Source: Haplodiscus bocki (Eukaryota). Taken from it: a DNA stretch of 64,000 nt. Every line of letters starts with the position of its first letter. Within the stretch, counting starts at the first letter, position 1. The stretch lies in assembly GCA_965655095.1 (NCBI GenBank), contig OZ296652.1, positions 103,664,001 to 103,728,000 of the forward strand, in the 5' to 3' direction. This document shows, in pieces, positions 1 through 64,000 of the stretch. The translations under genes and the position numbers were made by a program. A model generated the notes under the pieces. That model made no database searches and was not told where the DNA came from. It was given only the letters and a program-made list of their open reading frames with translations.

Positions 1-3000
1 TTTGGGACGGTTAATTTTTTATTTTTGACATGATACTAGCTTCTTTGAAAAATATTGTTCAATACAAGAAAACTTCACCCTTTCAACAGCTAAGTTTGGG
101 TAACAGGATCTGCTGTTTCTTTTGTGTCTTTTCTATCGACAGGAAAGAAATAATCCAAACTAACTACAATATAGCCAGCCTCTAGCAATTTATCTGAGAT
201 ATAGAATTACCCGAAATTGCCATTTTTGATGGAGTTCAATTTTGAAACAACTGTGCGCTGATTTTTGGGAGTCAACTGGATGAATATATTTGCCAAGTTT
301 CGTTAGAGCCATTCCTCTCCCATGTTTTGAAACTTTTATTGACCGCCCATCTTAAGAACAAAAATTGGTCCTTGTTAACGAGTCTTTATCGATTAAGAAT
401 CAAGACTTTCAACCTAACACTGATTTTTTGGTGCTTCTCAGTTCTAAGATTTTAGGAAGGGGGACTATTGGAAACTCAAAAATGGGCATTGGAAACACTT
501 TTAGCGCTCTGTTAAAGTTTATGCTTGCTAAAAAATTTAACATAAAAATTAAGCATTGAGTATTTCTATTGAGAAAGGTAACTCCGCGTAAAATTAAATA
601 AAATGAACCTCACGGTGTGTTTTCAAGAAATGAGTCTGCACCATCGAATGATATTTTTCCAAATTGTGATTTTTTTGCGCCATTTTCGGAGCTTAAAACG
701 ATCATTTTCAAATCTTTAACATGCATGTACGGAAATTAATATCCATCATGTAATTTTTTTGGTCAAATTCGGAAAGCAGAAATATAAAGTGATTGGGTTT
801 TGGGTCTATTTTGCAAGTAGGACATCATTCCATGATCTCCATCATCATCGTTTTCAAATATAATTTCAATTATTTCACTATTTGATGAAAGGTAAGCAAT
901 TTTAAAGATATCTCCTTGCTTGAATCAATTTATGACAAAAGCTTCATAGTTTTTGTGAAACAATGTTCGAATAAATCTGCAGACTTCTACATCTACAGAC
1001 TTCTACTAATTACCTTAAACCAAGCAATAAACTATTTTTTTACCTCAAAAATTTTTTCATGAAACTATCAATCTTTTGGATAATATTTGCTACTTCAACT
1101 ATCCTAATCATTATTATGATAACCAGTTAATTACATGTACTCGTATCTAGTGGAATCGTCGACATTTGATTGATTTTGTACAAAAAACAACAGAGATCCA
1201 ACTGAAAGAAAACATCCGAGCGAGAGGTTATCGCATGGATTCAACAGGAAACAAGTACCTCTAAAGACGTCTGACCAGCCTAAGCTCTAATTCACAAATT
1301 CTTGTGCATCAATCTGCAATCTTGAATATGCTAGCCACCAGAAAGCTGAAGGCACAAAATATTTTTGGGTTCAAAACTGTAAAATGAAACTAAAACTCAA
1401 CAAAAAACAACAGATTCAATCTTTTACTACATCTATTTCATTTTGATAGCTTTTTATCATGCTTGGAAACACGGGTTCGTATAGACTTTAGTCGGCGCTC
1501 TTAGAAAAAAAATTATCGAACTCTAATAGAGACTTTTGTTTTCGTTTTTTGTTTTGACCATCGAAATTGACAAGTTTCACGAAAATTTTACAGTTTAGTA
1601 TCAAGATCTTAAGCTTTCGGCCGCCTTGGAATAGGCAACCCAAAGGTAAGAAACGTAGTATTTTAAGCACAAAGGTACAAAACAGAAAATTCCAAAAATC
1701 CCAATAGAGATGTTTTCCAAAACTAGTTACCGAACGTTTTTGTGAACACCCACCCCCCTTACACATGTTTAGCTCTTCGAGTAGCGGCTACTCGTACCAT
1801 TGCCTCCTTGTTAGATCTTAGTCATACTGATTTCCGAGTTAAGGAGTACCTTTCCAGTTTTCGGGTTGTCCCTTTTCCAAACTTTGTCCTACTTGATCGG
1901 GATATAAAACCGTTTCTTCTTTACAGTTCCTCAGTGATGCTTAGTTCGAAATATGAAACCTGCAACTGATTAAACATGGGGCTAATGCTATTTCAAAAAG
2001 GTTGATGTCTTTGACTTTTCTAACGAGTCAATACAACCAACGAGTAAAACCACCTCATTCTCATTCTCTGCAATTTTCAAGTCGGCGCGAGAAGATAGCG
2101 TTTTTTGAAGGCTTATCGAATCGTCCCCTCTTCCATAAGTGGCTACTATTCTTCATGCTACTTGCTCTGGTGTAATGTAATTACTTGCATGCTGTTGCTT
2201 GCGTGTAGCGTCGACTGGGCTCCCTAGTTGAAAAACAGTTAGGTTTTGTCAGATTTTATATGTTAGCAAAGCCTTTTTGAATGATTTTGAATGATTCATA
2301 TGAAATTTTCCATGCCTAAATCTTGTCTGCTGCTCTGATATCTTTCAAGTTTCGTCAAAGAATTTCATAAAATTAGGCGGGGTTTTGTAGCTTGATTTTT
2401 CGTTTTGGCAGACGGAAAACAAATAAAGTTTGGCAAGGTTTTGGGTGCGGCCTAATTAATTTTACAAGTGACAGACATACTTACGATTTGGCCCCGCATT
2501 TGAATAGAAATAACGCAGAGTAAGTTTATATTTACCCACGCCCTATAATTTGTTAGCAAAAAATAGCTAAACGGTCAAAATGTCCAGGAAACAACAAATA
2601 TGATCACCTCAGAAGTAGTAGTGATTGAGTCAATAGAGGCGCGAGACCTTTTACGTTTTCCAAATACCTTGACATCTTGAACAAACTTTTGCTGCTGCAT
2701 CTAAAACATTCAAAATATATGTATGCTAAAAGTCTGAATTTTCCACGTTTTATTAAACGTTTGGCGACTTGAATGCATGTATTTTGCCAACTGTAACCGC
2801 TGTTCTGTTTTGGATTGTTCCTGGTTTGTTATTTTACGCCCCTATAAAAAATATGAATGGAAAATCATTCACTCAACGCGAACGTTTTTTAAAGCTTACT
2901 TGCCAATCGATAATGTCCGATGTTGAAAAATCCCATGTTCCACGCTTCCGAGATTGGAATTTTTCATCGCCGATTCAGAACAAATTAGCCTTAGAATGCG

Positions 3001-3091
3001 ACCCAAATAGTAAGAATTCTGAAAGCGTACCAAAATGGGGCTTTTTTGGAAAACACATGGATGTTTTCCAAAAAAAACATGAATTTGCTTC

Positions 3092-4831
3092 TGTCGCAGC
3101 GCATCTGCGAGGCTTGTGGACAGTCGCTCCCTGAGTCGAAGGACATACCAGCTTCGTCGTCAACAAACTAGAAACTCACGACTGAAAACTTCACACACAT
3201 ATATTCATTTTTCTCAACATTTGTACATAAACGATACGTAGTAGTTACGTATCAACCCCATGCACATATATGTAAATCGTGTAAACGATACGTATTGGTT
3301 GCGTATCGTTCCATAATAGTCACTCCATGAAAAAACACGTACCCTATACATGCAATTCCGGTGAAGTGATCCAAATTGGGAAGGAGCAACTGCGAAACAA
3401 CAGAAATTCATTTACTTTCCCTACTGTATATTTATATCATTATTAGGTGCATTTTGATAACTACTTTAACTAATTAATATATAACTCTACGTTTTCTAAT
3501 TGACTTTTGCAGTAATTTAAATCAAGATTGACAGTATCAATGAGTTTGCAATAATTCATACAGCTATTATTACAGAGCGTGACTTTAAAAGTGAATAATT
3601 CTTCCGTATGTGTTCCGTCGCAACCAACCTGGTGACGCTACTAGAAGTTAGGCCAAATCGCTGTGCCACTACGCTGTGTCGTTTTGGACGAACACGTAAC
3701 TGTTACGTAGCAACCCATTTCATTCTCAGTAGCTCTGTTGAGAGCAGTGCTACTAGCGGCTACGTGGTCGTTCCGGAAGGCTTCGGCCAAAATCAGGAAC
3801 GAGCTAGTAGAAATGAGGAACGGACTAGTGGAAAACATAGTTTTTTCCCAACATTGGATTTAATGGATGCAATATGTAAGCATGTGTAAACATGAACTTT
3901 ATCAATCATATTTATGTGTTTTATTTTATGTGAAGGTGCATTCTTTAGTATTTTCCTATTATGGAAAATCCTTTGGATCTTCTCTTTATTTTATCATTTA
4001 TTGTGTCGGCGCGAGAATATTCAATTTAACGCCATTTCTGATGGATTAGACCTGTAGTTTTTCCTGTCGAAACATGGAAAAAACGCGGTCTATGAAGAAA
4101 GAAAGGGACGGAGAGATGTTTAATTCCCGCCAGAGTTGGCAATTTTTCTGCATAGACAATATGATTAAAGTACTTTTCCCTATTTTTACCTTGAGTTGGC
4201 GTGGAAACAATCATGTCTCCCGCCAACGAAAAGGTAAAAATACGAGAAACGAAATTGCCAATACTAAGATAAAATTTTGTATCGTTTGTTATTCTACTCA
4301 TTTTCTGAAATCATTGACTATTTGTTGTCGTTGAAACCCTTCTCCCTCATAATAAACGAGATCGACTCTTTTGTTAAAGATTAGGAAATCAATTCAATCT
4401 TCACAGCTGACAGAGCTTTTCCCTCAAAATTATGGCAACACTGAGGAATAAGAGAAAATTAGCTGCAGTTTCGAAGGAAACACTAGAAAATACAAGGAGC
4501 AGTCAGTCACAAAACACAGTTGATCCGGAAGTGGCTCAAGAGTACATCTCCCAAGTTGCTGATGAAATCGAAGGGAAGGTCACTTAAGAACTCTTCAAGG
4601 AATTCAGCTGGACGGAGTCGGGCATTTTGGGCGCTTTGTCTAAACTTGATGAACTTCTTCTGAACCGACAAGTCCGGACTTGTTCCCTAGCTGTTCCGGG
4701 AACAACCAGGAACAACAACTCAGAAAACCTGGAACCCCTGGGGATCGTTCCGTTGGCGATCCATGTCCCGAAGTGGTGTTCTCTAGCTTCTGGTAGTCTG
4801 AATGGTTCAGAGCAGAAAGAGACTCATCACA
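3092..4831 (+). repeat. 5' LTR (~1.74 kb, TG...CA)
   Basis: Colinear with the TSD-bounded solo LTR at 61179-62913. Ends ...GACTCATCACA, followed directly by TGG (PBS-like). AATAAA at ~4350. Confidence 0.88.
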
Positions 4832-6016
4832 TGGTCTCAAGAGTTCAACAAGACACTCCCTACTGCTCCCATGGAGCTTCGCCAGGAAAAGAAAAGAAGG
4901 AGCGCTCTACAATTCAGCCAGAATTTCGTACTGAAATCACCCCTGAGACAATTGAAGCAAACCAGATTCTGTTGGCCCTTCATGAATTGGCGATGAACAG
5001 CACTTCAGCCAATTTCAACAACAATATCAACAGAATCGCGAAATTGCTTAAATCCCTCACAACGACAATGCGCATTTTTTACGGGAAATCAAATAAAATC
5101 TAACTGTATGAAGATGTGTTCCAGGCAGGTTTGAGAATCTACAATGAACTTACAGAAGACGACAAAAGAAACTACTTCCACTCTCTCATGCCTGGTGATT
5201 CGCTAGAAACATTCAAAAACATCATCAGCTTCAAAGGAGGAAACTTCGGAGAAATTCTGAGTGTGTTCCGTAGAAAACACGTGAAACCCCAGGCAATGGT
5301 TACAACAAAACACAAATTTCCACGACTGGTCTTCAAACCAGCGAACCAGAAGTTATCACATTTTCTAGACGAACTCCAGAAGCTAGAGAAAGATGCATTC
5401 GGAGTTGCCGTTGAGGCAATTCATATATGCCAAAATGCTACCCCAACTGATGAAATTGATTAATCAGGCGCAGTTGGAGAAGGGCACAATTGAACAGATT
5501 GTGTCATATCTTGAAAGAGAGTTGGAGCTGAATGGTTTGGAAGCTCCAGATGAGCTGCAGATAATTGCTGTGACGCAACAAGCCACACAACAAAACCAAA
5601 AACATCCAAACCAACTTGCCACCACTGCAAAGTGCAAGGTCAATATCGAAACCAGTGCCGTCAACTCAAACCAGAAAGAAACCAAGCCCAAAGCAACACG
5701 AATGGTGCCGGCAATAAATAACAACAGCAATAATGGTGGTCAGACAAATTCTAACTCCAACAAAAAAAACTCCTAGCAATACCAACGCAATGAATACAAG
5801 CAATCAAAAAGACAAGAAACCTAGAACTGTCTACGCACCCTGTGAGACCTGTGGTAAAAGTAACTGTTCCTTATAGAAATCCTATTTTGGAGCAAACGCA
5901 GCTAATAGACAGCCTCCCGGGAATAGACGGCCGGAAGGACAGACTCAAGTCCAAAAAAGAAAAACTCAAAATAATTCAGATGTGAATGTTCAAGCTGCAG
6001 CCCAAACTTCAACTAG
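4432..6016 (+). pseudogene. gag: gag-like ORF (disrupted), starting inside the 5' LTR
   Basis: MATLRNKRKLAAVSKET...; capsid-like segment (ELTEDDKRNYFHSLMPGD); degenerate Zn knuckles (TCHHCKVQGQYRNQC; PCETCGKSN). Contains stops and frameshifts. Confidence 0.8.
4832..4845 (+). promoter_or_regulatory. putative primer-binding site (TGGTCTCAAGAGTT; resembles tRNA-Leu-type TGGTGTCAGGAGT)
   Basis: TGG immediately after the LTR-terminal CA. The tRNA identity is tentative (2 mismatches). Confidence 0.6.
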
Positions 6017-6019
6017 AAA

Positions 6020-9000
6020 CGCCGCCTCTTCACTCCGGAGCTGCATGTGACAGACCGGAGGCAATTAAAACACAAATACTCCCACCATCTCCCGAGGTTG
6101 TCTGGCATCAACTCACGGAGACATTTATAGATCAATACAACTTAAAAATACCAAAAAAGACTCTACAATACAATATACTCAAGAAACTCAAACAGCGAAT
6201 ATAGCAAGTCAAACGTCGCCACCGAAGATAATTCAACCACAGAACTACGTAGTTGCCACGGAACCACCAACAAGAATTCAAACAGGAAACGACCCTGTAC
6301 TGTTCCTTAGCTGCTCCAAAAATTGTCCTACTGATATCGAAGAATCAGAACAGCCCACAACGACTACCTTTACTGAAGATACCACCATCCCATTTCTCAC
6401 GATAACAACCCCACTAATTGAGGAGGGGTTGATGAGAGATTAACAGACTAATGAGGTTTATCTCCCATTAACCTCTACGAAGGTCTTCAAACGAAACAAA
6501 AATTGCTCTATTTGCCGCTGGATTTCGAGAGTAACCTAACAGTAGATACCTTGGTAGACTCAGGAGTCTATGTCAATGCAATTGCTCAGAATGACTTGGA
6601 CATAATAAAACAGAAAGCCCTAAATAAAATTCTCAAAATCGACCCTCCCAACTTTCAACTAGTAGCAAATGGCCAGTTAGAAAAACCGTTAGCAACAACC
6701 ACGCTTTAATTTGAAACTGGAGACAATATATTTGCTGAAAATTTTGTCGTAATGAAGAAATTAACAGGTCCCATAACAGGGTTCCATTTTATGAAGAACA
6801 ACAGTGTAGTCATTGACACAACACAAGGTCTCATACCTTTCCCACACTTGACGATGCAAGTTAAAACTGCCTCAAGTGAAACAACAGCAAAACCCCAATC
6901 TGTCCTCAATGACAATGCCCTGACGATACCACCAAGGACAACAAAACAATCACAGCTTTTGTTGACCATGGTTCAGAAAGGAACACAACAGTGACTGTGA
7001 CACCATTGGAGAAGTTTACGGAAACAGCGAGTCTGCTGACTTCCCCTGAAATGTCCACAAATTAAAAAGAGAATAGCAGTCAGGGTAACCAAGACAACCA
7101 AATCACCATATCTAATCAAAAAGAACACACAGGTTGCAGAATTCTCCGTAGTCACTACGTCAGAGTTCAAGGAATTTTTTGATTCAGTCAATACAGTTCT
7201 CAGTGATGCTTGCGAACTAGCACTGAAACAGCCCATTCCAGGAAAAAACTGGTCCTATTGAGGGATGCCAGCTTTAGAAGTGGTGGATATGCCCTCTTTA
7301 TTGAAAACAATCCCCTTCAAAAGAAACGGTCCAAGCGGAAAAATTACCCCCCGTGGCGTTTGGTTCAAAAATTTTCTCCCCCGTGCAACTCAAGATGCCC
7401 ATATAGTCCAAAGAAATTTTGGCAGTTTACATGGCATTTCTTTAGTTTGCACATGTTCTGTGGGAAGCATCAAAACCAACAATTGTTTTGACAGATAACA
7501 AATCTGTTACACGTTTTTTCCAAGCAAAAGCAATTCCACCAGCACTGTGGAATGCCTGTGATTATCTGTTAAAATTCAATTTCAAAACAGCAAACCCTGC
7601 CAGTTCAGTCAACACTGCGGTGGACTCTCTCGAAACCGAAACACAAAGTGGCGGAAAAGATACGTCTCAAAGACCGGGAAGATCTTCAAATAAAACACAT
7701 TCAATTGACCACATCTTCCTCAGATGCCGCTGAAGAAGAACAATTTTTCTTCACACAAGCAGACAATGAAGACATGTCAGAAGAACAAACCCTTGAACAA
7801 AAAGATCAATGCGGACAAAATGCGAAGCAATATGTAGCAACTGAGGAACCAGCCTCATTGAAAACAAGTTTGAAAGAATTTACAAAGATAGACGGAAACA
7901 CTACATCGTAATCCGTGAACAGAATCAAGGCAAATGCACAAATACGAGTGAAACAAGATGTCGGTCTGGTCTTGAAAAACATGAAATTGAAATTTCCAGG
8001 CCAACCATATGACGTGCTAATTAAGACGGACTAACGACACAAACAAAACAAGGCAAATGAAGACCGCATATTTCCTAAAGATGGCCTACTATTCAGGAAA
8101 GATTTTGGACAAACGGGTAGCGTCAAAAACTCACAAAATCTAAACCCAAAGCAATCAGCTCTTGAAGTATTCCAGAGCTTGCACGGAAAATTTCGATATT
8201 TCCCAGCCCAGGAATTACCAAAACAATAATTGCTTAGAGTGAAAAAATCTATTTCCCGGAAATGGCGCAAATGACCAGGAAGTGCGTCATGTCATGTGAG
8301 TAATGCACCAGAGAATCACGAATTGATCGCAGCTTCACCCGCTTTTCCCTGCAAAACCCTAACGAGCACATTACTGCACCAGAGGATGCCATGCAAGAGG
8401 ATTTGGTGCCGGAGTTGCCTCGTTCCGGTAGGTATGGAAATGTTTTGACAACCATGGACGTATTTTCCCAAATTTATTTGCCTACCCGACGTCACACCGA
8501 GACGCCAAAACAATTGCTGAAGTTTCTATCAACATCATGAGCAAGCACATTTATTTATCAACGACACTCATTTCAGATAAATGCTCACATTTCGCGTCTC
8601 ACGTAATTAAACAAGTGACCGGCGTCATCGGTATTACTCTAAAGCACGCAACCTCATTGCACGCACAAACAATTGGGCTGCTTGAACGATCTCCTGCGTC
8701 AGTCAAACAAGTGTTTAAGGTCGAAACAAGCGAGCGAAGATCATTGTGGCATAAATATGTCATTATTGCGGTCCTCAATTACAAAACTTCTCGTCACACA
8801 AGCAATGGCTGTGAGCCAAGCACAGTCTTTCATGGGCGCATTCCTTACAATATATTGGATTTAAAAATGGGAGTTCTTCCACAGCAAGCACCCACTCCCA
8901 CTTCTCCAAATTGCCCAAGATGTTCTTGACCAAACCCAGATGATCTACCAAGATCTTTGACGAAATGCGATGCAAGCGTGCATCAAATACAAAGCTTAAT

Positions 9001-9630
9001 ATGACTAAAAGGCAAACGCTTCAAAGCTCAAAGAGGCAGATTACGTTTATGTCTTACAGCGGGAAGCAGACCACCAGAGGAGTAAACTCTTTTTTAAGGA
9101 ATTCCGGTGGCTTGGCCCCTACATTATTGAAAAAGTGTTACCGAATAACAATCAACTGGTACGCAAAATTGGCACCAACAAGACGCAAGTGCTTCATCCC
9201 ACGCGAATACGTCAGATCACACCCCACCAATCCCTGCCTAATAAACGAATCACGCCACAAGAATCGAAACCCGATCGGGAAGTGAGCCTCAAACACGATG
9301 ATTTGTATGCCAGAGCGTGGGAGTGGGAACATGAATGCCAATTTTTGACGCCGAAAAATGATAATGCAACGCCACCCAGGTCACCCAAAATTGCAATACC
9401 GTCTAAATAATCAACCGAGGAAACGTGCAACACACCAGGAACCGCACGAGAGTGTTTCTGAGGATGTTTTCCACAAGGGGAGGGTGAGTAACAGTTACAA
9501 ACCCCAACATGGGAGCTGATGCTGAGACAAGCTCCGAACAGCCAAACAAAAATCCGACTAACCCCTGCAGTTTGAAATGCAATTTACGTCATAACCCGGA
9601 GCTTAATTGCAATAACGATTACAGATATTA
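6020..9630 (+). pseudogene. pol: pol (protease, RNase H, integrase with GPY/F motif); reverse transcriptase domain absent
   Basis: Protease LVDSG (~6550); RNase H LVLLRDASFRSGGYAL and TDNKSVTRFF; integrase core (TMDVFS, LISDKCSHF, LLERS); WLGPYIIEKVLPNNN. No YxDD-containing RT block is seen. Confidence 0.85.
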
Positions 9631-10027
9631 ATTCTTATGCTGCACTAGTGTGTTCCACGGAACGCATACCTAGACGTTCCACAAATTTCAGTACCGCGTT
9701 ACGGAATCAAAACCGAGCAATACAAAAACTTACTTATATTCTGTTCTGGCTATTCCCTGGTCACTAACTCACTTGCTAATCAGTCCTTCCTACTTCAAAA
9801 CATGGCCATTATTATTCAACTCAGCTATATTTTTTTACACACAGGCCGGATTCAGGTCATCCATGATTTCTTTCCCATTTTTCTCAAACTTGTTTACTAA
9901 AATGTATATATACAATAAATACAATAAAGAAGAGGAAAAACAGTTTCATACTGCAGATGATTAGATAACAACAGTGAAAATAGGGGATATAAAGCAGTTT
10001 TCAGTTTAGGAGATGAAACAGCGGTAC

Positions 10028-13000
10028 TTATGGCAATCCTCCTTGGAAAACAATAGCGGTTCTCCGGTTTCGTCCACTAGGACGTGATTTTCTGCAGGAT
10101 TGCTGGCGGTCCAAGGCGGCACTAGAACCCGAATCCATGACTACACGATGTTGTTGAGACGGCCGAGGGAGGACATGCAAATTCGAAGCGCCTAGGTAGC
10201 TTCACCGGGCTCCGACTAACTTCCCTCTTCTTGGACTTTCCTGAGGAAACACGCAGACTGGTGGGGTCGGCAGCACTGATGGAAAGACCACTCACTCAAT
10301 CGTATCCAACCTGCCCCTTTTCCACTATCTTAGAGATTCTCACACCAGAACAAGATGCAATATCTTCTCAAGATAGCCTGTCGCCACATACCGCATACCA
10401 ATTTTCTTGTGAAACCTTGACTGCTCTCCGACGATCCACAGGCCGATTCACACCAGCACAAACGTCAGCCACCAATTGTGAAGAAGACGTGGTCTTCACT
10501 TGGCTCCAGGGTTCAAAAACAACACTACTTGTGATGCTGTCACATATTGCTGCAGACTCAGCCAAAATGGCGATGCCGGACTCAGAAAACAAATTCCTTT
10601 GATTAAAGTGCGGGCTCCTCAGGAAATACTGCGCGCAAAGCAGAGCACCACGCACTTCATCTTCGCCAATCATCACACGATCTAGACTGATATTGAACTT
10701 CTCACTGGAAGTTACTGGCCCACGAATAATGAAAGCTGTTAGCTGGAACACCTGCAAAAAAGACAATTCAATCACCACTCGAACGACGAAAAAGCTTTAA
10801 CTCATTGGTCACGGAACAAACTCTAAAACAGATGCTGGCAAGCACGGAAACGAGCCTGCAAAGAGCAAAACGACAAGACGTCAGCTACGTCAGGGCGGTG
10901 CCTCGTTGAAGACCGGCCCAGCTGTTGTTGCTCTTGGACATAAGACTGGTACTCAGCCCGACAAGCCTCGAACTCGCTGCCTCTGACCCACCCCCTTTCT
11001 AAAAGTCCATCCAGCACAAGACCAATCTGATGAAACGGCGTGTGGTCGTCCCCACCAATGACGATCGCAGGGCCAAAACAACTCAATCCTTGTCCGATTG
11101 CGGAACGAGCAGCTACGTTGGAGATCATAGAGTTTGTTAATTCCTCCAGGAACCTACTGGTTCCCGTCGAAACTCTCTCTTCAAATAAGAACTTTCAATC
11201 TTGTTGAGAGCTGCCAACACCCGCGTCCCATTCAAAAACTCATCGTCGGCAATTGGGCGAAACTTAGGTTGATTTGCCCGCACATACTGTTCCCACTGCT
11301 CCACGAGAGGCAACGAACGTCCTTGATTAATCTTCTGGGGCAGGCAATAAACAAAGCGAGTCAACTCACCAAACGACTGGTACCCATAATCGTTCGATGT
11401 TTGAGGATGAAAAAAATTGTTGGCAACTGAAACAGAACATATGTCACAGACATTGGAAAGACACTACTATCCAGAACTTGCCAAGACTCGTGAAACTTCA
11501 AAAAAGAAAGAAAAATGGAGCAAATGTGGAACATTACTAGAGCGCTCCTGGAATTATTCATGAAACTGATCCGGAATCACTACGTACCGACGTGTTTTAT
11601 AATGGGAAATGTGATGATGACACTTAGAGATTTCCAGAAGAAAATGAAACACCCTGATTTTCATGCGAGCAAGCTGATTGTGGTATAGATGCCCGTCCAT
11701 TCCCTTCATCTAAACAACAAAACGGCAATAAATACATTCTAAAGACGCAAATAAAATACCCACAATGGAAGACTTTACCACAAGGCTATCTCCATCAACT
11801 TTGTGGCCAGTCTCCTTCAGGTATCATACCACTAGTGGCCATACCCCAAAGATATTCGCCACCACATCGACTAGGCTTGGCATGGAGAGGTCGTTAGTAA
11901 TGATGGCCCTTCGCAATGCCGGATCAGGTGCCATCCAATCCCGAGTCTCTGCCCCTTCAACCGCTTCACAACAAATTTCGGCATTGAGAATGGGACAAGG
12001 CTCCCAAACACAGACGGAGCAGTCCACTAGAGGCAACGCTTCATCAGCCGGAGATCAAATATGGGGTACTCCACGAGCTTGGCACGGTACCCATTTCCCA
12101 GGTAACTTGCAAAAGCATCTGCAAGAACATGCTAACCTCCATGCAGAGACACACAGATGCATCTGGACCAGCAGCATCCAGATTTTTGTCCAGAATCGCA
12201 GCCTCCGGGGTAGTGTTGGCGCTGAAGCGGCTCAACGCGACAACACAAACACGACGAAATGTGGAGCTCTCCCAAGTCCGCACCATCACCCAAATCTCTG
12301 AGTTGCGCTCTTCGAACTCAATGCTGCATTGTCCGTGCGCTTTCACCTACCCGAACACACGAGAAAGGATTCGAGGGTACATCCCGTTCAAAATGATCGA
12401 CTAAAACACAGCACCAATAAGCCAATGAACATGGATACACAGACTCATGGAACATGAGATTACCAACCAACACCTCGTCTCGAGACCATGTTACATCAAT
12501 GTTCATTCGGCTGGCAGTCAATGTGAATAGGGGCCACACTTGGTAAACCAGCTCATAGGTGCCACCCAATCGCAACATTTCAATCAGCAACGACACCTTG
12601 GCAAGGACTGGCAACGTGGCATCCAGAGTTCCAGTGTCATCCACAGTTAGATCCTCGGCAAAGGGATACTCTCGATCCCGAATGACCAGAGGACCACGAT
12701 AAATGCGCTTCCTTTGGCGCTTCAGTTCATTTTCACTGAGGGGGTTTCCCTCAAAAAAAGCAGAACCCGCCAACCAGGTGTCTCCAGTCTCAGTTGCTGG
12801 TTACGGGCGAAATGTTTGACACCTTGAAAGTGCCTCAGGATTTCATGTGCACCGTGTGTCAACAGCGACACGTCTTTACGGCAGATGCGGCAATGGAAGT
12901 GGCTAAGTCTGCCAGCCGCATCCATAACTCCAGTGACGAAGTACCGACCAACTTCCTCTGCTCCCCACACCTTCTTCATTTTATACGTGCGCTTTGATCG

Positions 13001-14284
13001 CACACTACGACGGGGATAGCTGGCCTGTGTTTCGCCCACGCTGGTGTCACTGGTGTCAAGAACTTGTGGACCAGAAGGTGCAACACCTTGTCCCAAATGA
13101 GGGAGAACAGCATCTTTTTCTGTGAACAGGAACATTACAGTGAACAGAGGAAAACTATGAAAGCTATGAAATACGTAGTAAATAACTTACTCCCCATCAA
13201 CGGATCCAACATTTGTGCTGTCTCGTCAGCACAAACTGGATAGCACATCGTCAGATATCCTGTGGCGTTAATTGGAGCAAATGCAGAATCAACGGGAAAA
13301 TGGTCTAAATAAATTGAAAGAAATCAGGCGCCCCCAAGGAACCAAACTTAAAGTATCCTCAATCTTAATTAAACTCCCGGCTTCCAATTTCAGCTGGCTT
13401 GGCTGCTGACTCGATGCAGCAACAAAACGACGTGTGATGACAGCACGTTTTTGTCTCCTCCTTTGCCTCATTTCTGCTTCTGTTGAAACATCGCCAGCCC
13501 CGGAGAAACATGAACCATCACCAGCTGGACCTGCAAAAGAGCCAAATAAAACAACTGGTCCCTAATTTGCCAACACGAAGCACAATAATGCTACATACTT
13601 GACGAAATTTCCATGGGAGCAGCTGTCGAAGCGCTAACAGCCTCCTCATTGGACGTAGGGTGTCCCACCACAAATTTGGATCCAGAACTGCATAGAAGAT
13701 CACACATTGTCTCCTCAGGGCGAAAAGCAGGCTCTCCGGAAGAATCAAACACTAAAATACAAAAACCCCATGATGCCATCTTCATGTATAACCGCACGCT
13801 GAATACTAGCTTATGGAAAAGATGAGTGGCCACCATATTATTCCTACAAATAAAGTTAATGGAAAATGAAAAATGAAGAATAACACAATGGCAAATCAGG
13901 AGTATCAACACACCCTCCAGCAAAGTCTCTGTCAAAAATTCTTCACGTTGCAGAATGTCCGCAAATGTTAATCCTTTTGATTCACCTCTAGTATCTCTTT
14001 CCATGCCACCCATGATGACCACCAAACTGTCTCTTTCGCTTGCTTCTTCGACTCAACCATCACTCGCTTCAACCTCCTCCAACGCTCTCCTCACACACTC
14101 TTCTCCCTCTATGACGACAACATTTGAATGGGGGACAAAGTGGGAACTGGGGACCAGACTACTCGCAGAAACATCCTCATTAATTGCAAGTTCTCGCTCG
14201 TCACCGGCTACAATCCCAGCAAAAGGGGAAGTGATCCCTACCTCTTTTCCCGTCGAACTCATTATTTCGAGTAATGAATGACAT
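10028..14284 (-). pseudogene. antisense multi-exon gene inside the retrotransposon; C2H2/BED-like Zn finger plus hAT-transposase-like body (decayed)
   Basis: Minus-strand ORF fragments joined by short GT-AG introns (10752-10821, 11427-11477, 12401-12467, 13120-13190, 13531-13598). Motifs CRICRKDVSLLTHGAHEILRHFQGVKH, CSIEFEERNSEIWVMVRTW and VFQLTAFIIRGPVTSSEKF. The 5' exons are approximate. Confidence 0.7.
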
Positions 14285-14649
14285 GGCTAAAAAGCTATTA
14301 CATGGTGGATTTACATATTTTTTCATTGAAATTCCTAATTAGCTAAATTTTAAGTCTGATTACTTTGTCTGCCAGCAATGACGTCAGCATGCGTTTTCAA
14401 GGATACATTGAGGAACGATACTCAAGTGTTCCCTAAATTAAAAATCTCCAATTTTCATATTTCTTTACATCCCATTAACATCAATTTCACTCTTTACTTC
14501 CTAACCACATCAACACTGACCCGGAACGCGGAAGCATCAAAAGAAATCTCGACTGATGAAAAGCCAAATAAAGTACCCACAATACCAATCACTTTCCTAG
14601 AGTCAATTCATACTAATCAGCTGCATTTTCTCCATCATTAGAATTGAAG

Positions 14650-15317
14650 ATGTTTCGACCAATTTCGCGGGAACCCAATGATTCTGATTTATTTTATGTG
14701 GAACAATCGTCAAATGAACCAAGTCCACCCAGACCCAATACGCTGATTGTCCTCAACTCCACAGAGATGTCAGGCAACAATACCCGGGAAGTGATAACAT
14801 TATCATCCATTGAATCGCCTGGACAACAAATCGTTACAATCGACTCTGCTTCGAACGAACCAACGATGCCAAATCGATTTGGACGACAGCTATCGATTAT
14901 TCTACCAAGCCTCAACTATCTGAACCTGTTGCCTAATGCATTCAATATACTGGCAACAATGGTGGTAGCAAAACCTACAGCAGAAGGACATGACAAAAAC
15001 TACAGCTCCCAATCACGGGAACCGTCGGAACCGTCATTGATTTCGACGCCCCGATGAACCTCAGCACAATTGAGGGATGGGAGGCACCATGTACGACGAC
15101 GGATGATAATACATTCTACTCCGATGATGAACCCAGGAGAATTTATTTTCTACCCTCAAGTCCTTCCCCACCGCCGCCACTCCGAAAACTGAAAAGAAAA
15201 CTGAGCCTTGTAATGTCCTTCCCAAAAAGAGGGGGAGTGTTGCAGCACATCTGCGAGGTTTGTGGACAGTCGCTCCCTGAGCCAAAGGACATACCAAGCT
15301 TGTCGTCAACAAACTAA
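14650..15317 (+). pseudogene. accessory sense ORF (~220 aa, one frameshift near 15054), Ser/Pro-rich with SIM-like motifs and a basic NLS-like stretch; overlaps PPT and U3
   Basis: ORF-track pieces 14644-15057 and 15054-15317 abut. The C-terminus HICEVCGQSLPEPKDIPSLSSTN* is conserved in frame at the start of the LTRs at 3092 and 61179. Confidence 0.6.
15224..15237 (+). promoter_or_regulatory. polypurine tract
   Basis: AAAAAGAGGGGGAG directly before the TG start of the 3' LTR. Confidence 0.85.
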
Positions 15318-15481
15318 AAACTCAAGACTGAAAACTTCATGCAAATATATTACATTATTTTCATCATTTGTACATAAACGATACGTGGTAGTTACGTATC
15401 AGCCCCCAGCACATTTATTTAATTCATATAAATGATACGTAGTGGTTACGTATCGTTCCATAATAGTCACTCCATGAAAAA
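15238..15481 (+). repeat. 3' LTR, truncated (~240 bp)
   Basis: Matches 3092-~3335 (roughly 85-90% identity by eye). Similarity stops after ...CACTCCATGAAAAA. Confidence 0.88.
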
Positions 15482-16817
15482 GGAAATTTTGTTCCGGGTG
15501 CGCATCTCCTCATGAAAAAATGAAAACGTTCTTTTTTCGGAACTTGAAAAATTGTGAGGTTACAGCTTTGTCGGAAAAAACTGATCCTATTTACAGATTT
15601 TGGGACAGTTTTATCCCAATTGGGATGGGTGAAGCATCGCCACTGGATCGATGGTTAGAGTTTGAGGATTTAGATTTCAGAACAAACGCAGTCACACTGA
15701 GATTTTTTGAGAAAACTTTTGGCACCTCGTTAAATAAAAAAAATGTTTGGAGCACACAGTAACTGACAAAAATTCGATTTTGTTCAGCTCATTGAAAACT
15801 TGAAAAGTTTGGAACTTTGAAGTAGAGAGGCGAGACGCCACAGAAGCAAGATTTATCGTACTATTCTTGTAGAACGATTTTTAAAGTTAGAAAGTATCTA
15901 AAGACATTGCGATTAAATTTTACGCCTGGGAAGGCATTAAATTGGTGTTTTTCAGTCTTGATCATTAAAGATTTGATTTTTTTTCTCAAAAAAGGGTTGA
16001 GATAGATGAGATATGGTTTTGATGAAAATGAAAATGGAATCAACTCCAAACAAAATGCTGGTTTTTAGGAAGTTTCTTTCGGAAACCTCCAACAGACACA
16101 TTAAAGTACCACATAAAACTAAAAACGGTTCAAAACTACTCGTTTAGTAATTCTCGGGCAAGATTATGGTAGAATGAAAGCTCAAGTGATTAAATGAAGT
16201 ATGTACCGATTTTAGCAAGGTGAAATAAAACGCCTCTCTTTTGTTTTCCCAAGTAAATTGGTAAAGAAGAAACCTGGATAGTCCTCCTATACTTCGCAAA
16301 GCATATACAATGGTCTTTTTGTGTCAAGTTTGAAGATCAAAAGAAATCACTAGCAAACTGAGTTGAGATAACAAATGACCTTTGAGACAACAATACAAAG
16401 CAATATCAGGAAAAAAGTGCTTTTCGTGAAAAAAATGGTTCAGATTAAAACTGGGAGATGATCATGTAAAGTCAATAGAGGCCATCGTAGATCGAATAGC
16501 AGCATTGTCCGAGCGAGATTAAAATAGAATATCGGAGATATCGGAGATCGAAATGATTCGTTCTGACAGCAGAAAAGATCAAAGTTGGTCGTTTTGAAGT
16601 GAACAAGGCCGTTAAAGAAGAATATATTTTTGTCCTCCCCTCCCGTCGAATATTCAAAGAATTTTTAATTAATCTTTGTATCATACCTCACAAAGCTCAC
16701 AACAGGTCTTTCTTGTCTTCACCAAGCGAGATTTCAGTCCAACGAAAGTTGAGTTGACATCACAAGTCATTTTGACTAAGAAAGCTGGAAAAGCTTCTGA
16801 GGGACAACTTTAGTTTC

Positions 16818-18868
16818 GGTGATGCGACAATTCGGACCAAATACCAATCCGGACCAGAGACAGATTCGGACCAAAAACAAATTCGGCCCAAAATTTTAAT
16901 TACCTCTAATTAGTGGTAATTAGCAGCGTTTATAAAATCTTTGAGAATCGTAGATCATCATAGTAATTATCGCCAATTAGAAGTGTGAATGAATACAAAC
17001 AAAAATATTACACAGGCAATTTGATCTTGTAAATTTCAAAATTTTGGCATTTCGCAATGCCTTGAAATCTACCAAAAATTTCCGTTTCCCAATTTTGTGT
17101 CAAAATGCGCTAAAGGGGGGCAGGACAAAAGAGCCGATTTTAAATGAGACAAAATCGCCGATTCTGGAAACGGGACAAAACCGCCAATTCCGAAAATGAG
17201 ACAATACCGTCGATTCCGAAAATGAGACAAAACCGCCCATTCCGAAAATGAGACAAAACCGCCGATCCCGAAAATGAGACAAAACCGCCGATTTTGTTAA
17301 AAAGAACAAATTGCTATCAAAATTGTTTCACTGATAAAAGCTTCTTGGCCTAATTATCGATAATTAGCAATTATATTACCAATTACTATTAGAAAATGAG
17401 ATACCACGAACTTAATTCAATTTTCTTCACTTTTTGCGGCTAATAAATTTTCGAGAATGCCAACACCAAAGATTTTATTGATACCCTCGCTTCCATTTAA
17501 CCTAAATTTGTGGTACCCACCTCCTATCTTCTGTGTACCGAACTCCTCTGAATAATTAAAATTTGGATCTCTTCTGTTAATCTGTTAATTAGATGACAGA
17601 AAATTTAGTTTTGCAGATATTGGGATTATCAATTTTCATAATTTTTTGTTCGTGACCCTCCAGAATTTAACTTGGCTTTTCATGAAAACTTAAATTTTGG
17701 TCGAAATTTTTTTGACTTTGGTATTTTGCGCTTAGTAATTTTGGGTTTGGTATTTTGGTGTATAACCATTTCATTAGTATAGTAGTATTTTAATTGCTAT
17801 TTATCCGTAATTAGGCCAAGACGCTTTTATCTTGAACAACTTTTATCTTAGCAAAGACTAGCGATCTGTATTATTATGGATCGGCGATTTTGTCCCACTT
17901 TAAAATCGGCGGTTTTGTCTCATTATCAAAATCGGCGATTTTGTCCCGTTTTCAAAATCGGCTGTTTCGTCCCACTCTAAAATCGGCGGTTTTGTCTCGC
18001 ATCCGCGCTAAAGACAAATTAAAACAAGATGCCTGGCTACCGCTACCACACGAATTTTTTTCTAACTTTGTTAAAAGTGCGTTTTAGATGAAAAATGAAT
18101 TCTATTTGGAAATTAGAAATTTCTAATTGGAAAGATTTTGGAAAAAGCAAGATTGCGTCCAGAAAAGCGTTTCGAAGCAAATGCACTTTATTTTTTCAAA
18201 CTTTAATTTTTCAAAATTGCCCTGAAAAGACTCTAATATCTTACTTTTTCTAATTTTGCCGAAATGCATTAAAGACAAAAAATTCGTTAAAAGTGCATTT
18301 TAGAAAAAATGGATTCCACAGAATTTTTGTTACTTCTTCCCACATAGAAAGAGAAACTTTCTAGAATCGTGCAGTTGACAATTTTACGTTAAAAAACGCA
18401 TGTGGCGAGTGAATTATTTTTCTTCTATGTTGAACTATGGGCGGAAAATACTAATCCTCAACATCGTCATACCCCCCTTTGCAATTTCAAAAATAAAATT
18501 CTCAGAAACTTTATATAGGACAAAAATCCTCCACGAGCCTTTTGAGACTTATGGGCAGGACCAATTCTGGCCGTTTTCAGTTTGTTGCTTCAAAAGTTTT
18601 TCTGGAGTTCTAGCTTTTGAGATATTTACTGCCGTATCTACCGCGCCCCAAGAACAAAGCAAACGCCGCCCGGTTAATTTATATCAGAAGTGTTTGCAAA
18701 ATTGGTGTACTTACAGAAAATAAATTGAGTTAAGCTATATACTAATTAAGTAATTAAGTTAATTAGCGAAATAATTTGGGCCGAATTTCAAAATTGGGTC
18801 CGAAATTGTCTTTGGTCCGAATCTGGGTTTTCGGCCAATTCGTTTTTGGTCCGAATTGTCGTAGAGCC
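16818..18868. mobile_element. non-autonomous foldback/Mutator-like DNA transposon (outer)
   Basis: 9-bp TSD TTTAGTTTC (16809-16817 and 18869-18877). TIRs GG..GCGACAATTCGGACCAAA / TTTGGTCCGAATTGTCG..CC built from TTCGGACC subterminal repeats. Confidence 0.85.
17116..18004. mobile_element. non-autonomous foldback/Mutator-like DNA transposon nested in the outer element
   Basis: 9-bp TSD GCGCTAAAG (17107-17115 and 18005-18013). Arms of GAGACAAAACCGCCGATT tandem units are inverted at the right end. A further inner inverted segment lies at ~17333-17372 vs ~17793-17831. Confidence 0.85.
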
Positions 18869-20935
18869 TTTAGTTTCCAATACGTTCCCGAATAAACTTC
18901 CAAGGAAATAACTGAATGCCACAGATAATTAATGTGTGATCAAAACTATTTGTTGCCTAATTACGCCAACACACTCCAGTCTGATTAATTCTTCAGACAG
19001 CAAGACGCAGTGCTTTCATATGAGCAAGTCAGTAGCAAACCTTGCATTTTCTCTTGTTTTCGGATGACAACTGGATCACCTATCGTACGTCCCAAAGCTT
19101 GCAAGTGCCTTGCAGTGTCATGCTCACGCAAAAAGTGTCCGTTTCAAGCCGATATGAGATCAAACACGGTTTTGAAGGATACAGATTTCAATTCAAATTC
19201 GTTTTTGAAAGAAAAGATTTTTGCCGATATTTCTTCCATTGAGCTTCCTACAATTGGAAGTTCATCGCCAGATATACCTTACATGAGATCATGATTTTTA
19301 CTTTTGGATTGAATAAGTCAACGTGAGCTGCATTCAACGCTCGTCTGTGTTTTTACAAGTTTATAAAATAGGCAAATTTGTGGTATATCGAGCAATATTT
19401 TCTGCTTTTTCCAGTAAAAAAAGTATCGAAAAATACTTGCGTTGTCTATGTTAGGTCGAACACTTTGCAATCGCTTCTTTTTCCAGTCCCGAATGCGAGT
19501 TCAGTTGAGTTGTTGAAAATTTAATCAGTATGGCATGCGGTTGAGAAACTGCAAAAAACAGAAGCAAATTTTGGAGAAAAGGAATTTTCCAAAGCTTTTA
19601 GGAAAGTTCCACTAAAGTTTTTTCTATTAAAACCAACTGCAAAAACGTTGAGTTTTTCAAAATAAAAATTTCCGAATTAAGAAAAAAAACATTTTAAATC
19701 TATTTTTGTTGAAAAATTCTTTTCGCCAGTGTAAAATTTTCGGATGATGGCGAAAAAATTTTGTTCCTGAAAACGAAGATGTTTTTGAGAAACGTATCAC
19801 GAATCCTACTCACAAGCAAAATGAAGCGCGGATCACGTGATATGTTATGACGCAGAACACGTGTGAGAGCACTGAGGAAGTTATAAGCAAAATAGCGGAG
19901 AAGAAATGCAACTACTGGTTTGAATATTTTGCTTCGCATGACGAAAAATATTGAATTGGCCAAAAAATTATGAATACACTAGCGATTGATATTGCACGAT
20001 TGTGTACTACGCCTATTTGACATCCACAGATTATTAATTCTTTGAGAGTGAATGTTTCTAAAAGTCGATTGCTCTGTGTTAGAACGTTATGTTTGAATTT
20101 TTTTCGCCACTAGGAATCTGAAAAGCGAGGTTTGCATTAAAAAATGCTAAAAATTGTTGCAAGTGACCACAAACAGTGCTCTGGCTCATATTAAAGTTTG
20201 TGCTGTGAGTCAGCCATTGCTTGAGGGCCCCTTACTTGGTCTGGCTGATCTAACGAGTAATCTTTTCCCCTGTGGTCCCCTAAGATCATCAGTTTTTTTG
20301 ACCCGTCTCGTTTGCAACCCAGACGAATAAATCTAAAGTGATGAAAGGAAACTGTCTTTTATTGGCACCGTTTGAACTCACAAATGAAGAGTTGTTCTAG
20401 AGAGAAGTCTTTGTTCGAACAGTAGACAGCGCAAAATTTCATCCTGACTTCCACCAAACAATCATCAGTCGAAAACGTTTTAAAAAAATTATAACGCCAC
20501 CTTTTTCGGAAGTTGCGAAAGTAGAAGGTAGAACCTTACATCGAGAGTTCAACATTCAAAGATACCTTTTCCTCAAAAGTAACGTTCGTTTCTGAAACAC
20601 TCTTTATGCAGGCATCATTTTTCCCATTCGACCCATCCTTCTAATGTCAGTCAAAGTGATTTTGAATTTGAGCACATTCAATTTGAAAGAGCTACTTAGT
20701 ATTTCGGAGTTTTTAATTGCTAAAAATTCATTGTTGAAAATCAACAAGTTTCATGAACCAGTGATTCATAGACGCGTTGCTGATTAGTTTGATACATTGC
20801 GCTTGATACTCAAGGATCCAGAAAGGATCCAATTCATCAACTTGGTAAAAACATCGCCATCACAAACGATTGAAGAGACTTTTTCCTAAACTGAACTGTT
20901 AATAAACTATTATTAACTTCTTTAACCTTTTCTAG

Positions 20936-21005
20936 TTCTTGTGCAGATGGAAAACTTAACTGCGATGTGAAAGAATGTATCGACGATGACGGAAGCAAGA
21001 AGAAG
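20936..21005 (+). CDS. mucin exon (SCADGKLNCDVKECIDDDGSKKK)
   Basis: TCTAG acceptor, GTCAGT donor. 70 bp; same length, phase and motif as the exon at 39675-39744. Confidence 0.85.
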
Positions 21006-24000
21006 GTCAGTCAAAAAATAAAAAGTCTGTACTCACCAAGTGAAATCTTGACGTTAATTGATTAAGCGAGCAAAAATTAACTGGTTGATTAGTTAACCGA
21101 ACTCACATTGATTCTACCAAAACCAGCTTGATAATTGATGGAAAAAACATAGCATTTGAATTTTTGGGATGAAATAAAAACGATAGTTTTGACAGTCTGA
21201 GAGAGCAACATCATTTCTAGTAGAAAATATCCTCCTAGTAGCTTAATGGCACCTCAAAACAATTTAGGTTTTCGAGACCTGCCCTGGCACTGAAAACAAC
21301 TTTTCTCGTGACAGCACAGCTTTCTTTAAAATAGATGCAATAATGTCGTTAAGCGGTCATATTATTTTAACCTGTAAACCGGGTCAATCTCTGCGCCAAT
21401 ATTTTTAAATTCAATTAATAAGCAGAACCACATACTTTAAGGAAGAGCGCCATTACAACTGGAAAAATCGGCTTTATTTTTGTTTTTCTTTCACTTAATC
21501 GACAGCGTGCGACTACAAAATTTTGAACTTTTAAACCCAAAAAAAACAAATTCTTGAGCAACTATTGATTCGAAAAAGCACCAATGATTAAATATTACAA
21601 CGCGGTTGTTTCAACGACCGAATGAAGTTTGTATACATGGGACTGTCACTTTCGTACAATCTTTCCGGATGACTTATCCAGATGAAGATCCAGACGAAGA
21701 TTCAGAAAAGTGGATAGTTGAAGTTGTTTGCAGATTTTTACATATTAGGTCCTAGAAATATAATAAGATTATTCTAAACGTAAGTTAATCAAAAAATTTA
21801 GTGCACGAACGAAAGGAAGCAACTAGATTAGTAGATGAGCATTTTAAAAAAAGCTAGAGAGCGAGAGTTCTGTTGATAGGGACTTGACATCCCTGTATTA
21901 TAACAAACTGCCCAATTGAAACAATTTTTAAATCTACGAAATCAAAAACACTGTCGCATTTGAAAAAAGTAGTCTTCGATTAAATCAGAGGTTCTAAAAA
22001 TTTTTATATGCGTATCTGGAAAAGCTCATTGTTTTAATCTAAATAGCTATACTATCACGGTGAAAAACAAGACGAAAAAACTATGTCTCTAAACCTGATA
22101 TTCGTTTTTTCCTGCCTCGAGCTCTCACGTTTCCAGAAATAAATCACCACCTGAATAAAGTTTTCTGATAATTAGATTCGCAAATTAAATGAATAAAAAC
22201 TGAAGTTTTCCAATATTTGAAAAAATTCGTGCGGTTTGCAGTCCTTGAAATAATTCTCAAAGAGTAGTTTCTGGGGCTGAAAAAAAGTCTGTAAAAAAAG
22301 AATGAAATGAATTGGAATCAGTACCTCGTCCTAGACCAATTTGAACTTCTGCTAAGTGAAAAACAAAGATTCAGGAAACGCATCAAAAACAGCAGAAAAC
22401 AAGATTTTTTCACAAATACGTCATATGTTACAGCCGGGCGACAGATGGGACGATCCGAAAGACTCGTGCAAAGAAAAACAATGTGATTCGAATGGTAACA
22501 TAGTGACCTTCAACAAAGAGACACCACAGTGTCAAACGACAACACAAGGCGTACCAACTCCATCAACTCCAGGTGTACCTACTCCATCGACTACAGGAGT
22601 CCCTACTCCATCAACCCCAGGCGTACTCACTCCATCAACACCAGGTGTACCAACTTCATCAACACCAGGCGTACCAACGCCATCAACTCCAGGCGTGCCT
22701 ACTCCATCAACACCAGGAGTGCCTACTCAATCAACTCCAGGCGTGCCTACTCCATCAACACCAGGAGTACCCACTCCATCAACATCAGGCGTACCAACTC
22801 CATCAACTCCAGGCGTGCCTACTCCATCAACACAAGGAGTACCAACTCCATCAACACCAGGCGTACCAACGCCATCAACTCCAGGCGTGCCTACTCCATC
22901 AACACCAGGAGTGCCTACTCCATCAACTCCAGGCGTGCCTACTCCATCAACACCAGGAATACCCACTCCATCAACAAGGGGCGTACCCACTCCGTCAACA
23001 CCAGGCGTACCCACTCCATCAACACCAGGTGTACCTACACCATCAACACCAGGCGTACCAACTCCATCAACTCCAGGCGTCCCAACTCCATCAACACCAG
23101 GTGTTCCAACTCCATCAACACCAGGCGTACCGACTCCATCAACACCAGGCGTGCCTACTCAGTCAACACCAGGAGTGATTACTCCATCAACTCCAGGCGT
23201 GCCTACTCCATCAACACCAGGTGTACCTACACCATCAACTCCAGGTATACCAACTCCATCAACACCAGGCGTACCAACTCCATCAACTCCAGGCGTGCCT
23301 ACTCCCTCAACACCAGGAGTGCCTAGTCCATCAACTCCAGGCGTGCCTACTCCATCAACACCAGGAGTACCCACTCCATCAACACCAGGCGTACCAACTC
23401 CATCAACTCCAGGCGTGCCTACTCCATCAACTCCAGGCGTACCAACTCCATCAACACCAGGTGTACCAACTCCATCAACACCAGGCGTACCAACTCCATC
23501 AACTCCAGGCGTACCATTTCAATCAACTCCAGGCGTGCCTACTCCATCAACACCAGGAATACCCACTCCATCAACACCAGGAGTTCCAACTCCATCAACT
23601 CCAGGCGTGCCTACTCCATCAACACCAGGAGTGCCTAGTCCATCAACTCCAGGCGTGCCTACTCCATCAACACCAGGCGTACCAACTCCATCAACTCCAG
23701 GCGTACCAACTCAATCAACTCCAGGCGTGCCTACTCCATCAACACCAGGAATACCCACTCCATCAACACCAGGCGTACCCACTCTGTCAACACCAGGCGT
23801 ACCCACTCCATCAACACCAGGTGTACCTACACCATCAACACCAGGCGTACCAACTCCATCAACTCCAGGCGTACCAACTCCATCAACACCAGGTGTACCA
23901 ACTCCATCAACACCAGGCGTACCAACGCCATCAACTCCAGGCGTGCCTACTCCATCAACAACAGGAGTGATTACTCCATCAACTCCAGGCGTGCCTACTC

Positions 24001-27000
24001 CATCAACACCAGGTGTACCTACACCATCAACTCCAGGTATACCAACTCCATCAACACCAGGCGTACCAACTCCATCAACTCCAGGCGTGCCTACTCCCTC
24101 AACACCAGGAGTGCCTACTCCATCATTACCAAGAGTACCCACTGCATCAACTCCAGGCGTACCAACTCCATCAACTCCAGGCGTACCAACTCCATCAACT
24201 CCAGGAGTACCTACTCCATCAACTCCAGGCGTACCCACTCCATCAACACCTGGTGTACCAACCCCGTCAACACCAGGAGTATCTACACCATCGACTCTAG
24301 GCGTACCCACTCCATCAACTCCAGCCGTGCCGACTCCATCAACACAAAGAGTACCCACTCCATCAACACCAGGAGTACCCAGTGCATCAACACCCGGTGT
24401 ACCGACTCCATCAACACCAGGCGTACCAACTCCTTCAACACCAGGTGTACCAACTCCATCAACACCAAGCGTACCAACTCCATCAACTCCAGGCGTGCCT
24501 ACTCCATCAACACCAGGAGTGCCTACTCCATCAACACCAGGAATACCCACTCCATCAACACCAGGTGTACCGACTCCATCAACTCCAGGCGTTCCAACTC
24601 CATCAACACCAGGCGTACCCACTCCATCGACACCAGGCGTACCCACTCCGTCAACACCAGGCGTTCCCACTCCATCAACACCAGGTGTACCTTCAAAATC
24701 AACACCAGGCGTACCAACTCCGTCAACTCCAGGCGTACCAACTCCATCAACACCAGGCGTGCCTACTCCCTCAACACCAGGAGTGCCTACTCCATCAACA
24801 CCAGGAGTACCCACTGCATCAACGCCCGGTGTACCCTCTCCATCAACACCAGGCGTACCAACTCCATCAACACCAGGTGTACCAACTCCATCAACACCAG
24901 GTGTACCAACTCCATCAACACCAGGCGTACCTACTCCATCAACTCCAGGAGTACCTACTCCATCAACTCCAGGCGTACCCACTCCATCAACACCAGGTGT
25001 ACCAACCCCGTCAACACCAGGAGTACCTACACCATCAACTCCAGGCGTACCCACTCCATCAACTCCAGCCGTGCCGACTCCATCAACACCAGGCGTACCT
25101 ACCCCATCAACGCCAGGAGTGCCTACTCCATCAACACCAGGAGTGCCTACTCCATCAACACCAGGAGTACCCACTGCATCAACACCCGGTGTACCGACTC
25201 CATCAACACCAGCCGTGCCGACTCCATCAACACCAGGGGTACCCACTCCATCAACATCAGGAGTACCCACTGCATCAACACCCGGTGTACCGACTCCATC
25301 AACACCAGGCGTACCAACTCCTTCAACACCAGGTGTACCTACACCATCAACACCAGGCGTACCAACTCCATCAACTCCAGGCGTGCCTACTCCATCAACA
25401 CCAGGAGTACCCACTCCATCAACACCAGGTGTACCGACTCCATCAACTCCAGGCGTACCAACTCCATCAACACCAGGCGTACCCACTCCATCAACACCAG
25501 GCGTACCCACTCCGTCAACACCAGGCGTGCCTACTCCCTCAACACCAGGAGTGCCTACTCCATCAACACCAGGCGTACCAACTCCATCAACACCAGGCGT
25601 ACCCACTCCGTCAACACCAGGCGTGCCTACTCCCTCAACACCAGGAGTGCCTACTCCATCAACACCAGGCGTACCAACTCCATCAACTCCAGGCGTACCA
25701 ACTCCGTCAACACCAGGTGTACCTACACCATCAACACCAGGCGTACCAACTCCCTCAACACCAGGAGTGCCTACTCCATCAACACCAGGCGTACCAACTC
25801 CATCAACTCCAGGCGTACCAACTCCGTCAACACCAGGTGTACCTACACCATCAACACCAGGCGTACCAACTCCATCAACACCAAGCGTGCCTACTCCGTC
25901 AACACCAAGCGTGCCTACTCCGTCGACACCATCGCAGCCGGCTCCGTCTACTCCAGGTTCGAGCACATCGTTTTCGACGGTATCAGTAACACCCATTGTT
26001 CCCAAAACGACGTGTTAGATTTTTGCTATTTTTCGCTTGCGTGCATCGTTTTGGATAATATTTAAATGGATTTTTTAGCGCCACCATACGGAAACACACC
26101 ACCAACACCTGGTTATTTTTTCAACATTTTTTCAATCATTTTTTGGCAATATGGGTTACATTTCTTGCTTTGAATCACCTTGTCCATTTTCCTAAAAAGT
26201 CTTTCTGAAAGTGATCGGGTGCTGTCTTCTGAAGTCGAACTTTCCAGCTATCGAATCTGCAGCTCTTCATTCTGGTGACTTATCTTTTACGGTCTTTTCA
26301 GGACCTATCACTACAACTACTCCAAGCGAGTTCAGCAGCACAGAAAAACCATCTTGTGACCCAGCTTTGCCATGTGGTGAATCAAAGACGAGTGTTGTTA
26401 CCGAAAAATGCGACGACTCTCAGATTGATGACCCCAATTGTGGTCTGAAATACACTGACACAACTACCGTACATGGATGTTGTGAAGGTTTGTGAGCTAA
26501 ACAAATTCATACACGATCGAGCATGACAATTGCATTGGTTTATGAGATGAAAAATGAATTGAATTGACATATTTTCCTAGTTGGATCATTTGGGAGATTT
26601 TTGCATGATCTTCAACATTTATTTCAAGTTAACTTATCGATGATCTGCTTGAACAGACAAATAGGCAAGATATTTACCACAACTCCTTCCGAGTAATTCA
26701 ATTCTGCCACGCAAAATTGTTTTCTTTTGTTTCGTTTTTTTTTGTTGAGATTGCAGTTTTTTGTTGAAGAATGTATGCTTCCTTACGAAGAGTGTGCTGA
26801 GAACAAGACATGTGTGGAAATTCAATATGGATCACCTTCGGGTGATGGCTCTAGTGACGGATGTTGCTGTGGAGCGGACACCGTTTATGACGAGGTCACC
26901 AAGTCTTGTGTGAAACCAGATAACTGTGGCTGTGTGTACAATATGTCTGGAGAGTATAAGACATTCACTCCCATGGACAGCAGTGTCACGTACAAGCCCG

Positions 27001-30000
27001 AAGACTGCCCAGTCTACAATGCCGACTACGATCGTGCCTACATCCATGACTGCGTGTGGTAAGTCACCGAACCAAAAACAAGTCGCATACCGGTTCCGGT
27101 TATTTCTATGTTCCTTTTCGACATTTTGAATAATGAGAGTATTTTGAAAATAGTTCGACACTTAACTATTGATAGTTTTTGCACAATTTGTATGATTGTT
27201 CTTCAATGCTCGAGTGAGTAATTATGAGGAAAAATTAATGTCATTTGCAAGTTTACCACAAGCCTGAAAAATTAGACAAATGAAGTTCGTTCGGGACACT
27301 ATAGGCACTAGACCCCCTGCAAATACAATCTTTTACATTGCGCCATTTTTCAATGTGAGTGGAAAATCATGGACTCAACGCGTGCGTTTTTATACTTTTA
27401 CTTGTCAATTGGACGATTTTGAGCTTGAAAATTTTTTGTGACTAAATTGAAGCAAATTTGGTGAAGAATGCAAAAAAAGTAATAATCTTTCTTGAAAAAA
27501 TACGTAAATAGGTTTGTTTGTAAAAAAGTTAGTACTTTTTGGGAAAAAACTTGATTTCTTTGAAGATCAGGAAAAGTTGGCAAACTTGATTTAAAATGTA
27601 AATAAAATGGTAAAGTTTACTTATAATGTTTTTCACAACCAAAATTTGGGGGGTTTTCGAGAAAAAAGTAAAAAGTAAACTTTGGAAATTGAAAGAATAT
27701 GTAAACCTTGCTGTAGAAGAAAGGCACATTAAATAGTGATTTTTCTGAAAATGTTTTACCTAACATTTGGTAAGCGGAAATTATCCCGGTTGTAGTGTCA
27801 TGTTGTTTTCCGCCATATTTCAATAAAAGTAGAACAGCACTCACTAAACGCGTGCGTTTTTTACGTTCACTTGCCAATTGATGAATCTTGAGATATTATG
27901 AATGTTAGAAAAACGGTGAACAAGTCGGAAGACTGTATTTCGACGGTTATTCTTTTGGGTTATCTTGATTCATAATAGTCTTCGATGTTTACCTATAAAA
28001 AACGATTTTTCAGTTGAACAAAATTTACCGACAATTAATCGGTCATTGCTCTTTTCCCATTATGAACAATCTGCTTCTCCAGTTTTCATTGGGAGTCTTC
28101 GTATACGTTTTGGTTAGTATATGCTATTGATCCCTATCTATTCGGTACTTTGGCAAACAGTAGTCTTCTTGAGAGCCTACGGTTTTTTTCCGTTGCTTTC
28201 TATCACCCTTGCCTTTTTTAGACTCCACCCATACTCAATTTCTGGAAAGAAAATTAGCTAATTAAACCGTTACATATTTTTCACGTTTACATGCCAATTG
28301 ATGAGGTTTGACTGTCAGTGTCCACTAATATGACGAAAATGATGGTTTCGAAAGTGAACGTTTCTAATCGCCAAATAATAGCAAAATTGTCAAAGAATGC
28401 TACTGAAATAAAAAGAGTTCTCAAAACGTATGAAATTTAGGTCTTCTCTGAAAAAATTACATCGGTTTTTTCGAAAAAAAATGAGTTCTTCAAATATAGT
28501 TAAAGGTGTCAAAGTTGCTGTAGAAAACGTTAGAAAAGATGTTGTCTCTCAAAAATATCTTTCCATCATAATTTTCCAAATGTCTTGCAAAAAAAAATCA
28601 GAAAAACTTATGACTTCGAAAAATTGAAAAAACAAATGAAGACTATTACTTCAAAAAACGATCTCATCCTTTCATTAGGCAACTCTAACAAAAGTCAAAG
28701 GGGGATATGCCGCTAATAACCAGCCGTCTTGTTTACAATACATCAATTTTTCATACCTTCTGGTAGCATTTTCAAGTTTTTTGCTTTGACCGGAGCCGGT
28801 AAAAATGTGACGTCGGCACCAGAAAAGTTTTTATTGGCTATTGATTTACCGTTTTCGCTTGAATAACATTCAAAATCGTCAACCTCTCTAATTCTCAATT
28901 CCTTTTGTTCCACTTTGTCGTCCTTTTTATTGCATTATCCCTAAATTCGTCTCGTTCCGGATTTCTTTCGTCGGTAGTGTTACTCTCATCTGCAACGAAT
29001 ATCGTTTGTTTCTTTTCTGACCGGTTGGCCATTTTTTTCGGCATATTTTGTATATAAATATGGTGAGAAAATAAAATAAATTTTAAAATTTTTTGTCCTT
29101 TGTCACCGTAAGTATTATTAGTCTCTGATACCGCAGTTTGTACTATGTTTGAAATCACATTCGCAGTGATGGGCTTTTTGAAGTTTTTTCCCAAACTTAA
29201 ATGAATAGTTACATTTTTCACCTGCACCAATCGAGCTCGCGGCTTTCTTCAATTGGAATACAGCTCCTATTTTCTTTGCATATGGGTGGCCGTTCCACTT
29301 CTTGGCACTAATAGTTTGGTCTGTATCTGGGTCCCTGTTTGTTTCTCGTGATGTAGAAGGGTAAATTTTTCATGTGAAAAGTTTTTTTGTAAGGTAATAA
29401 GGGTGCCATTTGAAGTAATCGGTTTGCATGAAAAATGCAATGTGAAGGCGTTTCCTTCACGTCAGTCTGTACCGTGAATCCCGTCACTTTTATTGTTCTA
29501 TCCGAGCTGTTGAAAAGACTTTAGTTGTCTTTTGAAACTGTTTTGAACAAAGTAATACTAGATTGTATTGGCAGCTCGACCAATAGTGTGCTAACATTGA
29601 AATATGCCGTTATCGTGATATTTTTTTTATTCATTTTTCGCAAAATTTACAGTATGCTTCTCCTTTGTGTAAAAACTTTTTCGAACAGCCTGATGTTAAT
29701 TTTCTTCGGTATTTAAAAAAACTCCAGGAACTTTCCAGAAGTTTTACCATTGTTACCATGTCCACTTTTGCCCAATTTCAGCAACAGGCCACCTGACAAG
29801 TTATTAAAGCCAACATAAAAAAATTGAGATAGAGTTTCTTTCTTCTTCACAGTATAAATTTCATGTTAGGACAAATTGAAATTGTTTTTTTGTTTCAATT
29901 CCAAGAATTTAACGATTTATATCCTCACCAGCACGCATACATACCATAGATTTCCGACTTTTTTCCCATATCTTTCCATAAGACCGGCCACCAAAAGATT

Positions 30001-33000
30001 CTCTCGTCTCTGCACTTTTTTGTGATGCATGTTTTCCAAAATGAAATGAAATTAGCGTTGTTTGCCGTAAGTTTTCTGATACTACATTTTCGTCCTCGAC
30101 TTGTTGCACTTACCATCTTCTAGTTAGCTTTGTTGCCACGTCTTCATATTACTCGGACATTTGTTCCAATAGAACTTTCTACATGCACATCTTTACATTC
30201 ATCATGTCCAGATCTGCTGTGGTTTCAATATTTAGATTTTCAGAGTTTAGCACATATTAAGTTTCAGACCTTTTGGCATTTTCTTCAAGTTTTGAGCTGA
30301 CTACAGCCTTTTTTTGAAACCTGATTGATTCAGATATAGTTGAACGCATTGCTAGTACCATTACCGAATTTTTGGGAAATAAATATTTTGCCGGAAATAT
30401 ATAAACTCAGATTCTGTCGGTGTCCACTCCGTTTCAAATCAAATTGTAGATATGTTTGATTGTTCATCTGGTGTCTTTTCTTCTCCTATGTGTCGTTACA
30501 ATCGAATCATCAACCACCTAGTTTTTTTGAGTTTCCCGGTTTTTGCATTTCTAATTTCACATCGATGCGTACATTTTTTTCGCGTTGCTTGTCTTCATGT
30601 ATCTCGGTCAATTTTTATTGAGCATCTGTCGCAATGGGCCAGGTTGTGCCGGTTTTTTTCTCGAACAAATCTCTTTTCCCGATTTTTCCAGTGCTCTTTC
30701 ATCTGCAAACTTAACGGCTCCCTATCTAATGTTATCTGAAATTTCCTTCCTCATAAAGTATTTGGCGTTCTTATGTTTGTGATCAAACTTTCGGAAATTC
30801 TACTCAACAACTGCACTCCATTCCTTTTCCACTTCACGTTTTTACACTTTTTCTTGATTCTCTGTAGTTTATAAACAGTTTGTGATGTGAATAGCTTTAC
30901 CTTTCACGTTCAAGTGGCCTGTCGGTTTGCTTAATTCTGATCGGTACAAAAACTGATATCCTTTAGAAATTCTCTCCATCAATTTTTTAAGCGCAATACT
31001 TACCCAGCCATCTTCATATTTTTTGTCTGCTGTTGGTTTCTGGGAGGCATTTCGACTACTAAAAACTGTGAATTTATGTTCGGTGGGCTGTGTATTTGAG
31101 TCAAATATCAAGCAAAGTTAATCTGTATAGCCATTTTTCAGCCATGCGCTCTGACTACATTCGCTTCATTCTTCTTCAGTATTGGCTCTAGTGCTTGATG
31201 ATCGAAGAAATACTTTGCCATGTACAAATGAACTATATTTCTATCAAATCCTCAAAAATTTATCGCTAAAATTGTTAGATCAGCGGTAGAATATTTTTTT
31301 GTTTTAATTGAAGAGTACACTATCAAAAATAATCGGCTGTATCAATCATCTATTCTGCGATTGCCAGAATGTCAACCAAGATCTGTTCTGTGAACGATTT
31401 TTTTCACCCTTACAGTGGTTTAAACACTGTAATTTTGTCAATGTTTCTCTCAACTTATCGAATTTTTCCATCTCAGTTGTTCGTCCAGTTTCAGTTTGGG
31501 TTTTTCTCTATCGAACCTCCCAGATTATTATTTTTTTCCGGATAAAAGGTGTATAGCTTTTTTGCTCATCATTGGCAAACTCAGTCGTTTGGTATATTCC
31601 AGTGATGTTAATATAATGATAAAGACTGTTTTACCACTTTCAAATGGAACTCCGGCGTTCTTCAATTTGTCTTGTTATCTTGGTCTTGTGGAAAATGAAG
31701 TATTTACATAACTTTTTCTTTGTTCGGCTCTCCTTAATCTTGAGACTTTAGTTAGAACCTCCAGTTGTACAGATTTTTCATACATTTGTGTACGGTCTTC
31801 TCCTTTCAAAATCGTGGGAATATCAACTAGTCCCTGAACACCTTACAAACAACAGTTGCCGTTTTCAACCTGTAGATGCAAAATTACTGTAGCTTTTTGT
31901 TTCCATTGAAAATTTCAATAGTCCGCATGCATCTCGTAACTGTATTACTGTATTATAGACATCCATGGTAATTTTTTGTGAATCCCTTGGCAATGTGCTT
32001 AAGTGGTTCTTCCAAAAGTGGCACAATGGGGCTTTTTTTAAAAACAGTTCTCATCTATTTTTCTAAACTCAAGTTCAATAATTACGGGTTCAAAGGCATA
32101 TTTTCAACAGACCATCTCAGGTCCACCACGAGTCTGTTTCCCGGTTTAACTTCACTTCAGCTCCCTTTTAAACTTTTTACCCAAAATGTTCCTCTAGACA
32201 CGTAAAATTCGGCATTGACAAACCTGAAAAAAATTTCGCCCTAAGTCTAAGCAACTTTACAATTTCTGGTCATGGTCCAAAATTGCTTCGAAAATTAATT
32301 TTTCGAAAAATATCCTCAAAAAGTTCTTTGGGACACGTTCAACGCAGTTTGGACAGCCCTCCTGATAAACTTCCAACAAAAGTCTGAAAAAAATCATAAA
32401 TTTGTGAAATACTTCAGAAGAAATAATTCCTCGAAAAATTTTCTCTGGACACGCGGAATGCAGAATTGACAACCCTCTGAAAATTTTTCGCCCAAGGTCC
32501 AAACATTTTTCGCTCAAAATTCAAAAAAACTGGATTTTTTGAAAAAAAAGTAAAAAATGTTCCTTTGCACTCGTAGAAGTTGTTTTCGAGAACACTTTCG
32601 AAAAGAAATCACTTAAAATTGGGAAGAAGAAAAATATATAAATTTTTTTTCCCAAAAAAACCCTCCAAAAGTTTTTTTTGGGCAAACAATACAATTTCGA
32701 CTAGCTTGATGGAAAATCTTCTCTCAGGGTCCGAAAAATTTTCGCTTAAATTGCGAACAAAACATGAAATTTTTAAAACTTTTCAAGAAAATTTTCCTCC
32801 AAAAAATTGTTTGGATGAGTTAAGTGCAGATTTGATAACTTTGCCGGACTGTTTCTGGCCAAAGTCCCAAGCTTTTTTTTCAAAGTCGAGAAAATTTTTG
32901 AAAAAAAAATTCCCGAAAAATAGTTTTCTCGAAAAGTGTTCCTCCGGACACGTAAAATGCATTTTTAACAAACCTGCCCATTAATCTGCTTCAAAATTAG

Positions 33001-36000
33001 ATCTAATTGTTTGCGGTCCCATGATTTTTTATCTTTTGTCTGCGATAGACATTTGAAGGCTGAGCCGGTTTTGGCCGAACTTATCGAAGTCGTTTTCTTA
33101 TAGTTCAATTTCTTCCACATGTAGGTCCCCTGAATGACCGAGATTTGCAAAAGTTATCTGAATATTTCCTCGTTTGTCACACGCTAATTTTTGGTTGTGC
33201 TCCGACACGTTTTTTTGGAAAAGAACTTTGAAAACCGAGCGAATTTTGTCAAAAAAACGACGTTTTTCGTAGTTTAACTAATTTTTTTCAGGTGGTGCTC
33301 CGAAGTGCCTAAGCATCCAACCGCTTAACGACGCAACTCTATAACTACATGGTTAACTATGTTCACAATCCGACAGTTTTCGATTGACCTTTTGCGAAAG
33401 AGATTTGCAAATCGTGATAAAATCAAATAATTTAACAAAACTTAACTTTTTATAGGCCGTTCACTCCCAACTGTAAGGCTCCTAATTGCCTGAAAAATCC
33501 AAAAAAAAACAGAAAATTTGTGCCATCGCACTTCAATTTTTGATTTCGGTCCGGCAGATTTTGTATTCTCTGCGAAAAGAAAACTTGAGAAACGACCTTA
33601 ATTTGACAACTTGAACACGACTTTTGTCGATTTATCAGTCAATTGTTTCCTCATGTACGAATCTTACGAATCTAACTTCTCTGAATCTAATACAAGTTTA
33701 ACAGGAGCATTCAGTGTTCCAAGACACTGAGCATTCGGTGCTGTTCAACATTTTTTTAAACAGTTTTTATGCGAAAGAATTTTGAAAATAAAGGGAAATT
33801 CAACTGTATCGACAATAATTGTCATTTCAAAGTCGCTCGTTTGCAAGCACAGGAATTTAAATTGCCTAGTTTTTGTTCAATTTCCACAAATACACACTTT
33901 TTAACATTTTTCAACGAAAACACTTCAATTAGGTTCCGGCAATTCAATTTATACATCTGCTTTTCCGCGAAAGATATCTTGAGCATGGATCGGCTTTGGG
34001 TATGTCGAAAACTTCTGTGGGTTTCAAAACTTTTAATTATTTACCTAACCCATCAATTTATTTTAAGTTACAACAACCATTCCAAGAATTCTCAAATACG
34101 TCTGACAATTATTTCCTGTTGCAGTGACGAATTTTTTCGGTAATTTTTTTTGTGAAATTAACTTGAAAATTGAGCTTTCTTCAACATTTTCCGTCTTGTT
34201 TTAGCTTCCCCTACCGGAGGCAGGACCAAAAAAATCTGAGTTCGCCATGGTATAGAAAAAGACATATCTTGTTATTATATTACATTTTAGTTCCTGTGAG
34301 AAAAATTACCCTGGGGCTTTTATAATTAAGTGTCTTGGAAATCGAGCTTCTTTAATGTCAGAAACAGTATGTAAATTTGAAAAACTTTCTCGCGGCTGTT
34401 AGATTGTTTATTTTTTGAAACTTTTGTAGCTTTATCAAACGGTTCCCCTTAGGCAAAAAATTGTTTTCGTTTCGATGTCAATTTTTCCTTATGGTAGTCC
34501 TGCCAAAAATTTGAGAATCAAGTTACTTAGAACTTTTTTACTCAATTTGAAACTCTTATATCCTAAAAACGACTCCAAAAGTTTCGCACAACATAAAGGG
34601 AGTACTACAGTCGATTGTCTTTTACCATTTGACTGCAGTCACAGAATACACAAGTTCTTAGTAGTTTCTTTAGCCTCTGATACATGAAAAGCGAAGTATT
34701 TTCAGCAATTTGGATGAATTAACGTCAAGTCTAGTACTATGTCTCAAAAACTCAACACAAAAACGGCCCGGTTCTCCATTGACATAACACAAGACTACAA
34801 TTTTTTTCTAATGGTTCAAGGTTCAGCTCAAATTTTTTTCGGCAAGGGGACGTAATTTTTTTGACAATTTACAGTTTTGTCAAATTTCATTAACCTGAGG
34901 AAGTTGCCTTTCAAAACTGAAAAAATGTTCAATTACTGTAACAAGGAGGCTCCATTGTTCTCTCTCTTTTTAGGTTCACTTTTTTGCGTTATAATCATAA
35001 CGAAATAAACTTCCAGAACGGATTCTCTTCGCCAATTGAATAAATTGGGAAACTTTTATTGTCGATTGTGGAATCAGGGACTAAAAACCAAGTTGTTTTG
35101 GAATTGCCTAAACCAAAGACACTCCATCTGTTTTTCAAACTGTGTTTTGGTGGCAGTCAGTCATTTCTTGATAGATTTTTCCAGAAAAGTTCTGGGAATG
35201 ATATATTTTGACAACTTTTAAAAAGGCCTAAATTCATGTGAAATACGTGAAGCGCCTAGTTTTTTTTCAGAAAAATGGCACGACCTCCTTATTTATTGAG
35301 AAGTTCCTGCTACAAGTTAAGAAGTGAGCACTTAGTGACTGTTTTTTTTTCTTCAATTTCGTAACAGGCTGAGAACGCCAATAATGTCAGTATTATTTAC
35401 ATCTGAGCTTCCGAACTCATAAATCTGAACATCTACCAACATAAAGCATTTCATCACGGACTCAACTGACATTTGTTGACTTGAGAAGAAACTTCCATTG
35501 GGAAACAATATGCATCTGGATCTACGCATCAGAAGCTTGGCAGTCCAAAAGGTCCAAAAAATGATAAAAATTTTGACTATTCCCAAATTCAAATGATCAT
35601 TTTTCATTAACTGTTGGGGTTCAACCCCATCAAAGTAATAATTTTTGACTTCTTATCCTTTGACGGATCTTCCAATTGAAACTCCTCGAAAATTGCACAA
35701 GTCCTTAAGTTTCCAAAAGAGGCCGTAAATGCTAAAATGTGCAACTGCTATGGGTACTTCATTGATTTTCAAACTCATAGTATTCCAGAGCTTTGCTGGA
35801 ATTATATACTGCTTGCACAAGTGCAGTTCGTTTTTATTATAAACTAAATGTTTTGGAAAAATACGAATTCTAGAATCAAACAAGAATTATAAGGCGTGAC
35901 TTCTCCCGTCAAGGAATCAATCGAAAGCCACTTGTTGTATATTCCATCAATCTCTTCTTCATCCCTTTGACGGCAGACAACACAGTGCTACTGTAACTAT

Positions 36001-39000
36001 TGTTTGTTGTCTAACTGGTTTGTTTGGGCTAGCTCAAGACTTATGTTCCTTCTTTGCCCAGTTAATAATTTTTGCTTCTCTGGCTGGGCATCTGTGTGTA
36101 GGTGTCCATCCGCGCGCTTCACGGAATCTAAGTTTGCGATAAGTTTCCAATTCTTTTCATATTGTTATCGTATGAGTTTGTTAAAATGGTCATTCTTCCA
36201 AGTTAACCGTATTTTTTTTCCAATTTATCAGGAATGGTTGACTTTGCAATCTTTTTGTGTTATGTATTTTGTTGCATCAAACGTGTTGCTATACTAATTG
36301 TTGAGTTCGTTATCAAGAGAGTTTCTGTGAGTTCTTGGTTCGAAATCCATATAACGAAATTGGCACTGAGGAGATCTTTGGGCTCGTTGTTTCAAACAGG
36401 AACATTTTTTTCCTTATTTAGTTTGTTCCAGTTATCTTTTGGAGTTCCCTTTTCTTCTTGTTTCCCAGACAAAAATTATTTTTTTGCTGTGTTCTGTTTT
36501 CCTTCGTGGCATAAAGAGTTCTATAAATTTCTGTACTAGTTTTTCTGCTTCGATTCCGTAAAGATGGGTATTGTTGGCGCCCTTCACAGTTTCATCTAAT
36601 GATGGAGGACCAAATGCCTTTACGCAAAATTTTTGGAAAAATTTTTTTGTCTTAATGCTCCACAGCTGTCCGGTCCGTGGTATTGGTCGAAAAAAGCCGT
36701 ATAGTCTTTCTTGGTATTCGTTTTATGCGATGTTGAAACTCATCGACCATTTTTCCGAAGTACATAGATTCTTGCAGTCGAGTCTGGCGTGTTCAAGGTA
36801 TGGTGTGGTCAAGGTTGTTCCTGCAGTTGTTTTTTTCAAGGTAAAATTTCTTCTGATGGTTGCCAAAACCAATTCAAATTTCATCAGTACCTGCCTACTA
36901 TGCCCTGCTATAAAAATGGTGAACATGATGCGATAGTTAATGTCAACGGTTAATTTTTTTGGTCAATTTCATTCTTAAATGTCTACAAGTTTTCAGTATG
37001 AATGAAATGGCTTTTCAGTATGTCGGTCACTGTTTACCGGCTACCGAACGTTCAGTGCTTTTTTTGGATCACGGTAATGATAAAACGACTTTGAACAGTG
37101 GAAAACTTTGATTTGACTAAATGGTCGCAAACTTCCTGCAGAGTGTGATTTAAACACAAGGGTTCCTAAAAACGTACATGGTTACGGCGTGTTAATCAAA
37201 AAGAAGAAAAATCTTCAAAAATTGTGAAAAAGCAGGAACTTGCATGTAGATTGTGGGAAAGAAACTTAATGAAAAATATTTTTTGCAACCGAAAGTTGGT
37301 GTCTTTTGAAAACTTCTTCTTCAAATTAGAAAACTTAGCGAGTGTGGCAAAGAATGCGTATGAGAGGGTATTTCTTTCAAAAACGCATTCGGAAGAAAGT
37401 TGGAGGATGAAACTTTTTCCGCAGAGAGCCAACTGTCTTGCTTCTTTCCGTCGTAATATCTTACGACAAAAAAAACATTGTTCCTTCAATAAATAGAGGT
37501 TTTTCTTCTGTGATTTGCTAATTATGGCTGCGTCAATTGTGAACTTTTCAAAACCAAAGTTCACTCAAAATGACCCTCCTAGCACGTAAAATGCAGCTTT
37601 CACAAAACAGTCCGAAGCACTTCTGTTCATTTTTTTCCTGCTCGTTTGCCAAATCTGTGTTACGTTGCTCGCTCGAGCGTTTTCTTCTCTCAGTTTAACA
37701 AGGTCCTTCCTCATTCTTTTGTGTAGTCGTTGTTCTCATGAAACGAGGCTCGGACAAAAAAAAATCGGTTTAGAAGCTCACTACCGCCAGACATTTTGAA
37801 ACGTCTTTGGCGTTTTTTTCAACTTCTACCTGGACTTGACCATTTTTTACCGCAGAAAGATTTTTTTGAGGTATCGAAGCTTTTCAAACTTCCACATCTG
37901 CGACTATTAGTGAAAACTCGTGCATGACTTTTAAATTTTCAACAGAAATTTTGTAAATGACGCCAACTATCAACCTATCAAAAAAACAAATTTATTCAAA
38001 AAAATATATAAACTGAAAAATTTTTGTTTTCACTGTGAAACAGACATTTTCAAGCATTTCGTTTATTACAAATCCACAAAGCCACGGCTGTTAGATAGCC
38101 CACAGGTAGCGGCTTCAAACTGTCTTCTAGAATGCTTATTTTTGTAACATTCCACACTTTTGATTTCTTTTCCGTGATTGCTGAAAAGAGACGGAAAACA
38201 CGTTTTTTTAAACAAAACTTAAGATTCTTTTGACAAAATGGCTCTTCTCTCAAAAAGTTTCACTTGTCTTACCTAAGTAAAAAAATTTGCTTTCCAATAT
38301 TTGCAGAAACTTTTCCCAAGTTTTTTGAAATTTATAAAGCCAAAACTCCAAAAAAAGTCCTCAGAAATTTAATTTTGAAAAATTCTTGAACTTTTGTTGT
38401 GCTTTTTGGCTTCCGTTTCTTCTGCTATTCTGGGTCCTCATGTGAGAAGGAAACAAAAATTAGTTCAAAAAAGTCTTTATTGATTACCTCGTTCTTTGAT
38501 AACCGCATGCCAAAAAGCACAATAGGTTCTGAGTTTCGGATTCGCTGCATGTTGAAGCGCACCTTTCTCATAAAAAACCACATGGTTCAATTTTTTCATC
38601 AGTGCCCCAACAGACAACTTTTGACTTGGTGAGGAAATTTCAAAAGACAAAATATCAGGTTTTTTTGCGTTCGAATACTGATTGCCTGAACATACCAAAA
38701 ATGCTAAAAATAAATACAGATCTCGGTTTTACAACTCATCATTCTCAAAAAGTACCTGTTTGATGTTATGCATCAAGGTTCAATTGACAGTTTTTTACCT
38801 GAGGACTAGCATTGGCTCAAAAAATACCGAGTTGTTTCCTTCGTTTGGAGTTTTGATAGTCGGAAAGAGCTGAGTTGTGTTGATAATATTGACATATCTC
38901 GGCTTTCAACGTGATATTGCTTCAACACTACCTGTTTCAATCCTCCTGGAAATGTGTCAGTGAACAGCTTTTCCTTGGATGAAAACTTTTCAACACAGAG

Positions 39001-41946
39001 AATCAGTTTTTTTGGGGTCTGAATCGTAACAGGCCGGAAATGCCAAAGCTGTTTTAAATATTTACTAATCTCGGTTTCCAAACCCACAAATCTCCAAAAC
39101 TATTAAGTTCAATTCCTCCATCAAGGCCCCAATCGACAATTCTCTACTTGAGGAGGATTTTTGAGTAAAAAAATTTTGGGTTTTGATCGAACCGCTTGAA
39201 TGCTGATGCTCCAAAAGGCCAAAAATGATATTAATTTTGATTTTTCCCGATATTCAAAATCATATTTCTCCGTTTTTTTGGCTTGACTTCTTCCATCAAA
39301 GTATTATTTGACAACTTCCTATATGTAGAAGGGTCTTCCAGTTGAAGTTGCTTGTTTTTTGCACAAGCAACAGAATTTTCGTGTAGGCCGAATGTGCCGG
39401 AAAGTGCAATTGTTGTTTTTTTTATCGATTTCCAAACTTATCTTTTTTTAAGCACTCGGCTTGAACTCTTCCAAGAAAGTTTCAATCGACAATTTCTTAT
39501 GTAGTCAAAGTTTCTGTGAAAATCATTGGTTTTATGTTTGATCAATCATTTTTACACCCTTTTGACGGAAAACCTCGCAGTGCGGCTCCGCCTCTTGTTT
39601 AACCTTCTTTGCAAATTTTCAAGGTCACAAGGGCTTACGATTGCCTGTTCCATCCACGTTTTTTCCTATTTCAGTATATGTGAAGACGGCAAACTTGATT
39701 GTAACGTTACTACATGTCAAGATGATATGGGCAAATACCGACAGGTTCGTAACGATAAATTTGAAGTTCTCCCTTGTTAGCTATTTTCAATAGTAATTAC
39801 AATCAACAAAGTGATGTATATATTCTTAATGGTCAGATTTGTCTTTCCAGCCTGGTGAGAAATGGGATGATCCTGAAGATTCTTGCAGGGAGAAAACGTG
39901 TGATGGAGATGGAAATATTGTGACAAATGATAAGGACAAACCTGATTTCTGTGAAGCCATCTATGAAGAATGCAAGGTACACTACACTTTCGTTCATCCT
40001 AAATTTAAATTCATCGAGGTACATTTTTTGTTATTGATTTATCCAGGAAAGATTGAAGCTACGCCAAAACTGTAGCAAAACTCCACATGCATTGTTTGTC
40101 CGTATTGATTAACAAAATTTTACCGTGGAAAAAAGTAAGAACGTGAGGGACGCTTGCGAACTGGAATCATTCTGTTTTGATTAATGGAAGCTGTGGTATA
40201 CTACTCTCTGACAACCAAAACCCTCGCAATACTCAAGTTTTCAGGATGTATACCCATGCTCAACTTTCTCTGCCTACTGTATAATAATCAATTGGCATGG
40301 CGGTATAAAATTGTTGAAGTTTTTAACTGCAAGATTCAATTCAATGTACGTCATTTGTCATGAATTGATGATACTTCCACAGAAAAGTTGCAAATTTGCT
40401 TTGTGGCGTGTTTAGAAAGAGGGCAAGCAAGTAAGCACAACTGCAGTGGACTCTGAGTCTTGCTGCTATGCCTGTGAAGAGAGGTGTGAGAAGGAAACCA
40501 CAACGGAAACCATCACATACAACAATGATCGTAAGCGTGCCTCTAATAACTTGTTCAGCCTTCTAATCATTTAGTTGATTACATGATTGTTGCAACATAC
40601 CATAGTTCTGCTAATTTTGTTGGTCCGAAAAAAACGATGTCTTGTAGTGTTTGCCAGAATCTTGCCAATTTCTAGGAATTTTGCTTTGTTCAAATCAATC
40701 TCTTTCAGAAAATTCTGCGAAAAGCAAGATTCTTCTACAGAATTATTTGAGAGTTAAATTTTATCCGCGCAAATAAAAACGTCACTTCGGATGAAGTAGT
40801 CATGTGAAACATACAATCGTGTGATAAAATACTCGGACTAAGCTAGAAAACATTCCATTTTTGGACCCGATATCTCAAATACTACGATAAGTATCTAAAC
40901 CAGCAAATAAAACAAAATATTATATTTCAGTTCATTATACGTAACTTTTGTTTGAAAATCGAGCCACCATTAGTTTGAAAGCCACAGATTGCCCTGTTAG
41001 CCATTTTTTGGAGTTTTGCAGCTCTTACAATTGTTGAACGGGCTAGAGGAGACATTTTTGATACAAATTGTACTCAAATAACACAAAAAGACCTCCTGAA
41101 GCCACCAATATGTTTCAATTCGAGAAAGCACTGAAATTTTGAAAGATGAAACAATTTGAATGCTGGGGAACTCCATTCTTCCTAAAAATTTAATTTTCTT
41201 ATAAATTTGATGATTACAAATATTGCAGCATTTAAATACGATCAAAAGATTATCGAATTCTAGAAGCAAAGTGGGAAGATGTGAAGAACGTATCCAGAAA
41301 AATCAACAAGTATGGGACATCAGTTCCAAAAATTCAAAGTTTAGAAGTTCCGTTACCAATTTCTACACTCATTGGCTCAACCCCTGGAAAGATTCTGACA
41401 TGCAAAAGTTGTTCAACTGATTTTTTACTTCATGGGCTTCTCAAACATCTTCAGATCATAACTACACTCTCGAAACGCAATTGAACTGTTTTTGATCACA
41501 ACTTGTCTGCTTGTCGATTCCAAATGTTATTTCTGCTTTTTAAAATTGGCATATAAATTGAACATAGTATGCAACTAAAAAAAAACAAGAATTGACAAAA
41601 AATAAGACAACAAACAATAAAAGACAATCTTATCAATTGTTGACGCGCTACGCTAACAAAACAATCATTTTTTGTAGAGGGTGTCGAGTGCGTGTCTACA
41701 AAGGAAGAAGTGATTGAGTACTGTAAGGGTAACTGCGGAGACTCCAGTGTAATGATGGATCTGTCTGGATTCACTGGTGGCCAGACCATGCCCAAATTGA
41801 CCACATGTAGATGTTGCCAAGGACAACTGGTAAACAAAGACGTCGAGTTCCAGTGTGCGAATGAAGAGAAGACCACTCTATCCTTGCCCATCCTAGCTAC
41901 TGATTGTTCATGCTCCGACTGTCCTGAAAAAGCAGTCCAAATTTAA
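20936..41946 (+). CDS. gel-forming mucin-like / vWF-family secreted protein, 3' portion (9 exons: 20936-21005, 22434-25956, 26079-26111, 26302-26487, 26770-27058, 39675-39744, 39851-39976, 40416-40530, 41678-41946)
   Basis: All exons have AG acceptors and the first eight have GT donors. Phases chain correctly to an open frame of ~1560 codons ending in TAA at 41946. Contains Cys-rich modules, a PTS repeat domain and a C-terminal cystine knot. No upstream exon was found in the window. Confidence 0.88.
22434..25956 (+). CDS. mucin large exon: VWC-like start plus PTS repeat domain
   Basis: TTACAG acceptor, then PGDRWDDPKDSCKEKQCDSNGNIV..., then (GVPTPSTP)n. The donor CCAG|GTTCGA gives the phase needed for the next exon. 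Confidence 0.85.
22548..25930 (+). repeat. 24-bp coding tandem repeat (GVPTPSTP), about 141 units
   Basis: Uninterrupted 24-nt period with no frame-breaking indels; variation is mostly at third codon positions. Confidence 0.98.
26079..26111 (+). CDS. mucin 33-bp micro-exon (APPYGNTPPTP)
   Basis: TTTTTTAG acceptor, GTTATT donor, phase 1-1, Pro/Thr-rich. Confidence 0.6.
26302..26487 (+). CDS. mucin exon (Thr-rich linker plus Cys-rich start)
   Basis: TTTTCAG acceptor, GTTTGT donor; GPITTTTPSEF...CDPALPCG...HGCCE. Confidence 0.82.
26770..27058 (+). CDS. mucin exon, TIL-like Cys-rich module
   Basis: CAENKTC...GCCCGADTVYDEVTKSCVKPDNCGCVY...HDCV. Donor TG|GTAAGT completes a Cys codon with the exon at 39675. 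Confidence 0.85.
27340..28310. repeat. degenerate ~450-bp-period repeat (GGAAAATCA..ACTCAACGCG..CGTTTTT..TTACTTGCCAAT core), also present at ~2850-2910
   Basis: Core motif at ~27360, ~27830 and weakly at ~28245; a dispersed copy lies upstream of the LTR element. Confidence 0.55.
28750..31960 (-). mobile_element. highly decayed Gypsy pol (RNase H-integrase) remnant in mucin intron
   Basis: Integrase Zn-binding-region-like fragments LISFHFG...IFWWPVLWKDMGKKS..CMRAG at ~29900-30060; many stops. Confidence 0.55.
32180..32985. repeat. degenerate ~120-bp AT-rich minisatellite (GTTCCTCTGGACACGTAAAATGCA..TTGACAA core), ~7 units
   Basis: Core recurs at ~32188, 32323, 32441, 32558, 32670, 32808 and 32938; a lone copy lies at ~37575. 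Confidence 0.7.
34400..39500. mobile_element. patchwork of decayed retroelement fragments
   Basis: RNase H-like VDCLLPFD on + at ~34610; gag/pol-like pieces on - at 35350-36950; ~35540-35640 resembles ~39205-39310. Confidence 0.35.
39675..39744 (+). CDS. mucin exon (ICEDGKLDCNVTTCQDDMGKYRQ)
   Basis: TTTCAG acceptor, GTTCGT donor; paralogous to the exon at 20936. Confidence 0.87.
39851..39976 (+). CDS. mucin exon, VWC-like (PGEKWDDPEDSCREKTCDGDGNIV)
   Basis: TTTCCAG acceptor, GTACAC donor; paralogous to the start of exon 22434. Confidence 0.87.
40416..40530 (+). CDS. mucin exon (KEGKQVSTTAVDSESCCYACEERCEKETTTETITYNND)
   Basis: TTTAG acceptor, GTAAGC donor; CCxxC end of a VWC-like module and first Cys of the knot. 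Confidence 0.83.
41678..41946 (+). CDS. mucin last exon, C-terminal cystine knot (CTCK)
   Basis: CVS...YCKGNC...CRCC...QC...CSCSDC*. Together with the previous exon this gives the 11 Cys typical of vWF/mucin CTCK. Confidence 0.9.
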
Positions 41947-42249
41947 TTAGACGTTGCACTCATACAAGTTATACTGAACAATGGAAAGAAAGATGCCATC
42001 AAAGAAAGGACATCAATCGAAATGGAATTGAGACAAACAAAACACTCACTAAGAGATTGGGGTGGGGATTCAATAATTGGTAGTGGGAGTGGAATATAAG
42101 TCAAGTTTATGCACAATTTAAATTCTAGATCTAAAAAATATTCTCGCTATATCTTCAGAAGAAACTTTCCAAACAGAGTATGACTCCAAATACCCATAGA
42201 AGTTGATTTTGATATTTTAAAAAATGTTTTTTGGTGCGCCTTTTGGTGT

Positions 42250-43460
42250 AAAATGTAAAAAATGCATAGCTAATGCTGGGTTTCGAACCCGGTACCTGTC
42301 GATTTGGTTGATTGTTAGATTTTTAGTATATTTTTTGGTATAAAGTGTAAAAAGATACAATCTATAAGGGGGTTTGAGCTGTAAACCTGTAATTTCCGAG
42401 CCTTTTACCTTACCCATTGAGCCATAGGATAGATTTGAAACTGATTTCGATAAAATTGTACCTTGGCATAATTTTTGGCGAAAATTATAAGAAAACATAG
42501 CCTATGATAGAATTCAAACCCACCAGTGTTGATTCGGTAGATTTTATCAGGGGATATGGTATCAAAGAAAGATTTTGAACCGAATATCCAAAATATTTCA
42601 AAAATACGAAGATTTTTGTTACAGTTCCTGGTATAAAAAGTATAAATTTTTGGAGTAGAATGTAAGAAAACATAGTTTATCTGGGATCCGATTCCGCGAC
42701 TTGTCGAAATGCTAGATTTTATAAGACGGGAGGCTCGAAAACAGGCAGATTTTTGGTGTAGTATCTTGTGTAAAATATGAAAATATGAAAGATCTTTGTC
42801 ACAAAATGTTTAAAAAACTTAGCTTATGCTGCGGCTCGAACTCGCTACTTGTCGATTCGCTACATTCTAAGAGTGGGGTGTCTCTAAAACATGTTAATAT
42901 TTTGGTATAGTTTCTGGTGTAATACAGAACAAATTCTTCGGTATAAAATGTTAGAAAGCATAAATTAGTCTGGGCTAGAACACGCTACATGTCACTTCGC
43001 TAGATTATATAAGGGCGGTATCACGAAAAAATGTTGGGTCGAAGGTCCAATTTTTCAACACAAAGAAATTGGTTCTTTGTGTAGTTTCCGGTACAAAATA
43101 AAAAAACTGGGTGTATAAACTGTAAGAGCGCATTGTAAATGCACGGATTCGAACGCGATGCTTGTGGATTCTCTGGATTAATCAGTGGGGTAAATAAAGG
43201 AGTATTGAACCGAAACAGAAGTTTCTTTCGATTTAAAATTTAAAAAATCCTTAAGCTGGGATTCCCAGCCGCTCTTGTTGATTCGCTAGATTCTATAGGA
43301 AGGGTGTCGGGAAAATGAAAATAGGCATTTTCTGAAGGACTCTCGGTAAGCAAAATGAGAAATAGTTTGGTAATTTTGTTAAAAGTTATGCAGCTAACGC
43401 TGAGATTCGAATGTGCTCAGTTTCGATGCGGTAGCCTATACAAGCGGGACGCCACGAAAA
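42250..43460 (-). repeat. degenerate tandem array (~115-175 bp period, 8-9 units) with a tRNA T-arm/B-box-like motif
   Basis: Core GCTGGGATTCGAAC.CGCTACTTGTCGATTCGCTAGATT at ~42275, 42507, 42680, 42828, 42969, 43141, 43255 and 43398. The reverse complement reads GTTCGAATCCCAGC. Confidence 0.65.
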
Positions 43461-43700
43461 AAATTGTCCAGAAGTCTTATTTTTGACAGTAGGTAAAGTT
43501 TCGTCGTCTTTTCAATTTTTGAAGGAAAAGTCAGGTTTTTTGCATCAAACTTCAAAAACTACCATCCGTGTTATTCACAGGACGCACTTAAAGCCAGTAG
43601 TTGAACGTGACTCAGATGATTTCAATCTTATTCGAACCCAATGAAGGAAGAAACAGTGTTCACGGCTAACACAAAGAGAATTATTTTGAGTTTTTCAATC

Positions 43701-45235
43701 TGTCGCAGTATATCCGCGAAGCCTACGAGCACCAAGAAAGAAAAGGACATCACCGGATTGTCTGAAATTTGGAAGAAACTGTATCGAAACTTTGGATTTT
43801 TCTATTTCCATTTTTATTATAATGTTGCAATCATATTTTAACGCCTTTAGATGTAGTTGATACGTATCAAATACGTATCACTCCCCAGTAAATGTTCATG
43901 TAAATTGTACGTATTGTATACGTCGCACTCCCGTGTACTAATCCAGATTGGGACGGAACTGTTACGGAACGGACATGTATCTACCTGGTAGCTACACTAG
44001 TAAATATTTGTTCCGTACGCCTTCCGTCGCTACCAATCTGGTGACGTCACAAAAATTTCAACCAATCCGCTGTGCTATTATGCTGTGTCAATTGGGACAA
44101 ACACAGACCGGTTACGTAGCCACCTAAATCATTATTCTCAGTAGCACTGCGGCGAGCAGTGCTACATGCGGCTACGTAGTCGTTCCGCAACGCTTTGGCC
44201 AAAATGAAGAACTGGCCCGTATTAACGAGGAATGGACTAGAAAATAGGCTAGTTTTGTTCCAAAAGTGGATTTAATCGATGCAATAGTATTTCGAAGCAT
44301 GTAATTATGATTTTCTATGATTATTTTAGTGTATTTTACCTAATTTTAGTGCATTTTTTATTAGTTTCCTCGTATGGAAAATCTTTGATCATTTGTTTAT
44401 GTTAATACTTATTGTGCCGGCGCCGGAAAAAGCACTTTGATGTCAATTACCGACTGATCAGACCCGTATATTTTCCGTCGAAAAATGGAAAAGGCGCGGT
44501 GTGTAAAAGAAGAAATGGACGGAAAGATGTTTATTTCCCACCAGAGTTGGCACATTTCCTATGTATTTATTATGATTAAAGTACTTTTCCCTACTTTGTA
44601 CTTTTACTTGGCGTGTAAACAAATATGTTTCCCGCCAAGTGAAAGGTATAAATAGGAGAAATGAAAGTACTGAGGAGAAATTCTTAATATCACTTTGATT
44701 ATCAGTCGACTGTACTGATTGCGACTAGTTGGTTATTCTAAAGAATAACATTTTTTGTTATAGTCTCAAGTTGATTAACAAATAAGAACTAATTCAGTCT
44801 TCATAACTGCGTAGCAATTTCCCTTCAAAAAGATGGCAACAATGAGAAACAAACGAAAGTTGGCAGACGTTACCAGAAAAACACAAGAGGAACATCCTAG
44901 GAACGGCCAGTCACGGCACACGTCCGTTCCTAGAACTAACGAGGAATATATCACACAAGTTTCCGAGGAGATTGAAGGCAGAGTCTGTAAAAAACTGTCC
45001 CAGGAGTTCAGCAGGACAGAGTCCCGCATTTTGTGTGCTCTGTCTAAGTTAGACGAATTTCTCTTGAACCCACAGATACGGACGCACTCCGGAACCGTTC
45101 CGGGAACATTCCGAAACACAAACGTGGAAAACCAGGGAACGAATGAGGACGGCTCCCAGAGTGATCCTCATTCTGAAGCAGGCATCTTCGGCAGCCAGAC
45201 TACACCAAACTCTGGCCCAGAATTTGGCCCTGACA
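43701..45235 (+). mobile_element. solo LTR related to the 3092 element (1535 bp)
   Basis: TGTC...GACA termini, 5-bp TSD CAATC (43696-43700 and 45236-45240); similar to 3092-4831. Confidence 0.9.
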
Positions 45236-45252
45236 CAATCAGAAAACCATAA
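44833..45252 (+). CDS. intact gag N-terminal fragment (139 aa) encoded by the solo LTR
   Basis: MATMRNKRKLADVTRKTQEEH...EYITQVSEEIEGRV..LSQEFSRTESRIL, homologous to gag at 4432. The stop is supplied by flanking DNA; expression is unknown. Confidence 0.5.
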   Translation: MATMRNKRKLADVTRKTQEEHPRNGQSRHTSVPRTNEEYITQVSEEIEGRVCKKLSQEFSRTESRILCALSKLDEFLLNPQIRTHSGTVPGTFRNTNVENQGTNEDGSQSDPHSEAGIFGSQTTPNSGPEFGPDTIRKP

Positions 45253-48200
45253 TTATCACAATTTCTTAGAAATGAGGCATTGCTGCAACACAGCAATTGC
45301 ACCGAACCGCCAACAGTTGAATTAACCTTAAACGGATGAAATGCAGCCAAAACTCATTGAAGAAATTAATTTTGACGAGCGAAGAAAGCCAAACTGTTTT
45401 ATTTTTTATCAACTAGAAGTCTGGTGTCTTGGAAGAGTGATTTCAAAAAAGATCTCCATGCAACTCAACAAACGGTCTGAGTAACCAGTAAATGAAAGTA
45501 CGCAAAAAGGACGCTATTCGACAGTTTGTCACTAACAAAGGCAGTTTTACCGAATGCGCAAGCAAAAACAATTTGGATTCTTACATTTTACGAACGAAAG
45601 CTGCAGAATGTGTATTAGAATGAGTAAGGAAAATTTTTCTTTTGCTCAAAACAGGCATTCTTTCATGTCAGCAGAAAATCTAGTGGTATGGTGTATATGG
45701 TCAAAGGTGATTTTCTTTGAAACATTTGGCAGACTTTTTCTGATTGGGTTCTGAATCGTATACGTCTCTTGGAGTTTAGGTTGTAAAAAGCACTGCTGAA
45801 AAAAGCAGGAAGGACGTTTCAATTTTTTGACTGCGATGACTGGGAGACAGTGAGGTCTGTTTAAATTTTATCTAATGTATGACCAATTGACCACAAAATT
45901 ATTCCAATCGAGTCACTTTTCACCTCTCAGAAGTATAATTACAACCAAAAATTGAAGCACAACTAATCTAAACTCACTGAAATCGAAAACTCAATTTCTG
46001 TGACTAAATATTTTTAGGTTTCTTAAGAACTCGGAAAAAGTCTGAATCTGTACATCTTCACCAAAGAAGAATCGTTATCATAGACTTCAGAGAAATTTTC
46101 TCATTGGTAAGATGTGCAGCTGTCAACGAAATTTTTCTGATTAAAAGTTGGAAGCCTTTTTGAAGGAAAGCAAAGTGTGGAATAGAAATGCTTGCAAGTA
46201 ATTTTGATCTAGAAAGAGGGAAAAAAGCTGCATCTTTTCGACAACTTGATGAGCCAAATTTTTTTATGGTTGTGACTTCTGGGGTGAAGACGAAATCAAG
46301 CAACTTATTAAGACGCATAATGCGAGTTTAGAAAGATGATCCTAATGCAATGCTTTACGGTGAGTTCAAACGACTTGACATATAATATATACACATTGAC
46401 AGCGAATGGCGCCCTTTGGGAAACAACATGCGAAGGAATACCAGAACTTGTCCTAGACTGTGAATCGTTTGATGAAGCGAATAAACATTAATTGTAGTCT
46501 GCTTCTAGGTGTAAAAATATCATGGTAAATTGTTGAATGCCGATGATAGGTACATGCATGGTTTCTGTAGGTGACCAGTTTACCGCTTTGTTGAAAGCTG
46601 CTTCAAAGACCTTGAATTTCAATCATGGCAAACGATAGTGGGTACCAGGTTGATTTACGATTGTTATCAACATTATAAACCTCAATTTGGACAGTGAAAT
46701 TTTTTTAAGAAGTCTGAAAGGAACAGAGAGGAGCAAAAAAAGCACAGTTCAGGTATGCGTTGTTGGCAGCTCCTACAGTGGAAGAAAAATGATGAGATTT
46801 CGAACTGCTGAGTGCTTTTTCTGGTAGAAACTATGACAGGCAGATGGAAATCATAAAACAACAGTTTGTGAAAATTTTGAGGTCAGCGGTAAAACAACTT
46901 ACCGGAGTACTACAAAGGTATCCAAAGTTAATTAAAATACATCGGCTGATGACAACTACAAGTGGTCCATTATTAGAAAACTTTCTATTCTGTACAATTT
47001 ATTATGCAGGAAAAGTACTCTTTATACCCATGGAACTTTTAAGTTTTGCAATTTTTCTCTCTTCACCTTCGGGCAAAAATGGGATTTCAATTTTTTCCCT
47101 GAACAGATACTTTCTTGGGTAAAGCAATTCTCGTGGAGTTAACAGCTTACGGGTTCAAACCCCACACAGAACAAAAGCAATTTATGCAAACATTGAGAAG
47201 TTGTAGACCCTGGTGGAAAAAAGGACACATTGATTGCAACACAAATCCTTGGCTTGCTTTGCCTAAGAGAAAAATTTAAACAACTGTTAATTTTGGGATG
47301 TCATGGTGGTTCTCTCATATAATTATGACTCAGAAACCGGCTTAAGGTGGCGTTTTAGAGTTTCTTCTAAGTCAAATCCAAAACTTTCCAGAAACAGGCT
47401 TTCTTGTTTAGATTCAACTCAACTCTATTTGTTACGGTGACTCTTTTACTAAAGATTTCAAGTATTATTCTCAATCTGCTTCGTTGTTATAAGCTAAAAA
47501 CAAAAAACAATAATCCATTTTTTTAGCCGAAAAAGCGTCAATTCAAAACATTTTGGCGATTCTGCCGTTTGCAGTATGATTAAGGACCGTTTTCCACAGT
47601 TTTTTTAACCTTTTTTTGGTTTATTTGCTAATTGGTTGTGTGCATTCAGTGATTGCTTCATTCAATTCTTCTTCCACCGCTGAAGGAACGAAGAATGGCT
47701 GGCTTGATATGCTGGCTTCAACTCTCTTATTCCTTTTGCGGTAGTTTCTTTCCCGGCTGCTAACGATGTAGCTATGTAGTCTTCTTGTTACCCAATTTAG
47801 AATTAGCCATTTTCACTTCCCCTTAGTTTTCTATTGGTAACGATGGGTCTCGTAGCTGCATTTTCACAAAAAAGCAGAAACTCTGAAGTTTAGTTTTTGT
47901 GTTATCTGCGACTCTTCTCTGTCCTTACTCTGTGTCCACTTCCTGCCAGTACCTTTTGCAGTTCACTATCTTTTCTACTGATGCATGTGTCGCGTTATAG
48001 CTAACGCTTAAACAGATATATTATATTTCTTAAATGCGTGCAGTAAGCTATTAAACAGGAAATGAATAGTGTTTAACAAGAGAACTGCAGTTGGTATTGA
48101 CTAACCTGGAGGTTGCTGGTGTTGGTAAGTGCAGTATAAAAGAAAGCTGAAGGATTGGAATTGCACAAAGAGAAGGAAAAGCAAAATTTCTAATAGCGTG

Positions 48201-48519
48201 GAAAAGTGGTTCAACGCTATTGGCTCAACGACTAATCACGAAGGTGTCGTCATAACTTCGGTTCATAGCTGGCACGAGAAAGCGGCTTGGCCATTTTTGA
48301 TTTACTCGCTTACCGGCCGGCAGCCATATTCCTTTCCCTTATTTCACTTCCTTTCCCTTACGCCTCGCTTTCCTTTCCTTCTTGCTTGGCTAGAATTATC
48401 CTGGATTCTCTCCTCTCTTTCTGCGGACGAAATTATTCTAAGACAATTCTAGTTGTCCTGCTTACAAATTTCGCCACTTACAGACCCAACCGTCCAGCTC
48501 TCCACTTCTTGCAAAATGA

Positions 48520-48600
48520 TCTGATTGGCTCTCACTTAAACGGCGGCCATCTTGAAAATTCAAGTATAAATAAGCGGCGCACAGCCATAGCATTCATTCC
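48520..48600 (+). promoter_or_regulatory. core promoter copy 1 (inverted CCAAT, YY1-like GGCCATCTT, TATAAATA, Inr TCATT)
   Basis: TATA at 48565, Inr A at 48596 (31 nt spacing). Confidence 0.65.
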
Positions 48601-48889
48601 GCTTTCGAGCCTATTTCCACGAGGCGAAACTCTCTTTCTCTTCCCTCTTATCATATTTTTGGAGTTAAATCTTAACTCCGAAATTATTCTAAGACAACTT
48701 CAAAACCTGTCTCAGCCAAAATTCCTTATCGCCTCAACGAAATTATTCTAAGACATCTTCAGAACTTGTCTTAGCCAGATTTTCTTATCGCCTCAACGGA
48801 ATTATTCTAAGACAAGTTCAAAACTTGTCTTAGCCAAATATTCTGCTCTACAGAGCCAACCGTCCCGCTCTCCACTTCTCACCAAATGA

Positions 48890-48970
48890 TCCTATTGGCT
48901 CTCGCTCAACCGGCGGCCATCTTGAATTATCGAATATAAATAACCAGCGCACAGCCAGAGTATTCATTCG
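48890..48970 (+). promoter_or_regulatory. core promoter copy 2 (same architecture)
   Basis: TATA at 48935, Inr A at 48966; 370 bp downstream of copy 1. Confidence 0.65.
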
Positions 48971-49212
48971 CTTTCTAGCCTACTTCCCCGAGGCGAACCT
49001 CTCTTCCACTTCCCTCCCATCAATATTCTGGAAATATTCAAAGACTTTTCACCAACAACCCGAAAATATTCAAAGACTTTTCACCAACAACCCGAAAATA
49101 TTCAAAGACTTTTCATCAACAACCCAAAATTATTCAAAGACTTTTTCGCCTACAAATTTGTCTTAGTCGCAAATCTCAACTATATCCCGGAATTATTCAA
49201 AGACTTTTTTGG

Positions 49213-49383
49213 GCAGCAATCAACAGCAGCAATCAACAGCAGCAACCAACAGCAGCAATCAACAGCAGCAATCAACAGCAGCAATCAGCAGCAGCAATCA
49301 ACAGCAGCAATCAACAGCAGCAATCAACAGCAGCAATCAACTGCAGCAATCAACAGCAGCAATCAACAGCAGCAACCAGCAGT
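49213..49383. repeat. 13-bp minisatellite (CAACAGCAGCAAT)n, ~13 copies
   Basis: Directly visible near-perfect tandem repeat. Confidence 0.95.
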
Positions 49384-51299
49384 AACTACACAATCCACGA
49401 CGACTTGCGTTAGTTACAAATACGGTTCCTAGCAGAGGCTATGTCCTGCTAGAAGTTGATTTAGGACTAGCCGCCCGATTGTGAGTGCAGCCACCATTAC
49501 CGAGGCTTATTTTTGTGATTTTCCATTTTTCTAAAATTCCCTTTTTGTGATTTTTCCCCTTTTTTGCTAAGACCTAGTACTAACTATTAACCGGTAAAAG
49601 TAAAACTTCATTTTTCACGACCTATTGGCAGTCCCTATGACGTATGCCTTGGTCGCAGATAAAAAAGAATAAAATTTATTTTTTACTGGTTTCCCGTGGG
49701 TCCGGACTGATAATCGGCAGGGGCTAAAATACCAGTTTAAGATTAAGACACCATTTGGTAGTCATTTTTTATACTAAGAGTAGTGTAAAATGCATGTAAT
49801 GTAAAATGCATGTAATTTGAACCCCCTTTCTCTAGAGACTGGCCTATCCAGCTTGGGACTAAAACAGGGGCTAGTCTTTTTTAACCCGTCAACCGTAGGG
49901 TTCCAGAGAGTGACTTGGTTTAGCTAAACGTAACATAAAACGTAAAATGGCGGGCTAAAGAAAGCCGACCAGCGATAAGACGGGACTTGTTCGTCACCCG
50001 CACTGGTCAGAAAAGTAAAATGGTGTATGTGAAACGTTTAGTCCTATTATCAGGCAGTGGATGTGGATGTGGATTATCTTTATTCCTGATGTTTCATAAA
50101 ATTAATTTATAATTTTAAAATTTATTGGGACTAAATTTGAATAGTCCAAGAATCTATTGTAACAATTTGATCTATAATTCAATCGGACTGAATTGAACGA
50201 GTCCAATTTCTATTCATGATTTTATAGATTCTAAATTAAATTCAATTCAATAACTTCAACGTTTATATTTCATTTCATAATTTCAATTCGGACTAAATTA
50301 AATTAGTCTGAATTGGTTGATGTTGATTTCATTTATAATTTTAATTCGGACTGAATTAAATGGGTCTGAATTAACTAATGTTATTACATTTTCACTCCTA
50401 AAGTGAAAATATTTTAATGTTAACTATTCCTCATAATAATTTGTGGCATCCCCCTTTAGATCCTGTTTGTTAATCTTCTGACTTCTTGCCGGGTAAATTG
50501 TTCAATGTTAAATTTGTTGAATAAATCGAAGTTATAAGTTGGTATGTTGAATATCTGCAACAAAATAAGAGCTAACTGCAGCTTATAGCGATAAAGACCA
50601 TATGGTGAATTTCCCTGTGCTATTCCACGCTTACAGCCTCTGACGGAGCTAAGCTATATCCCCCTTACGTACGTGCAGGCAATTTCATTTCCGAAATTCA
50701 ACATGTTGGAACGCTACTGCTGATAATTCAACCTTTCTTTGTATTCTCCTTCACTATAGCTCGAAAGTCCTTGCTTGAATTCACGCAATCCCTTTGTTCG
50801 CACGGTTAAGCAAGGCACACTATTGAGACTTGTAAATATTAGCCGTCGCTACCATGCAGCAGTGCTGACCAACCGGACTGCCAGCATAGCTAAGTAAGTA
50901 ATAGACCTTCAGTACCCCTACCACGTGCGACACATGTATTCCTGATATGGGTTCTATCTGAGAAACCGGAAGCACTTTCAGACCAACATGTTTTTTGTTT
51001 TGCTCAATTGTCTTGTTTTTCGTTGTGATAGTGGCTCCAATTTTTTACTGGTCATAACAATACTTAGTAGAGTTTTGCTTTCCATCTCGCACCATATGAA
51101 CCGTGGTCTCTGTTGGGTTTTCTTAACTACAGATTTTTGTCACTTTTACAACAGCGTCGGAGCTGTATGAAACGTTTTTCGAAAAATTTTCAGCGGCTAC
51201 TGATCGTAGACAACTCAAAGGGTGTCGTTTTTTAAGTGGCGTGATCAGTAAGTCCAACCAGGCATAACTCGAAATTGACATTTTCTTCAAACTTTAGAC

Positions 51300-54200
51300 C
51301 ATCCTCAAGCTTTGCCCTTACTCCTCTTTTTCATTTATTGGATTGATGGATAGGCTAACTTTTATGTGCGTTAACCCTGCGATTGATCCAAAAAAATTTT
51401 TGGAAGTCAATAAAATCCTTGCTTCAAAAAACAGGGTCGATATTGGTATGAGTTGTTTTCGGGAATTTTTTGAAACTTTGTTTCCTTCAATCTTTCTCTT
51501 TTGAATTTTTTTGAACCTGCTTTCCACGAAAATGCCTGACAATCTTTAAAAAAGTGTGGATTTCCCCCTTTAATTTTTATTCCAAAAAATGCCGTCAAAA
51601 CCGAAATGTAATGGTTTCGTGGCTGCCTAAAATTGGTTTCTTTTCTTTTTTTGCTTTTTGACTAATTCTGAGGTCTCAATGACGCAAATTCGGAAGTTTA
51701 TATCAGGAATTTTTCCATCATGTTTTCCGATGTCTCCAGTTACCAAACAATTTTACGTTTGAAATCTTTTTTGTCTCATCCGGGTGAATGGCGTTAAGGA
51801 CCCTTTGTCGCATGACTGCGGTTGCAAGTGCAATGTCCATGGAATGAATTCTCAAGCAATCTTGTAGTTCGGCTGTTGAGTCTGTAAGGTTTGGTTGGGT
51901 TAAGTACTCATTTCTAGTTTCCGATCCAAGAATCATCAGAAAAATGATTCTTGTCTCGAGCACTAACTTCTTCAGCAAATTGTTCAAACCGCTGTAAGAT
52001 CGAACTGAACCCTTTTGGTATTCTTTTCAACTTCTGCTTTTTTAAATGGTTTTGAATATGATGTTCATCTGCATTTAATGCAATATTGTAGTCTTTCTCA
52101 TACCGTGTTCTGCAATCTTCATCATAGCAAAAGTCATAGGGAGTAGTTTTCCACCACTTTTGTATCCGTTCCTTTTTCTTTGTACTCTTTGCACTGGTAG
52201 TTGGGGCCATTTTTTGGTTGTTTGGTTGCTCACGTCAGTGCCCTTCACGACGTCTCTCTTGGTGTGCCCGCGCTTGTCCGTTATCAAAACGTCCACCATC
52301 ACAACTACCTCCTTTCATTTTCAAGTCGGGTGGCACGCTGACCAATTGTGACTGCTGTACAACCTAACGTCAATTTGATTTTTTGTTTTACAATTTGTTA
52401 CAATTTTCTGATAAGATTCGCGATCAAGGTTTTGGTTTCTTTCTCAGAACGTATTCTAGACCAGTTCCCTCACTTCAATGTTTTTCCTAGTTTCTGTTCA
52501 GTTTGAATTCGAACTTGCGGTTTTTCCAAAAAAATTGATGCTGTCAATTGATGACTTACTTTGACTGAGTGGAAATTTAATTTGATCGCTTTCGAGTTTC
52601 GGATTTTTCAGCGAATAGATGATTACAGCCAAGCCTACGGCTCTCTACTTCTATTAGCGTGCCGTATTCATTAGGTCTTTTTCATTTCACGTTTTTACTC
52701 CATTCGCAAATTCGCGAAGTAATATTACTGTGTTAATGTTGTACTCCTCGTCAAAGTGCATCCCAATGTCCGCCCTGTAAAGACGTCTGCCCCAATATTC
52801 GGCGACCTTGAATTAGTTTTCCGATGTGTGCTGCACCGCTAACTCAAAATGCAAAAAATTATCCAACTATCCAGTTAACATTGCGCTGTATCTTTTATTA
52901 CTTCAATTTTTTAGTAGCAACAGTTGCATTGATTGATGTTAGTGAAAAATTTCACCGGTCTGGCATAATTGCAAAATTTGAACTGTTCCAATGCCCATAT
53001 CACATTGATTGTTTGAAACTTCAAGGTTGTAACAGTTTTGAGTAATGAAAATCTGCTACCGGATTCAATCGGTTTTATTGCATCATCTTCTTGCGTTCGC
53101 CATTACCTTGCTCCAAAACAGGTCTCCTCATTATTAGTTTTCCCAATAACTTCCGGTAAATCAGAAAAACATCGTAGTTTCGTCAAACCTCAAACAAAAT
53201 ATTCTATTACTATTTGTCTATCCTCTTGCCAAAATCTTTGTCACTGTATTGTCTTTGTTAAATCGTAGCGTACTTGTGCTTTTGTTTTGGCAGATCTTTG
53301 ATATTTTTGTGCAAAACAGAGTTTTGTCCGCAAAAAATTTCGAATTTTTTTAGAGTTTTTGCTGGACTCGCGTTTTGAAACTTTTCTGGTTAGTTCTGAT
53401 TCAGTTTGATTGCGTTTTTCAAGTTATGATTACCGACATTTATTAGTTCATTTATGCGAATCTGTTTCCTGCCAACTCATTTGATACCTGTCCATTTCTA
53501 GCATTTGGAGCGCATTCACCAGGTTGGTTATTCACTCTTGTTTTGGTTCCCTGTAGACCTACATTCACGTGAGGTACCCAAGCGCTTGTCATGAATTTTG
53601 ATCTTCGGTCGACTTTTTCATGAAAAATGATCAGTATTTGGCTGGACATAAGGAGATCTTTCGAACCTGTAGAAATTGCTTATATTTCGTTTGATGAAGA
53701 CATTTGAACAATATTTGCTAGTTTCCTCATCTGATCCTCTTTGTCCGTATGCATACTGCAGAGCTATCGCCGACGTGAACAATCCTTATCTTTGTCTTTT
53801 ATGATTATTGAAGAAAACTGTTGTTTAGATTAGCCATACTTGGCATCTGCAGTCGAGTGATATTCTAAGTTTTGCTTACGTTTTGAGAGTGTAGAGTAGT
53901 CTCTTGTGTTCCAATTTTCCGATGAGTATTTTTGTAGCCGACCATTGTGAAAATTGTTTCCAATACTTTTTTTGCATTCTTCAATCATTATTTCCTCTTA
54001 CAGTCAATTTTTTGTAACCAGTTTGTAAAAATTTGCAGAAAACCGTTCTGTTTTCCTCTGAGCTGATAGAATGTCAGAAAAACGAGTATGTTTTATTTTC
54101 ACACTCTGATATGTTTTGTTATTGTCGAAAATGTCTTCCTTAGTTGCGTGCAGCCGTCATTCCAGTGATTCAGCTAATTGTTTGTCTGTTTCTAGTGATG

Positions 54201-55300
54201 CCTTGATTGGCCCTTCTTTCAAAGTTTAGTGCATCAACTCATGTTGAATCGAAGAGTGGTGTGAAATATCCACGGCCTGAAAGCATCAGCGGTAAATGCT
54301 GTTCGTTCTTAATCACAAAAATTGTCTTCTAGGCTTCGAAATCGTCACGTTCTAATTTGTTTATACTCCGTCTTGGTGATCTTCCAATTTCTGCAAGTGG
54401 TTCTGGTATGATGTTTTGCTTCACTTGTCTGGTGATGATTTTGTTGACGATACGGTATCGATAAGGAGTTCGGTTTTGTTGCTGTTGTTTCCAATATTTC
54501 GTTCTCCATCCCTTTTTTCACCGCATGGGTTTGCTCTAACGGTAACATCGGTACTTGACTTCAGTTTTTTGTTCCGTTTCCTCGCCTCTTGGCTGCCTTT
54601 CCTTGTCTCTTCTAATCCCTGTATTTTCGGATGGTGTCCGTTTTTTTCCGTAGTTATTGCAGTCGCTTTGTACTGCCAAGGAGTCATGTTCGAGTCACCA
54701 TTTTCGTGTTTTACGGAAGACACTTGCTCTCAGTTGTATTTTTGACAAACCTTCTGTACTCCCTCCGTGGACATGAAGTCTTCGCCCAGGTTCCTCCTCT
54801 TAAGTGTCTTGCATAGTTCTGTCCACCATCACTGTCACGTTTTCTCATTTATACGCGATGCCCCGTAGTTTTGTATCCTCTGTTTAAATTGTTTTTGAAA
54901 CCAACCGTAAGTTACCAACCGTAATGACTTCAATTACAGTTTTCCACAACTCGCAAAATTCGTTCTTGTGTGGCTCGGGCGCTTAGTTTGGTTGCTGTTT
55001 AGCTCAGATGAAGTGTTTGCGCCTGTGAAAAGCTTAACGTACGTGAAAATGTGTCAGATGTGCTATCAAAACAGTCTGAAGTTGTAACAAAGACTTCCAA
55101 GTAAAATTTTTGATCGAAATACTTTGTTGTCGTTTGGTGTTCTGCGGTAGGACCTAGTGCCCAAAGAGAGTCTTCTGTATCTTCTTTGCGTTGTTTTTGC
55201 ACTTCTGTTTGACTTTTCCGCACCTGCTATCAAGAGTGGATCATCACTTTAGCATACTCTTTCAGTATACTATTGAAACCACACTGGCCAAGTCAACCGC
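51300..55300 (-). mobile_element. decayed LTR-retrotransposon gag/pro-like remnant
   Basis: Gag-like fragment EDSLWALGPTAEHQ (~55150) and scattered charged ORF pieces; heavily disrupted. Confidence 0.35.
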
Positions 55301-56625
55301 TTGAATGTTTTTGTCCCGTTGAGTCGCATGGATTCAAATACGACTCTGAGACATTGAGACCTTTCTCTAACAGTTCTTTTCTTGTTTTAGAAACCAGCTG
55401 GCAGAACCATGTTACACTTTAAATTAAATCTTATCCCTTTTCATTACTTTGGGGATACAGATTTTCTTTTTCAAATTGAATTCAAATCCAGTTGTTACCG
55501 TGGTTGTTTTACTGAAAAAATCAACTGTAAAACTCAATAAAATTAAATAACAATTCTTGAACAAAAACCTATCCCGTTGTTTTCTTATTATAGTTACTCT
55601 ATCTGATGGTGACTGGTAACTTCTAGTGCACGTTGCTTACAAACACGATTCTATTCTTTGGATCTCAGAGAGCCGCGTATCACACTGGTTTCAGATTTTT
55701 AACGACAATCTGGTAGATAAATGGAAATGAAGCTTCAGTAACATCCGAAGCATAAAAGCTTCGACAAAAAAGCAGCCCAAAAAGGCTTCGAATAGCTCAA
55801 GGCTTCACTGTGAGCTAAAGGACGTCAAGATCTGATATTGTAAACGTTCTCGTCGATCAAACTTTTTGTAGATGAACTGCCATTATCTTGGTAAACCTCA
55901 ATCAGACCTTGCAATGATCATCAGGCAAAAATGCCATGGTTTAAGCAAACCTTCCACTGAAATTGATGATGTTGCCGAAAAAAATGGTAGCAACAATAAT
56001 TTTGCACTTTTTGTCACCTAGACTCCCTCCCAATTACTTGACTCAATTCAGAAAAACATATGAGAACCGGGATCGAATTTTTGGCCTAACTTTTCCCAGT
56101 ATAAAGCATTAGAGACGGTCAAAATTGGCCACAGAAACCGTTTTAACTGGAAAAACCACAAAGTTAACGGCCTTTAATTAAAAAATATGTTATAACACAA
56201 AAATCACTCTATTAATTTGCCACTTTTCATAAAAATGCCAACAAAAGAAACCTCATTTGGATTACCTTTTTGAGAAAGTATTCTTCTGACTTAATTGACT
56301 TCTGATCAGAATATCTTGGGAGGAAACATGCGAATGGAGTTTCTCCTTCGATGGGGTTACTCCGACGAGCAACCATCTTAGGGTCCTGAACATGAACTCT
56401 TTGATTTTTTTAAAAGTCCAGAAAAATTTTGATGCACTTCAAGAATAATTGGCATGGCAGCCACTTCATTGTCCATGATAAAGCATGGAATGCTTGTAAT
56501 GGAACATGCTTAGCCCTGGAAAGATTTCCACAATCATGAAAAAGCTGCCATGTTCCATGGATCACAGGAAGGTTGCCATGAATTTTCTCCGCCATAACAA
56601 GCCTACCACGGCTTAAATGGCTGGG

Positions 56626-58107
56626 TGATATGCTCGCATCAGGGATATCTAACTACATACACATCAATTTGCAACTAACCTATGTACTGACATGAAGCCC
56701 TTTCTCTAACTAGAATAACCTGAGAGAGAAATAATTAATGCAGCAACCTATGAGAACCGTTATAAAAAACATTATGTTGTGTTACTTCCCAATTCACGAT
56801 ATGAACAGGAGTACATAATACGATTATTGAAATTGGATTCAAAAAGAAGCAACAGTTGATTCGGCCGAAACATCGACTCCGAAAATCGTCAATGGAACAC
56901 GTCCGAACATGAAAATAACCAATACAAACAGATGAGAAAATACCTTATAAAACACCTTGTACCAATTACAACACATATACAGTATAGACGAGCTAGAATT
57001 TGGCATAATCCGTGTACCGATTTAAAGAAGTGTGCTGCTGAACGAAGGTCAGCAAGTGGGAAAAAACGAACTCCACATTGTACACGTCCCGCTTCAGCCA
57101 AGTGTACAGTAGTATGGATAAGAACAAAATACTTGAATTAAACACGACTTTCACGTCCCAGCATTACGCATACTGTTTCATTCAGGTAGACAGGTTGAAT
57201 GAGAAATACAATTTCGATTGAAGCATAAAACAAATAAAGCATGGAAAAAGATGAGCTCAATGAACAAAAACGAAAAAAACCTTGAACAAAATCTGATAAA
57301 ATTTGGAGTCGAAGACTAAGAAGTGATGTCATCTTTTCGGGACAGATTAATTGAACTCGAAAACACAAATTCACAAATAGGTGCTTCTCATGCATAGAAA
57401 CGTTAGATAAGCAATCTACTTACCATTTCACGCCGTTTGGTGAAAATCTAATTTTTTCACCACCATTTTGCTTGTACCGAAAACATTCTCGGTACGCTAA
57501 GTAATTCGTTTGAAGAGGTGCTAAAGTGAGATGCCTAAATTAAAATTTGTAAAAACCAAACAGCCGGTGATAAAATGGTCACGTGAACAACTAAATTTAT
57601 ACTTAAATAGAGGCCCAAACGCAGGACAGTACGCAATAAACAGTCATAGAGAATACACGTCACCCGGTCGCTGCAAAACTACGTCATTATTGTTCCTGTA
57701 TATTCGATTCTGTAAATACGTACTTTGCTTTCAACAAAAATCTAACTGCTTCAATCATACTATGTAAAATACAAGTTTAAACAATATTCTCTCTTCATCC
57801 AGCATAAAAATTAGTATGTCAGAAGAAAATCGAACGCCAACTAGACAGCTCTTCGAAAAAGTTGATGTGCACCTTTCGGGTGTGCCAGCCAGACAGGGCG
57901 AAGACAATTGGCAGTCATAATTGCTTGATCGGAGAATGTCTTCGAGTGAACTCGACAGGAGGATAAGCGCGATGGTTGCCCCCTTAGCTACGCAGTTAGA
58001 AACGTTAATCCAATCAGTGAGAAAACTTTGCGAGACAAATTCGAATCGCTCGACCGAAGGGGACGCTATATGTGAACAGTCGAGGTCGTTGGGTGAACGT
58101 TCCGACA
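56626..58107 (+). mobile_element. probable solo LTR (1482 bp) ending in a gag-like ORF start (ATG 57816)
   Basis: TG...CA termini, 5-bp TSD CTGGG (56621-56625 and 58108-58112). Frame MSEENRTP...LDRRISAMVAPLATQLETLIQSVRKL (one stop) runs to the end of the element. Confidence 0.7.
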
Positions 58108-59128
58108 CTGGGTTACCTGAGACATGATAGGAATGTGATAGAGTACTTGCTGACTTCAAGTGAAGCTTTAGAAAGTTTGACACCTGCCAACTTCGACATC
58201 TTTTATAGCACTCAACTTGTCGAAAAAGCTTTCAAAATAAAAGGTCGTAGTATCTTTGAGAACCGATTAATAGATTTGATGATTTCATTGAGAGTTTAAA
58301 ATTTAAATATCCACAACCTGACCGTCAAACGATTGCAAATATGCCTGCATTTTCTTTGAAAATCGCTTGATATTATAAAATGAAAAATGACGTTTTTCTC
58401 CGAACAAGTTGACTTTCGCTGAAAAAAAACATATGAGAGTATTAAAAAATTGCAATTTTAGTTAAGTTCTGTTGCAAACCAAGCAATAAAACCCTTTAAC
58501 CAATTGTAGGCGGAATTATTACAGTTTCTCCAGTTTATCACCTTGTATTAGGTTTGTAGGCTTTGAGTTTTCTAAATTTTTGGGTTTTCGTTTTTCCAGG
58601 ACGGTCGAAATTCTAGAATTCCAATGCTGAACTGTACAATTTTTGTAGAATTTTGTCGATTTCATCGAAACAAAAAGAACAAAAGCCATTGTAACAATCG
58701 GGCATTTTTCTTTTCGAAACGCCTACTAAAGTGCTAACCACAAACGCAAGTTCGTCGCCGTACACCAGCAGTGTCTGTGACGACAGAACCCAGGAAAGAA
58801 GATGCTCCTAAAATTACCAATGCCGCCAAGTCTATGAGACGGAGAATGCCAAAGATTGAACTCTTGACATACATATCAGAACAGAATTGATCCATAAATT
58901 TCCTCAAAAAAGTAAACAATTAGTTTTAATCAAGACTACTGCTACAAAATGCAATTAACTCATCACAACAATTTGCTGCAGAAAAACCAAAAATCGATTG
59001 AAAAATTGGAAAACGCGCAATGCACGATTGATTATCATTTTGGTAAAATTTCGGCAAAACCTGAAGTTCAGTTTTCGTTGACTACATTATTTGTTTCATT
59101 GAGTGCTTCAATTTCATGCTATCTCAGC

Positions 59129-60103
59129 TGTGATGAGCGTGCGCTCGCCGGTCAGAATTTGGTCCTAATACCGGAAAGTCGCCATCCTGGAAGTTTTGGA
59201 AATTACGAATGTCATCATTCCTGCTTGTCTTCATCTACGTTTTAATCCAATCGGCTAGAGTCTGACATGAGTGGGGCGTTTTCAGTAATTCCTGTGAAAT
59301 CCCATCGATTGAGGTTTTGGTCCACACTACTGGGCCCTTGTCCCGATGACCCGGTGATTGATATCACGGCCATCTCAACTCGTGGAATTACCACATTGTC
59401 CATTGCTGTCAAAGTCGCGTCGTGCATGCGATTTTCGACAGTCAAACAGCATTGTCCGCCGCTTTTCTAATTTTGTCGTCAATACTACTTCCTGTGAAAT
59501 GGTTGTGACTTGCACTGTCAACAATTCTCTCAAAATCATTACAATGACCATTGATCTGAGGTTCTTAAGTCTCATTTCCCATTGCACTTACATTGGCATC
59601 ATTAACAATGACAAAATCATTTAAAGTCTCGTTCAACTGACTAAGCTGTCTTTTCTGTTGGTTCTTCTTCTTTCGTGGGGAAACCATTTTTGTAAACAGA
59701 TAAAGTAAAACCAAGTGCAGAAATCCCCAACGTACATCAAACATTGTTATCAAAATATCAGAGAAGCAAGTTTCATCATTAAGAAGAGGAGTTTTTCAAT
59801 AAACAAATCAAGTTTTACGAGTGAAATGTGAAAAGATTGTTTGAAATATGTTTTTCTTCAACTTATCGCCATGAAAGTTTGGTTTAGTTATCGTTTTCTT
59901 CTGTTTCTTTCGTTTACGTCAAGGAAAATTTGAGTGTCATTCCTTTTCGTCGTCAACCAATTGGGTTTTTTTCGGGGTGTCCTAATCTGCGAGGTCGTAA
60001 CTCTAGTCTTGAAGTAGTGGGAGAAAGTTCTCTTGGTGCTCTCGGTTAGGGTTTCCGTTATTTATGTGATAAGTTATTCTGTCACAGGCGGCAGCCTGTG
60101 ACA
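59129..60103 (-). mobile_element. solo LTR of another family (975 bp) ending in a gag-like ORF start (ATG 59687)
   Basis: Minus-strand TGTCAC...TCACA termini, 5-bp TSD TCAGC (59124-59128 and 60104-60108). MVSPRKKKNQQKRQLSQLNETLNDF... Ends GCTCATCACA, like the 3092 LTR. Confidence 0.82.
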
Positions 60104-61178
60104 TCAGCCCCTACTGAAATTGAGAAATAAGGGTCACTCTAACTCTGCGTCAAGCCTTGGCCATACCCGAGTCTTCCTCAAACGTACTTCCGTTCCCGTT
60201 GCTACGATGAATCAGATGCAATGATTGCAATTATTGGCTTATCAAAACATGCCATTGGTGTTGACTAGGACACTGGTTGCATGTTATTGAAACCGAAGAA
60301 TGGTTTACATCAGATCACCGAGAAGTTCGAGCTCTGTAAGGGTAGTTTGCTGTTCAAGAGTTCAATTTTGGGTTTTTTCTGCGTTTGAATTTATCCTCCG
60401 TGAAGTTCTTTCGGATTCTGCAGAATACGATATGGTAAAGGTCAAGTATCGATTGGAGGTAGGTTAGTCTTCACACAGTTTGACGTGTTACATCTCTGCT
60501 TCAGTGGCAATTGTCTTGTGCAACACGCTTTCTAAATGAGGTTGCGGAATGTGGAGTTGATTGGGGGTGCCGAAACAGTCGTAGTGCAGGACCCTACATA
60601 GGAGCCGAATCTCGTATATTCCATCATTGTGCCGAATGGTATTTTCAAGGATATAAAGTGTTGTTTTATATTTGAGTGAAAATGCTGATCGTTTGCAGTA
60701 GGCTGATTGGTGACTGCTTGCACTACGGAAACTCTTCCAGAATATTGGTGCTTTGAATGATTAGTTGTTGTTGGAATTAAGAGAGGAAACCTTGTTCCGT
60801 GATTGAGATCTTTTAATATCTGCACTACCGCCCTTATATGGACCAAAAAACGGTATATTGAAGTTTTATTTGGAAACCAGAGTTCGCGGTCGGATGCAAA
60901 TCTTTCCTTCAGAGCGTAAAGGAAATCAAAAGGCTCTAAGGCCGTGATCGATGGCAGGAAGTCTTGAGTTATTGCGTCAAACCTAATGCAGCTCGGACGT
61001 ACCTGTTGGCGGTAAAATGATGATAGGTGTGGAGAAGATTGTACTGAAAGTTATGTGATAATCGGTGTTACAGGCGATGGTCAAATAGGTTTGATTGGCA
61101 GTTAGGGTAAATCTGGTGACGAGGAGTAGAACGCCTGCATGGGCTAGCTTCATTCTTGGGAAACAAAAACTCTGCAAT

Positions 61179-62913
61179 TGTCGCAGCACGTCTGCGAGGC
61201 TTGTGGACAATTGCTCCCTGAGCTGAAGGACATACCAAGCTCGTCGACAACAAACTGAAAACTCAAGATTGAAAAGTTTTATTTAAACATTTTCCGCATC
61301 AATTTTAAATTAAGGATACGTAGTAGTTACGTATCCACCTTGTACACACATATGTAATTCATGTAAACGATACGTAGTAGTTACGTATCGTTCGATAACA
61401 TGTAGTTCATGTAAAGAACACATATCCGATACGTGTAATTCTGGTGAACTGATCCTGATTGGGACGGAACAGATACGGAGCAAACGGATATTCATTTATT
61501 TCCTTACTGTATTCTTATATTGATATTAGGTGCTATTTTATATGATTTATCTAACTAATTATTATATAAATCCAACTTTTCATCGACGTGTGCAGTAAGC
61601 AGTTTATCTAGGTTGACAGTTTCAACAAGTTTTCAATAGCTTAACTATTATTATAGAGCTTGATTTTAAAAGTGAATTTTTGTTCCGTCTGTGTTCCGTC
61701 GTAACTAATCTGGTGACGTCACTAGAATTTCTGCCAATCCGCTGTTTCACTTTAGAGGGACACGGAACAGCTACGTAGCCACCCGATTCATTCTCATCAG
61801 TAGCGCTGCGGAGAGCAGTGCTGCAAGCGGCTACGTAGTCGCTCCGGAACGCTCCGGCCAAAATGAGGCGTGAGCTGGTAGAAACGTGGATTGGACTAGA
61901 AAAAACCTAATTTTGTTCCCAACAGTGGTTTTTATCGATGCAGTACGTAACCACGTGTAAACATTAACTTGTCTAGCATTTATGTGAATTTTGTTTTATG
62001 TATTTCATTTATTTTTCCGATGCGTTTAATTAATTTCCTCTTATGGAAAACTTCTTTGATCTTTTGTTATGTTATTATTTAATGTGTCAAGGCGGGAATA
62101 ACCACTTTGATGTCCATTTCCGACGGATCAGACCAGTTTTTTTTCCGTCAAAAGGTGGAATCGACGCGGTCCGTGAAGGGAGAAATGGACGGAGAGGTGT
62201 TTATTTCCGCCAAAGTCGGCATTTTCCTTTTATAAATGATATGATTAAAGTACTTTTCCCTATTTGTACCTTAATTGGGCGTGTAAACAAGTATGTTTCC
62301 TACCAAGGGAAGGTATAAATAGGAGAAAAAAAGTACCATTAATATTATATAAATTTTAGCCTTCTGGTATTGTAAATTTTTTTAAATCAATGACTGTTTG
62401 CATTTCTTCAAACCCTTTTACCTCATAATAAGAGGAGATCATCACTTTGGATTATAAAACAAAAATTTCAATTCAATGTTCACTGCTGACAGAACTTTTT
62501 CCTAGTATCATGGCAACTTTGAGGAATAGGAGGAAATTAGCAGAAGTTTCAAGAGAAACACCCGAAAATACCAAAAATATTCAGTCACAGAACACGCTTG
62601 ATCCAGAAATGGCTCTAGAATACATCTCCCAGGTTTCCGACGAGATCGAAGGGAGGGTAATTAAAAGGTTTTCAAAAGAATTCAGTGGGGCAGATTCTCG
62701 TTTCTTGGGTGCTCTGTGAAAACTTGACAAATTCCTTCTGAACCCAAGTTCGGACTTGTTCCGTAGCCGTTCCGGGAAAATCCAGGGACAGCAAATCAGA
62801 AAAACGGGAACCGACTGGGGATCGTTCCCTGGACGATCCCTGTCCCGGGGCGAGATTCTCTTCTCATCACTCTGGCAGTCTAAATAGCTGAGAGGTGGAA
62901 GAATATCCTCACA
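61179..62913 (+). mobile_element. solo LTR of the 3092 family (1735 bp) including gag start at 62510
   Basis: TG...CA, 5-bp TSD GCAAT (61174-61178 and 62914-62918); colinear with 3092-4831. Confidence 0.93.
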
Positions 62914-64000
62914 GCAATCTGTTCGTAGATAGTGTTTCAGACGACGAAAGATGTCCTAAACGATCTGCATTTGGAGAAACTGGAAATTAAATAAATTGAA
63001 ATGCTTTTTTTGCGATGAATCAGTTTTCGCCTTTTTTCCTTGCTTGCGGCATGTTGCATCTCAGATAGGCAAGCATCTGCGATATTAGTCCCACCTCCGA
63101 CTAAAATGTACGTTCAACGCTTGACTATGAAAATACGAAGAAAAAATCTCCAATTCATAACAGTCTGACTTCTACCGAATTTCTCAATCCGTCGAACCAA
63201 TTATTAGAATACAGGAACACATTGTCTTTATAACAAACAAACAACATCTTTCGAAATTTTAGGAATATACAGCGTGAATAAAGGCTGGAATTGAGGTCAT
63301 TATGAACGCCAGTCACATAAATGGACTACTTTTGAGGGCTCCATGTATGGCCATAAAAGATACTAATAGATAAGTACAAAAGAACAGAAGCATGCCAAAT
63401 TTCAAGGTTACAAAAACATTGTTTATTAATAAAAAGGAATTTCTAGGATGCTTCAGAGGGTTATAAATCCCCGAACTGGTATATTTCGATCTGAAGCACG
63501 TCGAATATGTGAGTTGAAACGAACTTGACATTTGTGAGGATTGAAGTAACAGGAAGTCCAATCAGGCGATCTAAAACATCAAATTGTTTTGCAAACCTGT
63601 GAAATCATTACACTTTTGTCAATATAAAAGACAAACCAAAGTCAAAACCGTCAAACAGACAAACTATGGAAAACTTCTGTCACCTAATGAACTGAATTTT
63701 TTAGTAAAGCAATAATTAGGTTATGACACTGGCAGTTTGTAAAGGAAAAAGTGTAAATGTTTGAGAATTAGTCTAAGTTTGTAAGAAAAAATTGACCAAT
63801 TTAGAACGTTACGAATGTCGCATTGTGGGCCTCAACATCTGAAGGCACATGTCAGGAGATATACCGCATCAATTGACCACCTTTTTATTAACATTAATAA
63901 TGAGTCTCTCAAAAAAATACAGATGAGTTGAAAATAGCTAAAGTTGGAGTTTCAGCTGCGAAGGGGGCCGTAGAGCACGAAAAACAATTGTCTGAGATTC

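Follow-up and report, generated by a model that had tools for sequence, protein, structure and literature searches.

The window analysed here is a stretch of 64,000 nucleotides of the Haplodiscus bocki genome. Self-BLAST of the window revealed a long repeat at 3092-4831 that aligns end to end with 61179-62913 and in part with the region at ~44-45 kb. The features of the locus, which include a long terminal repeat (LTR) retrotransposon assigned to a family termed A and two solo LTRs, are listed below.

3092..4831, + strand: 5' LTR, 1740 bp, with TG...CA ends, of a decayed family-A Ty3/gypsy element (self-BLAST and alignment with solo LTRs bounded by target-site duplications, TSDs).
4235..4242, + strand: position of a candidate TATA-like box, ~190 nt 5' of the gag ATG, degenerate in the window copy.
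4392..4398, + strand: ATTCAGT-type motif ~39 nt 5' of the ATG, one base off in the window copy; candidate Inr-like start or splice acceptor.
4432..6020, + strand: gag gene, 3' end approximate, broken by stops and frameshifts in the window copy.
4432..4831, + strand: gag codons 1-133 within the LTR, encoding a basic N-terminus, a predicted long helix and a low-confidence linker.
4537..4680, + strand: codons matching a helix of 48 residues predicted in the family-B protein (positions 37-84, core pLDDT 85-91; AlphaFold2 model and net dN/dS of 0.08 for codons 31-85).
4832..4844, + strand: primer-binding site (PBS) for tRNA-Leu(CAG), codons M-V-S-R-V (M-V-T-G-V in the family), with 10/13 bases matching in the window copy.
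15224..15237, + strand: polypurine tract (PPT), with the accessory ORF passing through it into the LTR.
15238..15481, + strand: 3' LTR, truncated, first 244 bp only (self-comparison).
43701..45235, + strand: family-B solo LTR (solo 1), TSD CAATC, ATG at 44833, frame open 139 codons into the flank.
61179..62913, + strand: family-A solo LTR (solo 2), TSD GCAAT, ATG at 62510, frame broken.

The distance from the ATG at 4432 to the LTR end is 400 nt, corresponding to 133 codons plus the A of the next ATG, while 403 nt and 404 nt were measured in solo 1 and solo 2. The initial annotation had placed the LTR end at 4831, with the gag ATG about 400 nt inside it and a like offset in the solos, and these measurements bear it out; the end at 4831 agrees with the TSD-bounded solo LTRs and with a two-LTR copy whose LTRs are 99.6% identical. 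The frame also reads through the PBS as proposed, giving ETHH/MVSRV at the window junction (the slash marks the LTR end). The ~133 codons described as U5 do lie within the LTR; "U5" itself is an inferred label. The window copy is decayed, with a TAA at codon 52, a stop near 5101, further stops and no RT. Its ATG-to-end distance is 6 nt below the family-A mode of 406 and the copy has a frame-shifted stretch at ~4738-4790, and its PBS carries 3/13 mismatches to the tRNA. Owing to this decay, the LTR-coding claim was tested on other genomic copies, and since only the first 244 bp of the 3' LTR are present, the window copy cannot fix its own LTR end.

Two further regions of the window were noted. 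About 5 kb of decayed accessory ORFs, partly cysteine-rich, lie 3' of the integrase (10279-15320); the fragments of this region scanned with Pfam gave no match, and env was not identified there. Errantiviruses, the env-carrying Ty3/gypsy elements, have an env ORF of the F or gB type. A ~24-nt tandem repeat makes up a 1197-codon ORF at 22425-26018, and the other strand there carries an ORF of 761 codons.

By its layout, as read from the sequence, the element is Ty3/gypsy (Metaviridae). The LTRs have TG...CA ends and 5-bp TSDs, within the 4-6 bp of the group, a tRNA PBS adjoins the 5' LTR, a PPT precedes the 3' LTR, and the Gags carry a Ty3/Arc-type capsid and a CCHC knuckle (several matches below cut-off). 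The pol of a third family, C, displays the Pfam order gag-asp_proteas, RVT_1, Integrase_H2C2, rve and Integrase_p58_C, in keeping with the PR-RT-RH-IN order of Ty3/gypsy. Family A yielded an RVT_1 match (Pfam), and RNase H was identified by eye in translations. Against solved structures, the family-C RT (L175:3650-4822, - strand) matched foamy-virus RT (E 1e-14) better than Ty3 RT (3e-7), a ranking that is not diagnostic of clade. Membership of Ty1/copia was rejected because the integrase follows the RT; the element is Ty1-like only in its gag/LTR/PBS layout. Troyka was also rejected, given TG...CA ends and a 5-bp TSD here versus CG...CG ends and a 3-bp TSD in the accessible part of PMC12440569. 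Odin retrotransposons and lokiretroviruses are defined, in the portion of PMC9040795 available, by a dual RNase H (a tether plus a new RH). One Ty3-type RNase H was read here by eye between the RT and the integrase zinc finger.

The LTR junction was then compared across the 1.5-Gb genome, where the junction search gave 6,734 first-look candidates and 30 loci were kept per search. Family A had the junction in phase (+1) in 15/30 loci, with a modal ATG-to-end distance of 406 nt (12/30; range 397-407), and its frame carries on as HH/MVTGVQEEIPY into the capsid. For family B, the junction was in phase (+1) in 24/30 loci and the distance was 403 nt in 21/30, with one unaligned; a perfect 5-bp TSD at the LTR end was present in 7/30 loci, and 5/30 were PPT-led 3' LTRs. 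The family-B copy L067 has LTRs of 1549 bp with 1542/1548 aligned bases identical (99.6%), the TSD GCTTT, no pol, and a stop-free gag of 519 codons whose ATG lies 403 nt inside the 5' LTR. L067 (G000:C3:107.19 Mb) and L069 (C2:28.35 Mb) are two-LTR copies of ~7.2 kb, and the family-B copies examined are gag-only and non-autonomous.

Family C was reached via the N-terminus of a distant Gag and presented a distance of 565 nt (188 codons + 1) in 23/30 loci, in phase in 26/30. Nine perfect-TSD solos were identified among its 30 loci, together with a two-LTR pair with the TSD ACTGT, and a copy with 99.7% identical LTRs has its gag frame open from the LTR ATG to codon ~570. BLAST detected no similarity between the family-C N-terminus and that of families A and B (E above 1); among themselves, C-like N-termini do match. 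The junction nonetheless keeps an equal phase at the PBS. An xMVTG/xVVTG motif lies 114-195 residues past the Met in six distant Gags taken from a 50%-cluster library, the LTR end being seen only via the family-C relative, and of 22 representatives whose capsid motif lies 60 or more residues from the start, 13 have an xMVTG-type motif upstream of it. When the N-termini of three distant Gags were searched against the genome, two found no match and one led to family C. Across the copies compared, the gag frame begins 133-188 codons inside the 5' LTR, a clade-wide layout, and the LTRs measure 1.5-1.8 kb. Two family-C loci, L139 and L131, have a PPT to the left and a PBS to the right of the LTR and are shared LTRs of tandem elements. 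Many predicted proteins (P0129-P0270) match only Gag residues 1-130/135 and then diverge, as expected of solo-LTR ORFs entering the flank.

The PBS, TGGTGACAGGAGT, is complementary to the 3' terminus (plus CCA) of a tRNA-Leu(CAG) of the host genome. The complementary tRNA-end pattern has 729 genomic matches, and ARAGORN called tRNA-Leu(CAG) in 2/6 of those fetched; the 729 include a tandem array at G000:C1:161.07-161.15 Mb and beyond, where the matches recur every 424 bp. Of the three junction frames, one is interrupted by a stop, another gives HGDRS and the remaining one, H/D-M-V-T-G, is used by families A, B and C alike.

In family B, the junction consists of tandem 42-nt units inside gag, each pairing a PBS with a downstream LTR-end-like CAYGACA and spanning 14 codons. 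The lengths of the intact Gags follow the same step, with 63/120 measuring 505, 519, 533, 547 or 561 aa. Among loci resembling solo 1 (n=30), the end lies one unit further on in five, of which L041, L044 and L046 have perfect TSDs, and two units further on in a single locus. A search aimed at one particular type of unit (30 loci, two of which share a flank and four of which were already in earlier sets) found 24 that end exactly after the unit, three internal arrays, two chimeric loci and one that ends two units later. The 24 comprise 10 with a perfect TSD (three of them from the earlier sets), three with one mismatch, one with two mismatches, two PPT-led 3' LTRs and eight without a located left edge. 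Separate extensions were observed in L044, in L126 (family C, TSD-bounded, 33-nt unit) and in the 3' LTR of L069, and the two-LTR pair L171/L168 has an extra unit on its 3' LTR. TSD-bounded LTRs that end after 0 or 1 unit indicate that the LTR end shifts along gag in frame.

We propose that the 3' end of the LTR would be fixed by whichever CAYGACA/TGGTGACAGGAG cassette gets primed. In retroviral reverse transcription, priming at a second PBS would put the first unit in the strong-stop DNA and hence in both LTRs; priming of family B at the second unit would accordingly leave both LTRs 14 codons longer and gag unbroken, since the units are whole codons and lengthening does the gene no harm; the longer LTRs bounded by TSDs have just this form. 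The first PBS of the extended lineage mostly carries a base that matches only 5 tRNA-end copies, versus 729 for the standard form. This PBS was mismatched in 30/30 longer-LTR loci versus 5/30 in L071-L100, and it was perfect in 25/30 standard 5' copies, a contrast that is biased by a query with a variant first PBS.

The longer LTRs could instead stem from DNA recombination, or from integrase cutting at an internal att-like site, rather than from second-PBS priming. Every unit does end in an att-like CAYGACA, the 3' LTR of L069 stops mid-unit, and the LTR ends of L049, L145 and L151 are chimeric with a family-A LTR end. LTR-LTR recombination alone would, however, end at unit 0, and the extra unit on the 3' LTR of L171/L168 requires copying in strong-stop DNA. 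The mostly unmatched first PBS of the extended lineage (5 of ~734 tRNA-end matches) also argues against this alternative, which we consider improbable. The three chimeric loci each consist of a family-B LTR, one or two PBS units and a family-A-type LTR end, and L049 and L145 are in frame, at 511 and 550 nt from the ATG. Spare in-frame primer sites that move the repeat's end by 14 codons likely illustrate the way in which an LTR can take in a portion of a gene. Window-copy decay, the clade-wide layout of 134-188 codons and the tandem in-frame PBS units that vary the LTR end had all escaped the initial annotation.

Coding constraint was assessed by pairwise codon comparisons of 27 family-A and 30 family-B natural copies, with the window copy (L001) and two near-duplicates (L019 and L020) left out. 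The net between-family (A versus B) dN/dS for codons 2-115 was 0.13 (0.06-0.22), which bears out purifying selection on the LTR codons, a point raised in the initial annotation. The net value was 0.06 for codons 2-30, 0.08 for codons 31-85 and 0.04 for the capsid, while codons 86-134 were weakly constrained (0.52, 0.26-1.01). As controls, the other sense frames gave 1.03 and 1.36, upstream LTR windows gave 0.60-1.60, and the antisense frames gave 0.80, 1.44 and 0.30, where 0.30 belongs to the shadow frame with common third positions. The initial annotation had left room for an unconstrained frame 5' of the PBS Met; that frame is constrained, the A-versus-B identity per codon position being 0.73/0.80/0.52 over codons 1-85, capsid-like (0.85/0.89/0.67 in the capsid), and nearly flat in the upstream LTR.

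Variants within families point the same way in A and C. Family A had 35 nonsynonymous and 32 synonymous gag-frame variants among those shared (present in at least three copies) versus 284 and 66 among singletons (p=2e-6), and family C (26 copies after dropping four second LTRs) had 35 and 42 versus 190 and 66 (p=6e-6), with no shared stops in either. The start ATG is kept in 22/28 A, 27/30 B and 25/26 C copies, and a purine at -3 with G at +4 surrounds it in 26/28, 30/30 and 25/26. Family B alone exhibited no synonymous excess in the LTR codons (shared 16 nonsynonymous and 6 synonymous, p=0.8; within-B dN/dS 0.82, 0.60-1.14), while its capsid does (p=2e-5). Indels in family B (3 in the LTR codons versus 155 upstream) are not evidence, as the loci were chosen by similarity over that stretch. 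Taken together, the comparisons indicate that the gag codons resident in the LTR are under purifying selection as protein code. Synonymous divergence between A and B falls from ~1.1 in the LTR codons (window 4432-4776) to ~0.5 for the capsid and ~0.1 for the upstream LTR; the low upstream value relative to the LTR codons points to mosaic LTRs or strong promoter constraint.

These results bear on a second alternative, namely that translation of Gag initiates at the PBS Met, the LTR frame being an independent or vestigial upstream ORF. An in-frame ATG does lie exactly at the LTR/PBS junction, some library gene calls begin there (P0122, P0123 and P0176), and family B by itself lacks constraint on the LTR codons. 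That ATG is nevertheless forced by the att end and the tRNA complement (CA+TGG), no conserved stop separates the LTR ATG from the PBS ATG, the fixed A/B indel is -3, and selection is already strong from codon 2. Among the best 120 full-length relatives, 105 begin at the LTR ATG and 0 at the PBS Met, counts that carry a query and length-filter bias. A start at the PBS Met is therefore very unlikely. The third alternative, a shorter true LTR with the "solo LTRs" as deletion products that keep part of gag, could draw on the truncation of the window element's own 3' LTR after 244 bp and is already refuted, with almost no probability left to it, by intact two-LTR copies, both LTRs of which end at the long end; perfect 5-bp TSDs at that end in 7/30 B and 9/30 C loci and the PPT-led 3' LTRs (5/30 B) also speak against it. 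Full-length copies, for which the initial annotation had considered shorter LTRs, keep the same long LTRs with the ATG inside.

The Gag read from the LTR ATG was modelled for family B by AlphaFold2 on a 54-sequence alignment (mean pLDDT 56). The model predicted a 48-residue helix at residues 37-84 (pLDDT up to 91), with low confidence over residues 83-246. A coiled coil is not claimed for this helix, which has no clear heptad. The family Gags match DUF1759, Retrotrans_gag and zf-CCHC in Pfam, several below cut-off, while the LTR-encoded part has no Pfam match. The best fold matches of the capsid were PNMA2/Arc capsids, with weak E values of 0.002-0.09, none at or below 0.001. The LTR-encoded part supplies a basic N-terminus and a predicted long helix, probably a matrix-like or assembly head.

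The LTR sequence upstream of the gag ATG was compared for signals of expression. Families A and B share TTTCCCGCC motifs of an E2F-like type. The TATA-like motif at -189 is present in 26/30 B and 13/27 A copies and TCAGTY at -39 in 28/30 B and 17/27 A copies, and ATTCAGT occurs at about -20 in family-C examples. No conserved ATG lies between -211 and the start in families A and B, and some ATG occurs within 165 nt upstream of the start in 18/26 family-C copies. Comparison of the LTR sequences gave no poly(A) signal common to families A, B and C. Transcription probably begins 20-190 nt upstream of the gag ATG, making that ATG the first AUG, and the start could be TATA-driven (about -160) or lie at the Inr-like motif, which would otherwise be a splice acceptor.

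Gag is likely translated from the ATG inside the 5' LTR, without a change of frame across the LTR end and the tRNA-Leu(CAG) PBS into the capsid, and reverse transcription would copy the LTR gag codons into minus-strand strong-stop DNA, so that they are duplicated in both LTRs. We assign a probability of roughly 0.88 to the explanation as a whole, in which an LTR-coded Gag head is read through the PBS and the LTR end is set by the primed cassette. At the other end of the element, the accessory ORF crosses the PPT into the LTR for ~26 codons in family A and 32 in family C. Its stop falls at codon 32 in 18/20 family-C copies, and a synonymous excess is present in that family (p=0.004, n=21); the family-A sample (n=11) is too small for a selection analysis. 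The claim that both LTR ends are coding thus stands at the level of sequence in A and C, while selection backs it in C only, and it is for family C that we regard it as supported.

Coding sequence within an LTR is known from HIV nef, foamy bel and MMTV sag, accessory genes that lie over the U3 of the 3' LTR. They are comparable to the accessory ORF that runs 26-32 codons into U3 here; in contrast, the main structural gene of the present elements has its start within the 5' LTR, towards the 3' end of that repeat. The closest likeness in this respect is Ty1 of Saccharomyces cerevisiae, where the gag start precedes the PBS, which is contained in the GAG ORF (PMC4974528), the 5' UTR at nt 1-53 and the PBS at nt 95-104 leaving ~14 codons before the PBS (PMC5454406). 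Both systems have the PBS inside the gag frame; Ty1 differs in superfamily, in its tRNA-iMet primer and in those ~14 codons versus 134-188 here, which encode a selected, predicted helical domain. The accessible parts of the two Ty1 papers do not mention tandem PBS units.

Animal Ty3/gypsy elements, including errantiviruses (PMC13524379), share with these families the LTR-gag-PR-RT-RH-IN layout, TG...CA ends, 5-bp TSD, PBS, PPT and an Arc/PNMA-like capsid. The available portion of that paper says nothing of gag lying within the LTR, and a term search of its 1512-element table gave no match for the tRNA-Leu(CAG) end. The literature searched, including the accessible text of PMC3095310, PMC3601003, PMC7175516, PMC11117352 and PMC7947760, with Repbase reports and most subscription papers outside its coverage, described neither a domain-sized gag/LTR overlap nor a stepwise, PBS-driven LTR extension through tandem PBS units. 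The gag-LTR-PBS layout is known from Ty1, and the domain-sized overlap and the in-frame moving end are new to this literature, the moving end being the more surprising.

More tentatively, and with somewhat more doubt than confidence, the families may be products of a ratchet of the LTR boundary, in which in-frame att+PBS cassettes walk the LTR end, loss of the first PBS fixes the steps, a Gag domain is captured and thousands of solo LTRs come to act as fusion starts. Degenerate 42-nt units were not detected within the LTR-coded region of families A or C (p 0.5) and were marginal in B (p 0.03). As no degenerate units are detectable farther up, the ratchet is not established as the origin of the 400-565 nt.

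LTRs are treated as non-coding regulatory repeats, and pipelines seek gag 3' of the PBS. A family with thousands of candidate genomic matches (6,734 at first look) carries a whole selected Gag domain in its LTR, and it follows that such Gags would be annotated short and solo LTR ORFs overlooked. The layout would make the priming tRNA and elongating ribosomes share bases at 400-570 nt of the ORF and would call for strong-stop DNA of exceptional length, estimated at ~440-750 nt. The stepwise longer LTRs form a natural record of LTR boundary movement, making LTR growth testable from genome sequence alone. If the ratchet is true, thousands of solo LTRs, each combining a promoter and a strong ATG with 134-188 codons open into the host flank, would constitute ready-made fusion starts.

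Follow-up and report, generated by a model that had tools for sequence, protein, structure and literature searches.

A lysine-desert accessory gene extending into the 3' LTR of an abundant Ty3/Gypsy retrotransposon of Haplodiscus bocki, with candidate SUMO-interacting sites and a divergent antisense partner

Complex retroviruses (HIV/SIV nef, foamy-virus tas/bel, HTLV-1 tax, HBZ) encode small, motif-driven regulators, with a sense gene lying over the polypurine tract (PPT) and U3 and an antisense gene in the 3' region. The plant Ty3/Gypsy elements Retand, Grande and RIRE2 also have further ORFs, in both orientations, in the region from pol to the 3' LTR, and the available texts leave their function unexplained (PMC11963269; PMC7264820). 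We report here on a Ty3/Gypsy LTR retrotransposon in a window (the whole stretch of DNA analysed) of 64,000 nucleotides from Haplodiscus bocki (contig OZ296652.1, positions 103,664,001 to 103,728,000, forward strand; coordinates below count from its first letter), in which an initial annotation made from the letters alone had proposed a Nef-positioned accessory ORF bearing four tandem SUMO-interacting motifs (SIMs). The layout recalls nef, with a sense gene overlapping PPT and U3, and HBZ, with an antisense gene in the 3' region. Unlike in complex retroviruses, the two genes here appear to diverge from a common internal spacer, with no use of the 3' LTR as antisense promoter; Pfam and AlphaFold revealed no sequence or fold likeness of the sense protein to retroviral accessory proteins, and no env was found in the copies examined.

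As far as the available texts describe them, the plant elements share with this one a long pol-to-LTR region (2.9-6.6 kb there, ~5.5 kb here) and a conserved antisense gene with a transposase-related domain (Transposase_28 in plants), and Grande gene23 has its own internal promoter, as is likely here. They differ in that the present host is an animal, that eight GT-AG introns and a hAT-like fold are predicted for the antisense gene, and that a second, selected sense gene extends into U3. The main text of PMC11963269 never uses the word 'intron', and for the plant ORFs the accessible part of PMC7264820 gives no TE origin. Extra ORFs between pol and LTR are thus already known, and an animal element with a divergent pair of a lysine-free, U3-overlapping gene and an intron-rich hAT derivative was not found in the openly accessible literature searched, which likewise yielded no account of this family or of any LTR element carrying an intron-rich antisense gene derived from hAT.

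The RT-RNase H-integrase order of the element was read from the pol of a relative (RVT_1 279-444, RT_RNaseH 509-643, Integrase_H2C2 840-894, rve 916-1009). The main features of the window copy are:

3092..4831, + strand: 5' LTR, ~1,740 bp, TG...CA, with TGG directly after
4432..9410, + strand: decayed gag-pol, up to the last recognised fragment
10027..14262, - strand: antisense accessory gene, nine predicted exons, decayed in this copy
14263..14649, no strand: spacer between the divergent start codons, conserved, no codon periodicity
14379..14386, no strand: TGACGTCA palindrome, present in 20/20 young copies
14650..15317, + strand: sense accessory gene, frameshifted near 15048 in this copy
15224..15237, + strand: PPT, crossed in frame by the sense ORF
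15238..15482, + strand: 3' LTR, truncated
61179..62913, + strand: solo LTR of the same family, 5-bp target duplication GCAAT on both sides

This copy is old, as judged from its LTR pair, identical at 217/242 shared bases, and from its 40 best-scored relatives, which are 81-87% identical over the sense ORF. Compared with relatives, its gag-pol lacks ~1.25 kb near 7156. The gag ATG (4432) lies inside the 5' LTR, which holds ~400 bp of the gag frame (4432-4831), so that solo LTRs contain both the gag start and the end of the accessory ORF; a placement of the sense ORF upstream of gag was rejected, the LTR being 1.74 kb long and including the gag start. The family is very abundant, with at least 150 scored matches per protein search of the genome and ~11,000-12,000 first-look candidates, and many genome matches to the sense ORF are free of stops. 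Searching this genome with the integrases of two relatives further removed gave matches no higher than 68% and 58%, respectively. A third LTR fragment of the same family, 5'-truncated, lies at 43999-45136, and Rfam over 13500-15500 returned only a chance MIR5148 match (E 0.58).

The initial annotation described a Ser/Pro-rich ORF reading through the PPT into U3. The frame does cross the PPT and stops at 15315-15317, 80 nt into the 3' LTR; in the window copy, however, it is split between two frames (N-terminal half 14617-15057, C-terminal half 14994-15317), and the single uninterrupted frame is seen in other copies, with 222-244 aa in most intact ones. Those first 80 nt of the 3' LTR (15238..) encode an HxCxxC-bearing C-terminus, whose frame and stop position are indeed equal in the LTRs at 3092, 15238 and 61179 (stops TAG, TAA and TGA, respectively). 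Taken alone, 80 nt in frame across three LTRs of one family is weak evidence for a gene; that the ORF is real follows from dN/dS across the family. Of 140 loci fetched, 126 were distinct and 96 were placed in nine subfamilies on a tree. Net dN/dS between subfamilies is 0.07-0.28 in 35/36 pairs (one pair saturated; dS up to ~2), and within 8/9 subfamilies it is 0.35-0.62, nearer the value expected from post-insertion decay. A second set of 20 copies with long open pol frames was taken from 300 rows of two integrase searches, the choice being made through integrase so that the ORF itself would not select them. All 20 carry the sense ORF, 15 of them intact, with a dN/dS of 0.14 compared with 0.09 for integrase. 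The sense ORF is a protein-coding gene under purifying selection, and all 20 pol-selected copies have it. The Nef-like position claimed for it stands, and the frame is open in 15/20 younger copies, a check that the initial annotation had named. The protein has no Pfam match (E up to 1) and no named relative among the 120 listed of 1,949 database matches or the 150 listed of 551 profile matches.

Occupying the position of env, the gene might instead encode an envelope-like or structural protein, or be a passenger frame held open by DNA-level constraint from the PPT and LTR, and synonymous variation is in fact lowered over its PPT/U3 part (pS 0.09-0.39 compared with ~0.6). Such a reading is extremely improbable: over residues 1-160 synonymous sites vary freely and replacements are purged, no fold is predicted, and a transmembrane stretch is absent from all 120 proteins (19-aa hydropathy mean >1.5; env test >1.6), on which ground an env role was rejected. 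Conservation of the protein is strongest at residues 68-103 and 182-207, and the reduced synonymous variation at the latter shows DNA-level constraint on top.

The antisense gene lies head to head with the sense gene and starts ~390 bp upstream of it on the opposite strand. The spacer between them has a p-distance of 0.13, compared with 0.26-0.28 for the two flanking genes, and its identity peaks at 0.94 around TGACGTCA, a palindrome that we take to be CRE-type and that lies ~285-325 bp upstream of the sense start in 20/20 copies. One copy with unrelated upstream DNA (L058) was excluded from the spacer statistics, and a rearranged one (L156) from the antisense and spacer alignments. A coding frame within the spacer was rejected, as there is no codon periodicity and frames shift between copies. 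These properties suggest that the spacer is likely a bidirectional internal promoter. The regions compared (integrase, antisense gene, spacer, sense ORF, LTR) give discordant trees (Spearman 0.28-0.60), which indicates that modules have been shuffled between lineages, and in view of this discordance the low spacer divergence could come in part from recombination between lineages.

The antisense gene was modelled with the following exons, all on the - strand, and one non-coding block:

~14262-13885: predicted exon 1, acidic
13726..13893, no strand: conserved non-coding block, mostly within predicted intron 1
~13752-13599: predicted exon 2
~13530-13373: predicted exon 3
~13305-13191: predicted exon 4
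~13119-12468: predicted exon 5, BED-like C2H2 finger (C-x2-C...H-x5-H)
~12400-11779: predicted exon 6, RNase-H-like, hAT-transposase-like domain
~11709-11628: predicted exon 7
~11426-10822: predicted exon 8
~10751-10027: predicted exon 9

The eight predicted introns are mostly 61-84 nt long, with one of ~133 nt and one of ~170-390 nt. Their GT/AG junctions are kept across 21 aligned copies and most of their interiors diverge, and in each predicted exon one frame alone has a pN/pS well under 1 (0.22-0.74; L154, which has a deletion, was left out of the exon statistics). All eight canonical splice pairs are present in 15/20 scored copies and seven in the remaining 5/20 (pol-selected set plus one reference); after intron removal, 8/21 copies give a frame of 1,173-1,191 aa. 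Two other splice models, one with an intron 1 of 40 nt and one with a donor within that intron, lacked conservation and were dropped. In contigs of unrecorded type from four runs, with coverage in all 30 bins, none of the 15 joints listed among 156 coincided with a predicted intron, a result that has no bearing on expression. The non-coding block at 13726..13893 has an identity of 0.80, compared with 0.53-0.67 for other introns, is more conserved than the flanking exons too, and has a GC-rich palindromic core; it is a candidate enhancer, packaging or recombination site.

No antisense exon has a significant sequence match in Pfam or PDB. With a model of exon 6 (pLDDT 57), Foldseek ranks 1-9 are all Hermes hAT transposase (best E 2.5e-4, TM 0.31), and a wider structural search gave generic matches only, with Z up to 6.1. 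Like Hermes (PDB 4d1q), the antisense protein would have a BED-like zinc finger followed by an RNase-H-like domain; unlike Hermes, it is carried inside a retrotransposon, and the likeness comes from a low-confidence model of one exon. No conserved acidic residue was found at the strand end where the second catalytic Asp would be expected, a position that we presume from the predicted strand order, and the protein is on this account likely inactive; the third catalytic residue was not located. No terminal inverted repeats are reported around the gene. The fold model suggests that it was likely taken from a hAT DNA transposon.

AlphaFold predicts a disordered sense protein (mean pLDDT 46, no fold, too poor for a fold search); it is 28% Ser+Pro and consists of conserved motif islands between variable linkers. 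Its features, all on the + strand, are:

14689..14712: core 1 (acidic-V/L-F-Y-V-E), the best conserved core, pN/pS 0.01-0.07
14743..14766: core 2, beginning with D or N in 4/9 subfamilies
14791..14814: core 3, SIM-like (aliphatic) in old lineages
14830..14853: core 4 (hydrophobic-hydrophobic-T-I, then D/S-rich), pN/pS 0.25
14851..14961: central block (~residues 68-103), the largest strongly conserved stretch, pN/pS 0.10-0.14
15135..15149: RR[IV]x[FW] motif, PP1-docking-like
15174..15200: poly-Pro stretch plus basic cluster, where the lysine desert stops

In 15/15 young intact copies the first 179-218 aa of the protein contain no Lys and keep 6-10 Arg. Over the subfamilies, none of the 1,549 inherited residue states in this desert is Lys, and none of the 192 at variable columns; among 905 residues that arose by decay in the old subfamily, 96 are Lys, a neutral rate of 10.6% that is approximate, since the tally includes frame-shifted stretches. 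Retention of Arg alongside purging of Lys is more readily explained by avoidance of conjugation than by avoidance of positive charge. Acidic activation regions tend to be poor in Lys, and exon 1 of the antisense gene, also acidic, has no Lys in 4/5 copies checked; lysine loss is not specific to SUMO/ubiquitin adaptors.

These observations bear on whether the protein could activate transcription in trans, as foamy-virus Tas or HTLV Tax do, its acidic-aromatic Ser/Pro region serving as an activation domain that boosts the internal and LTR promoters via CRE-bound host factors. A disordered chain that combines acidic-aromatic islands and a basic cluster would suit that role, as would the invariant CRE-type palindrome upstream of the sense start in 20/20 copies and the similar gene position, beside the 3' LTR and with an internal promoter, in complex retroviruses. 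The keeping of Arg with purging of Lys, however, runs counter to it, and there is no recognisable DNA-binding domain, HxCxxC offering three ligands only, so that we regard a trans-activator as unlikely. Among disordered proteins of the ubiquitin system, such as the SUMO-targeted ligase Slx5, lysine deserts that retain Arg are over-represented, and their proposed role is to avert stray conjugation (PMC10169902, available text). By analogy, the desert independently points towards SUMO/ubiquitin biology.

The four peptides on which the SIM proposal was built are present (LFYVEQSS at 14689, LIVLNSTE at 14743, VITLSSIE at 14791, IVTIDSAS at 14830), and the intervals between them, 18, 16 and 13 residues, are not periodic, contrary to the regular spacing described. 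In the available texts, the SIM consensus is hXhh or hhXh (h = I, V, L) with acidic or phospho-Ser flanks (PMC8616421; PMC12751080), and is degenerate, with many false matches (PMC8616421). Cores 1 and 4 are hydrophobic with acidic or Ser flanks in 9/9 subfamilies. Core 1 has two aromatic residues and is not a strict I/V/L SIM; core 4, frequently with F in young copies, is the best SIM candidate. In 4/9 subfamilies a hydrophobic position is missing from cores 2 and 3, whose pN/pS of 0.39-0.65 is like that of linkers (0.47-0.48). The match of core 2 in the window copy rests on a private residue, the first L of LIVL, at a column that is hydrophobic in ~4% of copies (mean over nine subfamilies) and P in most, and core 3 contains P in 4/9 subfamilies and 14/15 young copies. 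The four residues after each core are conserved (flank pN/pS 0.14-0.18) and are Ser/Thr/acidic at all four. Selective conservation of cores over linkers, another consequence of the proposal, is thus seen for cores 1 and 4 and is absent for cores 2 and 3, and the 16 core positions pooled show no less variation than random N-terminal positions (P 0.31-0.35). Within the first 75 aa, a strict I/V/L core occurs in 5/15 young intact copies, two in 1/15 and three in 0/15, compared with three in the window copy, one owed to the private residue; relaxed cores with acidic flanks average 3.3, a moderate excess over shuffled sequences, of which 7% reach three.

An RNF4-like poly-SUMO receptor that sequesters SUMO chains through four tandem SIMs would draw on the three strict cores of the window copy, the aliphatic core 3 of older lineages, the flanks kept at all four cores, and a lysine desert reminiscent of Slx5. 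It is nonetheless very unlikely: cores 2 and 3 fail in 4/9 subfamilies, 10/15 young copies have no strict SIM and only one has two, the pooled cores are no more conserved than their neighbours, and no RING or other ligase domain is present (Pfam 0 matches), HxCxxC with its three ligands being the only approach to a RING. An RNF4-like array of four is not supported by these patterns, and one or two SIM-like sites in the sense protein are plausible. With RNF4, Slx5 and the viral SIM proteins ICP0, K-bZIP and LANA the protein shares a disordered region and short hydrophobic cores with acidic or Ser flanks, and with Slx5 the lysine desert; it differs from RNF4 and Slx5 in lacking a RING domain and in that its strict SIM cores are not conserved (PMC12751080; PMC10169902; available texts). 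The host has a single-exon SUMO gene (L161:1480-1758, minus strand), 86% identical to SUMO of Convolutriloba macropyga and 83% to that of Symsagittifera roscoffensis, which places the host most likely among the convolutid acoels.

Toward the C-terminus, the basic stretch PPLRKLKRK reported by the initial annotation is found at 15174, and its basic cluster, conserved in 105/120 proteins, is likely a nuclear localisation signal. The RR[IV]x[FW] motif occurs in 96/120 proteins and 13/15 young copies, with I/V and F/W swaps inherited, and sense proteins carry a mean of 8.9 S/T-P sites. From these features one might propose a phospho-regulated cell-cycle or phosphatase adaptor, in which RR[IV]x[FW] docks PP1, the basic cluster, on our assumption, acts as a cyclin-docking RxL, and about nine regulated S/T-P sites time transposition in stem or germ cells. 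The motif is absent, however, from several divergent relatives, and the PP1 RVxF consensus, given in the available text as [KR][KR][VI]x[FW], where x may be any residue except F, I, M, Y, D or P, excludes the Tyr found at x in most copies (PMC12723162). A PP1 interactor by the strict consensus was rejected, and we assign the adaptor as a whole a low probability. Among young copies (L169-L185) there is a 16-22 aa insertion, in several of them duplicating an EPRR-[IV]-Y module, and in one copy (L179) the central FNILATM module is duplicated.

The reading we prefer, to which we give about an even chance on the sequence patterns above, is that the spacer drives both genes and that the sense product is a nuclear, motif-based adaptor working near SUMO/ubiquitin conjugation. 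Both genes would be transcribed from the conserved spacer, the sense mRNA would end in the 3' LTR, and the basic cluster would import the protein into the nucleus, where lysines may have been purged as a result of its working where conjugation happens. That the protein touches SUMO weakly at one or two sites, through cores 4 and 1, is a tentative addition, which we hold to be somewhat less probable than not. In Drosophila, piRNA-guided silencing depends on SUMO (10.1101/533091, available text), and a silencing role for SUMO in acoels would be an extrapolation from flies and nematodes; by this analogy the target of the protein might be the silencing apparatus, a counter-silencing function that we think rather unlikely. 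Guidance of the sense protein by the BED-finger protein is doubtful. It is similarly doubtful that the two genes form a counter-defence cassette with one bidirectional promoter, in which the hAT derivative would bind element DNA via its BED finger, the lysine-free adaptor would grip SUMO and disarm silencing, and variants would be shuffled onto a near-uniform pol in an arms-race-like manner. In the pol-selected copies (L169-L188), dS is 0.30 for integrase compared with 1.27 for the sense ORF, a contrast that the choice of copies by integrase likeness may bias.

Extra ORFs are widespread in LTR retrotransposons and mostly unexplained, transposon-encoded counter-silencing proteins are poorly known in animals, and the very abundant family described here retains two accessory genes under selection. 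Since the antisense gene faces away from the genomic RNA's direction, its introns would escape splicing from that RNA, and its orientation would let it keep all eight through reverse transcription; if so, this would be one route by which a retroelement can take along a spliced gene acquired from a DNA transposon. For the small sense protein, the features under selection (lysine desert, two cores, central block) have been mapped, which makes partner pull-downs feasible. Elsewhere in the window, 22356-26065 consists of ~140 tandem copies of a 24-bp unit, in which one frame is open for 1,220 codons.

Follow-up and report, generated by a model that had tools for sequence, protein, structure and literature searches.

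A probable stem-rich intron within the long terminal repeat of an env-carrying Ty3/gypsy element of Haplodiscus bocki

Analysis of a 64,000-nt stretch of Haplodiscus bocki DNA (contig OZ296652.1; hereafter the window) revealed a chain of stem-loops that coincides with a GT-AG intron lying inside a long terminal repeat (LTR). The best explanation, which we put at a probability of roughly 0.7, is a stem-chain intron in the LTR, with stems that probably identify unspliced transcripts as genome. That the region is an LTR is practically beyond doubt, and positions 49409-50053 almost certainly represent a spliceosomal intron. The features of the region are given in Table 1.

Table 1. Features of the LTR and its intron, in positions of the window
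Feature	Position	Strand	Description
Solo LTR	47988..50932	+	2,945 bp; ends TGTCGC...GCGACA
Target-site duplication CATG	47984..47987 (left), 50933..50936 (right)		4 bp, both sides of the solo LTR
Promoter-like block 1	48524..48598	+	reversed CCAAT (ATTGG 48524), CGGCGGCCATCTT 48541, TATA TATAAATA 48565, Inr-like TCATT 48594; predicted start 48596
Promoter-like block 2	48894..48968	+	ATTGG 48894, CGGCGGCCATCTT 48911, TATAAATA 48935, TCATT 48964; predicted start 48966
59-bp tandem repeats	48679..48843		inverted pair CTAAGACA/TGTCTTAG in each unit
32-bp (49032-49145) and 13-bp (49213-49375) tandem repeats	49032..49375	+	predicted exon 1; copy-variable length
GT-AG intron, 645 nt	49409..50053	+	donor GTTAGT, acceptor TATCAG; exactly lost in 5 genomic LTRs
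Stem 2	49429..49452	+	immediately 3' of the donor; 96.5% of cells paired in the 5-bp core, without double changes
Stem 3 and inner helices	49618..49655	+	one G-C/A-U compensatory change, families A vs B
AATAAA	49668..49673	+	intronic candidate poly(A) signal, weakly conserved
Stem 4 domain	49685..49736	+	closing pair differs between families (A-U/G-C); 3' A-rich loop
Stem 5 domain, revised register	49823..49870	+	CCCC/GGGG, TCCC/GGGA, CTGG/CCAG; CTAAAA loop
Stem 6 region	49885..49954	+	outer stem weak in family B
Terminal domain (stem 7)	49967..50008	+	helix, A-rich 5' bulge, second helix
AT-rich 57-58-bp repeats	50121..50391		exon 2; GGACT/AGTC hairpins
Hairpin near LTR 3' end	50769..50815	+	kept in families A-F

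The window copy is a solo LTR derived from an env-carrying Ty3/gypsy element of ~21 kb, which bears out an earlier note on this DNA that had taken the region for the terminus of a mobile element or of an endogenous virus. Target duplications of 4 bp were found at 11 of 12 solo candidates and were exact in four of six whole elements, and the paired LTRs of whole elements (six pairs examined) showed 97.8-99.3% identity and stand as direct repeats around gag-pol. In full-length copies the LTR is adjoined by the primer-binding site AACTGGTGCGACC, which starts with TGGT as for a tRNA CCA end and is followed by four small ORFs, gag, pol and env. The earlier observation that no long ORF follows the stems thus holds within the window, but not for full-length copies, which continue to these genes. 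The encoded domains are ordered Gag, macrodomain, RT, RNase H, integrase, viral fusion protein and MATH. Among the solved structures compared, the RT is nearest to Ty3, and this similarity together with the RT-RNase H-integrase order assigns the element to Ty3/gypsy (Metaviridae). A 749-codon frame after pol matched the viral fusion glycoprotein family PF24664 (E 1.6e-28), by which the element is operationally an errantivirus; a single-sequence structure model of env reached a mean pLDDT of only 31.5, too low for use on an F-type versus an HSV/gB-type fold. Whole elements also carry an antisense ORF, a MATH-domain ORF and a conserved splice acceptor 43 nt upstream of env. Deleted elements of the 11-kb kind were rejected as splice products, as their joints are not GT-AG. 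A phage collection search gave no match, and both flanks of the insertion are covered in four sequencing runs that look like DNA contigs.

Errantiviruses in the operational sense of the survey PMC13524379, the env-carrying Ty3/gypsy elements of invertebrates, share with this element the LTR-gag-pol-env-LTR layout, the RT-RNase H-integrase order, an RT closest to Ty3, a tRNA-type primer site and recent multi-copy insertions. Unlike the elements of that survey, which excluded LTR pairs >14 kb apart, the present one measures ~21 kb, its ~3-kb LTRs being separated by 18 kb, and it differs further in its macrodomain before RT, four leader ORFs, antisense ORF and MATH-domain ORF. The sections of PMC13524379 seen describe no LTR intron, and the primer-site 12-mer had no match in seven of its text supplements.

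The LTR contains two promoter-like blocks 370 bp apart with ~81% identity. A duplicated promoter with an exact 31-nt TATA-Inr spacing had been described before and was confirmed, since in both blocks the A of TCA lies 31 nt past the first T of TATA. Block 1 also comprises what we take to be a YY1-like motif. Transcription is predicted to start at these two TATA/Inr blocks. No ATG occurs between block 2 and the intron donor, and the 32-bp and 13-bp tandem repeats that had been reported were found again in this stretch.

Evidence for the intron came from genomic LTRs that have lost it. The exon joint was predicted first and then searched for, which returned five matches compared with none for a control. 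These five intron-less LTRs stem from four insertions, as against 488 copies keeping the donor 18-mer unspliced, and all share the same border, where microhomology is limited to 1 nt. Of the 33 matches to an acceptor-blind search, 28 were unrelated and five LTR-derived and invariably joined to 50054; the patterns of this search exclude joints with certain first letters, and other acceptors may escape it. One of the insertions is a 19.8-kb element with the target duplication ACAA/ACAA, both LTRs of which are without the intron and 98.8% identical. Mutual exon 2 identity of the four insertions is 75-82%, and the nearest (or tied nearest) neighbour of each is an unspliced copy.

The search for intron-less copies took in families C, D and E besides that of the window copy. 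For the distant family E, the acceptor-blind search gave three matches (at least two insertions), all of them GT-AG losses of 858-980-nt introns in which the acceptor used lies ~200 nt beyond the position first guessed. The spliced joint of family D had two matches, both unspliced variants, and that of family C had none. Exact loss from the five LTRs and the three of family E indicates indirectly, at the level of genomic DNA, that the intron is removed exactly from RNA. Among the best 15 of 245 and the best 15 of 24 joints in DNA-like sequencing runs the intron joint was not present.

In the two-family alignment, GTTAGT is kept at the donor in 30 of 34 rows and YAG at the acceptor in 32 of 34. 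No feature is as constant across families A-F as the donor, whereas the modules vary in type and number; the donor reads GTTAGT, GTAAGT or GTGAGT, the latter two in family E. Donor, intron and terminal domain are kept even in families without blastn similarity in that region. Intron identity between A and B is 74%, and that of the adjoining AT-rich exon 59%. Sites of the CTGAT/CTTAC type were read by eye as branch points in families C and E, with none clear in A and B. The motif CGTTAG, which we had presumed to be a Myb site, was rejected as such because its position varies as the splice donor does. A primer formed by the splice junction was not supported, the longest run of complementarity between junction and primer site being 4 nt.

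We regard it as probable that some of the stems are functional as RNA. Pairing was counted in 34 copies of two LTR families (A and B), out of 60 loci collected. All seven stems listed in the earlier note are present as written in the window copy; across the 34 copies stem 1 fails (70% paired, with two pairs holding in only 5/34 and 1/34 rows), and stem 5 (89% paired, outer two pairs gapped in 18 rows) is better paired in a revised register, which shows a C-G/U-A compensatory change between families. Stems 2, 3, 4 and 7 are paired in 90-99% of cells and stem 6 in 84%. For the revised helices, 95.4% of 1,934 cells are paired compared with 25-41% when the helices are slid, and inherited G-U occurs at five pairs versus A-C at one. 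Two palindromes, GTCCGGAC at 49700-49707 in the stem 4 domain and GTTTAGCTAAAC at 49918-49929 in the stem 6 region, are found in 28 and 29 of the 34 copies. The TAAAA tracts pointed out previously are enriched and strand-biased, with 12 in the 645 nt of the intron (18.6/kb vs 3.1/kb in the window) and three TTTTA. Stem 3 as a match to the primer-site complement was discarded, the 8 nt being at chance level.

Counterparts of the terminal domain occur in families B, D, E and F, with arms that have changed yet pair; none was found in family C. With the partner picked by best pairing and one of 15 rows mis-registered, 65 of 75 cells (15 rows) are paired compared with a shuffle mean of 55.2, and none of 5,000 shuffles reached this value. 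A descriptor written after seeing the sequences matched 9 of 22 introns, while among their reverse complements it matched 3 of 22. The introns of families D and E contain 2-5 tandem modules of ~65 nt, for which RNAalifold gave no consensus pairs and a four-pair structure was mis-registered (56.7% paired). Single modules have a mean folding z of -0.85, near chance and not strand-specific. A model built from them had no significant match in the A, B or C introns, so that homology of stems 3-6 to the D/E modules is not supported.

Several stems are kept between families with compensatory changes, which supports part of the stem chain. Only four pairs change on both sides in the A+B alignment, a count that 316 of 500 shuffles reach, and two lineages provide few independent covariation events. 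Folding energy was unremarkable (z -1.54 on the plus and -1.74 on the minus strand, 1 of 20 shuffles being as good on each), and Rfam 15 had no matches at the gathering score in the window (best E 3.2 in the LTR, and 0.63 in four loci of other families). Presumed resemblances of the stems to twister, pistol, CTE and picornavirus J-K were dropped; the Rfam scans, which bear on them, gave nothing.

We give slightly better than even odds to a genome-marking role, in which the stems may act in export, packaging and copying of the unspliced RNA. Most splicing would use the cap-proximal donor 49409, with 50054 or acceptors further downstream, including the one before env, as its partners, and spliced mRNAs would receive a short, ATG-free first exon. 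We infer splicing from this donor because the unspliced leader to gag is 3.25-4.0 kb long and holds 34-38 ATGs. The weak GTTAGT donor would leave the intron in part of the RNA; intron-retaining RNA alone would rebuild a complete LTR, and intron-less progeny would be dead ends. Since the whole intron precedes the primer site, copying of spliced RNA is possible, and intron-less RNA has evidently gone through packaging and copying, which means that one round does not absolutely require the intron. The findings that bear on a Rev/Rex-type role in export or packaging are the 488:5 ratio and the lack of amplified intron-less lineages, and only these.

The least certain step is that the intronic AATAAA may act as a poly(A) signal, silenced at the 5' LTR by donor-bound U1 in foamy-virus style. 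The site reads AATAAA in 20, ATTAAA in three and otherwise in 11 of the 34 rows, is poorly kept in family B and lies paired in a hairpin in families D and E. A genome search for a poly(A)-tailed retro-copy near 49668 gave no match. Only tentatively do we extend the genome-marking reading to a switch, in which RNA retaining the intron, with its poly(A) signal and protein-binding stems, would be the genome and spliced RNA a host-like mRNA. It is likewise doubtful, taken as one joint claim, that the spliced form may release a stable viral RNA, that a spliced antisense gene acts as regulator and that all this holds throughout a lineage of giant errantiviruses. The antisense ORF of the element can be likened to HBZ, an antisense gene that is expressed from the 3' LTR and spliced.

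A stand-alone non-coding RNA of ~1.1 kb, as first proposed, is not supported by these results: the stems fill a GT-AG intron that is lost exactly, whole elements would start their genomic RNA there, and the 3' end placed at 50070 sits at the splice acceptor, 50053. Near to that proposal is the unlikely view that splicing mainly serves to set free a structured RNA that is stable as a lariat or in linear form. Protection of such an RNA would come from the terminal hairpin, which precedes the acceptor by 45 nt; the stems are confined to the intron with the most widely shared one at its 3' end, the D/E introns hold tandem modules, and stable viral introns are known; against it stand the ordinary folding energy, the acceptor of the family E retro-copies ~200 nt past the hairpin, and the fact that a genome-RNA role accounts for the near-universal retention without free RNA. 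A stable released intron RNA may occur. There is also a small chance that the intron serves chiefly as an intron, giving the transcript the look of a host gene (export, escape from the silencing that meets intronless reverse transcripts) and silencing the internal poly(A) signal, with stems that only tune splicing to leave enough of the RNA unspliced. The constancy of the donor beside changing modules would fit, and introns are reported to counter HUSH repression even unspliced (PMC8770142); in foamy virus, polyadenylation at the 5' LTR is suppressed by U1 bound to a donor upstream (PMC3694450). This view is partly compatible with the genome-marking explanation; amplified tandem modules and conserved palindromes, however, suggest binding sites over mere spacing.

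Very improbable is an internal ribosome entry site for a polycistronic unspliced RNA, for which the long, ATG-rich leader and a pyrimidine tract with repeated A-rich loops (which we take to resemble picornavirus A-rich junctions) would speak. From the end of the stems it is ~2.3 kb to gag and 0.9 kb to the first leader ORF, exon 2 with its 13 ATGs intervenes, a conserved ORF does not follow, and an IRES match in Rfam is absent. The least credible account is that an AT-rich LTR happens to fold into these stems by chance and that the intron is cryptic and functionless. The z-scores near chance, the failure of stem 1 and spliced copies of only ~1% agree with it, but not the preservation of donor, intron and terminal domain in families without blastn similarity there, nor the strong plus-strand bias of TAAAA.

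Parallels to the genome-marking explanation can be drawn from other systems. In prototype foamy virus each of the two LTRs contains the major donor, followed downstream by the poly(A) signal, and RNA structure has been proposed to choose between U1 binding and cleavage; its R region has 193 nt, and an acceptor in the LTR is not described in the accessible part of PMC3694450. In contrast, the LTR of the present element holds an acceptor as well as a donor, at a distance of 645 nt, and its poly(A) signal is only a candidate. The Rex-response element and 5' cis-acting repressive sequence of HTLV-2 are structured R/U5 RNA that is intact only in unspliced RNA, and the virus has several accessory ORFs, in the available account (PMC3434621); this likeness is drawn from description, not from sequence or structure, HTLV-2 belongs to a different virus family, and a Rex-like protein is only hypothetical here. 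Cer1 of C. elegans, a Ty3/gypsy element, must export intron-containing genomic RNA in a CERV-dependent manner; its LTRs are 491-492 bp, and the consulted part of PMC10309623 names no structured LTR-internal intron. Drosophila iERV expresses env through splicing to an upstream exon; the exons named lie upstream of or within gag, and a complete LTR intron is not described in the sections seen (PMC12992720). A literature search short of most subscription papers found no description of a Ty3/gypsy LTR that contains a complete intron.

Elements that are copied through RNA are expected to lose their introns; the LTR family of the window keeps one, upstream of the primer site. Because the genome records the rare failures, the splice sites and a loss rate of ~1% can be read from DNA alone. 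The six LTR families, with differing modules between the same donor and LTR end, form a compact comparative system for studying how genome RNA is distinguished from mRNA in Ty3/gypsy elements and how these avoid transcript ends in the 5' LTR, questions studied mostly in vertebrate retroviruses. If the switch were real, a Rex-like post-transcriptional system would have evolved independently in invertebrate Ty3/gypsy elements.

Outside the intron, the 59-bp and 58-bp arrays (the latter spanning 50231-50391) were absent from the earlier note. The 59-bp repeats, shared with families D and E at ~70%, belong to the LTR stretches that fold best (z -4 to -5.5), and the exon 2 repeat region 50238-50437 folds with z -4 to -6.7. 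That the 3' hairpin loop might pair with the donor of the element itself was a by-eye reading and was rejected, as there is no matching change at +3. On the minus strand the loop of this hairpin reads as a splice-donor-like GC/GTGAAT (50784), and conservation at the LTR 3' end is 80%, above that of the intron.

We searched the H. bocki genome (1.5 Gb) with the query 49380-50070 and obtained 2,244 first-look candidates, 40 of which were scored and, the window itself aside, showed 93-96% identity to the query. When 30 scored copies and six paired loci were placed on the window, a common unit emerged with the borders of the LTR in the table. Twelve solo LTR candidates included 11 with an exact 4-bp duplication. 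Four of the paired copies measured 21.2-23.4 kb and the other two 10.9-11.1 kb; the six LTR pairs were 97.8-99.3% identical and 4/6 had an exact target duplication. A tRNA-type primer site (AACTGGTGCGACC) lies directly 3' of the 5' LTR. Frames of one copy (6 of 11 matched, frame pieces left unjoined) match gag, macrodomain, RT, RNase H, integrase, a viral fusion glycoprotein (PF24664, E 1.6e-28) and a MATH domain; of the solved structures, that of Ty3 comes nearest to the RT of this copy. DNA contigs span both junctions of the window insertion. The ends, duplications, paired copies and gag-to-env frames therefore identify the mobile element or endogenous virus end proposed in the earlier note as the solo LTR of a Ty3/gypsy element that carries env, which counts as an errantivirus under the working definition of PMC13524379.

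From an alignment of the window's own LTR family (A) with a second family (B) we predicted an intron reaching from GTTAGT (49409) to TATCAG (50053), and the joint was searched afterwards. The predicted joint was found exactly in five genomic LTRs (control 0), with 1 nt of microhomology; the donor is kept unspliced in 488 copies. A pattern blind to the acceptor had 33 matches, each of which was inspected: five were LTR-derived, all joined to 50054, and 28 were unrelated. The five intron-less LTRs represent four insertions, 75-82% identical to one another in exon 2 and placed apart in a tree. Among them is a 19.8-kb element in which neither LTR has the intron and the target duplication is ACAA/ACAA, the outcome expected from an integrated copy of spliced RNA. 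The splice junction did not match the primer site.

Family B was reached via a 74%-identical piece adjoining one copy. Identity between A and B is 76% across the stem region, 74% in the intron, 59% in the AT-rich exon 3' of it and 80% at the LTR end. A pattern combining this primer site with different LTR ends matched at 412 places; 30 of these loci and 20 longer stretches group into families C, D, E and F, in which blastn detected no similarity to the A intron. Common to these groups are a donor-like motif 3' of the promoter, A-rich-tract stems, a stretch rich in AT and, close to the LTR end, a hairpin. At the donor position families A-D and F have GTTAGT and family E has GTAAGT or GTGAGT, variation typical of a 5' splice site. 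Acceptor-blind searching in family E gave three matches, each GGTATYC/GTAAGT joined to TTTAATGCAG/ (introns of 858-980 nt); their acceptor differs from the one guessed beforehand. Joint searches in families C and D revealed no intron-less copies.

The intron contains stems 2-7 of the stem-loop chain described earlier, and the donor falls within stem 1. The window copy has all seven stems; in an alignment of 34 copies (16 A, 18 B, selected from 60) stem 1 does not hold up and stem 6 pairs weakly in B. As originally drawn, the stems pair in 88.7% of cells (one base pair in one row), and 14 revised helices pair in 95.4%, compared with 25-41% when slid. Compensatory changes affect stem 3, stem 5 (two pairs, revised register), stem 7 and the closing pair of stem 4; they are modest evidence for the stems, because four such pairs also arise in 316/500 shuffles and few events can be drawn from two lineages. 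Inherited G-U pairs exceed A-C pairs (5 vs 1; raw cells 42 vs 45), a weak hint at a + strand RNA. The structured RNA posited in the earlier note gave no Rfam match, and the stem stretch shows no clear folding excess over shuffles (z -1.54 and -1.74; 100-nt windows inside it +0.8 to -2.9 on the + strand). One rival explanation is that the stems are due to chance. The terminal domain is a stronger case for real pairing than the A/B stems. Across the 15 rows compared (families A, B, D, E and F; partners picked by best pairing, one row mis-registered), its outer helix pairs in 65/75 cells (shuffle mean 55.2), and the arms of its inner helices are unrelated in sequence yet complementary; a descriptor written post hoc matched only 9/22 introns. 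Introns of D, E and F carry 1-5 tandem modules of ~65 nt, mostly irregular hairpins with ordinary folding energies, and the comparisons made demonstrated no relation to stems 3-6.

In four elements the unspliced leader to gag is 3,254-4,024 nt long and includes 34-38 ATGs, and the stretch between the second predicted start site and the donor has no ATG. The donor at 49409 would be the major splice donor. Owing to the position of the intron within the LTR, a complete LTR can be rebuilt only from RNA in which the intron is retained; ~99% of copies derive from such RNA, and no amplified intron-less lineage was seen among the copies examined. In their simplest role the stems, confined to unspliced RNA, would label that RNA as the one to be exported, dimerised or packaged. 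A parallel is HTLV-2, whose R/U5 Rex-response element is likewise intact only in unspliced RNA (PMC3434621); another is the dedicated route that intron-containing genomic RNA of Cer1 needs (PMC10309623). Two palindromes conserved in 28/34 and 29/34 rows are candidate dimerisation sites. Alternatively, the intron might be released as a stable RNA or might chiefly mimic a host gene (PMC8770142), or the stems might act as an IRES.

An AATAAA at 49668 follows the donor by 260 nt, which is the foamy-virus order (PMC3694450). It is variable in family B, and a search for poly(A)-tailed copies revealed no cleavage site for this signal. In D and E (e.g. L138, L157) AATAAA forms a hairpin with TTTATT; the AACAAA of one D/E copy faces a correspondingly altered TTTGT, a hint that the pairing matters. 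Assignment of U3/R/U5 borders requires RNA data (PMC3601003). LTRs of foamy viruses and HTLV are already known to contain splice donors and structured RNA; our literature search found no complete structured intron in a Ty3/gypsy LTR with exact loss in genomic copies.

The duplicated promoter-like blocks with 31-nt TATA-Inr spacing are both present in the window, as had been noted, and in 4/4 whole elements checked; the 32-bp and 13-bp tandem repeats likewise stand as described. Two further arrays, of 59-bp and 58-bp repeats, reach folding z of -4 to -6.7. Among six family B loci checked, four have TATA-like boxes, three CACGTG and none the promoter-block motif that we take to be YY1-like. Two LTRs (L108, L126) show large deletions that do not match splice sites, and in L108 the 59-bp repeat is greatly expanded.

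Features of the window (plain positions) and of other genomic loci (L-numbers, positions internal to the locus)
Feature	Position	Description
Solo LTR	47988-50932	ends TGTCGC...GCGACA, CATG on either side
Hairpin near LTR 3' end	50769-50815	kept in A-F
Repeat-rich frame	22356-26018	1,220 codons, mostly 141 copies of a 24-bp repeat (TPGVPTPS), mucin-like
Four small ORFs between primer site and gag	L039:4430-5790	72, 120, 117, 113 codons
TARG1/OARD1-like macrodomain	L039:8287-8480	immediately 5' of RT
ORF with TRAF/MATH domain	L040:8325-9752	between env and 3' LTR
Antisense ORF	L040:3123-3674 (-), L146:3523-4026 (-)	184 codons
Frame beside family B LTR piece	L047:2-1888	629 codons, RYKR motif, then hydrophobic stretch

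The last three of the small leader ORFs resemble duplicates by eye. A pyrimidine-rich acceptor lies 43 nt 5' of the env ATG in 5/5 full-length elements; in Drosophila elements spliced RNA yields env (PMC12992720). Three internal deletions are common to two 11-kb deleted elements, C1 and C7 (L034-L035, L042-L043), and point to a non-autonomous subfamily that spread despite lacking pol. Both retain the TRAF/MATH ORF, fused to the env start. No polypurine tract adjoins the 3' LTR in the 40 nt 5' of it in six elements; this stretch is pyrimidine-rich and ends with GTGAGT or similar. The frame in L047 may be another envelope type and had no Pfam match.

The hairpin near the LTR 3' end is paired in 90.7% of 172 cells (alignment A3), with double changes at three pairs. 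Its loop reads GC/GTRART on the minus strand, splice-donor-like, as if for an antisense RNA. A branch-like CTGATG and a TTGCAG acceptor immediately precede the ATG of the antisense ORF in 5/5 full-length elements, and family E has a homolog of this ORF (36% over 140 aa) inside the LTR. The ORF is possibly spliced from the antisense donor in the 3' LTR. The mucin-like frame elsewhere in the window is probably a host gene exon.
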